Positions 1-64,000 of a DNA stretch of 64,000 bases are shown here, piece after piece. A program made the position numbers and the translations under genes. The notes beneath the pieces were generated by a model that saw only the letters and a list, made by a program, of their open reading frames with translations, made no database searches and was not told the DNA's origin. The DNA is taken from contig NCJL01000002.1 in the NCBI GenBank assembly GCA_002278935.1, forward strand, positions 272,267-336,266, in the 5' to 3' direction. This DNA is from Gallionellales bacterium 39-52-133. Its GTDB lineage: Bacteria > Pseudomonadota > Gammaproteobacteria > Burkholderiales > Gallionellaceae. Positions within the stretch are counted from its first letter, which is position 1; each line of letters starts with the position of its first letter.

Positions 1-1
1 C

Positions 2-463
2 GCAACCTTCAAGAGCGGTCCTATCAATGCGGGTGCGGCTTATTCAACAGCTAAGCCAGCTGTTGGTAGCGAGGCATCAGTGACTCAGATGACCGTAGGT
101 GCTGGCTTTAACTTTGGCGATGGTTCAGTCATGGCTGGTTACGCTACGATGACTACAAAAGGCGCTTCTGCCGCTATGGAGAATGCTAAGCGTAACAATA
201 TGTGGGTTGGCGCTTCTTTCAACATGAGCTCTAAAATTGGCCTGCTGGCCGGTTACTACAAGACAGCAACTACCGCTTCTGTAGCAGTTGGAGCGACACA
301 AAATGAAGCAACTGACGTGCGCATGGTTGTGGGTGGTACATACTCACTGTCCAAGCGTACCAAGTTCTATGCTGAAGCTGATAGAAAAACAACCAACGCT
401 GGCGGTGCTGCTTCTGATGTTGTAGAAAGCGGCTACGCTTTAGGTCTGTCAACTACCTTCTAA
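2..463 (+). CDS. Outer-membrane porin, C-terminal part (5' end lies upstream of the window)
   Basis: The frame is open from base 2 to the TAA at 461-463. The sequence is Gly/Ala/Thr/Tyr-rich with an alternating beta-strand pattern and ends ...GYALGLSTTF, a terminal Phe typical of Gram-negative beta-barrels. A hairpin terminator follows. Confidence 0.6.
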   Translation, partial: ATFKSGPINAGAAYSTAKPAVGSEASVTQMTVGAGFNFGDGSVMAGYATMTTKGASAAMENAKRNNMWVGASFNMSSKIGLLAGYYKTATTASVAVGATQNEATDVRMVVGGTYSLSKRTKFYAEADRKTTNAGGAASDVVESGYALGLSTTF

Positions 464-508
464 TCATGCGCAGGGGTGACCCTGTAGAGATTTAGCAAAG
501 TAGATAAA

Positions 509-537
509 ACGGGCTCCTTCGGGAGCCCGTTTTTTTA
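509..537 (+). terminator. Rho-independent terminator after the porin gene
   Basis: GGGCTCC-TTCG-GGAGCCC stem-loop followed by a T7 run. Confidence 0.65.
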
Positions 538-585
538 TTGCTTAAAGATTAATAATTGTAAATTTAGACCATGACAACAGGCTGG

Positions 586-614
586 TTAAATACCGTGAAA
601 CTTAACGATATAAT
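586..614 (+). promoter_or_regulatory. Candidate sigma70 promoter for the MBL hydrolase gene
   Basis: TTAAAT, 17-nt spacer, TATAAT, located 50 nt upstream of the ATG at 664. Confidence 0.3.
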
Positions 615-663
615 CGCGTTCTGAAGTGTAGTTGCCCATGTTATTTATTTTGAGTGAACCATT

Positions 664-1611
664 ATGTCCGGTAAATTTATATTTTCTGCATTGCTGAGTG
701 GCGTTTTACTCTCGTTTGCGCAAGCGGGTGTTGCAGGCGTGACCGTAAAGCCGTTAAAGGTGAGCGCCCACGCTTATTACGTGCAGGGTGAAGCAGGGCT
801 CGCTTCCTCTGCAAATGAGGGATTTATGTCGAATGCCGCTTTTGTGGTAACCGATGAGGGGGTGGTGGTTTTCGACACGCTGGGCACGGCGGTGCTGGGG
901 CAAAAACTGGTTGAGGCTATCAGGCAAGTCACGGACAAGCCGATCAAGCGGGTGATCGTGAGCCATTACCATGCCGACCATATCTACGGTTTGCAGGTGT
1001 TTCAGGATATGGGCGCCGAGATCTGGGCGCATAAAAGCGGGCAGGATTATCTGGCTTCCGAGACGGCGACCAGGCTGATGAGTGAGCGGCGCGAAACGCT
1101 GTTTCCGTGGGTGGATGACAAGAGCAGGCTGGTGGCGGCGGACAAATGGCTGGAGGGCGATACCGACTTCAAAATGGGCGGGCTGCATTTTGAGTTGCGC
1201 CATGTCGGGCCGGCCCATGCGCCGGATGATATGGTGATGGTGCTTAAAGAAGACGGCGTGCTGTTTGCCGGCGACCTGATCTTTATCGGCCGCGTGCCCT
1301 ATGTGGGCGATGCCGACAGCCGCAGCTGGCTGGTGGCGATCGACAGGCTGATTGCTTTCAAGCCAAAATATTTGATCACCGGGCATGGTGCAGCCTCCAG
1401 CACGCCGGTAAAAGACCTGGAGTTAACCCGTGATTATCTGCGTTATCTGCGCAAGGTGATGGGCAAGGCGGTGGAAGACTTTGTGCCGTTTGCCGAGGCG
1501 TATGACAACACAGACTGGTCGCAATTTTCCAGTTTGCCTGCCTTTAAGGAAGGCAATCGGGAGAATGCGTATAACACTTATTTGTTGATGGAGCGGGAGT
1601 CGATGCAGTGA
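664..1611 (+). CDS. Secreted MBL-fold metallo-hydrolase
   Basis: N-terminal signal peptide (LLSFAQAGVAG). HYHADH zinc-binding motif (HxHxDH) and downstream His/Asp ligands typical of the metallo-beta-lactamase fold. Confidence 0.8.
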   Translation: MSGKFIFSALLSGVLLSFAQAGVAGVTVKPLKVSAHAYYVQGEAGLASSANEGFMSNAAFVVTDEGVVVFDTLGTAVLGQKLVEAIRQVTDKPIKRVIVSHYHADHIYGLQVFQDMGAEIWAHKSGQDYLASETATRLMSERRETLFPWVDDKSRLVAADKWLEGDTDFKMGGLHFELRHVGPAHAPDDMVMVLKEDGVLFAGDLIFIGRVPYVGDADSRSWLVAIDRLIAFKPKYLITGHGAASSTPVKDLELTRDYLRYLRKVMGKAVEDFVPFAEAYDNTDWSQFSSLPAFKEGNRENAYNTYLLMERESMQ

Positions 1612-1626
1612 GTGCTGAGTCAGTGA

Positions 1627-1700
1627 GTCGGGTTAGCGCAGCGTAACCCGACAAAGGGTGGTAGCTATCAAAACGTCGGGTTACGCTGCGCTAACCCGAC
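1627..1700. repeat. REP-like palindromic doublet (two inverted 26-nt copies, each itself a hairpin)
   Basis: GTCGGGTTAGCGCAGCGTAACCCGAC at 1627-1652 and its reverse complement at 1675-1700, lying between two convergent genes. Confidence 0.65.
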
Positions 1701-1717
1701 CTGCACAAAGTATCAAG

Positions 1718-2869
1718 CTACAACATCCGCGATTTATCGCCCGATAAAAAATTTCGCAACGGCGCATCGATACCTTTACCGAGTGCAATCACCTTGAACA
1801 GCTCGCCCATTTCCGCCGGGCTGGTGAGTTTTTGAATTTGCGCAGAGAGCGGTATGTATGCTGCCAGGTTATCAGGCGAAATATCTTTTATCAGCTCTGT
1901 TATGCCGCCATTAATCAGAAAGTGAGCCTGGGTGGTGTAACCCAGCAGGTGCGCGCCATGGTCGATTGCGCTTTCGGCGACGGCGGTAAAGTCCACATGC
2001 GCGGTGATGTCCTGCAGGCCGGGCAGAAAGAATGGATCATCATGCGCCTGGTGGCGGTAGTGGCACATCAGCGTGCCGGTGCTGCGTTGCGGATGGTAAT
2101 ACTCGCGTGCGCCAAAGCCGTAATCGATGAACATCAGTGCGCCGTTGCTGAGGCGCTCACACAGGCTGCTGACCAGCCCGCGTGCGGTGAGCGAGATCTC
2201 ACTTAGATAGTCGTCCGGCACATTGATTTGCCGGGTCAACTCAAGCAAAGCCGGATTTTCAGGCAAGCGCTCTTCCCAGATAAAATTGCTGCCCTTGCTC
2301 GCCACACCGCGCTCGAATATGCGTGTATCCGACCAGCGCACCAGATGCACCGGCAGCGCATCCAGCACTTCATTTGCAATAACCGCGCCGGAAATTTGCG
2401 CGGGTAATACATCCAGCCATTGCACGCGTTCGAAGAGGTGCGGCAAATGTTTGTGCAACAGTGCTTGCTGGCGCTCGCGCAGGTCAGCGCTTACTTCAAG
2501 TATGGAGTAGGAGGCAGGCAGTTGTTCCAGTCGCTCCAATTCGCCAAGGATATCGAGAGCCAGCTTGCCGCTGCCCGCGCCCAGTTCCAGAATATGAGGT
2601 GAGCTTAAGGCTATGATGTCGGCCAGCTGGCGCGCCATGGTGCGGCCAAACAGCGGCGATAGTTCAGGCGCGGTAATGAAGTCGCCCGCAGCACCAAACT
2701 TGCTTGCTCCCGCACTGTAGTAGCCCAGGCCGGGCGCATACAGCGCCAGTTCCATAAAGCGCGAAAACGGTATCCAGCCGTCTTGCAACGCGATGTCGTG
2801 ATGTATCAGTTCGCACAGTTGCCGGCTGTGCTGTTGTGCTTCAGGGCTGGGCAACGGTAGGGAGGACAT
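1718..2869 (-). CDS. Class I SAM-dependent methyltransferase, DUF185/MidA/NDUFAF7-like
   Basis: 383 aa with a glycine-rich SAM motif ILELGAGSGKLALDIL. The length and overall pattern match the COG1565 family. Confidence 0.75.
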   Translation of the reverse strand: MSSLPLPSPEAQQHSRQLCELIHHDIALQDGWIPFSRFMELALYAPGLGYYSAGASKFGAAGDFITAPELSPLFGRTMARQLADIIALSSPHILELGAGSGKLALDILGELERLEQLPASYSILEVSADLRERQQALLHKHLPHLFERVQWLDVLPAQISGAVIANEVLDALPVHLVRWSDTRIFERGVASKGSNFIWEERLPENPALLELTRQINVPDDYLSEISLTARGLVSSLCERLSNGALMFIDYGFGAREYYHPQRSTGTLMCHYRHQAHDDPFFLPGLQDITAHVDFTAVAESAIDHGAHLLGYTTQAHFLINGGITELIKDISPDNLAAYIPLSAQIQKLTSPAEMGELFKVIALGKGIDAPLRNFLSGDKSRML

Positions 2870-2987
2870 GAGCGGGATGTGTTAAATTACGGGCTGCTAA
2901 GTTTAATCCTATTGCCCCTGCTCGAATAGCGTTAATGCAACGTCGAGTTTGATCAGTGAGTGCAGCTGGGGGTGAAATATTGTGTTT

Positions 2988-3056
2988 AGTGGGAGCGCCG
3001 ACGTCCCCGTCGGCAAATTGTTTGAAAGAGCCGACGGGGACGTCGGCGCTCCCACT
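2988..3056. repeat. Palindromic intergenic element (27-nt arms)
   Basis: AGTGGGAGCGCCGACGTCCCCGTCGGC ... GCCGACGGGGACGTCGGCGCTCCCACT, perfect inverted arms around a 15-nt loop. Confidence 0.65.
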
Positions 3057-3150
3057 CATAATTTGTCGAACTATTTAATGTTTTATTGATACCGGATTAA
3101 TATAAAAAAAATATCTGTGTTGTGACAGATTTGAATTCGAAGGTGTGTTC

Positions 3151-3903
3151 ATGAGTGATTCGATGCAAGGCAAAGTGATATTGGTAACCGGGGGCGCAAA
3201 ACGCGTGGGCGCTGCAATCAGCCGGCGGCTGCATGCAGCGGGTGCAAATATTGCGCTGCACTACCGTTCTTCCGCGCAGGAGGCCTTGACACTGCAGGCC
3301 GAGTTGAATGCAAAGCGTGCGGATTCGGTGCTGTGCGTGCAGGCTGATCTGCTGGATATGCATGATTTGCCCGGGATGGTAACGGCAACCGTCAAGCATT
3401 TTGGCCGGCTGGATGGCCTGGTCAATAATGCGTCCAGTTTTTATGCAACCACGCTGGCGGAGGTGGATGAGACGCACTGGTCCGATCTGCTCGGCACCAA
3501 TCTGAAAGCGCCATTGTTCCTGGCGCAGGCCGCCGAGAAAGAGTTGCGCAAGCATCATGGTGCCATCGTCAATATTGTCGATATTCATGCCGAGCGGCCG
3601 ATGCAGGGGCATCTGGTATACAGCGTGGCCAAAGCCGGACTGGTGGCGCTGACCAAGGCGCTGGCGCAGGAACTGGCACCGCAGGTGCGGGTGAATGCGG
3701 TGGCGCCTGGCGTGATTATCTGGCCGGAGCAGGGCAATTGGGAAAATGAAGAACGGCGCAGGCAGATTGTCGAACATACGCTGCTTAAACGCGAAGGCGA
3801 ACCGGACGATATTGCAAAGACGGTGCAATTTTTGCTCGGCAGCGCGCCGTATATCACCGGGCAGGTGATTGCGGTGGATGGCGGACGCAGTATTAATTTG
3901 TAA
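3151..3903 (+). CDS. Pteridine reductase (PTR1-like short-chain dehydrogenase)
   Basis: VTGGAKRVGAAISRRLHAAGANIALHY Rossmann motif and YSVAK catalytic motif, with strong resemblance to PTR1-type SDRs. GAAGG lies 8 nt upstream of the ATG at 3151; the ORF track begins at the GTG at 3145. Confidence 0.8.
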   Translation: MSDSMQGKVILVTGGAKRVGAAISRRLHAAGANIALHYRSSAQEALTLQAELNAKRADSVLCVQADLLDMHDLPGMVTATVKHFGRLDGLVNNASSFYATTLAEVDETHWSDLLGTNLKAPLFLAQAAEKELRKHHGAIVNIVDIHAERPMQGHLVYSVAKAGLVALTKALAQELAPQVRVNAVAPGVIIWPEQGNWENEERRRQIVEHTLLKREGEPDDIAKTVQFLLGSAPYITGQVIAVDGGRSINL

Positions 3904-4015
3904 TGGCTTTAAGGGTTTCCTGCCAGATACATCAGCTAATGATAAAATAACACCAATTCTTTGTTTTATTTCAATTGTACAAACGCTTGCAGGAAATTCA
4001 GGATACGTTGAACAA

Positions 4016-4081
4016 GCCCTTCGACAAGCTTAGGGCGAACGGTTATTTGATGAAATCCGTTCGTGCTGAGCTTGTCGAAGC
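4016..4081. repeat. Solo hairpin made of two inverted copies of the 26-nt 'CCCTTCGACAAGCTCAGGGCGAACGG' repeat
   Basis: Left arm 4016-4042 and right arm 4057-4081. The same 26-mer brackets the GIY-YIG gene at 5528-5936. Confidence 0.7.
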
Positions 4082-4141
4082 ATGAGCGGAGCGCTCCTGA
4101 TTCGGATTTTTATAAATGGATTCTGCAAGTAACATTTAATT

Positions 4142-4990
4142 ATGAACGCTATCACACAACCCATCCATTTCGAGTATCGCTCGACCAATTTCAACCGTTT
4201 GCGCGGCAAGCTGGAGCAGCTTGTTGGCAAGGCCATCGGCGATTTCAATATGATCGAGGAGGGCGATGTGATCATGGTGTGTATGTCGGGTGGCAAGGAC
4301 TCGTACACGCTGCTGGAGGTTTTACGTGCACTGCAGAAACGCGCGCCAATCAAGTTCAGGCTGATTGCGATGAATCTGGACCAGAAGCAGCCGGGTTTCC
4401 CCGATCACATTTTGCCGGACTACTTCAAATCGATAGGTGTGGAATATCACATTGAAACGCAGGACACCTATTCCATTGTCAAGGAAAAAATCCCCGAGGG
4501 CAAAACCACCTGTTCGCTTTGCTCACGCCTGCGTCGCGGCATTATCTACAAGGTGGCGGGTGAGCTGGGGGCGAACAAGATTGCGCTGGGTCATCACCGC
4601 GATGACATGATAGAGACTTTATTTTTGAATATGTTCTTTGGCGGCAAGCTCAAGGCGATGCCGCCCAAACTGGTGACCGACAAGGGCGACCATGTGGTGA
4701 TTCGTCCGCTGGCCTATTGCGCCGAGAAGGATATCGCCAGCTTTGCACGCGCGATGGAGTTTCCGATTATTCCGTGCAACCTGTGCGGCTCGCAGGAAAA
4801 TCTGCAGCGCCAGAATATCAAGGAAATGCTGAACGAGTGGGAGCATCAGTATCCGGGCCGCAGACAAACCATCTTCACCTCGATGCAGAACATCAAGCCG
4901 TCGCATCTGATGGACAGCACTCTATTCGATTTCAAGGGCATTAAAGTGGGTGATGTGGTGGCAGAGGGTGATGTGGCGTTTGACGACTAA
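4142..4990 (+). CDS. ttcA: tRNA 2-thiocytidine(32) synthetase
   Basis: PP-loop motif CMSGGKDS and the [10 protein letters not shown] and PCNLCGSQ cysteine motifs. 282 aa, typical TtcA length. Confidence 0.9.
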
Positions 4991-5021
4991 ATATTAAATA
5001 TAATCAAGTACTTATAAAATA

Positions 5022-5468
5022 TCAAACAGCAATCTTGAAAATCAGTTTGCGTATTTTTCCCGTACTCACCAGCGGCGCATGCGCATCATCCGGAAAGAAA
5101 ATGCAGAAGGCATTGGCCGGCGTGCTGATCCAGCTATCTGCCGTATCGTTAAAGAAACGAATGTCGCGTTCCTCGTTGTAATCGCTCACAGGCTGCAGGC
5201 AATCCGCCAGCGGTTTCCAGCCCATCTCGTCAGTCCCCTGCAGCACCAACTGAATGTCGATGTAACGACGGTGGCATTCCAGCCTGGCCTCTGTACGCGT
5301 GCGACCCTGTGCTTCTTCCACGATTACGAATAACTGCTTGTCAATAATTTGATGGATACCCGTGCTGAGTGTACTCAAGTCTGTATTGCGAATGAATTCG
5401 AAAGCACGGGGGAACAGTGGGTGCAATGCAGCATAGCGGTCGGCTTGGGAGAGGGTGGCGAAGATCAT
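5022..5468 (-). CDS. YhcH/YjgK/YiaL family protein (DUF386)
   Basis: 148 aa. The N-terminus MIFATLSQADRY...LHPLF and the C-terminal FFPDDAHAP motif are characteristic of the family. Confidence 0.75.
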   Translation of the reverse strand: MIFATLSQADRYAALHPLFPRAFEFIRNTDLSTLSTGIHQIIDKQLFVIVEEAQGRTRTEARLECHRRYIDIQLVLQGTDEMGWKPLADCLQPVSDYNEERDIRFFNDTADSWISTPANAFCIFFPDDAHAPLVSTGKIRKLIFKIAV

Positions 5469-5527
5469 AATTGGTCAAGCGTAATGTAAGTTGTATTTTT
5501 TGCAAGCTCATCATGGTAAATATAAAT

Positions 5528-5553
5528 CCGTTCGCCCTGAGCCTGTCGAAGGG
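5528..5553. repeat. 26-nt repeat copy flanking the 3' side of the GIY-YIG gene
   Basis: CCGTTCGCCCTGAGCCTGTCGAAGGG, the inverted partner of 5911-5936. Confidence 0.7.
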
Positions 5554-5561
5554 TGAAGCGG

Positions 5562-5852
5562 CTAGCCAACTTTGTTAGTGCTTTTTGACAAGCGAGAAAC
5601 TTCCGCCCAATCGCCTTGCATCATTGCTTCTTTTTTCTTCCTGCCCCAGCCCTTGATTTGCTGTTCAGCTGCAAGGGCTTCAATCCGAGTGGCGCATTCC
5701 TGACTGAACACTAATTCAACAGGCAAGCGACTTGCGGTGTAGCCGCCACAAAGGCCAGCTTGATGTTCACCAATGCGATGTTCGAGATTATCAGTGTGCC
5801 CTGTGTAATACGAATTGTCTGCACACTTCAGTATATATACCCAGAAACTCAT
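5562..5852 (-). CDS. GIY-YIG nuclease family protein (small, stand-alone URI domain)
   Basis: WVYILKCADNSYYTGHTDNLEHRIGEHQ contains the GIY...YxG...R...E motifs. 96 aa. Confidence 0.85.
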   Translation of the reverse strand: MSFWVYILKCADNSYYTGHTDNLEHRIGEHQAGLCGGYTASRLPVELVFSQECATRIEALAAEQQIKGWGRKKKEAMMQGDWAEVSRLSKSTNKVG

Positions 5853-5910
5853 ACTTGTTATGCTCCGGTTTCATTCACAATATGACCAAATATTTTTGAG
5901 CGCCGTCCAA

Positions 5911-5936
5911 CCCTTCGACAAGCTCAGGGCGAACGG
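5911..5936. repeat. 26-nt repeat copy flanking the 5' side of the GIY-YIG gene
   Basis: CCCTTCGACAAGCTCAGGGCGAACGG, the inverted partner of 5528-5553. Confidence 0.7.
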
Positions 5937-5950
5937 GTTATAGGCCTGGA

Positions 5951-7288
5951 TTAGATAAACCGGGCGATCATGCCATGTTCCAAATTTCCGCTTAACGGTA
6001 TCTGCACGCGGTGGCCGCTGCCTGGAGCTACGCTTATCGTTTTTCCATCCATGCCGTGCATTTCTGTAACATCAACAATCTGGTTGCCGTCTGGGTGGAT
6101 GACTTCCAGCTTGTCACCCACCTGGAATTTATTTTTCACGTCGATCTCCGCCAAGCCATTCGCACAGCTGACGATGTCGCCCACATATTGCTGGCGTGTG
6201 CTCACTGAGTGGCCGCGCATGTAGTTCTGGTGTTCGTGGGTGTGGTGGCGCTCGTAGAAACCGTCGGTGTAGCCACGGCTGGCCAGCGCATCCAGCGCGC
6301 CGAGCAGGCCATAGTTGAAGGGACGGCCGGCGACCGCATCGTCGATTGCCTGGCGGTACACCTGGGCGGTGCGTGCCACGTAATAGATCGACTTGGTGCG
6401 GCCTTCCACCTTGAGTGAATCGATGCCGATTTTGGCCAGACGCTCGACATGCTCCACCGCGCGCAGGTCTTTGGAGTTCATGATGTAGGTGCCGTGTTCG
6501 TCTTCCAGCACCGGCATCAGTTCGTCGGGATGGTCGCCGCGCGCGATCAGGTAGGGCTCATCCGCCAGCGGGTGGCGCGGGATCGAGCCGCAATCAGACA
6601 GGGCGCTTTCACTCAGGGCTTTATCAAAATCAAATTCTATTTTCTGGATATCGCCGGCACCGTCTTCCTGTGCATTCGCCACCTTGTAATCCCAGCGGCA
6701 GGAGTTGGTGCAGGTGCCCTGGTTGGCATCGCGGTGGTTGAAGTAGCCGGAGAGCAGGCAGCGGCCTGAGTAGGCGATGCACAGCGCGCCGTGCACAAAC
6801 ACCTCCAGTTCCATGTCCGGGCATTGCTGGCGGATTTCATCAATCTCATCCAGCGACAGTTCACGCGACAGAATCACGCGTTCGAGCCCCAGCGATTTCC
6901 AGAATTTCACCGCCGCATAATTGACGGTGTTGGCCTGTACCGACAGATGAATCGGCACTTCCGGCCAGCGCTCGCGCACCATCATGATGAGACCTGGGTC
7001 GGCCATGATCAGCGCATCCGGCTTCATCGCAATCACCGGTTCCATGTCGGCCATATAGGTTTTCACCTTGGCGTTGTGCGGCATCAGGTTGCTGGCGACA
7101 AACAGTTTTTTGCCCAGTGCATGCGCCTCCTGAATGCCGATCTGTAATTCCTCCAGCCTGAATTCATTGTTGCGTGCTCGCAGGCTGTAGCGCGGCTGCC
7201 CGGCATACACCGCGTCTGCGCCGAAGGCGTAGGCGGTGCGCATTTTATCAAGGGTGCCGGCGGGTAATAGCAGTTCTGGTGTTCGCAT
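5951..7288 (-). CDS. Peptidase U32 family protein (YegQ/TrhP-like)
   Basis: 445 aa. The N-terminus MRTPELLLPAGTLDKMRTAYAFGADAVYAG, the conserved E..HGALC..YSGRCLLS motif and a C-terminal beta-barrel extension are as in long U32 members. Confidence 0.8.
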   Translation of the reverse strand: MRTPELLLPAGTLDKMRTAYAFGADAVYAGQPRYSLRARNNEFRLEELQIGIQEAHALGKKLFVASNLMPHNAKVKTYMADMEPVIAMKPDALIMADPGLIMMVRERWPEVPIHLSVQANTVNYAAVKFWKSLGLERVILSRELSLDEIDEIRQQCPDMELEVFVHGALCIAYSGRCLLSGYFNHRDANQGTCTNSCRWDYKVANAQEDGAGDIQKIEFDFDKALSESALSDCGSIPRHPLADEPYLIARGDHPDELMPVLEDEHGTYIMNSKDLRAVEHVERLAKIGIDSLKVEGRTKSIYYVARTAQVYRQAIDDAVAGRPFNYGLLGALDALASRGYTDGFYERHHTHEHQNYMRGHSVSTRQQYVGDIVSCANGLAEIDVKNKFQVGDKLEVIHPDGNQIVDVTEMHGMDGKTISVAPGSGHRVQIPLSGNLEHGMIARFI

Positions 7289-7362
7289 GATCGTAAATTA
7301 TAACTAATTGATTATATTCAATATTTTGTAATTTGGTTTGAAGGCTAAATCGTTCCCAGCGT

Positions 7363-7432
7363 GGTAGGGTGGGCAAAAGCCGAAGGCTGTGCCCACGTAA
7401 TCTGCGTGGGCAGATGAAGCTTGCCCACCCTA
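7363..7432. repeat. Compound palindromic REP-like element
   Basis: Outer arms GTAGGGTGGGCAA (7363-7375) and TTGCCCACCCTAC (7420-7432); inner arms TGCCCACG and CGTGGGCA. It lies between metF and the U32 gene. Confidence 0.6.
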
Positions 7433-7486
7433 CGGTAGCTACGACACCACTTTCCTATTGTTCTCTGTGGCAAATGTTTTGCTGTT

Positions 7487-8320
7487 TTACAAACCTAAGC
7501 GCTTCCAGATTTCCAGGCTGGGTGCAGCCTGGTTCAATGTATAAAAATGCAGGCCGGGTGCGCCGCCCTCAAGAAGACGCTCGCCCATCTGTGTCACCAC
7601 CTCCATGCCAAAAGCCTGGATGGAGGCACTGTCATCGCCATAGCTTTCCAGTGTCTTGCGTATCCAGCGCGGAATCTCTGCACCGCAGGCATCGGAGAAA
7701 CGCGCCAGTTGTGAAAATTTCCCGATCGGCATAATGCCCGGCACGATGGGGATGGTGATGCCCAGTTTGTGGCACTGCTCGACAAAATAAAAGTAGCTGT
7801 CGGCATTGTAGAAGTACTGGGTGATCGCCGAGTCCGCTCCGGCTTTCACCTTGCGTTCGAAGTTAAGCAGGTCATCGCGCGGCGATTTGGCCTGCGGGTG
7901 AAACTCCGGGTAGGCGGCCACTTCAATGTGAAAGTGGTCGCCGGTTTCGGCGCGGATAAACGACACCAGTTCATTCGCATACTGAAACTCGCCGGTGGTC
8001 GCCATGCCCGAGGGCAGGTCGCCGCGCAAGGCCACAATGCGTTTGATGCCCAGTGTTTTGTAGGTTTGCAGGATGGCGCGGATATTGTCGCGGGTGGAGC
8101 CCACGCACGACAGATGCGGTGCCGCGCTGTTGCCGTCGGCCTGTATCTGCTGTACGGTTTCCAGCGTGCGGTCGCGCGTGGAGCCGCCGGCGCCAAAAGT
8201 GACGGAGAAAAATTCCGGTTTCAGCGGTGCCAGCTGCTTGCGCGTTGTGTTGAGTTTCTCTATGCCTTCCGCTGTCTGCGGCGGGAAGAATTCAAAACTG
8301 ATGGATAAATTTTTTGACAT
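7487..8320 (-). CDS. metF: Methylenetetrahydrofolate reductase
   Basis: N-terminus SFEFFPPQTAEG. 277 aa and collinear with bacterial MetF. Confidence 0.9.
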   Translation of the reverse strand: MSKNLSISFEFFPPQTAEGIEKLNTTRKQLAPLKPEFFSVTFGAGGSTRDRTLETVQQIQADGNSAAPHLSCVGSTRDNIRAILQTYKTLGIKRIVALRGDLPSGMATTGEFQYANELVSFIRAETGDHFHIEVAAYPEFHPQAKSPRDDLLNFERKVKAGADSAITQYFYNADSYFYFVEQCHKLGITIPIVPGIMPIGKFSQLARFSDACGAEIPRWIRKTLESYGDDSASIQAFGMEVVTQMGERLLEGGAPGLHFYTLNQAAPSLEIWKRLGL

Positions 8321-8337
8321 GTGTAAATAAATCTCCG

Positions 8338-8709
8338 CTAGGGGTGACGGCGCTGATCAGGCTTTGATTTTCGATCAAAGACTATCATCGCCAGCACGGA
8401 AGAAAAAATACTGTAGAGCAACGCGCCTAAGACGCCGTACCAGAAACCGCTCACCTCAAAACCCTTCAGCACCGTGCCGGCAAACCAGAACAGCAGACCG
8501 TTGATCACAAGGATAAACAAACCCAGCGTGATGACGGTGACCGGCAGCGTGAGGAAAATCAGCAGCGGACGCAGCAGCATATTGATCAGGCCAAGGATCA
8601 GCGCGGCAACCAAGGCGCCCGTGAAGCCATCGACGTGAATGCCGGGCAACACATAGGCCACTGTCAGCAGTGCCAATGAGTTAAGGAACCAGATCAATAG
8701 TAGTTGCAT
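8338..8709 (-). CDS. Small four-TM membrane protein, DUF360 ('phage holin family 4'-type)
   Basis: 123 aa, almost entirely hydrophobic helices. It sits between ahcY and metF on the same strand with short gaps. Confidence 0.7.
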   Translation of the reverse strand: MQLLLIWFLNSLALLTVAYVLPGIHVDGFTGALVAALILGLINMLLRPLLIFLTLPVTVITLGLFILVINGLLFWFAGTVLKGFEVSGFWYGVLGALLYSIFSSVLAMIVFDRKSKPDQRRHP

Positions 8710-8801
8710 ATACAGTATCCCGAAATAATTGTGCGTACCAAGACAGAAGGGGCGGAATGAATCCGCCCCTGAACATGGTACGACTTACAAAACGTTATAT
8801 C

Positions 8802-10214
<1,413 letters not shown>

Positions 10215-10237
10215 TTTGATACTCCATTCATAGATAT

Positions 10238-10322
10238 GAATGGGCGCGGTTGCTACGATGAAGCTACCGTTCCGAGCCTGACAAGCTAACTTGCGTTAGC
10301 CGCTGCAGCGCCCCTCGGTTGG
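10238..10322 (-). promoter_or_regulatory. SAH riboswitch in the ahcY leader
   Basis: The minus-strand RNA reads CCGAGGGGCGCUGCAGC...GUCAGGCUCGGAAC-GGUAGCU..AGCAACC-GCGCCCAU. CCGAG/CUCGG form a helix, and GGGCGC/GCGCCC form the pseudoknot characteristic of the SAH element. It lies ~25 nt upstream of the ahcY ATG. Confidence 0.75.
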
Positions 10323-10408
10323 TAGTAAAAACTACAAATACTAGCCAGAGCGTGAGTGTTGGGGCTTTAGCCCCTTACAACTACGGCCTACCCTTTACGG
10401 GTGCAGAG

Positions 10409-10468
10409 ATCACAGAGCACACAGAGAGGGAAGTGTCTTTTCTCTGTGGTCTCTGTGTGCTCTGTGGC
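10409..10468. repeat. Palindromic element / probable metK terminator hairpin
   Basis: CACAGAGCACACAGAGA (10411-) pairs with TCTCTGTGTGCTCTGTG (-10466), directly downstream of the metK stop at 10477. Confidence 0.55.
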
Positions 10469-10476
10469 AAAGGCTT

Positions 10477-11640
10477 TTAAAGTCCGGCGTCAGCGCGCAA
10501 GGCTGCGGCCTTGTCTGTTGCTTCCCAAGTAAAGCCAGGCTCTTCGCGGCCGAAGTGGCCGTAGGCTGCCGTATTCAGGTAAATTGGACGCAGCAGATCA
10601 AGCATGTTCACAATACCTTTTGGACGCAGGTCGAAATGCTTGCGTACCAGTTCGGAAATCTTGTCATCAGAAATCTTGCCTGTGCCGTAAGTGGTCACCC
10701 ACACGCTGGTAGGCTCGGCCACGCCGATCGCATAGGAAATCTGGATCAGGCATTTTGTTGCCAGACCGGCAGCCACGATGTTCTTGGCAACATAACGGCC
10801 GGCGTAAGCAGCAGAACGGTCCACCTTGGAGGGGTCTTTGCCGGAGAACGCGCCGCCGCCGTGAGGGGCTGCACCGCCGTAGGTATCGACAATAATCTTG
10901 CGGCCCGTCAGGCCGCAATCGCCCTGCGGGCCGCCGATCACAAAACGACCCGTTGGGTTCACCAGAAATTTGATATTGCCCTTGATCAGCTCTTTAGGCA
11001 AAACCGGCTTGATGATTTCTTCAATCGCGGCTTCGCGGATGGCTTCCAGTGTCATTTCCGGCGCGTGCTGGGTGGAGAGCACAACGGTGTCAATGGAATG
11101 TGCCTTGCCGTCAACATACTTGATCGTTACCTGTGATTTTGCATCCGGACGCAGCCAGTTAAGGCGGCCATCGCGGCGGAGTTGTGACTGGCGTTCAACG
11201 ATGCGGTGTGCCAGATATATAGGCAGCGGCATCAGCGTGTCGGTTTCATCGCAGGCATAACCGAACATCAGGCCCTGGTCGCCGGCGCCCTGGTTCATGT
11301 TGTCATCGTAGGCTTTGTTTACACCCTGCGCGATATCCGGGCTCTGCTTGTCGTAGGCAACCAGTACTGCGCAGCCTTTGTAGTCGATGCCGAACTCGGT
11401 ATTGTCGTAACCGATGCGCTTGATGGTGTCGCGCGCGACATGGATGTAGTCGACATTGGCAGTGGTGGTGATTTCGCCGGCGAGAACGACGAGTCCGGTA
11501 TTAACCAATGTCTCCGCCGCTATCCGCGCATGGGGGTCTTGCGCTAGAATAGCGTCAACAATGGCGTCGGAAATTTGATCTGCAACCTTGTCCGGATGAC
11601 CTTCAGATACGGATTCAGAGGTAAAAAAGTACTCGCTCAT
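10477..11640 (-). CDS. metK: S-adenosylmethionine synthase
   Basis: From the ATG at 11640 the protein reads [25 protein letters not shown], the canonical MetK N-terminus (387 aa). The longer ORF reaching 12180 overlaps the divergent acyltransferase gene and is an artefact. Confidence 0.95.
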
Positions 11641-11706
11641 GTCGCTCAGCCCACTTATAAAATAGAAAAAGTCGCGCATTATAACAAAATCCTTAGTAAT
11701 TCTCCT

Positions 11707-12582
11707 ATGAGCTCTCGTTTTGTCGTCTGGTTGATTGATTTGATGGCCCGCCTGCCCCTGAGCGTGTTGCATGCGCTGGGTAGCTTGCTGGGATGGACTA
11801 TTTTTCTGTTGTCGGGCAGTTATGCGGCGCGCATGCGCGAAAACCTGGGAAATTACAATGCGGGCAGGCATCCGTCCGAGTTTCGCAATGTGTTGCAGAC
11901 CAGCGTGGCAGAGGCGGGCAAGAGCTTTACAGAGCTGCCCTGGGTATGGCGTCGCCCGGTGACAGAAGTGCTGTCCAGGGTGCAACATTGTTACGGACGC
12001 GAGTTTTTCGATGCGGCCTGCCAAAACAGCAAGGGCATGATCATCTTGACCCCCCATCTGGGTTGTTTTGAAATAATAGGCCTGTACGTGGCCGCGGAAA
12101 TACCCATGACGTGCATGTATTCCACGCCGAAACGGGTATGGATGGATGAGGTGATACGCGGTGGCAGGCAGCGCGGGCAAATGAAACTGGCCCGCGCCGA
12201 CATAGGCGGTGTGCGCACCCTGATCAAGGCATTGAAACGCGGCGAGGCGATCGGCGTGTTGCCGGATCAGGTGCCGGCAAACGGCGAGGGCGAATGGGCA
12301 GATTTTTTCGGGCGTCCTGCGTATACCATGACGCTGGCCGGGCGCTTGCTTGAATCAAGCGGTGCCAGTGTGCTGTTGTCCTATGTGGTACGCAGGCCGC
12401 GTGGCGAAGGCTATGACATCCACTTCGCTCCGCTGCAGCTAAGCGAGGGTACGCCGGTCACGCGCCAGATTAATCTCGCACTGGAAAAAATCATACGCAC
12501 CACGCCCGCACAATATTTGTGGAGTTATAACCGTTACAAAGCCCCGCCTGGCTCGCTGCCAGCGGCAGAATCCAGGGAGTAA
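11707..12582 (+). CDS. Lipid A biosynthesis late acyltransferase (LpxL/HtrB family), copy 1
   Basis: 291 aa from the ATG at 11707. N-terminal membrane anchor, HLGCFE (HX4E-type) acyltransferase motif and a C-terminal [10 protein letters not shown] motif. Confidence 0.8.
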
Positions 12583-12584
12583 GC

Positions 12585-13460
12585 ATGTTGCTAAGGTTGG
12601 GTGTTTTTATTTTGTGGCTGATCCATTTTTTACCTTTCCGCGTGATTGTGTGGATGGGTAATGGCCTGGGTGTGTTGCTGCATGCGGTGGGTAAAGAGCG
12701 TCGCCTGGTGGCGAATATCAATCTGCAAAAGTGTTTTCCCCGCATGAACGACGAACAGCGCGCCCAGCTGGTGCGCGATCACTTCAAGATGTTTGGCCGC
12801 GGCCTGCTTGAGCGCACCATCCTGTGGTGGGGCAGTGCTGCGCGCATTAACAGCCTGATCCGCGTGGAGGGCGTGGAGCATTTTGACGCGATCAAGGACA
12901 AGCCTTCCATCCTGCTGACGCCGCATTTTGTCGGCATGGATGTTGGAGGCCAGTGGATTGCGCAGCATACCGACACGGTGTGCATGTATGCGAACCAGAA
13001 AAATATGTATTTGACCGACCTGCTGCTGAAAAAACGCGCGCGCTTTCGCAAGCAGTTGCTCTATTCACGCCAGCAAGGTTTGCGTCCCATACTCAAGGGT
13101 ATGCGTGCAGGCATGCCCTTTATTTATCCGCCGGATCAGGATCAGGGTGTAAAGGATGGCGCTTTTATTCCCTTTTTCGGCGTACCCACCGCTACCATGA
13201 CTTCTGTGCCGCGCCTCGCGCAGACGGCAGGCGCGAAGGTTGTGCCCAGCATCACGCGAGTGTTGCCGGGTGCGGCGGGTTATGTGCTGACTTTTTATCC
13301 GGCCTGGGATAACTACCCAACCGGCGATGACATTGCGGATGCCCGCCGCATGAACGAGTTTATCGAGCAGCGCATACTGGAAATGCCGGAGCAATATTTC
13401 TGGCTGCATAAACGCTTCAAGACCCGGCCAGAGGGCGAGGCGAGTTTTTATCCGGAATAA
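12585..13460 (+). CDS. Lipid A biosynthesis late acyltransferase (LpxL/LpxM family), copy 2
   Basis: 291 aa, paralogous to the preceding gene, with HFVGMD and QYFWLHKRFK motifs. Confidence 0.8.
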   Translation: MLLRLGVFILWLIHFLPFRVIVWMGNGLGVLLHAVGKERRLVANINLQKCFPRMNDEQRAQLVRDHFKMFGRGLLERTILWWGSAARINSLIRVEGVEHFDAIKDKPSILLTPHFVGMDVGGQWIAQHTDTVCMYANQKNMYLTDLLLKKRARFRKQLLYSRQQGLRPILKGMRAGMPFIYPPDQDQGVKDGAFIPFFGVPTATMTSVPRLAQTAGAKVVPSITRVLPGAAGYVLTFYPAWDNYPTGDDIADARRMNEFIEQRILEMPEQYFWLHKRFKTRPEGEASFYPE

Positions 13461-13473
13461 GAAAAAGCATTCG

Positions 13474-13577
13474 TCCACAGATTTCACAGATTAATATAAC
13501 AAATACTGCGATCAATACTTGGAGAATAGTTCTTCTATTAGAGTCTGAGCAGGTTTTGAATCTGTGAAATCTGTGGA
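13474..13577. repeat. 104-bp inverted-repeat element with perfect 19-nt termini TCCACAGATTTCACAGATT
   Basis: Left arm 13474-13492 and right arm 13559-13577 (exact reverse complement), separated by a 66-nt AT-rich spacer. Confidence 0.7.
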
Positions 13578-13608
13578 TGATGCATTTCAAATACATGAGG
13601 ATTACACC

Positions 13609-15072
13609 GTGAAATATAACGACCTGCGCGACTTCATCGCGCAACTGGAAAAAGTCGGTGAATTGAAACGCATCTCCGTGCCGGTATCCACTCATCTGGA
13701 AATGACAGAAATATGTGACCGTGTGCTGCGTGCGCAGGGCCCGGCCTTGCTGTTTGAAAATGTCGCTGGCCATACCATTCCTGTGCTCGCCAACCTGTTC
13801 GGCACGCCGCGTCGCGTGGCGCTGGGCATGGGCGAGGAAAGTACGCAGGCGCTGCGTGAAGTGGGCAAGCTGCTGGCGTATCTGAAAGAACCGGAGCCGC
13901 CCAAAGGTCTGAAAGACGCGTGGGACAAATGGCCGGTGCTGAAGCAGGTACTAAATATGTCCCCCAAGGTGGTATCAAGTGCGCCCTGCCAGGAGATCGT
14001 GTGGGAAGGGTCAGATGTTGATTTAAATCGTCTGCCGATACAGCACTGCTGGCCGGGTGACGTTGCACCCTTGATTACCTGGGGCCTGGTGGTCACGCGC
14101 GGGCCGAACAAGCCGCGGCAGAATCTGGGCATTTACCGCCAGCAGGTGATCGCGCCCAACAAGGTGATCATGCGCTGGCTGGCGCATCGCGGCGGCGCGC
14201 TGGATTATCAGGAATTTATCAAGCTGAATCCCGGCAAGCCGTATCCGCTTGCAGTGGTGATAGGTGCCGACCCCGCCACTATTCTGGGGGCGGTAACGCC
14301 GGTGCCGGACTCTTTATCTGAATATCAGTTTGCCGGTTTATTGCGCGGCGCAAAAACTGAACTGGTGAAGTGCATGGGCAGCGATCTGCAAGTGCCTGCC
14401 TCGGCCGAGATTGTGCTGGAGGGTGTTATTCATCCCGGTGAGACGGCGCTGGAAGGCCCCTACGGTGACCACACCGGTTATTACAATGAACAGGAAACCT
14501 TTCCGGTATTCACCATTGAACGCATCACCATGCGGCGCGATCCCATTTATCACTCCACCTATACCGGCAAGCCGCCGGATGAGCCGGCCATGCTGGGCGT
14601 GGCGCTGAATGAAGTGTTTGTGCCCCTGCTGCAAAAGCAGTTTCCGGAAATTGCAGATTTCTATTTGCCGCCGGAAGGCTGCTCTTACCGCATGGCGGTG
14701 GTGTCCATGAAGAAGCAGTATCCGGGTCATGCCAAGCGCGTGATGTTTGGTATCTGGTCTTATCTGCGCCAGTTTATGTATACCAAGTTTATTATTGTGG
14801 TGGACGATGATATTGATGTGCGTTCGTGGCCCGAGGTGATGTGGGCGATTACAACCAGAGTTGATCCTTCGCGCGACACGCTTTTAGTGGATAACACGCC
14901 GATTGACTATCTGGATTTCGCCAGCCCGGTTTCAGGTCTGGGCAGCAAGATGGGCCTGGACGCGACTAATAAATGGGCGGGTGAAACCCAGCGGGAATGG
15001 GGTACGCCAATTGTGATGGATGAAACAGTCAAACGGCGCGTGGACCAGATGTGGGAGAGTCTGGGCTTGTGA
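13609..15072 (+). CDS. ubiD: 4-hydroxy-3-polyprenylbenzoate decarboxylase
   Basis: From the GTG at 13609 the protein starts (M)[14 protein letters not shown], the canonical UbiD N-terminus, with GAGGA 9 nt upstream. The track start at 13564 lies inside the repeat arm. Confidence 0.9.
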
Positions 15073-15258
15073 TTGCTTGCGCGTTAAAGTGCTTTGTTTT
15101 GTCGCAATAATGATACGCTGGTATTGATTTTAATCATTGTAGTGTAGAATCCAACAATAATTTCGTGCCGTGGATTATCCCGGGTGAAGTTAGTATTTAT
15201 GTGTAACTTATTGATTCCATTCAATATTTTGTTTAATATTAAATTTCTGGAGTAAAAA

Positions 15259-15780
15259 ATGAAGAAAATTGCATTGGCAGGCGCAACAATTGCATTGGCG
15301 ATGGCAGCAAGCAGTGCTTACGCTGCGAACAGTCTGAACGCAGGAACAATCGGTCTGCATATCCCGGTTATTACATCAACATCAACAACCAATACCAATA
15401 TCAATAGCCCAATAATCAGCGGTAGCTACTTTATTGCGCGGGATATGGCTGTGCTCGGCGGCTTTGGTTTTAGTTCCGGTGGTCCCAGCGGCAATTCAAC
15501 GACTACTTTTGCCCTGATGGGCGGCGTGAGAAAGTATATGAAGGTTGATGATTTTGCGCCATTTGCAGGTGCTTTCGTGAAATATGAATCAACCAGCTCG
15601 AGTCCTACTGCAACAGCAATGACCATTGCAGCTGAAGGCGGTGCAGAGTACTTCCTCGCCAAGCAATTCAGCGTTGAAGGCAAGGTTATTTTTGGTTACC
15701 AGTCTGTTGAAAGTGCGGGTACAAAATCAACTTATTTTGGCTCTACTACCGCCAATCTGGGCTTGAACTTCTATTTTTAA
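15259..15780 (+). CDS. Small outer-membrane beta-barrel protein
   Basis: Signal peptide ending AYA, alternating Gly/aromatic strands, C-terminal LGLNFYF. 173 aa. Confidence 0.65.
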   Translation: MKKIALAGATIALAMAASSAYAANSLNAGTIGLHIPVITSTSTTNTNINSPIISGSYFIARDMAVLGGFGFSSGGPSGNSTTTFALMGGVRKYMKVDDFAPFAGAFVKYESTSSSPTATAMTIAAEGGAEYFLAKQFSVEGKVIFGYQSVESAGTKSTYFGSTTANLGLNFYF

Positions 15781-15846
15781 CGGAAGTTAATTTGCCTGTT
15801 TGGCATGCCGGGCGCAATTCGGCATGACAGGGAAAAATGAACTGAC

Positions 15847-15886
15847 AAAAAGAAGCCGGGATTAAAAACCCGGCTTCTTTTTTTTT
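15847..15886 (+). terminator. Rho-independent terminator
   Basis: GAAGCCGGG-loop-CCCGGCTTC followed by a T9 run, with an A-run upstream (possibly bidirectional). Confidence 0.7.
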
Positions 15887-15922
15887 CAGTGGACAGGCAA
15901 AACAGCTAAAAAAACAGTTCAA

Positions 15923-16031
15923 TCCACAGATTACACAGATTTACACAGATTTTTATGCAGTGATCAGTGATGTCAGTATCACACAAAGGGTGTTTATGCT
16001 AAGTAAGGCAATTCTTTGTTTAATCTGTGGA
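15923..16031. repeat. 109-bp element of the same TCCACAGAT...ATCTGTGGA family
   Basis: TCCACAGATTACACAGATTTACACAGATTT at 15923-15952 and AATCTGTGGA at 16022-16031. Confidence 0.6.
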
Positions 16032-16090
16032 CAACTGCGTTTACCGGGGATAAATGCACCACTCGCTCCATCCAGCTACAGCTTCAAGGT

Positions 16091-17575
16091 TTAATGCGTT
16101 TGTTCCAGCCACTCGATCAGTTCGTCCTGAGCCTGATTTCCCATTGACGCATTTGGATGATTAATGATGAAAACCAGTATCCACTGCTTGCCGCTGCTTG
16201 ATTGCAGATAGCCTGCAATGGACTTTACGCCTTCGAGTGAGCCGGTCTTTAGATGTGCATGGGCCGTGACGGTGCAGTTGTCATGGCGTTTTTTCATGGT
16301 GCCATCCACACCAACGATCGGTAAAGAAGCCTCAATTTCGGCTGAAAAAGGGCTAAGCTGAATATCCTGCAACAGCAGGGAGAGGTTGTACGGACTGAGA
16401 CGTTCCTTGCGCGATAATCCGGCACCGTTTTCCAGCACCAATTCGGGAAAATCAAAACCTTTTTGCGCAATCCAGTTACGCAAAACGATTTCGCTGCGCT
16501 CGACACTGGCAGGTGTTGCGGAAATACCGGGCAACAAAAGATCCGCTTGCATGCTGCCTGAGGGCGTATTGATCAAGGGTATCTCCTTGTTCAGGCTGAG
16601 GCTGAGCAGAAGTTGCCGCGCCATCACATTGTTGCTGAATTTATTGATGTCCCGAATAATTTCGCTGAGCGGTTGCGAATAGTGCGTGGAAAGCAACATG
16701 GCGGAAGCAGGCGTTATGCCATCACGGGTAGCGCCGCGCACAGTGCCGCCCATTTCCTGCCACAGCGAGCGAAACACTGCGTCAAAATAGCGTGCATGCG
16801 ACAGCAGGTTGACGGGTTTATCGCGTTCACCGCAGGCAGAAAGGTAAGTTCCCTGCAGGCGGATGACATCGCCCACCAATTGCACGCCGATATTGCCGTC
16901 CCAGTTGGCGCAGAAATTCTGTTTTTTTAGCGTGAGACGGTTATCGATGGTAATGCCCGCCAGGCTCGGCTCGGTAAACACGTTTACGGTGCCATTGCCC
17001 GGTACGAAGCGCAGCCTGATGGCATTGAAGTTCAGCAGCAATGCATCGGGCACCACGTTGTAAGCTCGTCCCGGATCATTGTCAAACGCGGCAGGGTCAG
17101 CCTCCTGTGTGGCAAAGACGCTGCGATCCAGTATCAGGTCGCCGTGTATTTCGCGCAAGCCGCGATTACGCAACTCGCGCAGCCACAGCCACAGATGTTC
17201 GGAGTTAATTTTCGGGTTGCCATAACCCTTGATAATCAGATTTCCCCTGAGTATCCCGTTCTCCAACTGGCCGTCCACATAGGCTTCGGTCTTCCAGGTA
17301 TAGGCCGGCCCGAGCATCTCCAGCGCTGCGTAGGTCGTCAGCAGCTTCATGGTGGAAGCCGGGTTCATCGATTGCTTTGCATTGACCTGGATCAGCGGAG
17401 CGGGCGCATGTATTTCGCGTACCACGATGCCCACGCTGCCAAGCGGAATGCGCGCCTTGCGCAGCGCGTCGATAACGGAAGCCGGCAGGTCTTCGGCCTG
17501 CGCTGAAGTGAAAGTGAGCAAGGCTGCAAGCAGCGCGCAGCCCGCTTTAATGATGAGGCTATTGATTGTGCTCAT
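16091..17575 (-). CDS. dacB: D-alanyl-D-alanine carboxypeptidase/endopeptidase (PBP4)
   Basis: Signal peptide, active-site STMK (SxxK), and a length and domain insertion typical of PBP4. Confidence 0.85.
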   Translation of the reverse strand: MSTINSLIIKAGCALLAALLTFTSAQAEDLPASVIDALRKARIPLGSVGIVVREIHAPAPLIQVNAKQSMNPASTMKLLTTYAALEMLGPAYTWKTEAYVDGQLENGILRGNLIIKGYGNPKINSEHLWLWLRELRNRGLREIHGDLILDRSVFATQEADPAAFDNDPGRAYNVVPDALLLNFNAIRLRFVPGNGTVNVFTEPSLAGITIDNRLTLKKQNFCANWDGNIGVQLVGDVIRLQGTYLSACGERDKPVNLLSHARYFDAVFRSLWQEMGGTVRGATRDGITPASAMLLSTHYSQPLSEIIRDINKFSNNVMARQLLLSLSLNKEIPLINTPSGSMQADLLLPGISATPASVERSEIVLRNWIAQKGFDFPELVLENGAGLSRKERLSPYNLSLLLQDIQLSPFSAEIEASLPIVGVDGTMKKRHDNCTVTAHAHLKTGSLEGVKSIAGYLQSSSGKQWILVFIINHPNASMGNQAQDELIEWLEQTH

Positions 17576-18885
17576 GTCAGTTGCACTATCACCAATAAAG
17601 TTCGCGCGACCAGCAGATCCATTTCCGCATCGCTGATCACATAGGGTGGCATGAAGTAGACCGTATTGCCCATCGGACGCAGCAGAATTTCATGTTGCAG
17701 TGCAAGCGTGAAGCAGCGCTGGGCAAAGTCGGCATGGGGGCTGTCCACTTCAAAAGCCCAGATCATGCCGCGATTGCGGAAATGTTTCACTTTCGGGTGC
17801 TCGCGCAAGGGAGATGCAATGCTATTGAGATAGGCTGCCTTTATGCGATTGGTGTTGATCACATCGTCGCTTGAAAAAATTTCCAGGGTGGCCAGCGCGG
17901 CACGACAGGCGAGCGGATTGCCGGTATAGGAATGTGAATGCAGGAAGCCGCGCGCTGTTTCATCGGCATAAAATGCGCGGTAAATTTTATCTGTTGTCAT
18001 TACCACCGATAGCGGTAAATAGCCGCCGGTGATGCCTTTGGACAAACACAGAAAATCTGGCGTAATTTCACCCTGTTCACAGGCAAACATGGTGCCTGTC
18101 CGCCCCATGCCCACGGCTATTTCGTCCGCAATCAGATGCACGCCATATTGCTCGCACAGATCGCACGCGCGGCTTAAATACACCGGATGATACATGGCCA
18201 TGCCGGCGGCACCCTGTACCAGTGGCTCAATAATAAACGCGGCCAGCTGCTGATGGTGTTGCTGCAGGTAAGTCTCAAGCTGATCGGCGCAGCGCAGTGC
18301 GTAATCGTGCGCGCTTTCACCGGGTGCAGCATCGCGACTGTCAGGATTTACTACAGTGGCATTTTGTTTTGTCAGGTCTGCATAGGCATCCCTGAACAGG
18401 GCGACATCGGTTACCGACAATGCGCCCAGGGTTTCGCCGTGGTAACTGTTTTGCAAACTGATGAATTTTGATTTTTCCGGCTTGCCGCTGTTGCGCCAGA
18501 AGTGCGCGCTCATCTTTAATGCAATCTCGACCGCAGAGGCGCCATCCGATGCATAGAAGCAATGTCCCAGACCTTCAGGGGCCAGTTGTGCCAGTCGTTC
18601 GGACAACTGCACCACCGGCTCATGCGTAAAGCCCGCCAGCATCACATGTTCCAGTTTGCCCAGCTGGTCGGAGATTGCCGCATTAATCCGCGGATTGCTG
18701 TGCCCGAACAGATTTACCCACCATGAACTCACCGCGTCCAGATAACGCTTGCCGTCGGGATCATAGAGCCACACGCCGCTGCCGCGTGCGATCGGCACCA
18801 GCGACAAAGTTTCGTGGCGCTTCATCTGCGTGCAGGGGTGCCACACTGCGGCAAGTGAACGGTTGAGCAGGTCGTTGTTATGCAT
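17572..18885 (-). CDS. bioA: Adenosylmethionine-8-amino-7-oxononanoate aminotransferase
   Basis: 437 aa class-III aminotransferase. N-terminus AVWHPCTQMK and the motifs DEIAVGMGRTG and LSKGITGGYLP are typical of BioA. Confidence 0.9.
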   Translation of the reverse strand: MHNNDLLNRSLAAVWHPCTQMKRHETLSLVPIARGSGVWLYDPDGKRYLDAVSSWWVNLFGHSNPRINAAISDQLGKLEHVMLAGFTHEPVVQLSERLAQLAPEGLGHCFYASDGASAVEIALKMSAHFWRNSGKPEKSKFISLQNSYHGETLGALSVTDVALFRDAYADLTKQNATVVNPDSRDAAPGESAHDYALRCADQLETYLQQHHQQLAAFIIEPLVQGAAGMAMYHPVYLSRACDLCEQYGVHLIADEIAVGMGRTGTMFACEQGEITPDFLCLSKGITGGYLPLSVVMTTDKIYRAFYADETARGFLHSHSYTGNPLACRAALATLEIFSSDDVINTNRIKAAYLNSIASPLREHPKVKHFRNRGMIWAFEVDSPHADFAQRCFTLALQHEILLRPMGNTVYFMPPYVISDAEMDLLVARTLLVIVQLT

Positions 18886-18902
18886 GCCGTACTTTGCGCT
18901 GA

Positions 18903-20048
18903 TTATTTTTGTGCAGTGAGTGCATTGGGCTTGTTGGCGGACAGCCAGGCTGCGAACGCTGGCTGTGCGTCACTGTTCACGGGAAACTCGATAAAGCTGC
19001 CGGGGTAGCGCGCATGTTTGCCCAGATAGTTAACCAGACGGGTGCCAAATTCCTGCGGATCTACCTGCGGTAACTTTCGCTCACTGAAGCGCAAGGGAAC
19101 CAGATTGATCGATTGCAGGCTGCCGTCCTGGGCGACAGCCACTTCCAGCAGCGCGGAAACAGCGGCAAAGTTTTTTGCGGATAAGCCGCCCACACCCACA
19201 AAATTTCCCAGCGAATAAAGGATAGGACGCTCCTGATAACACTCTGCCGCGCGCAGCACATGCGGGCCGTGGCCTACAACCAGATCGGCACCTGCATCTA
19301 TCATTGCTCGCGAGAAGGCCACGGTATTGCCGCGGTTTTCTCCCATGAATTCTTCATCCTCATCGTCGTGCCAGATGGCAGGCGAACCTTCTGCACCGGC
19401 ATGGAAGGTCACGATGACATAAGCCCCATTGCTCTTTGCGGCACGCACCCGCTCTGCACCTTCGGTGATTTCGTGCAGGGTGTTGAAGCGGCTGTTATAG
19501 GTAAATCCCAGTACGGCAATTTTCAGCCCGCGCACGGTTAACGTGGCGGTTTCATCGCGCACTCCCGCGACCGCGATACCTGCATTCTGCAAATTGTTGC
19601 TGGTGTCTTTAAATCCGGTATCGCCAAAATCATTTGCATGATTGTTGGCGATATTCAGCACCCTGAAGCCTTCCCGGTACAATAATTCCGCATAATGCGG
19701 AGGGGAGCGGAAGGCATATTGCCGGCCCGAGCCGGTCACTTTTGAAGTCTTTGCGTGATTGGTTAATGTGGCTTCAAAATTTCCGATGGCGATGTCGGAT
19801 CTTTGCAAAATATTGCGCACACCCGCAAAGTAGCTGCCCTCCCAGTCTTTGGGAATATGCTCAACGACAAAGCTGTTGCCCAGCACAATATCGCCGCCAA
19901 ATACCATTCGCACCACGTCAGTTGCGTCGGCTGCGGGAATTTTGCTGGTACAGCTCATGGACTGGGCCGATACGGTATGAATATTCAGCAACAGCAAAAA
20001 TAGGAGAGTTGTTGTGTGAGGGGTAAAGCGCGAAAGTATTTTATTCAT
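18903..20048 (-). CDS. CapA family metallophosphatase-like protein (secreted)
   Basis: From the ATG at 20048: signal peptide, then FGGDIVLG...NFE...ANNH...GHGPH motifs of the CapA/PGA_cap family. Confidence 0.8.
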   Translation of the reverse strand: MNKILSRFTPHTTTLLFLLLLNIHTVSAQSMSCTSKIPAADATDVVRMVFGGDIVLGNSFVVEHIPKDWEGSYFAGVRNILQRSDIAIGNFEATLTNHAKTSKVTGSGRQYAFRSPPHYAELLYREGFRVLNIANNHANDFGDTGFKDTSNNLQNAGIAVAGVRDETATLTVRGLKIAVLGFTYNSRFNTLHEITEGAERVRAAKSNGAYVIVTFHAGAEGSPAIWHDDEDEEFMGENRGNTVAFSRAMIDAGADLVVGHGPHVLRAAECYQERPILYSLGNFVGVGGLSAKNFAAVSALLEVAVAQDGSLQSINLVPLRFSERKLPQVDPQEFGTRLVNYLGKHARYPGSFIEFPVNSDAQPAFAAWLSANKPNALTAQK

Positions 20049-20184
20049 TATAATCAATATGTTATATATTTTAATTGGCAAGAGCTAAATGTGCAGCATT
20101 GTTGCCAGGCAAGCGGGTGTTTCATCGATCTTGACAGTATAAGTCAATATGTCATGCGCACTATTAGTAGCTGAAACTGTCTGA

Positions 20185-20997
20185 TTAGTTCACCAGCAGG
20201 GAGTCTTCCAGCATTTTCATTTCTGCTGCCGTAAAACCCGCAGCCAGACGGGCCGAAGTGTGCAGCGGGCCGCGCAGCCTGGGCGCATTGTATTCGCGCA
20301 ATAGTGTGCGGAAGGTCGTTAAAGGCTCAAGGTCACGCTGTTTGCACAGGTAGTTGTACCAGTGATTGCCTATGGCCACATGGCCGACTTCATCGTGAAG
20401 TATGGTTTTCATGATTGCGACAGCGTCATGCGCACCGGCCGACGCGAGTTTGTGCATGATGCCGGGCAGCACATCCAGGCCGCGCGCTTCGAGCACTCTG
20501 GGAACCAGCGCCATGCGCACCAGCGGATCGTGCGCGGTAATAACCGCCATCTCCCACAAGCCGTTATGCGCGGTAAAATCCCCATACTCATAGCCTTGCG
20601 TGCGCAACCAATTGCGCAGCAGAATGAAATGGCCGGCTTCTTCTGCGGCGACTTTCAGCCAGTCATCATAGTATTTCAGGGGCAGCTCGCGGAACCGGTA
20701 GATTGCATCCAGTGCAAGGTTGATTGCATTAAACTCTATATGTGCAAGCGAATGTATGAGTGCCGCGCGACCTTCAGCTGTGGATAGTTTGCGCTTGTCC
20801 ACCGCCAACGCAGAGACCATCGCAGGTTTTTCAGGACGGCCAGGGACGGGAATAGGGATGATTGCGGAGAGAGCGGCTGAGGATGTGATTTCACCCTGTT
20901 CCCAGGCATGGCGAAATTTGGCAACATTTTCAAGTTTGGTTTCCACGTTTCTGCATTGCAGGCAGAAAAGCGCGGTGGAAAATAGTTCATTCTGCAT
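20185..20997 (-). CDS. Ferritin-like domain protein (DUF455)
   Basis: 270 aa. The paired motifs HIEFNAINL and EEAGHF / HDEVGHV are typical of DUF455 di-iron-like proteins. Confidence 0.75.
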   Translation of the reverse strand: MQNELFSTALFCLQCRNVETKLENVAKFRHAWEQGEITSSAALSAIIPIPVPGRPEKPAMVSALAVDKRKLSTAEGRAALIHSLAHIEFNAINLALDAIYRFRELPLKYYDDWLKVAAEEAGHFILLRNWLRTQGYEYGDFTAHNGLWEMAVITAHDPLVRMALVPRVLEARGLDVLPGIMHKLASAGAHDAVAIMKTILHDEVGHVAIGNHWYNYLCKQRDLEPLTTFRTLLREYNAPRLRGPLHTSARLAAGFTAAEMKMLEDSLLVN

Positions 20998-21473
20998 AAG
21001 TGGTCATTAAAATATGAAGGGTAAGCCATTATGGTTGTGCGACAAATGAAGCGACAAGACGGCATTTTACGTTTAAGCGGCCTCAGGCAAAGCGTTATCG
21101 CATGTGGCTTTCTGCTACAGTGGCCATGTAAATTAAATTCGGTACCTGAATTTTTTCGTGAGACGAAACAGGATATTGCCTGTCAGATGTGAGGGATTAA
21201 TTTATTGAATAGGTTAAATATTTTTACCCGATGCAGATTGTTTCATGATTGTATCTGCGGTATCGGGGCTGTTACAGATTTACCCGTGTGTGAATAATTT
21301 AATTGAAGGGTAGAAATGCCCCTATTTTTCGTATTTAATAGAAGCACGGTTGTCGCAATTAGCGAATAGACTTGTACTTATAAAAATAAAAGCCTGGGCG
21401 CTTGCATTAATGACCCGGGTGATTTGGTTGACGAAATTCATTGTGAGGAATTTTGCGGCCACAGGAGGTAGCT

Positions 21474-22304
21474 ATGACACAAAATAAAATATATAAAGTT
21501 GCAGCGCTTGGTTTGTCTGAGATTGAATTGCGTTTCATCAAGATCATGCTGGCTTTGACTGTTCACGCTACAACGCTGCGCGAACACGGGCGTTACGAGC
21601 TGACTGAAGATTTGAGTGCGGCAAATATTGTTTTGCTGGATGCCGAACAGGATGAGGCCATGAACCGTTGGCGCATGTTGGCCGAGAAAAAATCAGCGCC
21701 CATTTTGCTGCTGATTACTGCTGCGAAACATGTACCCTATACTCAATATCATTTTCCCAGACCTTTTGGGCCGTCAAAGGTGCTGGCGATGCTGGATAAA
21801 ATTGCCAGGGATCAGCTCGAGAAGATTGTTGAAAAAGAGGTGTTTTCGGGAGAGGGAAAGTCTGCGCATCGACAACCTGCGGTGCAGAATGGCAATGCAA
21901 TCAGGTATCGCGCATTGGTTGTTGACGACAGTCCAACGGTGCGCAAGCAGCTCGTGCTTGAACTGGCCTGCTTCAATATCAAGGTGGATACGGCAGAAAC
22001 GGGCGAGCAAGGTTTGGAGATGCTCAGAAACAGTCATTACGACATCATTTTTCTGGATGTTGTGTTGCCCGGGACGGACGGTTATCAGGTGTGCAAAACC
22101 CTCAGAAAAGAACAGGAAACAAAGCGCACGCCAGTTATCATGCTGACCAGCAAATCTTCCCCTTTTGACAAGGTGCGCGGCTCGCTTTCGGGATGCAGCA
22201 GCTACCTGACCAAGCCGGTTGATTATGATAATTTTTTCAAAGTGCTGGAGGGGTTTCTTGCGCATATTAAAAGTGATCTGGCAGAAAGTAAAAAACGTGC
22301 ATAA
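21474..22304 (+). CDS. pilG: PilG-like response regulator with ~150-aa N-terminal extension, paralog 1
   Basis: AGGAGG lies 7 nt upstream of the ATG at 21474. The C-terminal receiver has VVDDSPTVR...FLDVVLPGTDGY...TSKSS...YLTKP, and the N-terminal half has no obvious match. Confidence 0.75.
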   Translation: MTQNKIYKVAALGLSEIELRFIKIMLALTVHATTLREHGRYELTEDLSAANIVLLDAEQDEAMNRWRMLAEKKSAPILLLITAAKHVPYTQYHFPRPFGPSKVLAMLDKIARDQLEKIVEKEVFSGEGKSAHRQPAVQNGNAIRYRALVVDDSPTVRKQLVLELACFNIKVDTAETGEQGLEMLRNSHYDIIFLDVVLPGTDGYQVCKTLRKEQETKRTPVIMLTSKSSPFDKVRGSLSGCSSYLTKPVDYDNFFKVLEGFLAHIKSDLAESKKRA

Positions 22305-22414
22305 AGGTTTAATCTTCTTGAACAGTTGCCCAAATGAAAGATTCAAGATGAACATTCATCAGTCATTTAATTGTTATGCCGCGAGTTATTCTTCAGGCTG
22401 GGTAGGGGGGACTT

Positions 22415-23275
22415 GTGACTCAAGATAAAATCAATCTGGTGGGGACGCTCGGCTTGCAGAAGCACGAAGTGCGCTTTATAAAAATTATGCTGGGTCTGAC
22501 TACTCATGCCCCAACCAGTCGAGCACAGGGTCGTTATGAATTGACTGAGGATGTGCATAAAGCCAACATTGTTATCGCTAATTCCGAAGATGATGACGCC
22601 ATGCAGGCATGGCAAAAATTGTTCCAGATCAAGCCTGCGCCAATGTTGCTGCTGGTCACCGAGGAAGGCAAGGCTGCTACTGCAAAGTATCGTCTGTCGC
22701 GCCCGTTTGGCCCGGCAAAGGTACTCATGTTGCTCGATAAAATGGTCAAGGAGCAGCAGGAGGGAGGAGGTGAGTCGGAAATATTTTCAGGAGAAGGCAA
22801 GTCTGCAGCACGTGACATTAGCCGTACTATTCCCGGCATTCCCTCCAGGCATCGCGCTTTAGTGGTTGACGACAGTCCGACGGTACGCAAATCACTTGTA
22901 CTTGAATTAGGCTCTTTCAATATACAGGTGGATACTGCAGAAACCGGGGAACAAGGGCTGGAAATGCTGGAGAAGAATCAATACGACATTATCTTCCTTG
23001 ACGTTGTCATGCCTGGAGCGGATGGCTATCAGGTGTGTAAAACCATCAGGCGCAACCAGCAGACCAAGCTCACACCGGTTGTCATGCTGACCAGCAAATC
23101 TTCACCCTTTGACAAAGTGCGGGGCTCACTCGCGGGATGCAGTGCATATTTAACCAAGCCGGTAGAGTATGAGAATTTTTACCAGGTTCTTGAGGAATAC
23201 CTGGCTCTGGCAAAAGACCCTGCCCTGGCAAAAGACCAGAGCTCCGGGCAGGCGGGATCGGCAAGCATGATGTAA
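22415..23275 (+). CDS. pilG: PilG-like response regulator with N-terminal extension, paralog 2
   Basis: GTG start giving MTQDKINLV, parallel to MTQNKIYKV of paralog 1. The receiver domain is nearly identical to paralog 1 and the N-terminal domain is about half identical. Confidence 0.75.
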   Translation: MTQDKINLVGTLGLQKHEVRFIKIMLGLTTHAPTSRAQGRYELTEDVHKANIVIANSEDDDAMQAWQKLFQIKPAPMLLLVTEEGKAATAKYRLSRPFGPAKVLMLLDKMVKEQQEGGGESEIFSGEGKSAARDISRTIPGIPSRHRALVVDDSPTVRKSLVLELGSFNIQVDTAETGEQGLEMLEKNQYDIIFLDVVMPGADGYQVCKTIRRNQQTKLTPVVMLTSKSSPFDKVRGSLAGCSAYLTKPVEYENFYQVLEEYLALAKDPALAKDQSSGQAGSASMM

Positions 23276-23339
23276 TCAGATGTTTCAAGTGACAAATCGT
23301 GTAATCAATTAATTTTACGTTTTTTCGAGGAGAATTATC

Positions 23340-23705
23340 ATGGCAGTAAGAAAAGCATTAGTGGTTGACGATTCAGCAGCCGACCTGGCAAATATCAAAT
23401 CCATTCTGAGTGATGCGGGTTGCATGGTGGTAACAGCAATGAGCGGCAAAGAGGCAATAGACAAGGCGAAGACTGAGCATCCGTCGCTAATTTTTATGGA
23501 TGTGGTTATGCCGGATATGGACGGGTATGAGGCCTGCCGACTGCTTTCACAGGATACGGGCACAAAAGGTATTCCCGTGGTATTTGTGACCAGCAAGGGG
23601 CAGAAAGCCGACAAAGTCTGGGGTGAGTTGCAGGGAGCCAAAGGGCACATTACCAAGCCTTATACAGCGGATCAGATTGTTGATCAGCTCAAGTCGCTCG
23701 CCTGA
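23340..23705 (+). CDS. pilH: Single-domain CheY-like response regulator (PilH-like)
   Basis: 121 aa with VVDDS...FMDVVMPDMDGY...TSK...ITKP. Confidence 0.8.
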   Translation: MAVRKALVVDDSAADLANIKSILSDAGCMVVTAMSGKEAIDKAKTEHPSLIFMDVVMPDMDGYEACRLLSQDTGTKGIPVVFVTSKGQKADKVWGELQGAKGHITKPYTADQIVDQLKSLA

Positions 23706-23727
23706 ACGTATAACCGGGTGAATCGGG

Positions 23728-24303
23728 GTGAATCAACAAATGGATGAACTTGCTTCCGTGAAAGCGGTTGGCAGTGAAGAGACGGCGATCAGTGACTGGC
23801 TGTTGCCCAGCGTTGCGCTTGATCGATTTGAACCTCCGGAAGGCATGGTGCTGTCCGATACAGTTGAAAAGGAGGCGGGGCGCTATGGCTTCAGGGTGGG
23901 TTCACTGGGCCTGCTCATGCAACTGGGCGTAGGCAGCGAAGTGATGGAGCTGCCTGCAATCTGGACGCTGCCCGGAGCGCCACCCTGGCTGCTGGGTTTG
24001 ATTAACCTGCGCGGCAATCTGGTGCCGGTATTTGAGCTCAGGATCTTGCTGGGCATGGAGCCGCGTGTGGCGGATCAGAAGCCGCTGGTGCTGGTGTTTG
24101 ATCAGGGTGAGAAGGCAGTCGGAATATTGATCGAGGACTTCCCCGTGCCGCTCTCGGCGTTGCATGCTTTGCCTAATTTGCCGCAATTGCCGACGGCGCT
24201 TTCCGGCCATGTGCGTACGGGATATGTGAAGGATTCATCAATCTGGCTGGAATTTGACCACAGTTCGTTCTTTGAGGAGATTAACCGGCAGGTTACCCAG
24301 TAG
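23728..24303 (+). CDS. pilI: CheW-like coupling protein (PilI-like)
   Basis: CheW-domain pattern ...LPGAPPWLLGLINLRGNLVPVFEL.... An alternative in-frame ATG is at 23740. Confidence 0.7.
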   Translation: MNQQMDELASVKAVGSEETAISDWLLPSVALDRFEPPEGMVLSDTVEKEAGRYGFRVGSLGLLMQLGVGSEVMELPAIWTLPGAPPWLLGLINLRGNLVPVFELRILLGMEPRVADQKPLVLVFDQGEKAVGILIEDFPVPLSALHALPNLPQLPTALSGHVRTGYVKDSSIWLEFDHSSFFEEINRQVTQ

Positions 24304-24412
24304 ATGAGCAGTGAAAGCTGGAAATGTATTCACGGATGGCAGTGTGGATCTGGCGTCGTGACGGATAATTTGAAATGGTTGAACAGGATAAAACACAAAT
24401 GAGGGTAGCAAA

Positions 24413-26245
24413 ATGAAAAATTTACGCTTTACGATCAGATTCCAGATTACGCTTCTGGCATTGGCAGGTTTGCTTTTCCTCGTCCTGGTTGGCGGTTTGG
24501 GTTATCAGGCGGTGCGATCACTGTCTGCGCAAGCCGGCAAGTCAGTTGCGCAAGCCTCAAATACGACAGACTTGCTTAACTCGATGCGTACCGCTCACGG
24601 ATCCTTTCTGTCCCAGCTGAAGGAATTCAAGAATATTGTGCTGCGCGGTGCCGACGCCGAGCGTTTTACGGCGCACATGGAATTGTTCGAGCAGGAGCAC
24701 ACCCTGCTGGTCGACAGTCTGTCTGAAACGCGTCTTGCTGCGGAAGCCGTGGGTTTTAAGGGAGTTGCAGCCATAGATCAGCTGCAGAAAGACAGTGATG
24801 TGCTGTTCAAAAAATATAATGATGCGCTCAAATATTTTAATTCTGCCAGCGCTTCCTCGGGCCTTGAGGTTGACCGGCGTGTACGGGGCCTGGATGAGCC
24901 CATCATCGAAGCATTTGACACGCTGGGTGAAGACATTACACAGTTCGCTATCACTAACAGTAAAGAAGCACAGGTTGGCCTGCAAAATTCCGCAAGTTCG
25001 ACCGAGATCAGAACGCTGCTGGCCCTGGCCTTGTCCTTGCCGATTTTGCTGGCGCTAAGTTTTTATATCACGCGTCGTATTGTGCGCAATCTTAATTTGT
25101 TTCAATCGACCATCGCCCAAATTAGCGCGGGTGACTATAGCGCCCGCGTCAATATTAAAACCAATGATGAGCTTGGCGTTTTATCCAGTGCCTTCAACGA
25201 ACTGCTGGATAGTCGTGTGGCCTCGCTTGCCAATGCCGAAAAGGAAAACAACGAGTTGAACGAGTCGGTGCTGTCGCTGCTGCACGCGGTGGCGCAGCTG
25301 TCGAGGAAAGATTTGACGGCAAAAGCCCCGGTTTCTGAAAACGTTACCGGCGCTGTTGCTGACGCGATTAACCTGATGGCCGGCGAAACCGCCAAGGTGA
25401 TGGCTGAGGTAAACAACATTTCCGCGGACGTGACCAAGGCGTCGATGTCGGTACAGGCACAGGCAGATAATATGCTGACGGCAGCCGAGCAGGATCGCGA
25501 AGAAGTGGACCGTACCGCGAACGCGTTGCAGACTGCAGCGCAATCGATGCGCTCAATTGCGAACCTGGCGCAGGAATGCAATAGCGTGGCGGATAGCGCG
25601 ATCAAGTCAACGCAGCTGGCGCTGAACACGGTGAACAGTACCGTAAGCGGTATTAACAGCACGCGTGACGTTATTCGCGAAACTGAAAAGCGGATCAAGC
25701 GACTGGGTGACCGTTCACAGGAAATTTCGGGTGTGGTTAACCTGATTAACGTGATTGCGGAACGTACGCATATTCTGGCGCTTAACGCCAGTATGCACGC
25801 GGCTTCTGCCGGTGAGGCGGGTCGAGGCTTTGCGGTGGTTGCCGACGAGGTGCAGCGTCTGGCAGAAAACGCCCGTCAGGCCACGCAGCAAATTTCAGCG
25901 CTGGTGAGCAACATCCAACTGGAAACGGCCGATACGGTTAGCACTATGAACTCCGCAATTGCGCAGATTGTGGAAGGCAGCCGGCTGGCCGAGCAGGCGG
26001 GTCAGCAGATGCAGTTGACGCAGCAGACAACCGCAGATCTGGTTGCATCGGTTAAACAGATTGCAGTGACTTCAGAAACCCAGGCGGCGGCGGGACAGGA
26101 TTTGATGACGCGTTCCGAGCATATCAGGCAGAGCAGTGAAAAAGCGACAGCACAGTTGCATGAACAGGCTTCGCAAACATCAAATTTGATGGAGTACGCA
26201 AAACAGCTGCTTGCAGCGGTTCGAGTATTCAAGTTGCCGGCATAG
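24413..26245 (+). CDS. pilJ: Methyl-accepting chemotaxis protein (PilJ-like)
   Basis: Two TM segments flank a ~180-aa periplasmic domain, followed by HAMP and the signalling hairpin [31 protein letters not shown]. Confidence 0.85.
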   Translation: MKNLRFTIRFQITLLALAGLLFLVLVGGLGYQAVRSLSAQAGKSVAQASNTTDLLNSMRTAHGSFLSQLKEFKNIVLRGADAERFTAHMELFEQEHTLLVDSLSETRLAAEAVGFKGVAAIDQLQKDSDVLFKKYNDALKYFNSASASSGLEVDRRVRGLDEPIIEAFDTLGEDITQFAITNSKEAQVGLQNSASSTEIRTLLALALSLPILLALSFYITRRIVRNLNLFQSTIAQISAGDYSARVNIKTNDELGVLSSAFNELLDSRVASLANAEKENNELNESVLSLLHAVAQLSRKDLTAKAPVSENVTGAVADAINLMAGETAKVMAEVNNISADVTKASMSVQAQADNMLTAAEQDREEVDRTANALQTAAQSMRSIANLAQECNSVADSAIKSTQLALNTVNSTVSGINSTRDVIRETEKRIKRLGDRSQEISGVVNLINVIAERTHILALNASMHAASAGEAGRGFAVVADEVQRLAENARQATQQISALVSNIQLETADTVSTMNSAIAQIVEGSRLAEQAGQQMQLTQQTTADLVASVKQIAVTSETQAAAGQDLMTRSEHIRQSSEKATAQLHEQASQTSNLMEYAKQLLAAVRVFKLPA

Positions 26246-26280
26246 AAAGATTCCTACACTGATGAAAAACCCGGGACATC

Positions 26281-29200
26281 ATGGATATGCATGAGGAAAA
26301 CTTGTCGCAATTCGGCTTGCTGGCCGCAGAAGCGGTTGATGAGCTGTGGGGGATGTTGGCAGGCAATCCCCAGGCAGAAGCCGGGGCTGGGCAGCAATTA
26401 CCCCGTTATATCGAAATCATGCAGCGCATTGAGGAAGCGGCCGCGAGCTCTGCGATGGACGGGTTGCAATCCCTTTTCGCCATGGTTGAAGCCAATTTGC
26501 AGACCATATACAGCGAAGGCAGGGAGCTGAATCCGGCAGAGCAGTTGTTGCTGGGGGAATGGCCCGAGTTGCTGATGGCTTACGTGATCAGCGGGGGTGA
26601 TGAAAGCTCAGTTGAGCCCTTGTTAAAAAATATGTCATCGGCCAGCTGGCCGTTGCCGATGGGTGAAGACGATATCGACATGCTGCGGCAGATGCTGCTG
26701 GTGTCGGCGGCAACGGATATTTCCGGCGCTGAACATATTGCCGTGCCGCAGGAAAACAATCTGCCCGAAGACAGTTATGCATCATCTTCTGTGATTAATG
26801 CGGAAGAGCCTGTTGTGATCTCCGTTGATTCACGCGCAATGCAGGATGTACCGCTGGTTGGCATACAAGTGGTTGACAGCGAAATGATCTCCATGCTGAA
26901 CAAGGAATTTGCGCTGATGACCGCGCAAATTAACGAGGACTTGTCGGCTGCTGTCAGCAAACATTTTAGTCCGCAGGAGCGAAGGGCAGCCCTGGCAAAC
27001 TATGGCGAATTGATTGAACGCCTGGCGATGGCAACCGAATCGGTTGGTCTGCTGGTATTAAGCAAAGTGTTTTTGCGGGTCAGGCAAATGCTGGATGAGA
27101 TCGAGGCCGATGTCAGCCCGCAGCAGCAAGCCTTGCTGGAACAACTGCCGGGTCGTGTTGCGGCCTACCTGGTGTGGCCCAATGACAGCAGCGCATGCGC
27201 GGCCCTGATTGATCTGCTCACAGACACCGCCTGGCAAACGCCTGTTCCGCAGGATGATGCCCCGCACTGGATTGCCGCCTTGTCCAATTTGGAAATTCAT
27301 GAAGGTGCAGTGGAGAAACTGGAGCGGCAAACCGAAGCCACGGCTGAAGATGTATCGCTCGCGCTGCCGGATGATATCAACGCCGAATTGCTGGATGGCT
27401 TGTTGCAGGAGTTGCCGCTGCAGACCGCCGCCTTTACCACGGCGATCGAGCATATCTCCGCGGGGCATGGTACGGCAAGCGATGTAAACCGGGCGATGCG
27501 TGCCGCGCACACACTGAAGGGCGCCGCCAATACGGTGGGGATAAAAGGCATTGCCAATCTGACACATCATGTGGAGGATATTCTGGTGGCATTGTCGGAG
27601 GAGAGTGCCTTGCCCGATGCAGAGCTCGCCGCCATGCTGGTAAATGCGGGCGATTGCCTGGAAGCGATGAGCGAAGCGCTGATGGGCGTGGGGCCGGTAC
27701 CCGAGCAGGCGCGCGATGTATTCCAGGCGGTGCTCGATTATGCAAACCGTATAGACCGCGAAGGTGTAAATGTCGTGGCGACGCCCGTGCCATCGACAGT
27801 TGAGCCGGGTGCTGTGGCTGGCGAAGCGGATCATGCTAAAAAATTCAATGAAATCAATAACTTGCAAGATAAGGGTCAGGGCTTGCGCGTGTCGGCGCCG
27901 GTGGTTGACGAGTTGTTGCGTCTGGCCGGTGAAACGCTGATTTCCAATTCGCAAATTCAGGACCGCTTGCGCCAGACAGTCAAGCAGGCGGAAGCGATGC
28001 AGAATCAGCAGAAACTGGTTGCCCAGCTGGTTGCCGAACTCGAAAATCTGGTTGATATTCGCGGTGTGGCGGCACCCCAGCAAAGAGAACGCGTCAAGGA
28101 TGATTTCGATCCCCTGGAGTTTGATAATTTCAGCGAATTGCACACGGTTACACGGCGCCTGATTGAGGCTTCTGCCGACTCGCAGCAGATCATGAGTCAG
28201 GTAAACGAACAATTCACCACCCTGGGTGATTTGCTCGAAGTGCAGCAACGCCTGCAAATGGCCAATCAGCATGCGGTGATCCGCACGCGCATGGTTCCCG
28301 TCAGCAGTATCGTTTCACGCTTGCAGCGTAGCGTGCGCCAGACCTGCCGTTTGCTGGACAAGCAGGTTGAGCTGGTCATCAGTGGTGAGAGCACCAACAT
28401 TGACAGCAACGTACTGACTGATCTCATGGATCCGTTGATGCATATACTGCGCAACTCGGTGGATCATGGCATAGATGATCCGCAGGCCAGGGTTGCCGCA
28501 GGCAAGCCTCCCGCGGGCCGCATTGAGCTGAGTTTTGCGCGTGAAGGCAATTCTATCGTGGTGCGCTGCAAGGACGACGGTGTCGGCCTGGACTATGAAT
28601 CAATCCGCCGCATTGCCGAGAGCAAGGGCATGATCGCGCCCGAGCGCAATCCAACCCCCGAGGAACTTGCCCGCCTGATTCTGGTAAACGGCTTTTCAAC
28701 GCGCGATGAAACAACCCAGGTTTCTGGTCGCGGTGTGGGCATGGATATCGTGTACAACCGCGTGCTGCAAATGAAGGGCACGCTCGCGCTGAATTCCGCG
28801 CGGGGCCTGGGGCTGACGGTTGAATTGCGCCTGCCGGCAACGTTGCTTTCCGCGCACACGCTCATCGTGCGCCATGGTGAAAAATTGATTGCCGTGTCCA
28901 GTCGCGGTGTGGAAGACATCCACTACGTCACGCTGGATCAGATCGAAAAAATCGGCTCGCAGCCGGTCTATCGGGTGGGCAATGCCGTGCATAACCTTGT
29001 CAGGCTGGAGACCTTGCTGGCCTTGCCCGTTGACAGGCGTGAAGCGGACCGTCTGGGCTTCCCGATTCTGCTGACCCGCATGGATGACGGCTCCCTGAGC
29101 GCAATCCTGGTGCAGGAGGTGATTGATGGCAGGGAAGTCGTGCTGAAAAATTTCGGGCATCACGTGCCAAAAATTCAGGGTGTCATTGGCGCGGTTATTC

Positions 29201-29700
29201 TGGGTGACGGCAGTGTTGCGCCGGTGGTCGACCTGGTTGAATTGCTGCGTGTACCCGCACGCAACAGCCTTGCAGAGCATGCCATGAGCCAGATGGCTGC
29301 TGCCGAGCAGCACGGCGCGGTGCATGACGCGCATACCGCGCTGGTCGTGGATGACTCGCTCACCGCACGGCGGGCGGCTGCAAAGGTAATGAAGGATGCG
29401 GGCTATACGGTACGCACCGCAATCGACGGGCTGGAAGCGGTTACAATTTTGCAGAACTTTGTACCCGATATCATGCTGGTGGATATGGAAATGCCGCGCA
29501 TGAACGGACTGGAACTGACAGCCCATGTGCGCAATGCAGAGCGCACAAAACATACACCCGTGATTATGATCACCTCACGCTCGACTGAAAAACACCGCCA
29601 GCAGGGCAAATCGGCAGGTGTGGATGTATACCTCACCAAACCCTTCAGTGACGAGGTTCTGCTGGATCATGTGGTGCGCCTGACCGGACAGCAGGCATGA
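26281..29700 (+). CDS. chpA: ChpA/PilL-like hybrid histidine kinase (Hpt, CheA kinase core, CheW, receiver)
   Basis: One Hpt (MRAAHTLKGAANTVG), N-box LRNSVDHGID, G1 DDGVGLD, G2 GRGVGMD, a CheW-like segment, and a C-terminal receiver VVDDS...LVDMEMPRMNG...TSRS...YLTKP. Confidence 0.85.
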   Translation: MDMHEENLSQFGLLAAEAVDELWGMLAGNPQAEAGAGQQLPRYIEIMQRIEEAAASSAMDGLQSLFAMVEANLQTIYSEGRELNPAEQLLLGEWPELLMAYVISGGDESSVEPLLKNMSSASWPLPMGEDDIDMLRQMLLVSAATDISGAEHIAVPQENNLPEDSYASSSVINAEEPVVISVDSRAMQDVPLVGIQVVDSEMISMLNKEFALMTAQINEDLSAAVSKHFSPQERRAALANYGELIERLAMATESVGLLVLSKVFLRVRQMLDEIEADVSPQQQALLEQLPGRVAAYLVWPNDSSACAALIDLLTDTAWQTPVPQDDAPHWIAALSNLEIHEGAVEKLERQTEATAEDVSLALPDDINAELLDGLLQELPLQTAAFTTAIEHISAGHGTASDVNRAMRAAHTLKGAANTVGIKGIANLTHHVEDILVALSEESALPDAELAAMLVNAGDCLEAMSEALMGVGPVPEQARDVFQAVLDYANRIDREGVNVVATPVPSTVEPGAVAGEADHAKKFNEINNLQDKGQGLRVSAPVVDELLRLAGETLISNSQIQDRLRQTVKQAEAMQNQQKLVAQLVAELENLVDIRGVAAPQQRERVKDDFDPLEFDNFSELHTVTRRLIEASADSQQIMSQVNEQFTTLGDLLEVQQRLQMANQHAVIRTRMVPVSSIVSRLQRSVRQTCRLLDKQVELVISGESTNIDSNVLTDLMDPLMHILRNSVDHGIDDPQARVAAGKPPAGRIELSFAREGNSIVVRCKDDGVGLDYESIRRIAESKGMIAPERNPTPEELARLILVNGFSTRDETTQVSGRGVGMDIVYNRVLQMKGTLALNSARGLGLTVELRLPATLLSAHTLIVRHGEKLIAVSSRGVEDIHYVTLDQIEKIGSQPVYRVGNAVHNLVRLETLLALPVDRREADRLGFPILLTRMDDGSLSAILVQEVIDGREVVLKNFGHHVPKIQGVIGAVILGDGSVAPVVDLVELLRVPARNSLAEHAMSQMAAAEQHGAVHDAHTALVVDDSLTARRAAAKVMKDAGYTVRTAIDGLEAVTILQNFVPDIMLVDMEMPRMNGLELTAHVRNAERTKHTPVIMITSRSTEKHRQQGKSAGVDVYLTKPFSDEVLLDHVVRLTGQQA

Positions 29701-30188
29701 TGCAACTCTCGCGCCCTGTCTCCAGCAGCACAGCGGCATTACTAAAAATTAACGGATTAAATTTGCTGCTGCCCCAGGGCGAGATACGCACACTCGAATC
29801 CGCCACCGAGTTGAACACCATTGCGCCAGCCCTGTGCAGCGCGGGCTGGATTGCCTATCACCAGAAAAGCTGGCCGGTTTACTGCCTGTCGGAAGACTTG
29901 AGCTTGTTGCAGGCAGTTCCGCCGGAGCGCAGGGCCTGCGCCATGATGACAATGGGCGCAGGCTTTATCGGAATCCTCTGCGATGACATGATTATTCTGA
30001 AAGATTTTATTGCCCAGCGCCATCAGCTGCCGCAGGCGATGAAACTGCCAGCCACACCAATATTGCATCTGGTCAATTATGAGCAAGGCATTGCCTGTGT
30101 CAGCAACGCAAAGCAGATGACTGCCTATATCGAACATCTGGTTTTGAATACAGAAGAACAAGGAAAGGTTCGCGATGGCGGAGAGTAA
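29697..30188 (+). CDS. Divergent CheW-like protein (ChpC-like) 1
   Basis: ATGA overlap with the chpA stop. The pattern LLLPQGEIRTLE...AGWIAY...WPVYCLSEDL loosely follows the CheW fold. Confidence 0.55.
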   Translation: MMQLSRPVSSSTAALLKINGLNLLLPQGEIRTLESATELNTIAPALCSAGWIAYHQKSWPVYCLSEDLSLLQAVPPERRACAMMTMGAGFIGILCDDMIILKDFIAQRHQLPQAMKLPATPILHLVNYEQGIACVSNAKQMTAYIEHLVLNTEEQGKVRDGGE

Positions 30189-30621
30189 CGCCTGGATACT
30201 GGACTTTGGCCAGCACTTCACCGCAGCCGTGGGTGCGCGCGAGGTACTGCATTTGCTGGATGTGCACTCGACCTTTCTCGTGCCATGCACGCCAAAATAT
30301 TGCAACAGCGTGGTCGCCTGGCGAGACCGCTTGTTGCCGGTTATGGATATGGCCTCCAGACTTGGGGGCATGACACAGCAGGCAAAATTTATTGCAGTCG
30401 TCGGCTATCAGCAGCGGCGTGGAGAGTATCCGCAGTTTGGCGCGCTATTGCTGAGCAGCCCGCCATTACAGGCAACAGTGAACGATGAACAAGCCTGCAA
30501 GCTGCCGGAAAATGCCCAGGTCTGGAACGGGCTGGCCATGGCATGTTTTGACTTTCACGGCGAAGCCGTGCCTGTGTTGGATATCAATAGGTTGTTTAAT
30601 ACGGCGCCAATTTCTGCTTGA
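30175..30621 (+). CDS. Divergent CheW-like protein (ChpC-like) 2
   Basis: Overlaps the previous gene by 14 nt. The pattern FTAAVGAREVLHLLD...VPCTPKYCNSVVAWRDRLLPVMDMASRLG matches the CheW-domain core. Confidence 0.55.
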   Translation: MAESNAWILDFGQHFTAAVGAREVLHLLDVHSTFLVPCTPKYCNSVVAWRDRLLPVMDMASRLGGMTQQAKFIAVVGYQQRRGEYPQFGALLLSSPPLQATVNDEQACKLPENAQVWNGLAMACFDFHGEAVPVLDINRLFNTAPISA

Positions 30622-30688
30622 TCAAGTTTTCCCCAGATAGCATAGGTTTACCAGATAAGTCGATTTGAGTCAGCGTTATTTGTTAAAT

Positions 30689-30760
30689 ATAATCAAATAT
30701 TTGTATATTTTCACTCGTACACAGCCAAAAACTGCTTCAACCTGTTCCTGCATGCATTGC
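30689..30760 (+). repeat. Left copy of the direct repeat bounding the AT-rich island
   Basis: ATAATCAAAT-N33-CTGCTTCAACCTGTTCCTGCATGCATTGC. The partner copy is at 32436-32505. Confidence 0.65.
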
Positions 30761-30835
30761 AGAAAATACATTGGAGGCCTTGCTTGTTGCATTAGAAAAT
30801 TTGACTGTGGTTTGTAAGGCCCTGATGGTTGTTCA

Positions 30836-30855
30836 TTTCTACAACTTCGTTGGGC
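30836..30855 (+). repeat. Cassette-upstream motif, copy 1 (degenerate)
   Basis: TTTCTACAACTTCGTTGGGC, 17 nt before the ATG at 30873. Confidence 0.55.
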
Positions 30856-30872
30856 GCTATGGGGAACTGAAC

Positions 30873-31085
30873 ATGAATAAATTTTCTGGTCTCGATTTTG
30901 CGGTAGGCGTATGCGTGTGGATTGGTTGCTTGTTTATCGCTATAACGAGTATGGAATGTCTTAAGTTCCGCACCTGCGGGGCTGGTGATATGTTCTTGTT
31001 CGGCATCATTGCCGTTGGCATGCTCGCTCCAGCCTGGGTGGCGATGTTGATCTTTTCGGGGGTATTCGGGGGTATTCGGGGGTAA
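30873..31085 (+). CDS. Hypothetical small two-TM membrane peptide (70 aa)
   Basis: ATG after motif copy 1 and two hydrophobic helices. The 3' end and stop codon lie within a 10-bp x3 tandem repeat. No recognisable family. Confidence 0.3.
   Translation: MNKFSGLDFAVGVCVWIGCLFIAITSMECLKFRTCGAGDMFLFGIIAVGMLAPAWVAMLIFSGVFGGIRG
31055..31084 (+). repeat. Perfect tandem repeat, 10 bp x 3 (TTCGGGGGTA)
   Basis: Three exact copies at 31055-31064, 31065-31074 and 31075-31084. Confidence 0.9.
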
Positions 31086-31196
31086 GAAATAAATGCAGGC
31101 CCCGTTGAGTACACACACGGCCGTTGGTTTTCTATTTGCTCCGTGCAAAAGAGTAAAAGTCATCGGGGGCGCAGGTGCTGGAACCTTCGAAGTCGC

Positions 31197-31259
31197 TAGG
31201 GTCGGGTCTTACATTTTACTTTCGAATTTTACAATGTGAAATGTAAGACTCGACCCTAA
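31197..31259. repeat. Long imperfect hairpin (22-nt arms)
   Basis: TAGGGTCGGGTCTTACATTTTA ... TGAAATGTAAGACTCGACCCTAA, with one or two mismatches and an ~18-nt loop. Confidence 0.6.
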
Positions 31260-31292
31260 TAGTTATTCCGACAGGATCCCAATGATTCCGAT

Positions 31293-31331
31293 GCGGCTTA
31301 TGAAAAGAGTTTTTATACAACGTCGTTGGGC
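31293..31331 (+). repeat. Cassette-upstream motif, copy 2
   Basis: GCGGCTTATGAAAAGAGTTTTTATACAACGTCGTTGGGC, 12 nt before the ATG at 31344. Confidence 0.7.
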
Positions 31332-31343
31332 GTAAATTTAATT

Positions 31344-31766
31344 ATGCGATATTCGATCATTCTCGTCCTGTTTCTTGTGTCTTGCTCTCAGTCACAGGAC
31401 ACAACTTATTGGATTCAATGGGCAAAAGGCACCGATAATTTTACTTGTCTAGAGAAAGTTTTAGAACGTAGTGATAATGAAAATCAATATTTTGAACGCA
31501 GATCATTGAAAGATTACTTCGTTGAGCAACATACCCAAGATGGAATATCTTTCCGTTCGTATATCTTGAAGGGGGTATACAAATGCGGTGCAAATTTATG
31601 GGGACCTGCTGGAGTGCAATATTTCTCTGGGCCGATGGCTACAGGAAAAATTGTGGCCAGTTATGAGAGGCCCATCAATGAAGTTGTCGAGAATTTTTTG
31701 GCTTTTGAAGCAGGTTCAGGAACTGAGGCTACGTATAAGGCCACATGCACAGAGGTCGGAAAATGA
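31344..31766 (+). CDS. Hypothetical lipoprotein (140 aa)
   Basis: Signal peptide with lipobox LVSC at residues 10-13 (the full N-terminus reads MRYSIILVLFLVSCSQ). No recognisable family. Confidence 0.5.
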   Translation: MRYSIILVLFLVSCSQSQDTTYWIQWAKGTDNFTCLEKVLERSDNENQYFERRSLKDYFVEQHTQDGISFRSYILKGVYKCGANLWGPAGVQYFSGPMATGKIVASYERPINEVVENFLAFEAGSGTEATYKATCTEVGK

Positions 31767-31866
31767 GCAAGTCTAACCAGTCCATAAGGATTTCTCAGTC
31801 AAGATAAATTTTGCAAATCAGTGCGAATCCACCTTCTAAGCGGTGGTGCACTTGGAATTAGAATTC

Positions 31867-31905
31867 ACCGCTTATGAAAATACTTTTTATACAACGTCGT
31901 TGGGC
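31867..31905 (+). repeat. Cassette-upstream motif, copy 3
   Basis: ACCGCTTATGAAAATACTTTTTATACAACGTCGTTGGGC, 35/39 identical to copy 2 and 9 nt before the ATG at 31915. Confidence 0.7.
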
Positions 31906-31914
31906 ATCGCAAAC

Positions 31915-32334
31915 ATGAATCAGATCTTCGAGCCATCAAATGATCTCGAGCGAGCTCTAGTTGCAGCCAAGCAAGGACACCTTCCAGTGCCCGCTTTTAT
32001 GCAGGCGCTTCTATCGTCAAAAGTCTTTGTATTAATCGATAAAGACATTGGGCCAAATGGTATCTGGGATAACAGTGCAACCCCCATGGTGCTCTTAAAT
32101 TCTGAGGGGGCGCCGGTCCTCGCAATGTTTACGGCACCAGATCGAACAGGTGAATGGGCGAAGCAACAACCACGGTTCAGTTTCGGGTTACTGACAGACT
32201 TTGCGTGGTTACTAAAGGGAATAGGATCAAACGTTGGTGTCGTCATTAATCCAGGCCTCTCGGTAGGCTTGGAGATGCAACCGTCAGCCGTGGCGCAACT
32301 CAAACAAGGGGCGGCAAGCGAAGTGAAGCCTTAA
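31915..32334 (+). CDS. SseB-family-like small protein (139 aa)
   Basis: N-terminus NDLERALVAAKQGH..VPAFMQALLSSKVFVLID and later APVLAMFT resemble the SseB N-terminal domain pattern. Confidence 0.55.
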   Translation: MNQIFEPSNDLERALVAAKQGHLPVPAFMQALLSSKVFVLIDKDIGPNGIWDNSATPMVLLNSEGAPVLAMFTAPDRTGEWAKQQPRFSFGLLTDFAWLLKGIGSNVGVVINPGLSVGLEMQPSAVAQLKQGAASEVKP

Positions 32335-32435
32335 TCAATAGGGTCAGGCTGAGGTAATCCTCATTTCACGGATAGTTTAATTGAGAACATAACCTCCAAC
32401 CTTTCAAAATTCAACGGAATAGCAATTTATTTATT

Positions 32436-32505
32436 ATAATCAAATGCTTGCTCTTGCAGGTAAAGTTTATCTAAGATCTGCTTCAACCTGCTCCGCATGC
32501 ATTGC
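32436..32505 (+). repeat. Right copy of the direct repeat bounding the AT-rich island
   Basis: ATAATCAAAT-N32-CTGCTTCAACCTGCTCCGCATGCATTGC. Confidence 0.65.
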
Positions 32506-32621
32506 GCAGGTATTTGTTAGTCTGCAAGCCGGATTGAGAGACACTTGCTTCGTCGTGGTTGACAGGCGAGCGGCTAGCCGATAAATTCGCGCCTTTCGTT
32601 TTTAACCCCCTGGAGAAATAC

Positions 32622-33224
32622 ATGTCAGTACTCGTCGGCAAAGCCGCACCCGATTTTAATGCCGTTACCGTGATGGGCAATAATGACATCAACGAAAATT
32701 TTAATTTGAAGAAACATTTGAACGGCAAGTATGGCGTGATTTTTTTCTATCCTCTTGATTTTACGTTTGTCTGCCCGTCCGAGCTGATTGCATTTGACCA
32801 TCGTCTGGATGAATTCAAGAAGCGCAATGTTGAGGTGATCGGTGTGTCGATTGATTCGCAGTTCTCTCATCTGGCTTGGAAAAATACGCCTATCAATAAT
32901 GGCGGGATAGGCAAAGTAGCCTATCCGCTTGTGGCAGACATCAAGCATGAAATCTGCAGAGCCTATGATGTGGAGGCCGCAGAAGGTGTGGCTTACCGCG
33001 GCTCTTTCCTGATAGACCGCGCCGGTATTGTGCGTCATCAGGTGGTAAACGATCTGCCGCTGGGGCGCAATATCGATGAAATGCTGCGCATGATTGATGC
33101 CCTGCAGTTTACCGAAGAGCACGGTGAAGTTTGCCCGGCTGGCTGGAGCAAGGGCAAGGCCGGTATGGTTGATTCCACCGAGGGTGTGGCAAAGTATCTG
33201 GCGGCACATTCCAAAGACTTGTAA
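32622..33224 (+). CDS. Typical 2-Cys peroxiredoxin (AhpC/Prx1 subfamily)
   Basis: From the ATG at 32622 (GGAGA upstream) the protein starts MSVLVGKAAPDF. Peroxidatic motif FTFVCPSE and resolving motif EVCPAGW. 200 aa. Confidence 0.9.
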   Translation: MSVLVGKAAPDFNAVTVMGNNDINENFNLKKHLNGKYGVIFFYPLDFTFVCPSELIAFDHRLDEFKKRNVEVIGVSIDSQFSHLAWKNTPINNGGIGKVAYPLVADIKHEICRAYDVEAAEGVAYRGSFLIDRAGIVRHQVVNDLPLGRNIDEMLRMIDALQFTEEHGEVCPAGWSKGKAGMVDSTEGVAKYLAAHSKDL

Positions 33225-33352
33225 ATTGAGCCAGGGTAAAGGCTGGTCGCACGCGGTGTCAGGTTTGTTTTTGTAAGTATTTGATTTTATTGAATATTTT
33301 GACTTTTGTGTGATCCGGGCTTGCCCTGCTTTTATTATGGATTGATGGTGAG

Positions 33353-33377
33353 AAAGGCTCCTGCGGGAGCTTTTTTT
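33353..33377 (+). terminator. Rho-independent terminator after the peroxiredoxin gene
   Basis: AAAGGCTCC-TGCG-GGAGCTTT hairpin running into a T7 stretch. Confidence 0.6.
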
Positions 33378-33460
33378 ATGCGGAAAGTAGTGGTCGTGCC
33401 GGCTAAGCCAGCTGTTTTCTCTATTACAATTACATTTCAAATTTTAGCGGGGGCTTGTCC

Positions 33461-34888
33461 ATGTTGATCTGGTTTGTCATTCTTTATCTGCTGGTTTCTA
33501 TTGCTATAGGGTTGTACGCGGCGACGCGCGTGCATAACGTTAAAGATTATGTGGTGGCCGGACGACATTTGCCTCTGTATGTGGTGACCGCAACGGTTTT
33601 TGCCACATGGTTTGGCGCGGAAACGGTGCTGGGTATTTCGGCCAAATTTGTGAAGGATGGCCTGCAGGGAATTGTTGAAGATCCGTTTGGTGCCAGCATG
33701 TGCCTGATACTGGTGGGTATGTTTTTTGCGGCAAAGTTATACCGCAAGAATTTGCTGACGATAGGTGATTATTACCGTGCGCGCTATGGTCGCACGGTGG
33801 AAGTGCTGACCAGTCTGGCGATTATCATGTCTTATTTGGGCTGGGTTGCCGCGCAAATTGTGGCGCTGGGGCTGGTATTTTCCTTTGTCACGCATGGTGC
33901 GGTGACGCACCATGAGGGCATGGTGATCGGTGCGGCTATTGTGCTGGTTTATACCCTGTTTGGCGGGATGTGGTCGGTGGCGATGACGGATGCTTTTCAG
34001 ATGACGATTATTGTGATCGCAATGTTGTATCTGGCCTGGTTTTTGTCGGGCATGGCGGGGGGCGCTGATGTCGTGATCGCCCACGCCGCGCAGGCGGAAA
34101 AATTCACCTTCTGGCCGCAGCTGGAAACGCGGGACGTGCTGGCCTTTATTGGTGCGGCGGTGACCATGATGCTGGGTTCGATTCCGCAGCAGGACGTGTT
34201 TCAACGCGTGATGTCGGCCAAAAATGAGAAAACCGCGGTACGCGGTGCGCTGTTTGGCGGCGGTTTATATTTCTTGTTTGCCTTTGTTCCGCTCTTTCTG
34301 GCCTATTCCGCCACGTTGATTGATCCGGTGATGGTGTATGCCCTGATCGATGAGGATTCACAGTTGATTCTGCCGACTTTGATCATGAGTCACACACCCG
34401 TGCTGGCCCAGGTTTTGTTTTTTGGTGCTTTGCTTTCCGCGATCATGAGCACGGCCAGCGGCACCCTGCTGGCACCTTCGGTTACTTTTACCGAGAATAT
34501 CCTGAAGGGCATAATCGGTCACCAGAGCGACCGGCATTTTTTATGGACGATGCGCGCTGTCGTGGTGTGCTTTACCGTTGCGGTAACGCTGTTTGCGCTT
34601 AACTCCAATGCAAGTATTTACGAGATGGTGGGCAACGCCTACAAGGTTACGCTGGTGGCGGCGTTCATTCCGCTGGTAAGCGGGCTGTACTGGAAGCGCG
34701 CCAATACCCAGGGGGCTTTGTTTGCGATAAGCGCAGGTATTTCTACCTGGCTGTTGCTGGAGATTTTTAATGCCGGTGGGCTGTGGCCGCCACAGTTGGC
34801 AGGTTTGCTCATGAGCGCTCTGGGAATGCTGGTGGGATCATTGTTGCCCGATTTGATGCGTCAGCAGCACAAATATACCGAAGCGTAA
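33461..34888 (+). CDS. Sodium:solute symporter family transporter
   Basis: ~475 aa with 12-13 TM helices. The N-terminal pattern ...VAGR.LP......T..ATWFGAE is typical of SSF. The track start (TTG at 33455) is 2 codons upstream. Confidence 0.8.
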   Translation: MLIWFVILYLLVSIAIGLYAATRVHNVKDYVVAGRHLPLYVVTATVFATWFGAETVLGISAKFVKDGLQGIVEDPFGASMCLILVGMFFAAKLYRKNLLTIGDYYRARYGRTVEVLTSLAIIMSYLGWVAAQIVALGLVFSFVTHGAVTHHEGMVIGAAIVLVYTLFGGMWSVAMTDAFQMTIIVIAMLYLAWFLSGMAGGADVVIAHAAQAEKFTFWPQLETRDVLAFIGAAVTMMLGSIPQQDVFQRVMSAKNEKTAVRGALFGGGLYFLFAFVPLFLAYSATLIDPVMVYALIDEDSQLILPTLIMSHTPVLAQVLFFGALLSAIMSTASGTLLAPSVTFTENILKGIIGHQSDRHFLWTMRAVVVCFTVAVTLFALNSNASIYEMVGNAYKVTLVAAFIPLVSGLYWKRANTQGALFAISAGISTWLLLEIFNAGGLWPPQLAGLLMSALGMLVGSLLPDLMRQQHKYTEA

Positions 34889-34902
34889 AAATAAATTCGC
34901 CG

Positions 34903-34931
34903 CTGTCATGTTACTGTCATAATTCTTTCAT
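34903..34931 (+). promoter_or_regulatory. Pho box (PhoB binding site) upstream of phoB
   Basis: CTGTCAT-gtta-CTGTCAT-aatt-CTTTCAT: three 7-bp direct repeats with 4-bp spacers, 40 nt upstream of the phoB ATG. Confidence 0.75.
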
Positions 34932-34970
34932 ACCATTTCAGGCTGGTAGCAATTCTCGATAGGATGAACG

Positions 34971-35657
34971 ATGACAGCAAGTATTTTGATTGTGGAAGAT
35001 GAGCCTGCGATTCAGGAGCTATTGGCGTTTAATGTGAACCAGTGCGGATTTAAGGCCATACAGGCGCTGGATGTGATGAGCGCAACCCGGCTGATTAACC
35101 ATGCGTTGCCCGATATGGTCTTGCTGGACTGGATGCTGCCGGATACGACGGGTGTTGAGTTTGCCCGCCGCTTGCGCGCCGATCAACGTACCCGCAATAT
35201 TCCCATTATCATGCTGACAGCACGCACGGAGGAACGCGACAAGGTCATGGGGCTGGAATCCGGCGCGGATGACTATATAACCAAACCGTTTTCGCCACGC
35301 GAACTGATGGCGCGCATTCGTGCCGTGTTACGGCGCCGTATGCCGGAAATGAGTGAAGAAACCGTCAGTGCCGGGGGCGTGGAGCTTTCGCCCACAACAC
35401 ATCGGGTAAGTGCCAAAGGTGTGAAGCTTGACCTGGGGCCGACAGAGTTTCGTATTCTGCATTTCTTTATGACTCACCCGGAACGCGTATACAGCCGCAC
35501 GCAGTTGCTCGATCAGGTTTGGGGTGATCATGTGTTCGTTGAAGAGCGCACGGTGGATGTGCATATTCGCCGCCTGCGGCAAGCATTGGAGCCTTCCGGT
35601 CTGGATATTCTGGTGCAGACTGTGCGCGGTAGTGGTTACCGGTTTTCACCGGGCTGA
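34971..35657 (+). CDS. phoB: Phosphate regulon response regulator
   Basis: 228 aa OmpR-family regulator. ILIVEDEPAI...LLDWMLPDTTG...MLTAR...DDYITKPFSPREL closely follows PhoB. Confidence 0.9.
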   Translation: MTASILIVEDEPAIQELLAFNVNQCGFKAIQALDVMSATRLINHALPDMVLLDWMLPDTTGVEFARRLRADQRTRNIPIIMLTARTEERDKVMGLESGADDYITKPFSPRELMARIRAVLRRRMPEMSEETVSAGGVELSPTTHRVSAKGVKLDLGPTEFRILHFFMTHPERVYSRTQLLDQVWGDHVFVEERTVDVHIRRLRQALEPSGLDILVQTVRGSGYRFSPG

Positions 35658-35691
35658 TAATGTGTTCTGCCAAAATAAAAAATGAGCCAAA

Positions 35692-35840
35692 TATACATAG
35701 CGTCATAAGTCGTAGCGAGCGGATGAAGGGTAAGGCGCACGGAGCGCAGGAGCCGGAGTGTATATAAACATACATGAGGACTCCGAGCACCGCGCAACGC
35801 AACCATTCATTCGCGCAGTAGACTTATGACGCTATGTATA
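35692..35840. mobile_element. 149-bp MITE-like element with perfect 20-bp terminal inverted repeats
   Basis: TATACATAGCGTCATAAGTC at 35692-35711 and its exact reverse complement at 35821-35840. The interior is also imperfectly self-complementary. It is inserted between phoB and phoR. Confidence 0.55.
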
Positions 35841-35885
35841 GTTCGGCCGGTATAATGGCAACGTATCCTTACAAAAGGTTTAACT

Positions 35886-37184
35886 GTGTTTGATATTTGG
35901 CGCCAGGCCCTGACTTACCTGCTGTTGTCTTCGCTGCTTTCCCTGATTTTATGGGCGGTGGCCGGTCCATTTTCCGCTGTTGTGGTGTTTGCCGCGCTGC
36001 TTATGTTTCGCTGGTTGTTTCATGTGCGCAATCTGGTCAAGCTGGGCTACTGGCTTGAAAGCCCGGAGACGCGGAATGTGCCCGAAGGTGAAGGCCCCTG
36101 GGAAGATGTATTTGCACGGCTGAATAAAATGGTGCGCGAGCACCGCAAGGAACGCACCAAGCGTGCCTCAGCGTTGCATGATATGGAGCTGGCTACTTCC
36201 GCGTTACCGGAAGGTGTTGTGAGCCTGGACAAAACCGATCATATCGAATGGTTCAATCCGCTGGCCGAAAAGCACCTGGGTCTGGACAGCTCCCGCGACA
36301 TAGGCCAGCAAATTACCTATCTGGTTCGTCAACCCGAATTTGTGGAATACCTTGCTGCGAAAAATTTTGCGGAGCCCTTGCTGTTGCACGGGGCGCGACA
36401 GGATGATCTGGTTTTGTCATGCAAGCTGGTTGGCTATAGTGGCAATAAAAAACTGCTGGTCACGCGCGACGTCACCCGCTTTGAGCATATAGAAACGATG
36501 CGGCGGGATTTTGTTGCGAATGTATCGCATGAGTTGCTTACACCATTAACGGTGGTGAATGGTTTTGTTGAAACCATGCAGGATATGCCCAGCCTTGAAA
36601 ATGATATGGCCAGGCGCGCCTTGCCCATGATGGGTGAACAAACGATGCGCATGACCCACCTGGTGGGAGATTTGCTTACCCTTTCCAAATTGGAAGACAG
36701 GTCAAATGTGCTCAAGGAGGAGGTGCTGGACGTGCCTGCGATGTTGTCGAATTGTTATCAGGTTGGGCTTGAGCTCAGCGCTGGCCAGCATAAGGTAAGG
36801 CTTGAGTTGCTGAGCGATGCGAAATTGACGGGATGTGCGGAAGAGCTGCGCAGCGCGTTTGGTAATTTAATGTCAAATGCGATCCGATACACTCCGCCTG
36901 GCGGCGAAATAGTAATACGCTGGCAAGTGCTGGCGGACGGCCAGCCTGTTTACAGCGTGCAGGACAGCGGTATTGGAATTGCGCTACAACATATTCCGCG
37001 TTTAACCGAGCGCTTTTACAGGGTAGACAGCAGCCGTTCGCGCGCGACCGGAGGCACTGGCCTGGGATTGGCCATCGTAAAACATATCGTGAATCGCCAT
37101 CAGGCGCATCTGGACATAAGCAGTGAAGAGGGGAAAGGCAGCACCTTTAGTATTGTCTTTCCTGCCAGTCGGCGAGTGGCATAG
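35886..37184 (+). CDS. phoR: Phosphate regulon sensor histidine kinase
   Basis: GTG start, two N-terminal TM helices, a PAS-like region, H-box FVANVSHELLTP, N-box NAIRYTP and G-boxes DSGIGI / GGTGLGLAIVK. Confidence 0.9.
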   Translation: MFDIWRQALTYLLLSSLLSLILWAVAGPFSAVVVFAALLMFRWLFHVRNLVKLGYWLESPETRNVPEGEGPWEDVFARLNKMVREHRKERTKRASALHDMELATSALPEGVVSLDKTDHIEWFNPLAEKHLGLDSSRDIGQQITYLVRQPEFVEYLAAKNFAEPLLLHGARQDDLVLSCKLVGYSGNKKLLVTRDVTRFEHIETMRRDFVANVSHELLTPLTVVNGFVETMQDMPSLENDMARRALPMMGEQTMRMTHLVGDLLTLSKLEDRSNVLKEEVLDVPAMLSNCYQVGLELSAGQHKVRLELLSDAKLTGCAEELRSAFGNLMSNAIRYTPPGGEIVIRWQVLADGQPVYSVQDSGIGIALQHIPRLTERFYRVDSSRSRATGGTGLGLAIVKHIVNRHQAHLDISSEEGKGSTFSIVFPASRRVA

Positions 37185-37201
37185 AAACAAGGGGCCATTT
37201 T

Positions 37202-38809
37202 TTATTCTTGCGTAAAGCTCACACGTTCGAAATCGGCCGATGTGGAGACACTGAACCCCATTTTGATATTGAATTTGTCTTTGTTGGGATGAATCATTTC
37301 AAATGCGCGATTGGATTTGAACACACCGAGAGGAACGATCAGACTGCCGGGAATTTTGAGTGCAGTCATGGCGGGCAGCAATAACGCGGGGAAAGATTTT
37401 TCCTGATCGGCTCCGCCATCTCTGGTTTTAAGCACAACGGGTTGTGCGACACCGGGCAAATATTGCACGCCCATGCGCAAGTTGCCGCTACGGGTCACTG
37501 TCCGCCAGCTAACCGTACCCAGCATAAATGCCTTTGCCTCTTTGGTGCGCAATGCTATCAACTGGTTGCTTCCGATGCGCTCACCACCCTTGCTCTCACG
37601 CAGCAAGCGCGCGCCGAGTATGCTTTCATTCTCGATTGTCCAGCTTTCCAGTTGCTCGATATCAGGAGGGCTGTTTGCGGGAAATGTTTGGGCAACCGTC
37701 GCAATATGCGTTTTACCTGCAGCATTCGGGTCGCTTGTTGTGCCGGAGGGTTTGTAGGGCTTGTTGGCAATATAAGCGTAGATTAAATCAAAACCCGTTC
37801 CCAGTTTTGCCGACACGGTGACGTTTTGGCGCTCAGCCAGGCGGTCACTGGAGCCCTCGCACCATAAATGCAGTAACTGGTTGAGAAATACAACACAATC
37901 CACACCATAAAACTCGCTGCCCAACTCCAGTTGCTGGGGTGCTTGGCCTTGCTGCAACAAAATACTTTTGACACGTAAAAGTTTGCTGAGCGGCACCATC
38001 GCCAGATAGCGCAAATGATCGGATTGGGTGATTTGCTGCAAGTCCTGCAAGCCTTTATTTCCTTGCAGATCAACCGCCAGCGGCGGTGCGTCGCCCTTGC
38101 TCACGATGCAACGACGCTCTATGGTAATGACCTGGGTCCATTGCGTGAGCCAGCGGTCGAGCAATTGCAATTGCGCACGCGAGAGTTCGGCGGGTTTTGC
38201 ATGGCAGGTCAAAAGTATCTTGGCATAAAGCGTGTGGCATGAAATGGGCTGGCCATTGCCGTGCAAAGGGTCATTAATTTTTTCGTGCTGCAATCCATTG
38301 CCTTCCGTAAAGGAATACAGCGCATGCAGTTGCTGCCAAAGCGTGCCATCAAATTCGTAACCGCTACGCAGGTGTTCAATTATTTGCAGGCTGCCGTACA
38401 GCATGAACCGATGACACAGCAAGACGCCATATTTTTCCAGCTGGGTGTTGCCGTCCATAAAATCCTGCAAACAGCGCTGATAACCCGTCAGCATGCCCTG
38501 CCATAAGCCAATGATGGCTGTAAAGACGGCATATTCCTCATCGCTCAGGGGGAGTTTTTTGGCGATCAATTTTTTGGCGTAGTCGGCCTGCACTGTAGCG
38601 ACAGTTTCTCTCAGCTTTTCCAGTGTATTTAACCGGTCCAGCACGCGCATGGGGAGGCGATTGAGTTCATCAATTTGCGCGCGCAGCAGGCCGTGCACGG
38701 CGTGCAAATTGGTAAATTGCAGGCGTGACAGCCACTGTTCGCAACTGGCCGGATCTTTAAAGGCCGGGTTGGCGCGGTCGTCGGTGGGTTCCAGCGGGAG
38801 TGTCAACAT
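37202..38809 (-). CDS. Large conserved-hypothetical protein with a possible degenerate PilZ-like C-terminal region
   Basis: A 535-aa uninterrupted ORF with normal composition. RLAER (RxxxR) is followed ~66 aa later by NESILG (NxSxxG). The rest is helical with no recognisable motifs. Confidence 0.6.
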   Translation of the reverse strand: MLTLPLEPTDDRANPAFKDPASCEQWLSRLQFTNLHAVHGLLRAQIDELNRLPMRVLDRLNTLEKLRETVATVQADYAKKLIAKKLPLSDEEYAVFTAIIGLWQGMLTGYQRCLQDFMDGNTQLEKYGVLLCHRFMLYGSLQIIEHLRSGYEFDGTLWQQLHALYSFTEGNGLQHEKINDPLHGNGQPISCHTLYAKILLTCHAKPAELSRAQLQLLDRWLTQWTQVITIERRCIVSKGDAPPLAVDLQGNKGLQDLQQITQSDHLRYLAMVPLSKLLRVKSILLQQGQAPQQLELGSEFYGVDCVVFLNQLLHLWCEGSSDRLAERQNVTVSAKLGTGFDLIYAYIANKPYKPSGTTSDPNAAGKTHIATVAQTFPANSPPDIEQLESWTIENESILGARLLRESKGGERIGSNQLIALRTKEAKAFMLGTVSWRTVTRSGNLRMGVQYLPGVAQPVVLKTRDGGADQEKSFPALLLPAMTALKIPGSLIVPLGVFKSNRAFEMIHPNKDKFNIKMGFSVSTSADFERVSFTQE

Positions 38810-38810
38810 A

Positions 38811-39221
38811 TCAGGCGGTCAGTTTTGTGTGAATGTGCGCGCTTAAACGATCGCGCATTTCTTCGTTCTTCGAAATTCGTGAGTTGCGAACTGCTGCGCC
38901 CCAAACAGGATTCGGGAAATTTTTGTCGTCCAGGTAACGGGGAATGACATGCCAGTGCAAGTGGGGTGTCATATTGCCGAGACTGGCAAGATTGATTTTT
39001 TCCGGATTCATCACTTCGCGAACGGCGAGCTCCACCGCGAATACGGTATTCATTAATTCGTTGCGCATCGCAGGAGAGAGATCGGTCATTTCTTTTATGT
39101 GCTCATTCCAGATGACGCGACAGAAACCGGGATAATCGTCATCTTCCACCAAGATAACGCGACAATGCAAGCCCTGCCATAGCAGGCTTTCATCGGCAGG
39201 GATGCAAAGTTCACATGTCAT
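38811..39221 (-). CDS. HIT family hydrolase
   Basis: Histidine triad HLHWHVIP. 136 aa. Confidence 0.85.
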   Translation of the reverse strand: MTCELCIPADESLLWQGLHCRVILVEDDDYPGFCRVIWNEHIKEMTDLSPAMRNELMNTVFAVELAVREVMNPEKINLASLGNMTPHLHWHVIPRYLDDKNFPNPVWGAAVRNSRISKNEEMRDRLSAHIHTKLTA

Positions 39222-39401
39222 GGCTATGTAAATTGACTGATCAGATTTATAAACGGATTGTTATTGTAACGGGAAAGCAACTTCTGGAAAACGAACATGG
39301 TTATTTTTCCATGAAGGTGTTCAAAATTGCACGCCAAATGAAAATGGTAAGATAATGCAGGACGTTGATGTGTTCTGTGTGATTGGAATGGGGAGGGCGT
39401 T

Positions 39402-40028
39402 ATGCTGAATCTGGATAAAATTATTATTGAATTCGATAAAGGTTTGCGCACTTTGTTCAGCCAGGCGCACAGCGTGCGAGCCCACCCTGATGCAGGTATG
39501 GCTGAAGGGGCGTTAAGCGAGAGTGAGAAAAATAATGCAGCGGCGCTGATGCGTGTGAATCACTGCGGCGAGATTTGCGCGCAGGCTTTATATCAGGGGC
39601 AGGCATTGACTGCGCGCGATCCGCAAGTGCAGCGCAAGCTGGGTGAAGCGGCACAGGAGGAGACAGAGCACCTGGCGTGGACTGCCCAGCGGGTGTACGA
39701 GCTGGGTGGGCACGTGAGCGTGCTTAATCCTCTCTGGTATAGCAGTTCACTGGCGATCGGAGCCGTTGCAGGGGTGCTGGGTGACAAATGGAATCTGGGG
39801 TTTCTGGCCGAAACAGAACGTCAGGTGGGTGCGCACCTGCAGAGCCATCTGAACGCGTTGCCGCAGAACGACGCTAGGAGCAGGGCTGTGGTGCAGCAAA
39901 TGTATATTGATGAAACACAGCATGCCGAAATGGCTGCGGGGCTGGGTGCTGCCGAGTTGCCACCGCCGGTGAAGTTGGCAATGCAGTTAAGTGGCAAGCT
40001 CATGACACGCACGGCATATTGGGTTTAG
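39402..40028 (+). CDS. coq7: Demethoxyubiquinone hydroxylase (2-nonaprenyl-3-methyl-6-methoxy-1,4-benzoquinol hydroxylase)
   Basis: 208 aa with the two di-iron EExxH motifs (QEETEH, DETQH) and the N-terminus [12 protein letters not shown] typical of bacterial Coq7. Confidence 0.9.
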
Positions 40029-40081
40029 TGCGCTTTGTTTGGCTAAAGGTATAAATTAACAGGCTATTTCCCCGGGCCGGT

Positions 40082-40501
40082 TTAGACGGTTTGAATTACC
40101 TCAAAATCGTGGGTGATGTCCGCGACTTTTCCCAGCATGATGGAAGCAGAGCAGTATTTTTCTGCAGAGAGCTTGATTGCACGTTCCACTTGTTCAGTCT
40201 TTAAATCCTTGCCTGTTACCACGAAGTGAAAGTGGATTTTGGTAAAAATTTTGGGATCTTCAGTCGCACGTTCCGCCTGGATGTCGACGACGCAATCAGT
40301 AACCTGTTGACGACTCTTTTTTAGAATGTGGATGACGTCATAGGTGCTGCAGCCGCCAGTTCCTATCAGCAGCATTTCCATCGGGCGCGGCCCCAGGTTG
40401 CGACCGCCACCCTCGGGTGGGCCATCCATTAAGACGGCATGCCCGCTTTCTGTTTCACCCAGAAATGCTACCTGCTCTACCCACTTGATGCGTGCCTTCA
40501 T
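40082..40501 (-). CDS. OsmC family peroxiredoxin-like protein
   Basis: 139 aa with the GPRPMEMLL..GTGGCS and SAEKYCSAS motifs (two conserved Cys). Confidence 0.85.
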   Translation of the reverse strand: MKARIKWVEQVAFLGETESGHAVLMDGPPEGGGRNLGPRPMEMLLIGTGGCSTYDVIHILKKSRQQVTDCVVDIQAERATEDPKIFTKIHFHFVVTGKDLKTEQVERAIKLSAEKYCSASIMLGKVADITHDFEVIQTV

Positions 40502-40523
40502 GAAATTTTCCTTGAGTAATTTG

Positions 40524-41273
40524 TCAGGATTTTAACCGATACCACAGCATTCCTATGGCTTCATGCAGAAATATTTGAGTGCCATGTAATGCGCCGGCAT
40601 TTGGTACGAAAGCGAGCAGATCTATTTTGTGTCTGGTCGTAAAGGCTGTTGGTGCAGCGATGACTTCAAAACCGGCAGCCTTAAAGACCATTGAAGAGCG
40701 GGGCATATGCCAGGCATGGGTGACCAAGTAGATGCGTTTGATACCTGCTTTTTGCAATAAACGATAACTATAGCGGGCGTTTTCAAGTGTGTTGATTGAT
40801 TCTTCTTCCAGCCATTGCACGGGGGTGTTGAATTCCTGCTCCAGCGCTTGTTTCATAAGCCGGGCTTCTGAAATGCTATTACCCAGAGGCGTGCCGCCGC
40901 TCAGTAGAATGGGCTTTCGGGTGTTACGGTAAAGATGTGCGGCATAGCGCACTCGCTCTAGTGATGCGGTACCAACAGTGTCGCCGGCATATTCGGGAGC
41001 ATGGAGATAGCTGCCTCCACCAAGCACAACAATTGCATCTGCTGAAAAGGTGCTTTCAGTCAGTTTAAGAGGGGGGGCTTCCAGCGAGCGTAACAGGGAT
41101 TCGGCCAGAAAAGGGGTGGAAAATAGCCATAACAGAAAAAAGGCGCTGCTCAGCAGGATGCGTGCAATCTGCGGACGCTTGTGCCATAGCAGAAGACCCG
41201 CCAACGACATGAGAAGCAGATTCAGAGGGGGGAGCAGAATGGCTGCGACCAGATTGGTGAAAAACCAGCTCAT
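40524..41273 (-). CDS. YdcF/ElyC family protein (DUF218)
   Basis: From the ATG at 41273: three N-terminal TM helices, then the DUF218 core AIVVLGGG...LLSGG...THAWHMPRS. Confidence 0.75.
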   Translation of the reverse strand: MSWFFTNLVAAILLPPLNLLLMSLAGLLLWHKRPQIARILLSSAFFLLWLFSTPFLAESLLRSLEAPPLKLTESTFSADAIVVLGGGSYLHAPEYAGDTVGTASLERVRYAAHLYRNTRKPILLSGGTPLGNSISEARLMKQALEQEFNTPVQWLEEESINTLENARYSYRLLQKAGIKRIYLVTHAWHMPRSSMVFKAAGFEVIAAPTAFTTRHKIDLLAFVPNAGALHGTQIFLHEAIGMLWYRLKS

Positions 41274-41771
41274 AAATACAAAAATAAATACTTGAGTCGG
41301 TATGATACTGCATGCGCTTAAAAATAGGTGTGGGGGTAAAACGCAGAAATTTTGCAATACATTGTTTATATTGAGTATTATTTTGTTCTCTCTTTTTGCA
41401 TCCAGTCGCGGTACGTGACTGGATGCAAGCTGAAAAGAAATTGTTCTATCATTTCAAGATTGATTTCGTTTTTTTGTTTATTCAGACGGGAATTTTTGTT
41501 GTCTCCAACAGACTGATATGTCAGGAAATTTCCGCCATCAGAAATCGTGAAAACAAAACTTCCCCTTGTTCCATCAAGTTGTTGTGATTTTCCGGTATGC
41601 ATATTTATGGTGAATTTCCGTGTTAGCAGCAGGCATGGTAACGATGAAATATTGCGTTTGCGTTAACTGGGGGCAGTCAGGAATTTTGACCGGATGGGCA
41701 AATACCAGGATTGGCTATAATTGAGAAAGCCCCACTATTGCTGGCTTTCGGGAAGGCGGCAAACAATGTAA

Positions 41772-41800
41772 TTGACAGGGTTTGCTTGTGTCGATACAAT
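41772..41800 (+). promoter_or_regulatory. Sigma70 promoter of rplM-rpsI with a GC-rich discriminator
   Basis: TTGACA (41772-41777), 17-nt spacer, TACAAT (41795-41800), followed by CCGCGCCC. Confidence 0.6.
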
Positions 41801-41843
41801 CCGCGCCCTTCGAAGTTTACTAATTATTGTTTTAGGAAGTGCA

Positions 41844-42281
41844 ATGAAAACATTTTCCGCTAAGGCGCATGAAGTTCAGCATGACTGGTTGCTGGTCGAT
41901 GCTACTGACAAAATTCTGGGTCGTCTGGCCAGTCAAATTGCATCCCGTTTGCGCGGCAAGCATAAGGCCATCTATACACCACATACTGACACGGGCGATT
42001 TCGTGGTGGTGGTCAACGCAGAAAAACTGCGCGTGACGGGAAACAAGGCTCAGGGCAAGATGTACTACCGTCATACTGGTTATCCAGGCGGTATTTACGA
42101 AACCAATTTTACAAAATTACTGGATCGTCATCCCCATCGTGTATTGTATAAAGCTGTCCGTGGCATGATGCCCAAGGGTCCTCTGGGTTATGCAATGCTG
42201 CGCAAGCTGAAGGTGTATGCCGGTGCAGACCATCCGCATAGCGCGCAGCAACCTAAACCTATTGATCTGTTGAAAGCATAA
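41844..42281 (+). CDS. rplM: 50S ribosomal protein L13
   Basis: [20 protein letters not shown]...GRLAS.IA..LRGKHK, the canonical L13 sequence. Confidence 0.95.
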
Positions 42282-42283
42282 TC

Positions 42284-42676
42284 ATGAGCGTAACTTACAA
42301 CTACGGCACTGGCCGTCGCAAAAACGCAGTAGCTCGCGTGTTCATCAAGCCTGGCAAAGGCGACATTATCGTTAATGACAAGCCGGTGGATGTGTACTTC
42401 TCCCGCGAAACTGGTCGTATGGTGGTGCGCCAGCCTCTTGAGCTGACTGAGACAGTGGGCAAGTTTGACATCATGGTGAACGTACAGGGTGGCGGTGAGT
42501 CCGGCCAGGCTGGTGCGGTACGTCACGGTATCACTCGTGCATTGATCGATTTTGATGAAACATTGCGTCCGGTGTTGCGTGTGGCAGGTCTGGTTACTCG
42601 TGATGCACGTGAAGTAGAGCGTAAAAAAGTCGGATTGCGCAAGGCTCGCAAGCGTAAACAATTCTCCAAGCGTTAA
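42284..42676 (+). CDS. rpsI: 30S ribosomal protein S9
   Basis: 130 aa with GGG.SGQAGA.RHGI.RAL and the C-terminus [18 protein letters not shown]. Confidence 0.95.
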
Positions 42677-42694
42677 GTCGTTTGGGAGGTACCG

Positions 42695-42721
42695 AAAAAA
42701 CCGCCTGATGGCGGTTTTTTT
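42695..42721 (+). terminator. Rho-independent terminator after rpsI
   Basis: AAAAAACCGCC-TGAT-GGCGGTTTTTTT. Confidence 0.8.
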
Positions 42722-42775
42722 CATTTATTATTCGGTGTTGATAGAGTTTCTGGCGTACGAATTCAGGAGAACGAT

Positions 42776-43804
42776 GTGATCAAGGTCGGAATTGTCGGAG
42801 GTACAGGGTACACAGGGGTTGAGCTGTTGCGTCTGTTGGCGCTGCATCCGCAGGTTGAATTGCGCACGATTACCTCGCGCGCCGATGCGGGAACGCCTGT
42901 TAGCCAAATGTTTCCCAGCTTGCGCGGACATCTGGATATCAGTTTTACCCATCCGGATGCTGCGCATCTTGAACAGTGCGATGTTGTCTTTTTTGCCACG
43001 CCAAATGGTATTGCCATGCAGCAAGCACGTTCCTTGCTGGATGCGGGCGTGCGCGTCATTGATCTGGCGGCTGATTTTCGCATCAAGGATGTAAAAATAT
43101 GGGAAAAATGGTATGGCATGAGCCATGCCTGTCCGGATTTGATCGAACAGGCCGTGTATGGTTTGCCGGAAGTGAATCGTGCACAAATAAAACAGGCAAG
43201 GCTGGTAGCCAACCCAGGATGCTATCCTACTGCTGTGCAATTGGGCTTTATTCCATTGCTGGAAGCGGGCCTGATTGATGAATCGAGTCTGATCGCCGAT
43301 GCAAAGTCAGGCGTGTCCGGTGCCGGTCGTAAGGCTGAGGTCGGATTTCTGTTCGCAGAGGCGGCTGATAGCTTCAGAGCCTATGGCGTGGCAGGACATC
43401 GGCATCTGCCTGAAATTCGCCAGGGTTTATCATCGATCTCCAAGCATGAGGTCGGTTTAACTTTCGTGCCCCATCTTACGCCGCTGATACGGGGTATTCA
43501 TGCCACCCTGTATGCCCGGCTAAAGAAAGATGCGGATCTGCAGGCGTTATTTGAGAAGCGTTACGCTGATGAGCCTTTCGTCGACGTCATGCCTGCTGGA
43601 AGTCATCCTGAAACTCGATCAGTTCGTGGTTCAAATCAGTGCCGCATTGCGGTGCATCGTCCGCAGGAGGGCGATACTGTAGTAGTATTGTCAGCTATTG
43701 ATAACCTGGTGAAAGGAGCTGCAGGCCAGGCAATTCAGAATATGAACATCATGTTTGAAATTCCCGAAGCGACTGCTCTGAATATTGTTCCATTGCTGCC
43801 TTGA
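42776..43804 (+). CDS. argC: N-acetyl-gamma-glutamyl-phosphate reductase
   Basis: GTG start giving [14 protein letters not shown]. Active-site region ANPGCYPT. 342 aa. Confidence 0.95.
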
Positions 43805-43810
43805 CTTTTT

Positions 43811-44563
43811 ATGCGATTTAGAAAATTCGAACGAAGATTCAGTATCTCAGCGCAACGTTTATCAGTGCGCCCTCATGTCCCCTGGTATGTGCGCTGGTTG
43901 ATTGCCATCCCTTTTCTTTTAGCATTGGGTGGGGTGGTGTGGTGGGCTTATGATTCCGGTCTTGCTCTGGCAGGTTTTCATCGTGGGCAAGCTGTTAAAG
44001 AGTTGGAGGACTTGCGGGAAAACCTTACTCAGTTGCAGGAAGAAAATGCAAAGCTGGGCAGACAGGCTGCTTCTTTTGAGCGTCAGGCGCAAATGGAATA
44101 TGCTGCAAATCAGGAAATTGCGCATCAGATCAAAATATTGAGTGATGAAAATGTGCTTCTAAAGGAAAATTTGTCCTTTTTCCAGAATTTGCCACTGGTG
44201 CAAGGAGAAAGTGAAAGTGATCTGTCGATTTTGCGTTTGAAGGTTGAGCGCGACTCACTACCAGGCGAATATTACTGTCGCCTGATTCTTGTACAGTCGG
44301 TCAAACAGCGCGGCAAGGCGTTTCAGGGTAATATGCAGTTAATTGTAAATGCTGTTCAAGATGGAAAAAAAGTGGTGCTACAATTCCCAATGGAAAATGC
44401 AGTACAGGAAGTCGCAGCATATCAGCTTAATTTCAAGTATTATCAAGTGGTTGATCGCGCATTTAAAGTGTCTCCCGATGTCACAATTGAAAGTGTGCAG
44501 GTGAGAGTGTTTGAAAAAGGCGTGCGTGAACCCAAAGTAGTACAAAGTGTTGGTTTATCTTAG
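43811..44563 (+). CDS. Membrane-anchored coiled-coil protein (DUF6776-like), bactofilin-associated
   Basis: One TM helix, a heptad-rich segment (LEDLRENLTQLQEENAKLGRQ...), then a beta-rich C-terminus. It lies immediately upstream of the bactofilin gene. Confidence 0.6.
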   Translation: MRFRKFERRFSISAQRLSVRPHVPWYVRWLIAIPFLLALGGVVWWAYDSGLALAGFHRGQAVKELEDLRENLTQLQEENAKLGRQAASFERQAQMEYAANQEIAHQIKILSDENVLLKENLSFFQNLPLVQGESESDLSILRLKVERDSLPGEYYCRLILVQSVKQRGKAFQGNMQLIVNAVQDGKKVVLQFPMENAVQEVAAYQLNFKYYQVVDRAFKVSPDVTIESVQVRVFEKGVREPKVVQSVGLS

Positions 44564-44572
44564 GGAGGGTAC

Positions 44573-44983
44573 ATGTTTGGTTCAGGACACAGTAAGCCGC
44601 AAAATCGAATAGATTCATTGATTGGTGCGGGTACTAGAATAGTCGGCGATGTTCACTTTACTGGCGGATTGCGAGTGGATGGCGAGATTGACGGCAGTAT
44701 TATTGCAACCCCGGGTAAGCCAAGCACTTTGGTTTTAAGTGAGCATGCCAAAGTAAACGGTGAGGTCAACGTTACTCATTTGGTAGTGAACGGTGAAGTT
44801 ACAGGTCCTGTAAGTGTGGCTGAGTATCTGGAACTGCAAAGCAAATCCAAGGTCACAGGTGATGTGCACTATAAAACACTGGAAATTCAGTTGGGCGCGG
44901 TTGTTGAAGGCAGGCTGATACATTTGGCTGATACCAGCGAAAAAGTTGTCGCCTTCAAGTTAAGCAATGCAGAATCAAGCTAA
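44573..44983 (+). CDS. Bactofilin family cytoskeletal protein
   Basis: Repetitive beta-helix pattern (G.V.G.I....L.V...A.V.G.V) throughout. 136 aa. Confidence 0.8.
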   Translation: MFGSGHSKPQNRIDSLIGAGTRIVGDVHFTGGLRVDGEIDGSIIATPGKPSTLVLSEHAKVNGEVNVTHLVVNGEVTGPVSVAEYLELQSKSKVTGDVHYKTLEIQLGAVVEGRLIHLADTSEKVVAFKLSNAESS

Positions 44984-45089
44984 TCTCTTGCGGCAGTATG
45001 TATCGGCCAAGTTCTGCAAGAGTAAGTGCGGGACAGTGACAATGAGATTTAATAAAAGCTTTTATTAACGAATACTTAAGGAGTTTATT

Positions 45090-45440
45090 ATGAATGCAGT
45101 AACTGAAATTCAAGATCCATTGCTGTTTACTGAAAGTGCAGCCAACAAGGTGAAGCAGTTGATTGAAGAGGAAGGCAATGCGGAACTGAAGTTGCGCGTG
45201 TTTGTAAGTGGCGGCGGTTGTTCAGGCTTTCAGTATGGTTTTACGTTTGATGAAGTCATCAATGAAGACGACACTGTAATGAACAAGAACGGTGTGCAAT
45301 TGCTGGTTGACCCCATGAGCTTTCAATATCTGGTCGGTGCTGAGATAGACTATCAGGAAGGCCTGGAGGGTGCGCAGTTCGTTATTAAAAATCCGAATGC
45401 GACTACTACCTGCGGATGCGGATCATCATTTTCAGCTTAA
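45090..45440 (+). CDS. erpA: Iron-sulfur cluster insertion protein
   Basis: 116 aa A-type carrier with GGGCSGFQY and the C-terminal CGCGSSF. Confidence 0.9.
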
Positions 45441-45457
45441 GATAAGGCTGATATTGG

Positions 45458-45490
45458 AAAAAAGCAGAGACTGTTGCTCTCTGCTTTTTT
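45458..45490. terminator. Bidirectional hairpin terminator between erpA and anmK
   Basis: A6-GCAGAG-loop-CTCTGC-T8, flanked by convergent genes. Confidence 0.7.
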
Positions 45491-46588
45491 TTATGCCTGG
45501 TGGATCGCTCCCAGTATGCAGGGATGGCGGGCGCCTGTAACCGCGGGCAAATTGGCGCATTGCCCTTTCAGTGTTTGCTGGGCGAGCCAGGCGAATGCCA
45601 TTGCCTCGATCCAGTCAGCCTCCAGGCCGAGACTGTCTGTGAGTTGAATACTGCAGTCAGGCAATGCTTTGCCGATACTGTCCATAAGTGTCAGGTTGTG
45701 TGCACCTCCACCGCATATAAACACTTCTTTAGCTCCGTCAGAATAACGCTTAACTGCTGTGCTGATTGCGTGAGAGCTAAGCGCAAGCAGTGTGGCCTGC
45801 ACATCGGCAGGTTGTTCATTCCCGCGTAATTTTTGTTTTAACCATTGCATATTGAATAAGTCACGTCCACAGCTTTTGGGGGGCGGCAAGTGGAAATACG
45901 CTTCATCAACTAATGATTGTAAAAGCTCGGGGATGACAGTGCCGCTGGCTGCCCACGCTCCATCTTTGTCATATGTTTTGTCAAGATGGAGTTTGATCCA
46001 CGCGTCCATCAGCAAGTTACCCGGGCCGCAATCAAATCCGCTGGTAATTATCCCGGGCGCAAGGTTGGTGAGATTGCTTATTCCGCCAATATTAACAATG
46101 ACTCGATGGGTTTCCGGGTGCCGCATCATTTTATCGTGAAAAGCAGGAACCAGCGGGGCGCCTTGTCCCCCGGCGGCGATGTCTCTGTTGCGAAAGTCAT
46201 TCACGACTGTAATCCCGCTTAATTCCGCCAAAAGCGGGGCGTTGCCGAGTTGTAAAGTGTAGCCAGATTCGGGGCAATGCCTTATGGTCTGGCCGTGACA
46301 ACCTATTGCCCGTACTTTCTCTGCACTTAAATTTGCGGTCTGCAACAATAATTTTGTCGAGTGTGCAAAACGATGCGATAGTTCGTTTGCCAGCAAATGT
46401 GATTGATGGAGTTCGTCTGGTGTCGGCAGGTGTAAAGCCAAAAGTTTTTCCTGAACGGATGCTGGGTAAGGCTCGTAATGTGTGGCCACCAACTTGGGTA
46501 GGTCGCCAGAAAAATCCATCAAGGCGGAGTCTATGCCATCCAGGCTGGTGCCGGACATGATTCCGACATAAAGTTCAGATGGAATCAC
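45491..46588 (-). CDS. anmK: Anhydro-N-acetylmuramic acid kinase
   Basis: N-terminus YVGIMSGTSLDGID, an internal DFR..D.A.GGQGAPL motif and CGGG near the C-terminus. 365 aa. Confidence 0.9.
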   Translation of the reverse strand: MIPSELYVGIMSGTSLDGIDSALMDFSGDLPKLVATHYEPYPASVQEKLLALHLPTPDELHQSHLLANELSHRFAHSTKLLLQTANLSAEKVRAIGCHGQTIRHCPESGYTLQLGNAPLLAELSGITVVNDFRNRDIAAGGQGAPLVPAFHDKMMRHPETHRVIVNIGGISNLTNLAPGIITSGFDCGPGNLLMDAWIKLHLDKTYDKDGAWAASGTVIPELLQSLVDEAYFHLPPPKSCGRDLFNMQWLKQKLRGNEQPADVQATLLALSSHAISTAVKRYSDGAKEVFICGGGAHNLTLMDSIGKALPDCSIQLTDSLGLEADWIEAMAFAWLAQQTLKGQCANLPAVTGARHPCILGAIHQA

Positions 46589-46627
46589 GTGTCGATTAAA
46601 TCTCGAGTTGGGAAATTTGACTGAACA

Positions 46628-47926
46628 TTAGTTTAGCTTGGCGAGTTGATTGCCACTCAACATGGTTAAACGGTTATTCAGATTTGCTGTAGCCGCTTGA
46701 AATTGTGCCTTTTGTACTGCATTAATGGGTCTGGCATCCGGTAGCGCAACGCGCAGCGGATCATGATGCTGGCCATTAATCTTGAATTCGTAATGCAGGT
46801 GGGGCCCTGTTGCAAGGCCTGTCCGCCCTACATAGGCGATGATCTCGCCCTGCGTTACGCGCTGACCACGATGAAGGCCGCTGGAGAAACGAGAAAGGTG
46901 CCCGTATACAGTAGTGTAGCGGCCCTGATGGTTGACTATCACCACATTGCCGTAACCGCCCTGTTTGCCTACAAAGTCAACAGTGCCATCAGCAGTTACC
47001 TTTACTTTAGTTCCAGTTGAGGCAGCATAGTCTACGCCTTTGTGTGCTCTCCATTTATTCAGTACCGGGTGAAAGCGTGAAGGCTTGAAACCTGAACTGA
47101 TGCGCGAAAACTCAAGAGGAGAGCGCAAAAATGCCTTGCGCATGCTTTTCCCGTCAGGGCTAAAGTAGTTGCCGATATTTTTGGTCATTTCAAAATAAAG
47201 AGCTCGGTACTGGCGTCCCTGGTTGATAAATTCAGCTGCCAGAATGTTGCTGGTACTAACAGGCTCTCCATTGCTGTAATTCATTTCGTAAATAACCGAA
47301 AATTTATCCCCCTTGCGCAGATCACGGTGAAAGTCGATATCACCGCTGAATATATCCGCCAACTGGTTGGCAACTGCATCGGGCATGCCTGCGGCGTCAG
47401 TGGCTGCATACAGGGTGCTATTGATATCTCCTGTGCGCATAAAAATGCGCTTCTCAATTTGTGGACTTACAGTTCGGGTTGTGAAGTTGTCACCATTCTT
47501 TTCTATGATGACCTGATTGCCATTATTGCTGAGATAGCGCAAGGAAAGCAGGCTGCCATCTGCCTGAGTTTCAGCTTGAATATCTTTGTTTGTTGCAAAA
47601 TGGGGAAGTGTCGAGCTAGCCTTGTTGCTGCGTAAATAATTACTGGCAGCCTGATCATCAACATTCAGTCGCCGCAGCACTTCTGCAATGGTATCGCCGC
47701 GTTGAATCCGCTCGGTGCGCCAGAAAACTCCTTGCGTATCAGTTTCCTGTGATGCATGCGGCAAGGATATTTCATCAATTACGTTTTCGTTAAAGGGAAA
47801 GTTTATTTCACTTTGTGGAATGATGCCGAATGCCGATAGAACAGCAAGAAAAGGGAGTGTGGAAAGTGTAATAAACCAGCGCAATTTCAATTTGCGCGCT
47901 TGTGTCAGGGGATTTTGAGTTACCAT
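46628..47926 (-). CDS. M23 family peptidoglycan DD-metalloendopeptidase (MepM-like)
   Basis: N-terminal anchor and a C-terminal LytM domain with HKGVDYAA and GRTGLATGPHLHYE. Confidence 0.85.
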   Translation of the reverse strand: MVTQNPLTQARKLKLRWFITLSTLPFLAVLSAFGIIPQSEINFPFNENVIDEISLPHASQETDTQGVFWRTERIQRGDTIAEVLRRLNVDDQAASNYLRSNKASSTLPHFATNKDIQAETQADGSLLSLRYLSNNGNQVIIEKNGDNFTTRTVSPQIEKRIFMRTGDINSTLYAATDAAGMPDAVANQLADIFSGDIDFHRDLRKGDKFSVIYEMNYSNGEPVSTSNILAAEFINQGRQYRALYFEMTKNIGNYFSPDGKSMRKAFLRSPLEFSRISSGFKPSRFHPVLNKWRAHKGVDYAASTGTKVKVTADGTVDFVGKQGGYGNVVIVNHQGRYTTVYGHLSRFSSGLHRGQRVTQGEIIAYVGRTGLATGPHLHYEFKINGQHHDPLRVALPDARPINAVQKAQFQAATANLNNRLTMLSGNQLAKLN

Positions 47927-48051
47927 TTAAAATATTATGGAAATGCGGTATCGCCGCTTTTCTCCAGTGCCTTTATTTAGAACGAGCGGCATATTAGCAG
48001 AATTGGGCATTTGCTCAAAATTGGATAAATTTGACAAAAAGTAAGCGGAAC

Positions 48052-49248
48052 ATGATACAGCAAGAAGCAATAGAGTTAATTAAGCGCGGTTGCAGCGAAT
48101 TATTGCTGGAATCAGAGTTGAAGCAGAAGTTGGCAAAAGACCGCCCCTTGCGTATCAAAGCGGGTTTTGATCCTACTGCGCCGGATTTGCATCTCGGGCA
48201 TACCGTATTGCTTAACAAAATGCGCCAGCTTCAGGATTTGGGGCATCACGCCTTGTTTTTGATTGGTGATTTTACCGGGATGATAGGTGATCCGTCCGGT
48301 AAAAATTCTGCCCGCCCCCCATTGTCACGTGAGCAAGTGGCTGAAAATGCTCAAAGTTATCGTGAGCAAGTGTTTAAAGTGCTGGATCCGGCAAAAACAG
48401 AAGTGGTATTTAACTCGACATGGATGGACAAATTTGGTGCAGTTGATTTAATCAGGCTTGCCGCTACCCATACTGTGGCCCAGATGCTGGAACGCGATGA
48501 TTTTTCCAGGCGATATTCAAATAAAACGCCCATTGCGATACATGAGTTCATCTACCCTTTGGTGCAAGGTTATGATTCTGTTGCTTTAAAGGCGGATATT
48601 GAACTGGGTGGAACAGATCAGAAATTTAATCTGCTGATGGGACGTGAGTTGCAAAAGCACTACGGGCAGCCCTCGCAATGCGTATTGACTATGCCACTGC
48701 TCGAAGGGACGGATGGAATAAACAAAATGTCCAAATCCTTGGGGAACTACATTGGAATTGCTGATGTGCCTCAGGAGATGTTCGGCAAGCTGATGTCAAT
48801 ATCCGATGATTTAATGTGGCGTTATTTGGAGCTGCTTTCTTTCGAGAGTATGAACACCATACTCAAATGGCGTGAAGAAGTTGAGGGAGGGAGGAATCCC
48901 CGTGATATCAAGGTGATGCTGGCACAGGAGCTGGTCGCTCGTTTTCACTCGCGTAATGACGCGGAAGAGGCTCTGGCTGACTTTGAGGCGCGTTTCAAAC
49001 AGGGGGTATTGCCCGAGGATATGCCCGAAGTAACGGTAAGTGCGACTGATGGCAGCATTGGTGTTGCACAAATGCTGAAGCTTGCAGGCCTGGTTGAGAG
49101 TACTTCGGATGCGATGCGCTTGATCGCCCAGGCGGGTGTTAAGCTGGATGGCATGAAAATCAGTGATAAGGCCTTGAAAGTATTGAGTGGCAGCATCGTT
49201 GTGGCCCAGGTAGGTAAGCGCAAATTCGCAAAAATTAAGGTTCAGTAG
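48052..49248 (+). CDS. tyrS: Tyrosine--tRNA ligase (type 2)
   Basis: HIGH motif (PDLHLGH), KMSKS motif present, C-terminal S4-like domain. 398 aa from the ATG at 48052. Confidence 0.95.
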
Positions 49249-49287
49249 TGACCTGCGGCCTGATTTGCAGGGAATTTAAAATCAAGG

Positions 49288-49316
49288 TTGTGGAAGCATT
49301 GTGGTTTTGGTAGAAT
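49288..49316 (+). promoter_or_regulatory. Candidate sigma70 promoter of the rpsU operon with a GC-rich discriminator
   Basis: TTGTGG, 17-nt spacer, TAGAAT, followed by CGCGCCC. It lies 37 nt upstream of the rpsU ATG. Confidence 0.45.
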
Positions 49317-49352
49317 CGCGCCCTCAAATTTTTTGTATAAGGTAGTTTGTTG

Positions 49353-49565
49353 ATGACAACAGTACGTGTTAAAGAGAATGAGCCATTTGAAGTTGCCTTG
49401 CGTCGTTTCAAGCGCTCCATAGAAAAGACTGGTCTGTTAACAGATCTGCGTGCACGTGAGTTCTACGAGAAGCCAACTGCTGAGCGCAAGCGCAAGCTGG
49501 CTGCTGCTGTAAAGCGCCACTATAAGCGCCTCCGCAATCAGGTCCTTCCACCCAAGCTATATTAA
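49353..49565 (+). CDS. rpsU: 30S ribosomal protein S21
   Basis: [29 protein letters not shown]..., the canonical S21 sequence. 70 aa. Confidence 0.95.
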
Positions 49566-49623
49566 TTTTTGCAGGCAAGGCTCTTTGCAAGACTGAGCTC
49601 TTCCTGAAAAAAGAGGCCGAATC

Positions 49624-50070
49624 TTGAATCTTAGGCTGCAAATCAACGAGGACATGAAAGCCGCCATGCGTGCAAAAGATACTGCACGCTTGGCGGCTAT
49701 TCGCCTGTTGATGGCAGCTATCAAGCAGCGTGAGGTGGACGAACGTATCGAGTTAACGGATGCCGATATACTGGCTGTTATCGATAAAATGATGAAACAG
49801 CGTCGTGACTCATTTAGCCAGTTTGAGGCCGCAGGCCGAAAAGATCTTGCTGATATTGAGAATTTTGAAATGAGTGTATTGCTGGGGTACATGCCTCAGC
49901 AACTTAGTCAGGCAGAAATTGACGCTGCGATTGAACTGGCTATAAGCGCAAGTGGCGCTGCCAGTGCACAAGATATGGGGAAAGTCATGGCTATTCTCAA
50001 GCCAAAGTTTGCAGGGCGTGCCGACATTGGCAAGGCATCAGCCCAGGTAAAGGCAAGGTTGTCGTCGTAA
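49624..50070 (+). CDS. yqeY: GatB/YqeY domain protein
   Basis: TTG start. The pattern ...INEDMKAAMRAKD..RL..IRLL.AAIKQ.EVD is diagnostic of YqeY. Confidence 0.85.
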   Translation: MNLRLQINEDMKAAMRAKDTARLAAIRLLMAAIKQREVDERIELTDADILAVIDKMMKQRRDSFSQFEAAGRKDLADIENFEMSVLLGYMPQQLSQAEIDAAIELAISASGAASAQDMGKVMAILKPKFAGRADIGKASAQVKARLSS

Positions 50071-50145
50071 GATTCTCTGTATTATTTAAATACTTTCTCC
50101 ACACCAAGTTATACGGCACTCTGTCGATAAACTGCGAGGGCTGGG

Positions 50146-51873
50146 GTGATTCCAAAAAGCTTTATTCAGGATCTGCTCAATCGTCTCGATATTGTAGACG
50201 TGATCGAGCGCTATGTGCCGCTTAAAAAAGCCGGTGCAAATTATGCGGCCTGCTGCCCGTTTCACAGCGAGAAATCCCCATCTTTTACCGTAAGTCAGAG
50301 CAAGCAGTTTTATCACTGTTTTGGCTGCGGAGCGCACGGCACTGCCATTGGCTTTGTGATGGAACATGCCGGGATGGGCTTTGTCGACGCCGTAGAAGAG
50401 TTGGCGCGCAGTATAGGGGTTCCCGTACCCCGCGAAGCACTCGCACCGGGGCAAGTGCACCAAAAAATAGCGCCTGACCTGTACGAGGTTATGCAGGCGG
50501 CCACACGATACTACCGGGAGCAGCTTAAACAGTCACCGCGTGCGATTGATTATTTGAAGCGCCGCGGATTGAATGGTGAAATCGCGGCGCGTTTTGGCAT
50601 AGGGTATGCGCCGGAAGCCTGGCAAAATTTGAATGGCATAACTTCAAGTTATCAGGATAGCAGTCTGGTCGAAACAGGTCTGGTGATAGAAGGAGAGGCT
50701 GGCAAGCGATACGATCGGTTTCGTGATCGCATCATGTTTCCGATTGTCAACGCACGAGGGCAGGTCATCGGTTTTGGCGGTCGCATACTTGACAGTGGAG
50801 AGCCCAAATACCTTAATTCTCCAGAAACTGTGTTGTTTGAAAAGGGGCACGAACTGTATGGCTTGTTTCAGGCTCAAAAAGCCATTCGTAACAACCAGCA
50901 AGTAGTTGTAGTTGAAGGTTATATGGACGTTGTTGCGCTGGCGCAGCACGGAGTTGGGTATGCTGTCGCCACGCTGGGGACGGCAACCACAGCCTATCAT
51001 GTACAGAAATTGTTGCGTCTGGCCGATCAGGTTGTATTTTGCTTTGACGGCGATGCAGCGGGGCAACGCGCAGCGTGGCGGGCACTGGAAAACTCTCTCC
51101 CTCATCTGGTGGACGGCAAGCGCATAAGTTTTCTGTTTTTGCCCAAGGAGCATGATCCAGACAGTTATATTCGTGAGAATGGTACGGAATCATTTGAACA
51201 GTTGTTGCATGAGTCATTGCCCTTGTCGGGCTACTTGTTGCGAGAGCTGTCTGCACAAGTGGACCTGCGGACACAGGAGGGGCGAAGTAATTTGCTGGAA
51301 CATGCAAAGCCATTGCTGATGGCGATTACTGCCCCGACAATGGCGCTATTGTTGCGCAAGGAAGTGGCAGCGCTAGCTGGAATTACCCAGCTTGAACTGG
51401 AGGCTTTGTACGGAGTAAAGGCGATGGGTGCAGCTCCCAGGCGTGCAACACAGAAGGCGGGTCGACCAGCGGCTTCCAATTTGCGTGTTTTGTTACGCTG
51501 CTTGCTGTTTAAGCCAGACCTGATCAGAGAGTTGCCGCAGGAAATTGCGGATGAAGGCGCGGACTCGGAAGCAATTGAGGCGTTAAGTGCATGGCTACTC
51601 GCGCAAGACGGGGAAGTCAGCAGTGCAGTGCTTATACAGTCATTTCAGGGAACAGCACACGAGCCATTATTCGCCGCGGAGCAGGCGGAAATCATGCAAT
51701 GGGGCGAAACATTTGATGTGGATGCGGAGTTTCAGGGAGTTTTGGCAAAATTACGCGAGGAAACTCGCAAGAGAAAATTTGAGGCACTAAATGCCAGAAT
51801 TGCTGGAAAAGAACTTAAGGCCTTGACTGAACAGGAGAGGTTGCTCTATTCGCAACTCTATAAACCAGGCTAA
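50146..51873 (+). CDS. dnaG: DNA primase
   Basis: GTG start, zinc ribbon CCPFHSEKSPSFTVS..KQFYHCFGCGAHG, and TOPRIM motifs EGYMDV and DGDAAG. Confidence 0.95.
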   Translation: MIPKSFIQDLLNRLDIVDVIERYVPLKKAGANYAACCPFHSEKSPSFTVSQSKQFYHCFGCGAHGTAIGFVMEHAGMGFVDAVEELARSIGVPVPREALAPGQVHQKIAPDLYEVMQAATRYYREQLKQSPRAIDYLKRRGLNGEIAARFGIGYAPEAWQNLNGITSSYQDSSLVETGLVIEGEAGKRYDRFRDRIMFPIVNARGQVIGFGGRILDSGEPKYLNSPETVLFEKGHELYGLFQAQKAIRNNQQVVVVEGYMDVVALAQHGVGYAVATLGTATTAYHVQKLLRLADQVVFCFDGDAAGQRAAWRALENSLPHLVDGKRISFLFLPKEHDPDSYIRENGTESFEQLLHESLPLSGYLLRELSAQVDLRTQEGRSNLLEHAKPLLMAITAPTMALLLRKEVAALAGITQLELEALYGVKAMGAAPRRATQKAGRPAASNLRVLLRCLLFKPDLIRELPQEIADEGADSEAIEALSAWLLAQDGEVSSAVLIQSFQGTAHEPLFAAEQAEIMQWGETFDVDAEFQGVLAKLREETRKRKFEALNARIAGKELKALTEQERLLYSQLYKPG

Positions 51874-51984
51874 AAGAGAATTTTTTCACAAAGTCGGGTA
51901 TAATTCGCGACCCATTTCAGCGACATACGAAGTTATATGTCGCCATTCATTTATTAACTGGAATTTAACTGGGCATCCACCGCT

Positions 51985-53949
51985 ATGGCGACTCAGCAAG
52001 AAAAGAAAAAAACCGTCGGGACCAAAAAGACGGTTTCAAAAGCAAAACTGGCAGCAAATTTACAGCTTGATGCAAATCCGGCCGAACAGCTACAGGATGT
52101 TGAAGAACGTCGAACTCGTTTGAAGGCATTGATTGTGCTCGGAAAAGAGCGCGGCTATTTGACGTTCGCGGAAATTAATGACCACTTGCCTGAAATGCTC
52201 GAAGTTGAGCAGATAGAAGGTGTAGTAAGCATGATTAATGACATGGGCATCAGCGTTAGTGATCAGGCACCTGACGCTGAAAATATGGTTATGTCAGAAG
52301 GCGTGGTTGTAGTAGTTGACGAAGATGCTGTTGAAGCAGCTGAAGCAGCGCTCGCAGCTTCGACAGTTGACTCGGATTTCGGCCGCACCACTGATCCTGT
52401 TCGTATGTATATGCGCGAGATGGGAACGGTTGGATTGCTTACGCGGCAGGACGAAATTGTTATTGCCAAGCGCATTGAAGAGGGTTTGAAGCACATGATT
52501 CAGGCCGTTTCGGCCTGCCCTGCGACCATTGCAGAAATTCTTGCGCTGGCAGAAAAGGTCAAGCTGGACGAAATGCGCATAGATGAAGTTATTGATGGAT
52601 TCATTGAAATTGAGGATGAAACATTGGTAGCGGAAGAGCTCCTTGAAGAAGAATCCGATGAAGAAGAGGAGGAGGACGAGGAGGAGGAGGAGTCAGCAGA
52701 AGATAGAGAGGCACTCGTAGCCGCTAATCTTGCACAGCTTAAAATTGATGCACTTGAGCGTTTTGCCATTATTTCTGATCTGTTTGGGAAAATGGGCAGG
52801 GCTTATGAAAAATTCGGCTATCGCAGCAAACAATACGATAAGTTGCAGGAGCAAATTTCACATGAGTTGATGCAGTTCCGTTTCTCTGCCAAGCAAGTGG
52901 ACAAGCTCTGCGACACAATGCGCAGTCTGGTGGAGGAGGTGCGTGGACATGAACGCAGCATTCAAGACCTGTGTGTGGTTAAAGCACGTATGCCTCGCCA
53001 GCACTTTATCAAGATGTTTGTCAGCAACGAAGATAATTTGAATTGGGTAGAGCAGGAAGTTAATGCAAAGAAGCCTTACAGTGATACCTTGCAGCGTTTT
53101 CAGGCTGCCATAATCGATCAGCAAAAACGCATGCTTGAAGTGCAAAAACGTGTTGGAATTCCGATCAAGGATCTGAAAGAAATCAACAAGCAGATGACTA
53201 ATGGCGAAGCGAAGGCACGCCGAGCCAAACGCGACATGATTGAGGCCAATCTGCGCCTGGTAATTTCCATTGCCAAGAAATACACAAATCGTGGCTTGCA
53301 ATTCCTCGACCTGATTCAGGAGGGAAATATAGGCCTGATGAAAGCGGTGGACAAATTTGAATATCGACGCGGTTACAAATTTTCCACCTACGCGACATGG
53401 TGGATACGCCAGGCAATTACCCGTTCGATTGCAGATCAGGCTCGCACCATTCGTATACCGGTGCACATGATTGAGACTATTAACAAGATGAATCGCATCT
53501 CGCGTCAAATTTTGCAGGAGACCGGTCTTGAAGCAGATCCGGCAACCTTGGCGATCAAGATGGAAATGCCGGAAGATAAAATCCGCAAAATTCTGAAAAT
53601 TGCGAAAGAGCCAATCTCAATGGAAACCCCGGTTGGCGATGACGATGATTCTCATCTGGGTGATTTTATCGAGGATTCCAATGGCTTGGCCCCGATAGAG
53701 GCTGCGGTGTATGACAGTCTGCGCAACGTAACGAAGGATATTCTGGACTCACTTACACCTCGTGAAGCCAAGGTATTGCGTATGCGTTTCGGCATTGAAA
53801 TGAATACCGATCACACGCTTGAAGAGGTGGGCAAGCAGTTTGATGTGACGCGCGAGCGTATTCGCCAGATTGAGGCGAAGGCGTTGCGTAAATTACGTCA
53901 TCCTTCGCGTTCAGAAAAGCTCAAAAGTTTCCTGGATGGTGAAAGTTAA
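51985..53949 (+). CDS. rpoD: RNA polymerase sigma factor RpoD (sigma70)
   Basis: 654 aa with an acidic non-conserved region, region 2 ([52 protein letters not shown]) and region 4.2. Confidence 0.97.
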
Positions 53950-53957
53950 TTTTTTTC

Positions 53958-54034
53958 GGGCCCTTAGCTCAGTTGGTTAGAGCAGAGGACTCATAATCCT
54001 TTGGTCCGCGGTTCAAGTCCGCGAGGGCCCACCA
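53958..54034 (+). tRNA. ileX: tRNA with CAU anticodon, most likely tRNA-Ile2 (lysidine-modified, ileX-like)
   Basis: 77-nt cloverleaf GGGCCCT/AGGGCCC acceptor stem, CTCATAA anticodon loop, GGTTCAAGTCC T-arm and encoded CCA. It sits directly downstream of rpoD, as E. coli ileX does, and resembles that gene from memory. Confidence 0.85.
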
Positions 54035-54040
54035 ATTAAA

Positions 54041-54080
54041 CAAAGGCTTGCGATTAAATCCGCAAGCCTTTGTCGTTTTT
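54041..54080 (+). terminator. Rho-independent terminator after the tRNA
   Basis: CAAAGGCTTGCG-loop-CGCAAGCCTTTG followed by TCGTTTTT. Confidence 0.75.
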
Positions 54081-54379
54081 ACCGGTTGAATTCATCAGGG
54101 CGGTATGGTTATCCGGTAAGCCGAGTAATATTCTGGTGGCAACTTGCCAGTGCCGGAAGGAAGTGCTTGTTGTGTAACATATTGTTTTTATTTAACTTTA
54201 TGGGTGATTGCAAACTTGATCAGTAGAATCAATAAATTTTGCATTGCTGCACTCTAATCGGCGGCTTGTAAGATATCTTCCTACAAAAGAATTGGAAATA
54301 CTCTGATTCTTATCTATTCTTCCTGCATGCAAAATGCAGCTGTCAATAAGGACATCATTTGTCATCAGGGAGAACGAAA

Positions 54380-54700
54380 ATGACTGCTAACCAAATGCAC
54401 TCAGAAATTAAAGATGCAAACCTTTCTTATATGTTATTAGCTCAACAGATGATTAAGGATGACAAAGTATCTTCAATATTTCGACTGGGTGTAAGTGAGG
54501 AAATGGCAAATCTGATTGCAGGTTTGACACCCGCGCAGATGCTTAAAATGGCTTCAACAAACATGATGTTATGCCGTTTGCGTTTCGACGAACGTTTGCT
54601 GCTCAATATGATATCTGATTTTAATAAAGACAGAATGATGTCACAGGCACATGCAACCATACTGATGACTGCACAGCCAGTAGAAGCATTGGCTGCTTAA
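54380..54700 (+). CDS. flhD: Flagellar master regulator subunit FlhD
   Basis: From the ATG at 54380 (AGGGAG upstream): ...IKDANLSYMLLAQQMI..D...A.FRLG...E....I..L...Q..K.A....MLCRLRFD. 106 aa. Confidence 0.9.
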   Translation: MTANQMHSEIKDANLSYMLLAQQMIKDDKVSSIFRLGVSEEMANLIAGLTPAQMLKMASTNMMLCRLRFDERLLLNMISDFNKDRMMSQAHATILMTAQPVEALAA

Positions 54701-54724
54701 TGAAAACGGGATATTGGAGGCGAT

Positions 54725-55270
54725 ATGCGCAGTAAGAGTGTAGTCAATGAGGCACGTGAAATTCAGATATGTATCGAGTTGATTAATCTGGGCGCGCGCC
54801 TGCAATTATTGCAGGAAGAAACTACATTGAGCCGTGAACGTTTGCTTCGACTTTATAAAGAGGTAAAGGGTGCATCGCCTTCCAAAGGTATGTTGCCTTA
54901 TTCGACCGACTGGTTTATGAGCTGGTTGCCAAACATACATTCATCCATGTTTATGGACATTCACCAGTATGTAGTTACCCACGCTGGTGTATCGGGTGTT
55001 GAAGCACTTATTAAAAGTTACCGACTGTACAAAGAGCAGCTAGGCATCTCCGATGATGAGCCGGTACTAAGCATTACGCGAGCATGGTTCATGTTGAGAT
55101 TTTTTGATGCAAAGTTGTTGCAGTTAACGGACTGCAAGGAGTGTGGCGGGTATTTTGTTGTACATACTGATGAATTATGCAACAACTATAATTGCGGAAT
55201 CTGTCGCCCTCCGTCACGTGCAGGGAAAACAAAAAAAGCCGCACTACAAGAATTACAGGCATCAGCTTAA
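54725..55270 (+). CDS. flhC: Flagellar master regulator subunit FlhC
   Basis: N-terminus KSVVNEAREIQ..IELI.LGARLQ.L and the zinc site CKECGGYFV...YNCGIC. 181 aa. Confidence 0.9.
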   Translation: MRSKSVVNEAREIQICIELINLGARLQLLQEETTLSRERLLRLYKEVKGASPSKGMLPYSTDWFMSWLPNIHSSMFMDIHQYVVTHAGVSGVEALIKSYRLYKEQLGISDDEPVLSITRAWFMLRFFDAKLLQLTDCKECGGYFVVHTDELCNNYNCGICRPPSRAGKTKKAALQELQASA

Positions 55271-55293
55271 GGCACGCAGTCAAACTAAACATA

Positions 55294-55342
55294 AAAACGT
55301 CGTTAATACTGAGTTAAATTATCAGTATTAACGACGTTTTTT
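55294..55342 (+). terminator. Long hairpin terminator after flhC
   Basis: 19-nt perfect arms AAAACGTCGTTAATACTGA / TCAGTATTAACGACGTTTT followed by a T-run. Confidence 0.75.
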
Positions 55343-55472
55343 ATTTAAGATGCACGTTATACTTCATAAAATAGCATTGGTTTTATGCACTGTTTACGAG
55401 TTAGATATATAAAATCCCTGCTAATCTGTTAACGCATTTCGGTGGATATGCAATTTTTGGAGGACTGGCTTC

Positions 55473-56327
55473 ATGTTGGTGATAATTGGATATGTGGTGG
55501 TCGTACTTTCCGTATTTGGCGGTTTCGCACTGGCTGGCGGGCACTTGCACTCGTTATGGCAGCCCGTAGAGGTGTTAATGATTGGCGGTGCGGGTTTTGG
55601 CGCATTTCTGGTTGGTAATTCCGGCCCGGCATTAAAAGCCACATTCAAAGCGTTGCCCAAGGTATTCAAGGGAGCAAAATATACCAAGGACAATTACATG
55701 GAGTTGATGGCATTGCTTTATGAGTTGCTTGGAAAAATTCGTAAAGAAGGTCTCATGTCGATTGAAGGGGACGTAGAAAACGCAGAAGAAAGTCCACTTT
55801 TTGCCAAATATCCAAAAATTCTAGAAGATCATCATGTGATTGAATTTATAACGGATTATTTGCGCATTATGGTTAGCGGCAACCTCAATGCAATGGAGCT
55901 TGAAAATCTGATGGAAGTGGAAATTGAAACGCATCATCACGAAGAAATGGTGCCTTCCCATGTAATTGCAAAGCTGGGTGATGCCTTGCCTGCATTTGGT
56001 ATTGTCGCGGCAGTTATGGGGGTAGTTCACACCATGGGATCTGTTGGAATACCTCCGGCTGAGCTTGGTGTATTGATTGGTGCCGCGCTCGTTGGTACCT
56101 TTTTGGGTATTTTGTTGGCCTATGGGTTTATAGGTCCGCTGGCAAATTTGCTGGAGCAAAAAGCGGATGAGTCCACCAAGATGTTCCAGACAATCAAGGT
56201 TACGTTGCTGGCGAATTTGAATGGATACGCTCCTGCCATGGCGGTTGAATTTGGCCGCAAAGTACTCCTGTCAACAGAGCGTCCCGGCTTCACAGAAATG
56301 GAAGCATTTATCAAGCAAAAACGCTAA
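55473..56327 (+). CDS. motA: Flagellar motor stator protein MotA
   Basis: 284 aa, four TM helices, a conserved cytoplasmic loop and the C-terminal plug/TM3-4 pattern (ALVGTFLGILLAYG). Confidence 0.9.
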   Translation: MLVIIGYVVVVLSVFGGFALAGGHLHSLWQPVEVLMIGGAGFGAFLVGNSGPALKATFKALPKVFKGAKYTKDNYMELMALLYELLGKIRKEGLMSIEGDVENAEESPLFAKYPKILEDHHVIEFITDYLRIMVSGNLNAMELENLMEVEIETHHHEEMVPSHVIAKLGDALPAFGIVAAVMGVVHTMGSVGIPPAELGVLIGAALVGTFLGILLAYGFIGPLANLLEQKADESTKMFQTIKVTLLANLNGYAPAMAVEFGRKVLLSTERPGFTEMEAFIKQKR

Positions 56328-56354
56328 ACAGCGTTTTACTAAGCGAAATTATTT

Positions 56355-57380
56355 ATGGCGACTAATGATAAACGTCCAATCGTAATCAAGCGAATTAAAA
56401 AAGTCGCGGGCGGCCATCACGGTGGGGCATGGAAAATTGCCTATGCTGACTTTGTAACGGCGATGATGGCTTTTTTTCTGCTGATGTGGCTGTTGGGTTC
56501 GACGACCAAGGGTGACCTGAAAGGTATTGCTGACTATTTCAATACGCCACTCAAGATTGCAATGTTTGGCGGATCCGGCAGTGGTGACAGTTCAAGTATT
56601 ATTAAAGGCGGTGGCAAGGATTTAAGCCGGTCTGAGGGTCAGGTAAAGGATGGAGAAGTACCCAGCGATAAAAGTATCATCAATCTCAAGGCTGCTTCGG
56701 AAGAGTTGATCCGCCTTGAAAAGCTCAAGGAAATTGAAAAGCTCAAGGAGCTTAAAAAGAACATTGAGCAAGCAATCGCCAGCAATATAAAGCTTAAGCA
56801 GTTTCAGAACCAGATATTACTGGATATCACCACTGAAGGCCTGCGGATTCAAATCGTGGATGAGAAAAACCGGCCCATGTTCAGGATAGGCCGGGCTGAG
56901 CTTGAGCCTTATACAAAAGAAATTTTGCATGAGATCGGTAAAACACTCAACCAGATGCCAAACAAAGTGAGCTTGTCCGGGCATACGGATGCGACCCCCT
57001 ATTCATCAGACAGGAAGGGATTCAGCAATTGGGATTTGTCAGCAGATCGTGCCAACGCTTCGCGGCGTGAATTGATTGTGGGTGGAATGGATGAAAACAA
57101 GGTGGTTCGTGTTGTGGGCCTTTCTTCGGCAGTGCTATTTGACAAAGAGAATCCATTTAATCCGGTTAATCGCCGTATCAGCATTATCGTCATGAACAAA
57201 AAAGCCGAAGAAGCGGCGCAAAGGGATGGGGGGACGGTAGAAATTGATGCGGGTAACGCTGAACAGTCGAATGCAGAAGGAATGTCAGCATTGTCTGCTT
57301 CATCTGCCGTTGTGCCAACTGCCGTTCCGGTTTCCGGTGTTGCAGCGCCTGTTATTCCGCCTGGCGGAGAGGGTATGTAA
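56355..57380 (+). CDS. motB: Flagellar motor stator protein MotB
   Basis: N-terminus GGHHGGAWKIAYADFVTAMMAFFLLMWL (with the conserved Asp) and a C-terminal OmpA-like domain (GHTD...N..LS..RA......L). Confidence 0.9.
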   Translation: MATNDKRPIVIKRIKKVAGGHHGGAWKIAYADFVTAMMAFFLLMWLLGSTTKGDLKGIADYFNTPLKIAMFGGSGSGDSSSIIKGGGKDLSRSEGQVKDGEVPSDKSIINLKAASEELIRLEKLKEIEKLKELKKNIEQAIASNIKLKQFQNQILLDITTEGLRIQIVDEKNRPMFRIGRAELEPYTKEILHEIGKTLNQMPNKVSLSGHTDATPYSSDRKGFSNWDLSADRANASRRELIVGGMDENKVVRVVGLSSAVLFDKENPFNPVNRRISIIVMNKKAEEAAQRDGGTVEIDAGNAEQSNAEGMSALSASSAVVPTAVPVSGVAAPVIPPGGEGM

Positions 57381-57437
57381 CAGGGCTTGCTTCATACGGC
57401 CTGAGTTCCATATTTTAAAAGATAACTAAAGAAATAC

Positions 57438-57464
57438 TAAAGTTATCCCTGCTGTTGCCGTTAT
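57438..57464 (+). promoter_or_regulatory. Candidate FliA (sigma28) promoter upstream of cheV
   Basis: TAAA, 15 nt, GCCGTTAT, compared with the consensus TAAA-N15-GCCGATAA. It lies 160 nt upstream of the cheV start. Confidence 0.4.
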
Positions 57465-57622
57465 AAACACTGAGATGATAAATAATCGAGTTATGCCATT
57501 TTATTGGCTAAGTTGCCCTCAAAATCAAAAAATGTATTTGCAGGTATGCGCCAGGCAATGAGCCGTAGAGAGTCGTACAAAAATGTATTTTCAGGCTGGC
57601 AAGTGTTGAATAGGAGTAGGTG

Positions 57623-58567
57623 ATGTCAGATTTGTTCAAAGATATTAATGCGCGTACCAAGCTGGCTGGAACCAACAAGCTGGAGATACTTATGTTTACG
57701 CTCGGGAAGGATAACCGCAGCGGACGCCGTGAAACATATGGCATCAATGTGTTCAAAGTGCGCGAGGTTATGCGTATTCCGGCCATCACTAAGGCGCCAG
57801 ACATGCCGGCCTCAGTTGAGGGTATGGTGAGTTTGCGCGGGGTTCTGGTGCCTGTCATTGACCTTGCGAAATACACCAACATGCAGACTGATACACAACC
57901 TTCTATCATGATTGTTACGGAGTACAACGGCCATACACAGGGTTTTCTGGTCGAGGCTGTTGATACGATTTTGCGTCTCGACTGGGCGTCCATGAAGGTG
58001 CCTCCGGAGATGTTGAATGCGCAGCTTGGAGGGCTTGTTGTGGCGGTGACAGAGTTGCCTGACAAGCGCCTGGTGATGATGATGGATGTGGAAAAGGTAC
58101 TCTCAGATACGGGGAATTTTGGCACTGATGAGGTACTGTTTAAACACATCAAGCCAATTAGTCAAAGCAATAGAACGGTGTTTTATGTCGATGATTCACC
58201 GGTTGCCCGTAAACAAATTTCACGCACACTGGATGCGATGGGAGTTCATTATATTGCCGCGGTAAATGGCCATAAAGCATGGGAAGAATTAAAAAGACTG
58301 GCCGATTCAGCCGATATTGCACACATCCCGGTGAGTGACTTGATTCAAGTTATATTAACTGACGTGGAGATGCCGGAAATGGATGGCTATATGCTCACGC
58401 GCAAAATAAAGGAAGACCAGCGTTTTGCCAATATTCCCGTACTGATGCATTCATCGCTGTCCAGTTTGTCCAATCAGCAGCTGGGCAAGGCAGTTGGAGT
58501 GGATGAGTATGTGCCGAAATTCGAACCGCAAAAATTATCGCAGACCTTGATGCGTCTGTTGGGCTGA
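57623..58567 (+). CDS. cheV: CheV (CheW domain fused to receiver), copy 1
   Basis: AGGAG lies 5 nt upstream of the ATG at 57623. N-terminal CheW-like domain (YGINVFKVREV...LRG.LVPVIDL) and a C-terminal receiver (VDDS...LTDVEMPEMDGY). Confidence 0.85.
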   Translation: MSDLFKDINARTKLAGTNKLEILMFTLGKDNRSGRRETYGINVFKVREVMRIPAITKAPDMPASVEGMVSLRGVLVPVIDLAKYTNMQTDTQPSIMIVTEYNGHTQGFLVEAVDTILRLDWASMKVPPEMLNAQLGGLVVAVTELPDKRLVMMMDVEKVLSDTGNFGTDEVLFKHIKPISQSNRTVFYVDDSPVARKQISRTLDAMGVHYIAAVNGHKAWEELKRLADSADIAHIPVSDLIQVILTDVEMPEMDGYMLTRKIKEDQRFANIPVLMHSSLSSLSNQQLGKAVGVDEYVPKFEPQKLSQTLMRLLG

Positions 58568-58580
58568 AGGGAGTGTCGCA

Positions 58581-59531
58581 ATGTCCTTGGAACAAGTAAA
58601 TACACAAATTGCCGTGAGCGGCAGCATATTGGATGCGGTTGATGAGCGCACCAATCTGGCGGGCTCAAACAAGATGGAAATCCTGTTGTTTTCCATAGGC
58701 TCGAACGAGACTTTTGGAATAAATGTATTTAAGGTTAAAGAAGTTACACGGGCGGTAACCATTACCAAAACGCCGAATATGCCCCGTGGCCTGGATGGTA
58801 TTGCCAGCTTACGCGGACATGTAATGCCTGTGCTGAATCTGGCAAGTTTCATGAATCTGGGCAATCCGGCGGAGCAGAAGGTCATGATGGTGGCGGAGTA
58901 CAGCCGCCATGTGCTCGGCTTTCTGGTGCGGGATGTCGATCGCATAGTGCGTGTGGATTGGGACAAGGTACATGCAGCGGAAGGCATGTCCAGCAATCAT
59001 AATAATCTGATTACCGCCATTACCGAACTGCCCAATGGCACGCTGGTTTCCATACTCGATGTTGAGCAGATACTTTCCACCGCATTTGGCGAGGATGTGG
59101 TGGGTAAAATTGAGAAGGTTGAAAGAGGGCATGAAAAATGCGTCTTTTTCGTGGATGACTCTGCTGTTGCGCGCAAGAAAATAGTAGAAGTGCTGGACAA
59201 GATGGGGGTTAAAAATGTACAGGCTCATAATGGCCTGGAAGCCTGGCAGCGACTCAAAGGACTGGCGGACTCTGCGCAGCATTCACGGATTGATTTGCAT
59301 ACGCAGATTCAGGTGATATTGGTGGATGCAGAAATGCCTGAAATGGACGGGTATGTGCTGACACAGAATATCAAGGCAGACAGGCGCTTTGATAGTGTAC
59401 CTGTTGTGATGCATTCATCACTGTCGTCGGAGGCAAACCGTGCAATGGGCAAGCGCGTAGGCGTTGATTATTATGTGGCGAAATTTGATTCGGGGATGTT
59501 ATCAGATACACTTCGCCCACTGCTCTCGTGA
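58581..59531 (+). CDS. cheV: CheV, copy 2
   Basis: Same architecture as copy 1 (FGINVFKVKEV...LRGHVMPVLNL; VDDS...LVDAEMPEMDGY). Confidence 0.85.
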   Translation: MSLEQVNTQIAVSGSILDAVDERTNLAGSNKMEILLFSIGSNETFGINVFKVKEVTRAVTITKTPNMPRGLDGIASLRGHVMPVLNLASFMNLGNPAEQKVMMVAEYSRHVLGFLVRDVDRIVRVDWDKVHAAEGMSSNHNNLITAITELPNGTLVSILDVEQILSTAFGEDVVGKIEKVERGHEKCVFFVDDSAVARKKIVEVLDKMGVKNVQAHNGLEAWQRLKGLADSAQHSRIDLHTQIQVILVDAEMPEMDGYVLTQNIKADRRFDSVPVVMHSSLSSEANRAMGKRVGVDYYVAKFDSGMLSDTLRPLLS

Positions 59532-59652
59532 GCAGACAGGGGGTAAGGGGATAAAAAGGAAGGGAGTTTTATGCCTTCCGGGAAAAACAGTAATGAACGT
59601 TTATTCACATTCCTTCTATGCCTTCTTTTAATAATGATTAAGGAGAAATATT

Positions 59653-60042
59653 GTGGCTGATCCAAATATGAAAATTCTGGTGGTGGATGATTTTTCCACT
59701 ATGCGCAGAATTGTTAGAAATTTGCTTAAAGAGCTGGGTTTCTCGAATGTAGAAGAAGCTGAAGACGGGATAGACGCGTTAAAAAAATTGCGTGCAGATA
59801 CTTTTGATTTTGTCGTATCTGACTGGAATATGCCCAACATGACGGGCATAGATTTGCTGCGCGAGATTCGCAAAGATGCTGCCCTGAAGCATTTGCCGGT
59901 GCTGATGGTCACTGCCGAGGCAAAGAAGGAAAATATTATCGAAGCAGCACAAGCTGGAGCATCCGGTTATGTGGTCAAGCCCTTTACGGCTATCACGCTG
60001 GATGAAAAATTGAAAAAAATCTTTCTTACCATGCAAAAGTGA
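59653..60042 (+). CDS. cheY: Chemotaxis response regulator CheY
   Basis: GTG start. (M)[38 protein letters not shown] is nearly collinear with enteric CheY. 129 aa. Confidence 0.95.
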
Positions 60043-60050
60043 GTGATGCC

Positions 60051-60779
60051 ATGAGCAAAAAAGCGGCGGCAAATAACGACTCGGACGATCTCGAATCATT
60101 ATTCGACAGTATCGTCTCGGCGAATAAAAACGGGGGCGATGAAAAAGCATCATCAATCTCAAAGTCGGGTGCAGTGGTGGCGGGAGATGATGTTTTTAAC
60201 GAGATCGGCCATTTAACCCGCGCATTACACGACAGTTTGCGGGAATTGGGTTACGACAAGAATCTGCAGAAAGCTGCTTCTGCCATACCCGATGCGCGCG
60301 ACAGGCTCAATTACATTGCGACCATGACACAGGCAGCTGCTGAAAGAGTGCTTAATGCAACAGAAGCTGCGCAGCCGGTAGTGGACAAAATTGAGTCGGG
60401 TGCAAAAAATCTTGCTGTCGAGTGGCAAATGCTTTTTGATAATAAACTTGATGTAAACCAGTTCAAGCAACTGGCGACACAGACGCACTCATATTTGCTG
60501 GACGTGCCAAAGCAGACGCGCCAAACAAGTGCAAACCTGACTGAAATCATGATGGCACAGGACTTTCAGGATCTGACCGGACAAGTGATCAAGAAGATTA
60601 TTGATGTGACACAAAATATGGAACAGCAACTATTGGCATTGCTGGTGCATCATGCGCCGCCAACAGTTAACCTGGATCCAAGTTTGTTAAATGGCCCTGT
60701 AGTCAATGCCGCTGGACGCGCCGATGTGGTAACCAGCCAGGCTCAGGTGGATGATTTGTTGGAAAGTCTGGGGTTCTGA
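60051..60779 (+). CDS. cheZ: CheY-P phosphatase CheZ
   Basis: Long helical hairpin with the catalytic region MMAQDFQDLTGQVIKKI and the C-terminal CheY-binding peptide QAQVDDLLESLGF. An alternative GTG start at 60039 overlaps the cheY stop. Confidence 0.85.
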   Translation: MSKKAAANNDSDDLESLFDSIVSANKNGGDEKASSISKSGAVVAGDDVFNEIGHLTRALHDSLRELGYDKNLQKAASAIPDARDRLNYIATMTQAAAERVLNATEAAQPVVDKIESGAKNLAVEWQMLFDNKLDVNQFKQLATQTHSYLLDVPKQTRQTSANLTEIMMAQDFQDLTGQVIKKIIDVTQNMEQQLLALLVHHAPPTVNLDPSLLNGPVVNAAGRADVVTSQAQVDDLLESLGF

Positions 60780-60780
60780 A

Positions 60781-62616
60781 ATGGGCGACTTCACCGGTAT
60801 GGAAGATTTATTGCAGGACTTCCTGATGGAAGCCTCCGACTTGCTGTCAGATGTGGACAGCAAGCTGATGGATTTGGAAAAATCCCCGCAAAATAAAGAT
60901 CTGTTGAATGTGATATTTCGCGGCTTTCATACCATCAAGGGTGGTGCCGGATTTCTTAATGCGCTGTGCCACCTGACTGAAAATCTGTTCGACAAATTGC
61001 GCAATTCGGAGCTGCAGCTCGATCCTGCATTGCTGGATGTGATTCTCGCCGCAACCGGTGAAGTGCGGCTGATGTTTAATGATCTGGGAAAAAGCGTGCA
61101 GCCGCAGGCCGCACCGGCAGATATGCTTTCTTCACTGGAGGCCGCGCTGCAGGGCAAGAAAATCAGGCCGCGTGCATCTGCTGATGCAAAAGCAAAGCCA
61201 GCGGCACCGGCTGAGACTTCACCTCGTCAAACCGGTGGGCAGGGTGGCCCGGATTGGGATGTGCTGTATAACTCCCTGCTGGGGAAAACTTCCCTGGCTG
61301 TTTCCGAACCGCCGGTGGATGAACTAAATCCGCTTGAAGATAAAGTGGACATTGATGAGCACCAGCTAAAGGTCAGCGCCTTTGGTCGTCGTGCCGAAGA
61401 TATTCCCGGTGGCAGCCCTGCGCCAGCAGCTGCTCGCCGCGAAACCGACCCCCCTGCCAAGGACAACACCATTCGCGTTGATACCGACAGGCTGGATCAG
61501 GTGCTGAATCTCTCGGGCGAAATCGGCTTGACCAAAAACAGGCTGACGCATTTGCGCAGCGATATTCTGCATGGCAATACCAGCGCTGCAACGCTGAAAT
61601 CTCTTGATGAATCTGTCAACCAGCTGGACATGCTGGTTGTCAACTTGCAGAACGCGGTGATGAATACGCGCATGCAACCCATAGGCAGGCTGTTTAAAAA
61701 ATATCCGCGTCTGGCACGTGATCTGGCGCGGCAACTGGGCAAGGATGTAGAGCTGGAACTGTCGGGTGAAACAACCGAAATCGACAAGACCATGATTGAG
61801 GATCTCAACGACCCGCTTGTGCACCTGGTGCGCAATGCAGTCGATCATGGTGTGGAAAGTGCGGAGCAGCGAGCAGCAGCTGGCAAGCCCAGCAAAAGTA
61901 TTGTGCAACTGAGCGCGCGCCAGGAAGGCGATCACATCCTTATTACCATTACCGACGACGGGCGCGGTATGAATCCTGAAGTCTTGCGCAACAAGGCGGT
62001 ACAGAAAGGCCTGATCACCTCGGAGGAAGCCAACGCACTGAGTGAAGACCAGAGTCTTAATCTTGTTTTCATGCCCGGATTTTCAACCAAGGACGAAATT
62101 TCCAGTGTGTCAGGCCGCGGCGTGGGCATGGATGTGGTGAATACCAACATTCAAAAGCTCAATGGCACGATCGAAATTAAATCCCTGCCGGGCAAGGGAT
62201 CGATGTTCGTTATCGTCCTGCCGCTGACACTGGCGATTCTCCCTGTATTGCTGGTGCGTTTGAGCGATCAGCCGTTTGCAGTGCCGCTGTCGATGGTGCG
62301 CGAAATCATGTCGGTGGAGGCCGAAGGGCAGCAATTGATTTCCGGCAAGCCCACCATGGTGGTGCGCGGTGAAGTATTGCCTGTACTTTCACTTGCCAGG
62401 TTAATCGGTTGGGAAGAGTCGGGAAAATCAGAGGTTGGCGTATTGATGCAGATGGGAAGTTACAGTTTTATCCTGACTGCTGACGGTTTTGACGGTCACG
62501 ACGATGTCGTGATCAAGTCACTGGACACCTTCCGTCCCAAGGGAGTGGCCGGTGTAACCATGTCGAGTGAAGGCAAAATTGTAATGATCCTGGATGTTAA
62601 AGAGTTGCTCATGTAG
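60781..62616 (+). CDS. cheA: Chemotaxis histidine kinase CheA
   Basis: P1 Hpt (FRGFHTIKGGAGFL), a Pro/Ala-rich linker, the P3-P4 core (LVRNAVDHGVE, DDGRGMN, GRGVGMD) and P5 CheW-like. 611 aa from the ATG at 60781. Confidence 0.9.
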   Translation: MGDFTGMEDLLQDFLMEASDLLSDVDSKLMDLEKSPQNKDLLNVIFRGFHTIKGGAGFLNALCHLTENLFDKLRNSELQLDPALLDVILAATGEVRLMFNDLGKSVQPQAAPADMLSSLEAALQGKKIRPRASADAKAKPAAPAETSPRQTGGQGGPDWDVLYNSLLGKTSLAVSEPPVDELNPLEDKVDIDEHQLKVSAFGRRAEDIPGGSPAPAAARRETDPPAKDNTIRVDTDRLDQVLNLSGEIGLTKNRLTHLRSDILHGNTSAATLKSLDESVNQLDMLVVNLQNAVMNTRMQPIGRLFKKYPRLARDLARQLGKDVELELSGETTEIDKTMIEDLNDPLVHLVRNAVDHGVESAEQRAAAGKPSKSIVQLSARQEGDHILITITDDGRGMNPEVLRNKAVQKGLITSEEANALSEDQSLNLVFMPGFSTKDEISSVSGRGVGMDVVNTNIQKLNGTIEIKSLPGKGSMFVIVLPLTLAILPVLLVRLSDQPFAVPLSMVREIMSVEAEGQQLISGKPTMVVRGEVLPVLSLARLIGWEESGKSEVGVLMQMGSYSFILTADGFDGHDDVVIKSLDTFRPKGVAGVTMSSEGKIVMILDVKELLM

Positions 62617-62640
62617 GCCAGCCCTTAGGTAATAGAGATT

Positions 62641-63879
62641 ATGAAAACGATATCCAGAATAATAGTGCTTCCCCGGAAGGAAAAACAGCGGGGCAAAAGT
62701 GTAATTCTGTTGATGGCCGGTATCGCAATATCAGCGCTCCTGCTGCACTGGTTTTTGTCTGGTCTTGCACAAGGCTGGGTCGCCATGCTGATACAAGCCT
62801 CGATTACCATATTTTCGCTCGGTATTGCATGGTTCCTGATCTCTGCTGCGGCGGGTCAGGATGCGGGAAGCAATGTGCAGCAGGAGGTACACCAGCAGAG
62901 TGCGGTTGAAAGTGTGCTGATGCAGACACACCCGCAGTTTTCCACGCATTTTGCGGGTGCGAGCGGGGATCTCGATCAGGTACAAGCCTTGCTGGCAGAT
63001 GCGATAGAAAAATTGCTGGAAAGTTTCAGCGGCATGCAAAGCCTGATAAAAAGCCAGCAGAATGCGGCACTGGGTCTGGTTGGCACGCATAGTTCTCAAC
63101 ATAACACCGAGACTGGAGATTTTCTGACTGAAATTTCCGCCACTTTCCAGCAACTGATTGTCACCATCGTTAACAACAGCAAGGTGGGGCTTGAGCTGGT
63201 TGAAAAGATGGATGTTGTGACCGAAAAAGTGGGCGAGATCCTGGCCGTGCTGGCCGATATAGACGGTATCGCCAAGCAAACCAATCTGCTGGCGCTGAAT
63301 GCGGCAATTGAGGCTGCGCGAGCCGGGGAGTACGGTCGCGGTTTTGCGGTGGTGGCAGACGAGGTGCGCAAGCTTTCCAGCCGTTCCGAGCAGTTCAGCC
63401 AGCAGATACGCACCACCGTGAGTGGCGTCAAGGAGGCTATCAGCACGGCCGAGGCCTCGATTGAGCAAATGGCATCACTTGACATGGGCTTTGCGGTGGA
63501 TTCCAAGCACAAGGTGGGGGAGGCACTGGATCGCGCACAAAAAATTAATGCAAACATGACTGTCGTCATAGAGCAGCAGGCAGATATTGCACGAGAGGTA
63601 GATCAGGTAGTGGGGCGCGCCATTTCTTCCCTGCAGTTTCAGGATATGGTCGGGCAATTGCTGCAGCACTCCAATACACGCATAAACAGCATGAAGTCTG
63701 CCTGGCATCGCATGGGTGACTGGTCGCAGGAAGCAGCGCAGGGTCGCGCTGCATCCCCCGACAAAATTGATAAAATGCGCGCCGAAATTGGCGAAATTTT
63801 CTCCAAAGCAGATACTTTGGGTGCGCGTAACCCGGTGCGCCAGGAAAAAATGGCAACCGGCGATATAGACTTGTTTTAG
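62641..63879 (+). CDS. Methyl-accepting chemotaxis protein (short, membrane-anchored)
   Basis: Two N-terminal TM helices with almost no periplasmic loop. Signalling hairpin [30 protein letters not shown]. Confidence 0.85.
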
Positions 63880-63904
63880 TGGATTTGTTTGAAGGGGAAG
63901 AGTA

Positions 63905-64000
63905 ATGGCAAAAACGATTTTAAGTGTGGATGACTCCAATTCAATTCGGCAGATGGTGTCATTTACGCTGAAAGGGGCCGGTTACGAAGTGATCGAGGCG
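63905..64000 (+). CDS. CheY-like response regulator, N-terminal 32 codons (continues beyond the window)
   Basis: MAKTILSVDDSNSIRQMVSFTLKGAGYEVIEA, a receiver-domain start with the acidic DD pair. Confidence 0.7.
   Translation, partial: MAKTILSVDDSNSIRQMVSFTLKGAGYEVIEA

What the first reader, a model, noticed from the sequence alone, without database searches (positions are those of the whole stretch)
30622..32621. AT-rich cassette-like island: three small unrelated ORFs with a shared upstream motif, bounded by a direct repeat, between the Pil-Chp operon and the peroxiredoxin gene
What the sequence shows: from the stop of the last CheW-like gene (30621) to the peroxiredoxin start (32622), the DNA is visibly more AT-rich than both flanks. 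The segment holds three short same-strand ORFs with no similarity to each other. They are a 70-aa two-TM peptide (30873-31085), a 140-aa lipoprotein with an LVSC lipobox (31344-31766), and a 139-aa SseB-family-like protein (31915-32334). Each ATG is preceded, 9-17 nt upstream, by the same motif ending in GTTGGGC (30836-30855, 31293-31331, 31867-31905). Copies 2 and 3 are 35/39 identical. The whole segment is bracketed by a direct repeat, ATAATCAAAT-N32/33-CTGCTTCAACCTGYTCC(T)GCATGCATTGC, at 30689-30760 and 32436-32505, 1747 bp apart. GTTGGGC fits the integron attC R' core GTTRRRY. GTCTAAC (31771-31777, 5 nt after the ORF2 stop) fits the R'' core RYYYAAC, which gives an attC-sized 135-bp spacer. 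Inference: these may be small cassettes separated by a recombination-type site. That would make this an integrase-less cassette cluster (CALIN-like), or an array of orphan immunity-type genes comparable to recombinase-associated immunity arrays. Lipoprotein, small-membrane and SseB-like products would fit envelope-facing immunity proteins. Caveats: by eye I could not find the long imperfect stem that a genuine attC requires, no R''-type core follows ORF1, and no integrase lies in this window.
Basis: partly seen in the sequence, partly recalled or inferred. Interest (0 to 1): 0.7.

Follow-up and report, generated by a model that had tools for sequence, protein, structure and literature searches.

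The report
Stranded integron cassettes with IS scars
A 1.9-kb insert between a chemotaxis-like operon and a peroxiredoxin gene, whose content differs between strains, holds three small genes, at least two of them former integron gene cassettes that have lost their recombination sites; the motif upstream of each gene is the leftover tip of an insertion sequence that jumps specifically into such sites.

Summary
The island (30622-~32523) has 43.8% GC against 50.8% for the window. It holds three real small genes, a thrice-repeated motif and a flanking imperfect direct repeat.

ORF2 and ORF3 are former integron cassettes. Their homologues (79% and 82% aa identity) sit between bona fide attC sites, with the same G|TTRRRY 5' boundary. 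ORF2 still carries its attC R'' box, GTCTAAC.

The shared motif is not an attC. It is the terminal 13-36 bp of an IS1182-family insertion sequence, followed by the cassette's own core site (GTTGGGC). In other genomes this IS, and small derivatives of it, sit exactly in the R' box of attC sites, flanked by GTT.

A home-made attC covariance model recovers held-out attCs and the class 1 aadA1 attC. It finds no attC in the island or anywhere in the 64-kb window. No intI is present. By definition the island is therefore not a CALIN.

The junction is empty in three more distant Gallionellaceae relatives. A conspecific strain (97% identical flanks) carries two different genes there, each preceded by a longer remnant of the same IS.

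Best reading: a decayed, immobilised cassette array. Nothing supports the immunity-gene idea.

The parts
30622..30827 (+). Non-coding leader of the island. It is shared with the conspecific strain L027 at 87-91% identity and is absent from relatives with an empty site. It contains a promoter-like site, TTGAGT-N17-TATAAT, at 30665-30693.
30678..30765 (+). Copy A of the ~86-bp imperfect direct repeat. It comprises box 1 (TATAATCAAAT) and box 2 (CTGCTTCAACCTGTTCCTGCATGCATTGC).
30836..30848 (+). IS1182-family terminal-repeat remnant 1. Only the outermost ~13 nt, TTTCTACAACTTC, remain.
   Evidence: (20/20 identical to L027 remnant 1)
30849..30855 (+). Core site GTTGGGC (cassette 5' boundary G|TTGGGC) ahead of ORF1.
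30873..31085 (+). ORF1, a 70-aa two-TM peptide. It is a real gene family. Its cassette origin is inferred only from the 5' boundary.
31197..31258 (.). 62-nt near-perfect hairpin of unknown role. One arm recurs after gene 1 of the L027 island.
   Evidence: (z = -5.1)
31289..31324 (+). IS1182-family terminal remnant 2. It matches positions 1754-1789 of the complete 1789-bp IS in L087 (36 nt, 91.7%).
31325..31331 (+). Core site GTTGGGC ahead of ORF2.
31344..31766 (+). ORF2, a 140-aa Adhesin_E-like lipoprotein and former integron cassette. Its 79%-identical homologue is flanked by attCs in L160.
31771..31777 (+). R'' box GTCTAAC. This is all that remains of ORF2's attC. Homology with the L160 cassette stops one base after it.
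31872..31898 (+). IS1182-family terminal remnant 3. It matches IS positions 1763-1789 (27 nt, 92.6%).
31899..31905 (+). Core site GTTGGGC ahead of ORF3. The homologous cassette in L034 has the same core and the same 9-nt spacing to the ATG.
31915..32334 (+). ORF3, a 139-aa SseB-family protein and former integron cassette. Homology with the L034 cassette ends inside the R'' box, after GCC at 32328-32330.
32425..32512 (+). Copy B of the imperfect direct repeat.
32559..32587 (+). ahpC promoter-like site TTGACA-N17-TAAATT. It is conserved in the relatives with an empty site, and marks the return to ancestral DNA (near-identical to L027 from 32524).

Best explanation
The island is a fossil cassette array. 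Three small genes, of which at least ORF2 and ORF3 were once mobile integron gene cassettes, now sit in the cheW-ahpC intergenic region of one Gallionellaceae species. They have no integrase and no attC sites.

Each gene keeps the 5' end that travels with a cassette: the G|TTGGGC core site and a 9-17-nt leader. In place of the preceding cassette's attC, each is preceded by the outermost 13-36 bp of an IS1182-family insertion sequence. In real integron arrays this IS inserts precisely into the R' box of attC sites, flanked by GTT, in a fixed orientation. Every downstream cassette therefore acquires an 'IS end + GTTRRRY' junction.

Later deletions, with scattered breakpoints, removed the transposase gene, the far IS end and the attC stems. 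The motif is therefore a scar, made of IS inverted repeat plus cassette core. It is neither a functional attC nor a regulatory site.

What is shown:
- the identity of the motif;
- the cassette origin of ORF2 and ORF3;
- the absence of attC and intI;
- the empty site in relatives and the different cargo in a conspecific strain.

What is inferred:
- ORF1 was a cassette;
- the genes are co-transcribed from the promoter-like site in the leader (30665-30693);
- the two island versions are old alleles exchanged between strains by homologous recombination in the conserved flanks;
- the array is no longer mobile.
For: 1. Motif is an IS end.
- A scan of 185,579 species genomes gave 21 hits, about the number expected by chance. 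About 15 of them are non-coding and share an extended consensus, cttTTTCTACAAC(C/T)TCGTTGGGC, across several phyla.
- A complete copy (L012:3117-4867) encodes a 522-aa transposase. It hits NCBIfam IS1182 at 4.9e-76, and Pfam DDE_Tnp_1_6 and DUF772.
- blastn of a complete 1789-bp copy (L087:333-2121) against the window matches copy 2 over 36 nt (91.7%) and copy 3 over 27 nt (92.6%), both running exactly to the IS terminus.

2. The IS targets the attC R' box.
- In L087, L159, L096, L088, L141 and L023, the 3' end of an attC detected by the covariance model coincides with the CGTT|GA(A/G/C)GCTGTAGAAAAA junction.
- In 22 metagenome copies, 21 have (N)TCGTT after the IS end and one (L079) has CACGTT. 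This is followed mostly by RRRY-like bases.
- intI fragments lie in L033, L020 and L009.

3. Cassette origin.
- The ORF2 homologue in L160 is flanked by attCs of 48 and 46 bits. Nucleotide homology runs from CGTT through the ORF and stops just after GTCTAACC.
- The ORF3 homologue in L034 lies in an attC array, with GTTGGGC-N9-ATG identical in layout.
- L033 has an intI fragment next to another ORF3 homologue.

4. No attC.
- Model R1, built from 13 attCs, recovers held-out attCs at 21-57 bits and the class 1 aadA1 attC at 56.5 bits, strand-specifically.
- In the window the best score is 9.8 bits, inside the ahpC coding sequence. The best score within the island is 5 bits. The whole window gives nothing.

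5. No IntI-like sequence in the window.

6. Insertion and variation.
- L028, L029/L030 and L031 (CheW 66-72% identical) have cheW followed directly by the ahpC promoter.
- L027, whose flanks are 97% identical, carries a PhnB-like gene and a 115-aa gene instead. Each is preceded by a 176-186-nt remnant of the same IS.

7. Remnants of 27-305 nt with scattered breakpoints in other loci indicate ordinary deletional decay.
Against: - ORF1's closest homologue (66%) is not in an attC context, so its cassette origin rests only on the boundary.
- Both conspecific strains lack every attC yet hold entirely different genes. If turnover was driven by IntI, the attCs must have been lost independently in both lineages. 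If it was not, another exchange mechanism is needed.
- Cassette homology stops at the R'' box in three cases (ORF2, ORF3, L027 gene 1). That looks less random than simple decay.
- The spacers between R'' and the IS remnants match nothing I hold.
- The ~86-bp flanking direct repeat and the 62-nt hairpin are not explained.
- The attC model is home-made. The rest of the source genome could not be scanned for intI, attC arrays or intact IS copies.
Confidence: 0.75

Rival explanations
1. The IS-end/core junction is an active site: a portable attI-like docking site. The IS terminus plus the flanking GTT (CTACAAC-NTC-GTTRRRY) mimics an attI simple site. An integron integrase supplied in trans could then insert or exchange cassettes next to any copy or remnant of this IS, including outside integrons. 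This would explain cassette turnover at an attC-less locus.
For: - The layout is the same as the attI1 simple site CTAAAAC-AAA-G|TTRRRY. That sequence was confirmed as the attI1-aadA1 junction in 1422 plasmid records.
- The window and L027 share the leader and a first IS remnant with the same left boundary, and both have CGTTGGGC. The gene that follows differs completely between them.
- All five genes in the two strains have an IS end immediately upstream.
- Related Gallionellaceae and Nitrosomonadales MAGs do carry integron arrays and intI fragments.
Against: - The resemblance was noticed post hoc and is short (6 of 7 positions plus spacing).
- IntI insertion would leave each incoming cassette's attC in place, and none is present.
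- Under this model only the first cassette should abut an IS end, yet each one does.
- The second remnant in L027 is followed by GGCTAGCC, not by GTTRRRY.
- L088 and L141, which show different cassettes after an identical IS end, are explained just as well by multiple IS copies in one array.
Confidence: 0.12
2. One reading: an integrase-less cluster of still-mobilisable cassettes (CALIN-like), in which the repeated motif and the intergenic spacers are atypical attC sites.
For: - GTTGGGC and GTCTAAC fit the R' and R'' consensus, and the cassette-like gene layout is present.
- The genes are demonstrably cassette-derived.
Against: - There is no attC on either strand with a model that detects both environmental and class 1 attCs.
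- The heuristic search for an R''/R' pair plus stem finds none.
- The spacers fold no better than shuffled sequence.
- Beyond the 7-bp core, the motif is IS sequence.
Confidence: 0.04
3. An array of orphan immunity-type genes: envelope-facing immunity proteins kept next to a recombination site.
For: The products are small and partly envelope-located: a 2-TM peptide and a lipoprotein.
Against: - No immunity or toxin family was hit. The only Pfam hits are Adhesin_E and SseB.
- No toxin, Rhs/CDI gene or recombinase is nearby.
- Homologues occur as ordinary integron cassettes among unrelated functions such as TspO, CSD, glyoxalase and CMD.
Confidence: 0.04
4. The motif is a shared cis-regulatory element (operator, promoter or translation signal) for three co-regulated native genes.
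For: It lies at a constant short distance from each start codon and contains a small palindrome, CAAC-N3-GTTG.
Against: - The same sequence is the terminus of a transposase-encoding IS in many phyla.
- The genes are not native, since the site is empty in relatives.
- No promoter-like site overlaps the motif.
Confidence: 0.03

Closest known systems
Integron gene cassettes, and CALINs (clusters of attC sites lacking an integron-integrase; Cury et al. 2016, PMC4889954)
   Same: Small, promoter-less, same-strand genes. Each starts a few nucleotides after a G|TTRRRY core site. No integrase is nearby. ORF2 and ORF3 are homologous to cassettes lying in true attC arrays.
   Different: A CALIN is defined by at least 2 attC sites, and this island has none. 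Only one R'' box and three R' half-sites survive, so the genes can no longer be excised by the canonical attC x attC reaction.
Fused or immobilised cassettes, and cassettes stranded at secondary sites (e.g. PMC4670013; discussed in PMC4889954)
   Same: Cassettes that have lost part or all of their attC and become fixed. Cassettes located outside an integron platform.
   Different: In this island, all three attCs are gone and each has been replaced by an IS-end scar. The locus is a chromosomal intergenic hot spot whose content differs between conspecific strains.
IS1111-attC group of insertion sequences (Tetu & Holmes 2008; Post & Hall 2009; both cited in PMC12444791; see also PMC11187229)
   Same: Insertion sequences that specifically target attC sites of gene cassettes, in a fixed orientation.
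   Different: Those ISs encode DEDD (IS110/IS1111) transposases guided by a seeker RNA, and they lack classical terminal repeats. The element found here encodes a DDE transposase of the IS1182 family. It has ~15-bp terminal inverted repeats, is flanked by GTT on both sides, and has ~100-190-bp MITE derivatives.
IS1182 family (NCBIfam NF033551; Pfam DDE_Tnp_1_6 + DUF772)
   Same: Transposase domain architecture and length (522 aa), and terminal inverted repeats.
   Different: It scores 256.6 bits against a curated cutoff of 270, so it is a divergent subgroup. I found no paper in the searchable library that links the IS1182 family to attC targeting. The window holds only 13-36-bp end remnants and no transposase.
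attI1 simple site of class 1 integrons
   Same: An inverse-core-like box, a 3-nt spacer and the GTTRRRY core. Compare CTAAAAC-AAA-GTTRRRY with CTACAAC-NTC-GTTRRRY.
   Different: The resemblance covers only 17 nt. There are no DR1/DR2 integrase-binding repeats and no adjacent intI. No function has been tested.

Membership tests
Integron gene cassette | 5' boundary TTRRRY (the remainder of the core site) immediately upstream of a single ORF | tested here: met
   GTTGGGC lies 17, 12 and 9 nt before the three ATGs. Homologous cassettes show the same layout: L034 has GTTGGGC-N9-ATG and L160 has GTTAGAC-N12-ATG.
Integron gene cassette | attC site (R''-L''...L'-R', foldable) at the 3' end of each ORF | tested here: not met
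   attC model R1 scores at most 5 bits in the island and nothing across the whole window. The heuristic search is negative, and fold z-scores are about -0.5. Only the R'' box GTCTAAC remains after ORF2.
Integron gene cassette | Homologues found as attC-flanked cassettes elsewhere | tested here: met
   Met for ORF2 (L160/L161, attCs on both sides) and for ORF3 (L034/L035, and L033 next to an intI fragment). Not met for ORF1 (L163).
CALIN | At least two attC sites | tested here: not met
CALIN | No integron integrase nearby | tested here: met
   tblastn of IntI1 against the 64-kb window gives no hit at E<=1e-3. The same search detects intI fragments in L033, L020 and L009.
Complete integron | intI gene, attI site and Pc promoter | tested here: not met
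   No intI. A promoter-like site exists in the leader, but attI sites are not conserved and cannot be recognised.
IS1182-family insertion sequence (for the motif) | Terminal inverted repeat matching that of complete, transposase-encoding copies | tested here: met
   Window 31289-31324 matches IS positions 1754-1789 (91.7%). Window 31872-31898 matches IS positions 1763-1789 (92.6%). Copy 1 is 20/20 identical to the end of L027 remnant 1 plus its flanking core site.
IS1182-family insertion sequence (for the motif) | DDE transposase gene and a second, inverted end | tested here: not met
   tblastn of the transposase against the window shows only noise. No inverted partner end is found within 4 mismatches. 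The window copies are solo end remnants, not ISs.
IS1111-attC group | DEDD (IS110-type) transposase | tested here: not met
   The transposase of the complete copies is DDE_Tnp_1_6/IS1182.
Polymorphic-toxin immunity gene array | Recognisable immunity domains, with a toxin or a dedicated recombinase in the neighbourhood | tested here: not met
   The only Pfam hits are Adhesin_E and SseB. The neighbouring genes are the Chp operon and ahpC.

The most novel reading that the evidence does not exclude
The IS1182-family element found here may be more than a parasite of attC sites. Its terminus plus the GTT it is flanked by reconstitutes an attI-like simple site (CTACAAC-NTC-G|TTRRRY). Each copy or remnant could then serve as a portable docking site where an integron integrase acting in trans inserts or swaps cassettes. 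This would let cassette arrays form and turn over at ordinary chromosomal loci, such as cheW-ahpC, without a resident integron platform.
Probability: 0.1. Interest if true: 0.8.

Novelty: new variant of a known kind. Interest (0 to 1): 0.45.

Why it matters
For the window itself the result is modest. A small accessory islet of decayed integron cassettes explains a motif that looked like a new recombination site.

Two things could interest integron and transposon specialists.

First, the scar led to a widespread DDE (IS1182-family) insertion sequence and its miniature derivatives, which insert exactly at the attC R' box across several phyla. The only attC-targeting ISs I found in the literature I could search are the mechanistically unrelated IS1111-attC group.

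Second, two conspecific strains hold different ex-cassettes at the same attC-less, integrase-less locus. This raises the question of how cassette content turns over outside integrons, and shows that attC-based tools (CALIN detection) miss such fossil arrays.

Tried and rejected
- Rfam scan of 29.5-33.5 kb at E<=10: only sub-threshold microRNA-like hits on the hairpin.
- Folding both strands of the intergenic segments as DNA: only the 31197-31258 hairpin stands out, and there are no attC-like stems.
- The idea that the motif is coding (FYTTSLG/FYNFVG read in frame with the ATGs): rejected. Copy 1 is in a different frame from copies 2 and 3, and the sequence is an IS end.
- A search for transposase remains in the window: none.
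- A search for the inverted partner end, which would indicate a MITE or a passenger-carrying element, in and around the island: none.
- Comparison of the spacers and the leader with the complete IS and with all 160 fetched loci: no matches apart from L027.
- A test of whether the IS-remnant breakpoints share a GTT or other junction, which would point to IntI-mediated truncation: the breakpoints are heterogeneous.
- The hairpin as a repeated element: one copy in the window and one half-copy in L027.
- Literature search for the source assembly and for an IS1182-attC link: nothing relevant.
- The species-genome scan did not return the source genome itself (no locus with three motif copies). The GTDB representative of this species either lacks this island version or is absent from the collection.
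- The low-GC stretch at about 54 kb is flhDC/motAB, not another island.
Full report
**1. Observation**

- ORF1 (30873-31085) encodes a 70-aa two-TM peptide.
- ORF2 (31344-31766) encodes a 140-aa lipoprotein with an LVSC lipobox and hits Pfam Adhesin_E at 1.2e-8.
- ORF3 (31915-32334) encodes a 139-aa protein that hits Pfam SseB at 3.4e-13.
- ORF1 has 68 representative homologues, mostly 65-75 aa long, so it is a real gene.

The island has 43.8% GC, against a window mean of 50.8%. Only 1.9% of equal-sized windows are as low.

The motif TTTNTACAACNTCGTTGGGC occurs three times on the + strand, at 30836, 31312 and 31886. The 22-mer shared by copies 2 and 3 has no matches in shuffles.

The bracketing direct repeat is real. 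It is best described as an imperfect repeat of about 86 bp, in which a 29-nt box is 93% conserved.

**2. What the motif is**

I scanned one genome for each of 185,579 species with the motif. This gave 21 single hits, about the number expected by chance. However, about 15 of them are non-coding and share a longer consensus, cttTTTCTACAAC(C/T)TCGTTGGGC. They come from Treponema, Leptospirales, Xanthomonadales, Nitrosomonadales and other Proteobacteria.

The surrounding sequence shows this to be the terminal inverted repeat of an insertion sequence.
- L012 holds a complete copy (3117-4867). Its 522-aa transposase hits NCBIfam IS1182 (4.9e-76; 256.6 bits against a cutoff of 270) and Pfam DDE_Tnp_1_6 plus DUF772.
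- L053, L087, L096, L109, L118 and L159 hold further full-length copies.
- L010, L016, L023, L025, L088 and L141 hold derivatives of ~100-190 bp that consist of the two ends only.

Every copy whose two junctions are visible is bounded as ...CGTT|GA(A/G/C)GCTGTAGAAAAA ... TTTTTCTACAACNTC|GTTRRRY. It is therefore flanked by GTT on both sides.

I aligned the complete 1789-bp copy in L087 against the window. Copy 2 (31289-31324) matches IS positions 1754-1789 at 91.7%. Copy 3 (31872-31898) matches positions 1763-1789 at 92.6%. Both run exactly to the IS terminus. Copy 1 retains only about 13 nt of IS.

Copies 2 and 3 share a C-to-A change (TTTTTATACAAC) seen in no other copy I hold, so they come from one IS lineage.

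**3. The IS targets attC sites**

I built a covariance model (R1) from 13 attC sites taken from the fetched loci.
- It recovers held-out attCs at 21-57 bits.
- It recovers the class 1 aadA1 attC at 56.5 bits on the correct strand, against 6.1 bits on the other strand.

In L087, L159, L096, L088, L141 and L023, the 3' end (R' box) of a model-detected attC coincides with the IS or MITE junction.

In 22 IS ends from metagenomes, 21 are followed by (N)TCGTT and one (L079) by CACGTT. Mostly RRRY-like bases come next. This is the G|TTRRRY boundary of the next cassette.

intI fragments lie in L033, L020 and L009.

The element is therefore an attC-R'-specific IS of the IS1182 family. The only attC-targeting ISs I could find in the searchable literature are the DEDD-type IS1111-attC group.

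**4. The genes are ex-cassettes**

ORF2's only foreign homologue (79% aa identity) lies in L160/L161 between two attCs of 48 and 46 bits. Nucleotide homology with the window begins at CGTT, runs through the ORF, and ends one base after the R'' box GTCTAAC.

ORF3's homologues lie in attC arrays.
- L034/L035 carry the series TspO | SseB | 84 aa | CSD-DUF1294 | CMD.
- L033 has a homologue next to an intI fragment.
- The boundary is GTTGGGC-N9-ATG, exactly as in the window. In the window, homology ends inside the R'' box.

ORF1's nearest homologue (66%) is not in an attC context. Its cassette origin is inferred only from its 5' boundary.

**5. No attC, no integrase**

With filters off, R1 scores at most 9.8 bits in 28-35 kb, and that hit lies inside the ahpC coding sequence. 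The best score within the island is 5 bits. The whole window gives no hit. A heuristic search for an R''/R' pair plus stem is also negative. tblastn with IntI1 finds nothing in the window.

The island therefore fails the defining feature of a CALIN, which needs at least 2 attCs (PMC4889954). It is not an integron.

**6. Comparative context**

The source is a Gallionellaceae MAG. Five public assemblies are 100% identical across the island.

Relatives with 66-72% identical CheW (L028, L029/L030, L031) have cheW followed within 120-200 nt by the conserved ahpC promoter (TTGACA-N17-TAAATT; window 32559-32587). These sites are empty.

An 81% relative (L162) has unrelated AT-rich DNA at this position.

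A conspecific strain (L027, flanks 97% identical) shares the 206-nt leader at only 87-91% identity and carries different cargo:
- a PhnB-like protein (PF06983, 8e-34) and a 115-aa protein;
- each preceded by a longer remnant of the same IS (176 and 186 nt), which still includes the first transposase codons on the opposite strand;
- neither followed by an attC.

Solo remnants of 27-305 nt with scattered breakpoints occur in many other loci, which points to ordinary deletional decay.

**7. Explanation**

The island is a fossil cassette array.
- Cassettes that once lay in an integron array colonised by this IS acquired 'IS end + G|TTRRRY' junctions.
- Deletions then removed the transposase, the far IS ends and the attC stems.
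- The shared motif is a scar.
- The genes are probably transcribed from the promoter-like site in the leader (TTGAGT-N17-TATAAT, 30665-30693). This step is inferred.
- The leader has diverged three- to four-fold more than the flanks. This suggests that the two island versions are old alleles moved between strains by homologous recombination in the flanks. This step is also inferred.

I put this explanation at 0.75.

**8. What remains open**

- How the array reached this locus.
- Why cassette homology stops at the R'' box in three cases.
- The origin of the spacers, of the ~86-bp direct repeat and of the 62-nt hairpin (z = -5.1).
- How content turned over without attCs.

One speculative lead concerns the IS end plus its flank, CTACAAC-NTC-GTTRRRY. 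It has the same layout as the attI1 simple site, CTAAAAC-AAA-GTTRRRY, whose sequence I confirmed in plasmids. If an integrase can use such junctions, the IS would be a portable cassette docking site. I rate this at about 0.1.

The immunity-array idea has no support: there are no immunity or toxin domains and no toxin neighbours.

Noticed in passing
L012:3117-4867; L087:333-2121; L053:292-2075; L096, L159, L109, L118 (complete copies); L088/L141:901-1004, L010:2917-3089, L016:1428-1591, L023:7344-7508, L025:1169-1342 (MITEs): A widespread IS1182-family DDE insertion sequence (~1.75-1.8 kb) and its ~100-190-bp MITE derivatives. They sit exactly in the R' box of integron attC sites, flanked by GTT, in one orientation relative to the cassettes. 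I found no description of attC targeting by this IS family in the searchable literature.
   Followed up: partly
window 31197-31258; L027:7391-7422: A 62-nt near-perfect hairpin (26-nt arms, DNA fold z = -5.1) lies downstream of ORF1. One arm recurs just after gene 1 of the conspecific island. There are no other copies in the window or in any fetched locus. Its role is unknown.
   Followed up: partly
window 30678-30765 and 32425-32512: An imperfect direct repeat of about 86 bp brackets the cargo. A 29-nt box in it is 93% identical between the copies. Copy B aligns to the conspecific strain's copy A at 72% over 86 columns. The repeat is absent from relatives with an empty site. A diverged copy B also exists in L027. 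Its origin (target duplication, att-like site or Campbell-type insertion) is unresolved.
   Followed up: partly
window 31771-31778, 32328-32330; L027:7380-7407: Homology between the window cassettes and attC-flanked relatives ends at or inside the R'' box. L027 gene 1 is followed by a collapsed R''-R' pair, GCCTAACaacgagtcGTTGGGG, with no stem between the boxes. attC loss here seems to start at R'' rather than at random positions.
   Followed up: partly
window 31050-31085: The 3' end of ORF1 contains a tandem duplication, GGGGTATTCGGGGGTATTCGGGGG, which encodes GVFGGIRG. It may be a recent slippage event that lengthened the C-terminus.
   Followed up: no
L162:2489-2728: In a relative whose CheW is 81% identical, the DNA after cheW is a different AT-rich sequence with no ahpC promoter within 240 nt. 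The cheW-ahpC junction looks like a general insertion hot spot in this clade.
   Followed up: no
L088:1-1006 and L141:1-1006: Two metagenome contigs share an identical IS end (127 nt, 100%) and a MITE (96%). Between these lie two unrelated cassettes of exactly equal length (772 nt). This may be coincidence or an assembly-graph effect.
   Followed up: no
L009:5267-5531: An intI fragment (matching IntI1 residues 262-311) directly abuts a 68-nt remnant of the same IS. The IS, or its decay, has therefore also disrupted integrase genes.
   Followed up: no
window 29697-30188 and 30175-30621: The two small genes at the end of the Chp-like operon overlap by 14 nt. The first has no Pfam hit, and the second is a weak CheW (35 bits). 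The same pair is conserved in all relatives examined.
   Followed up: no
window ~54000-56000: The lowest-GC stretch of the window (41%) holds flhD/flhC-like and motA/motB genes downstream of rpoD. These are ordinary genes, not another island.
   Followed up: yes
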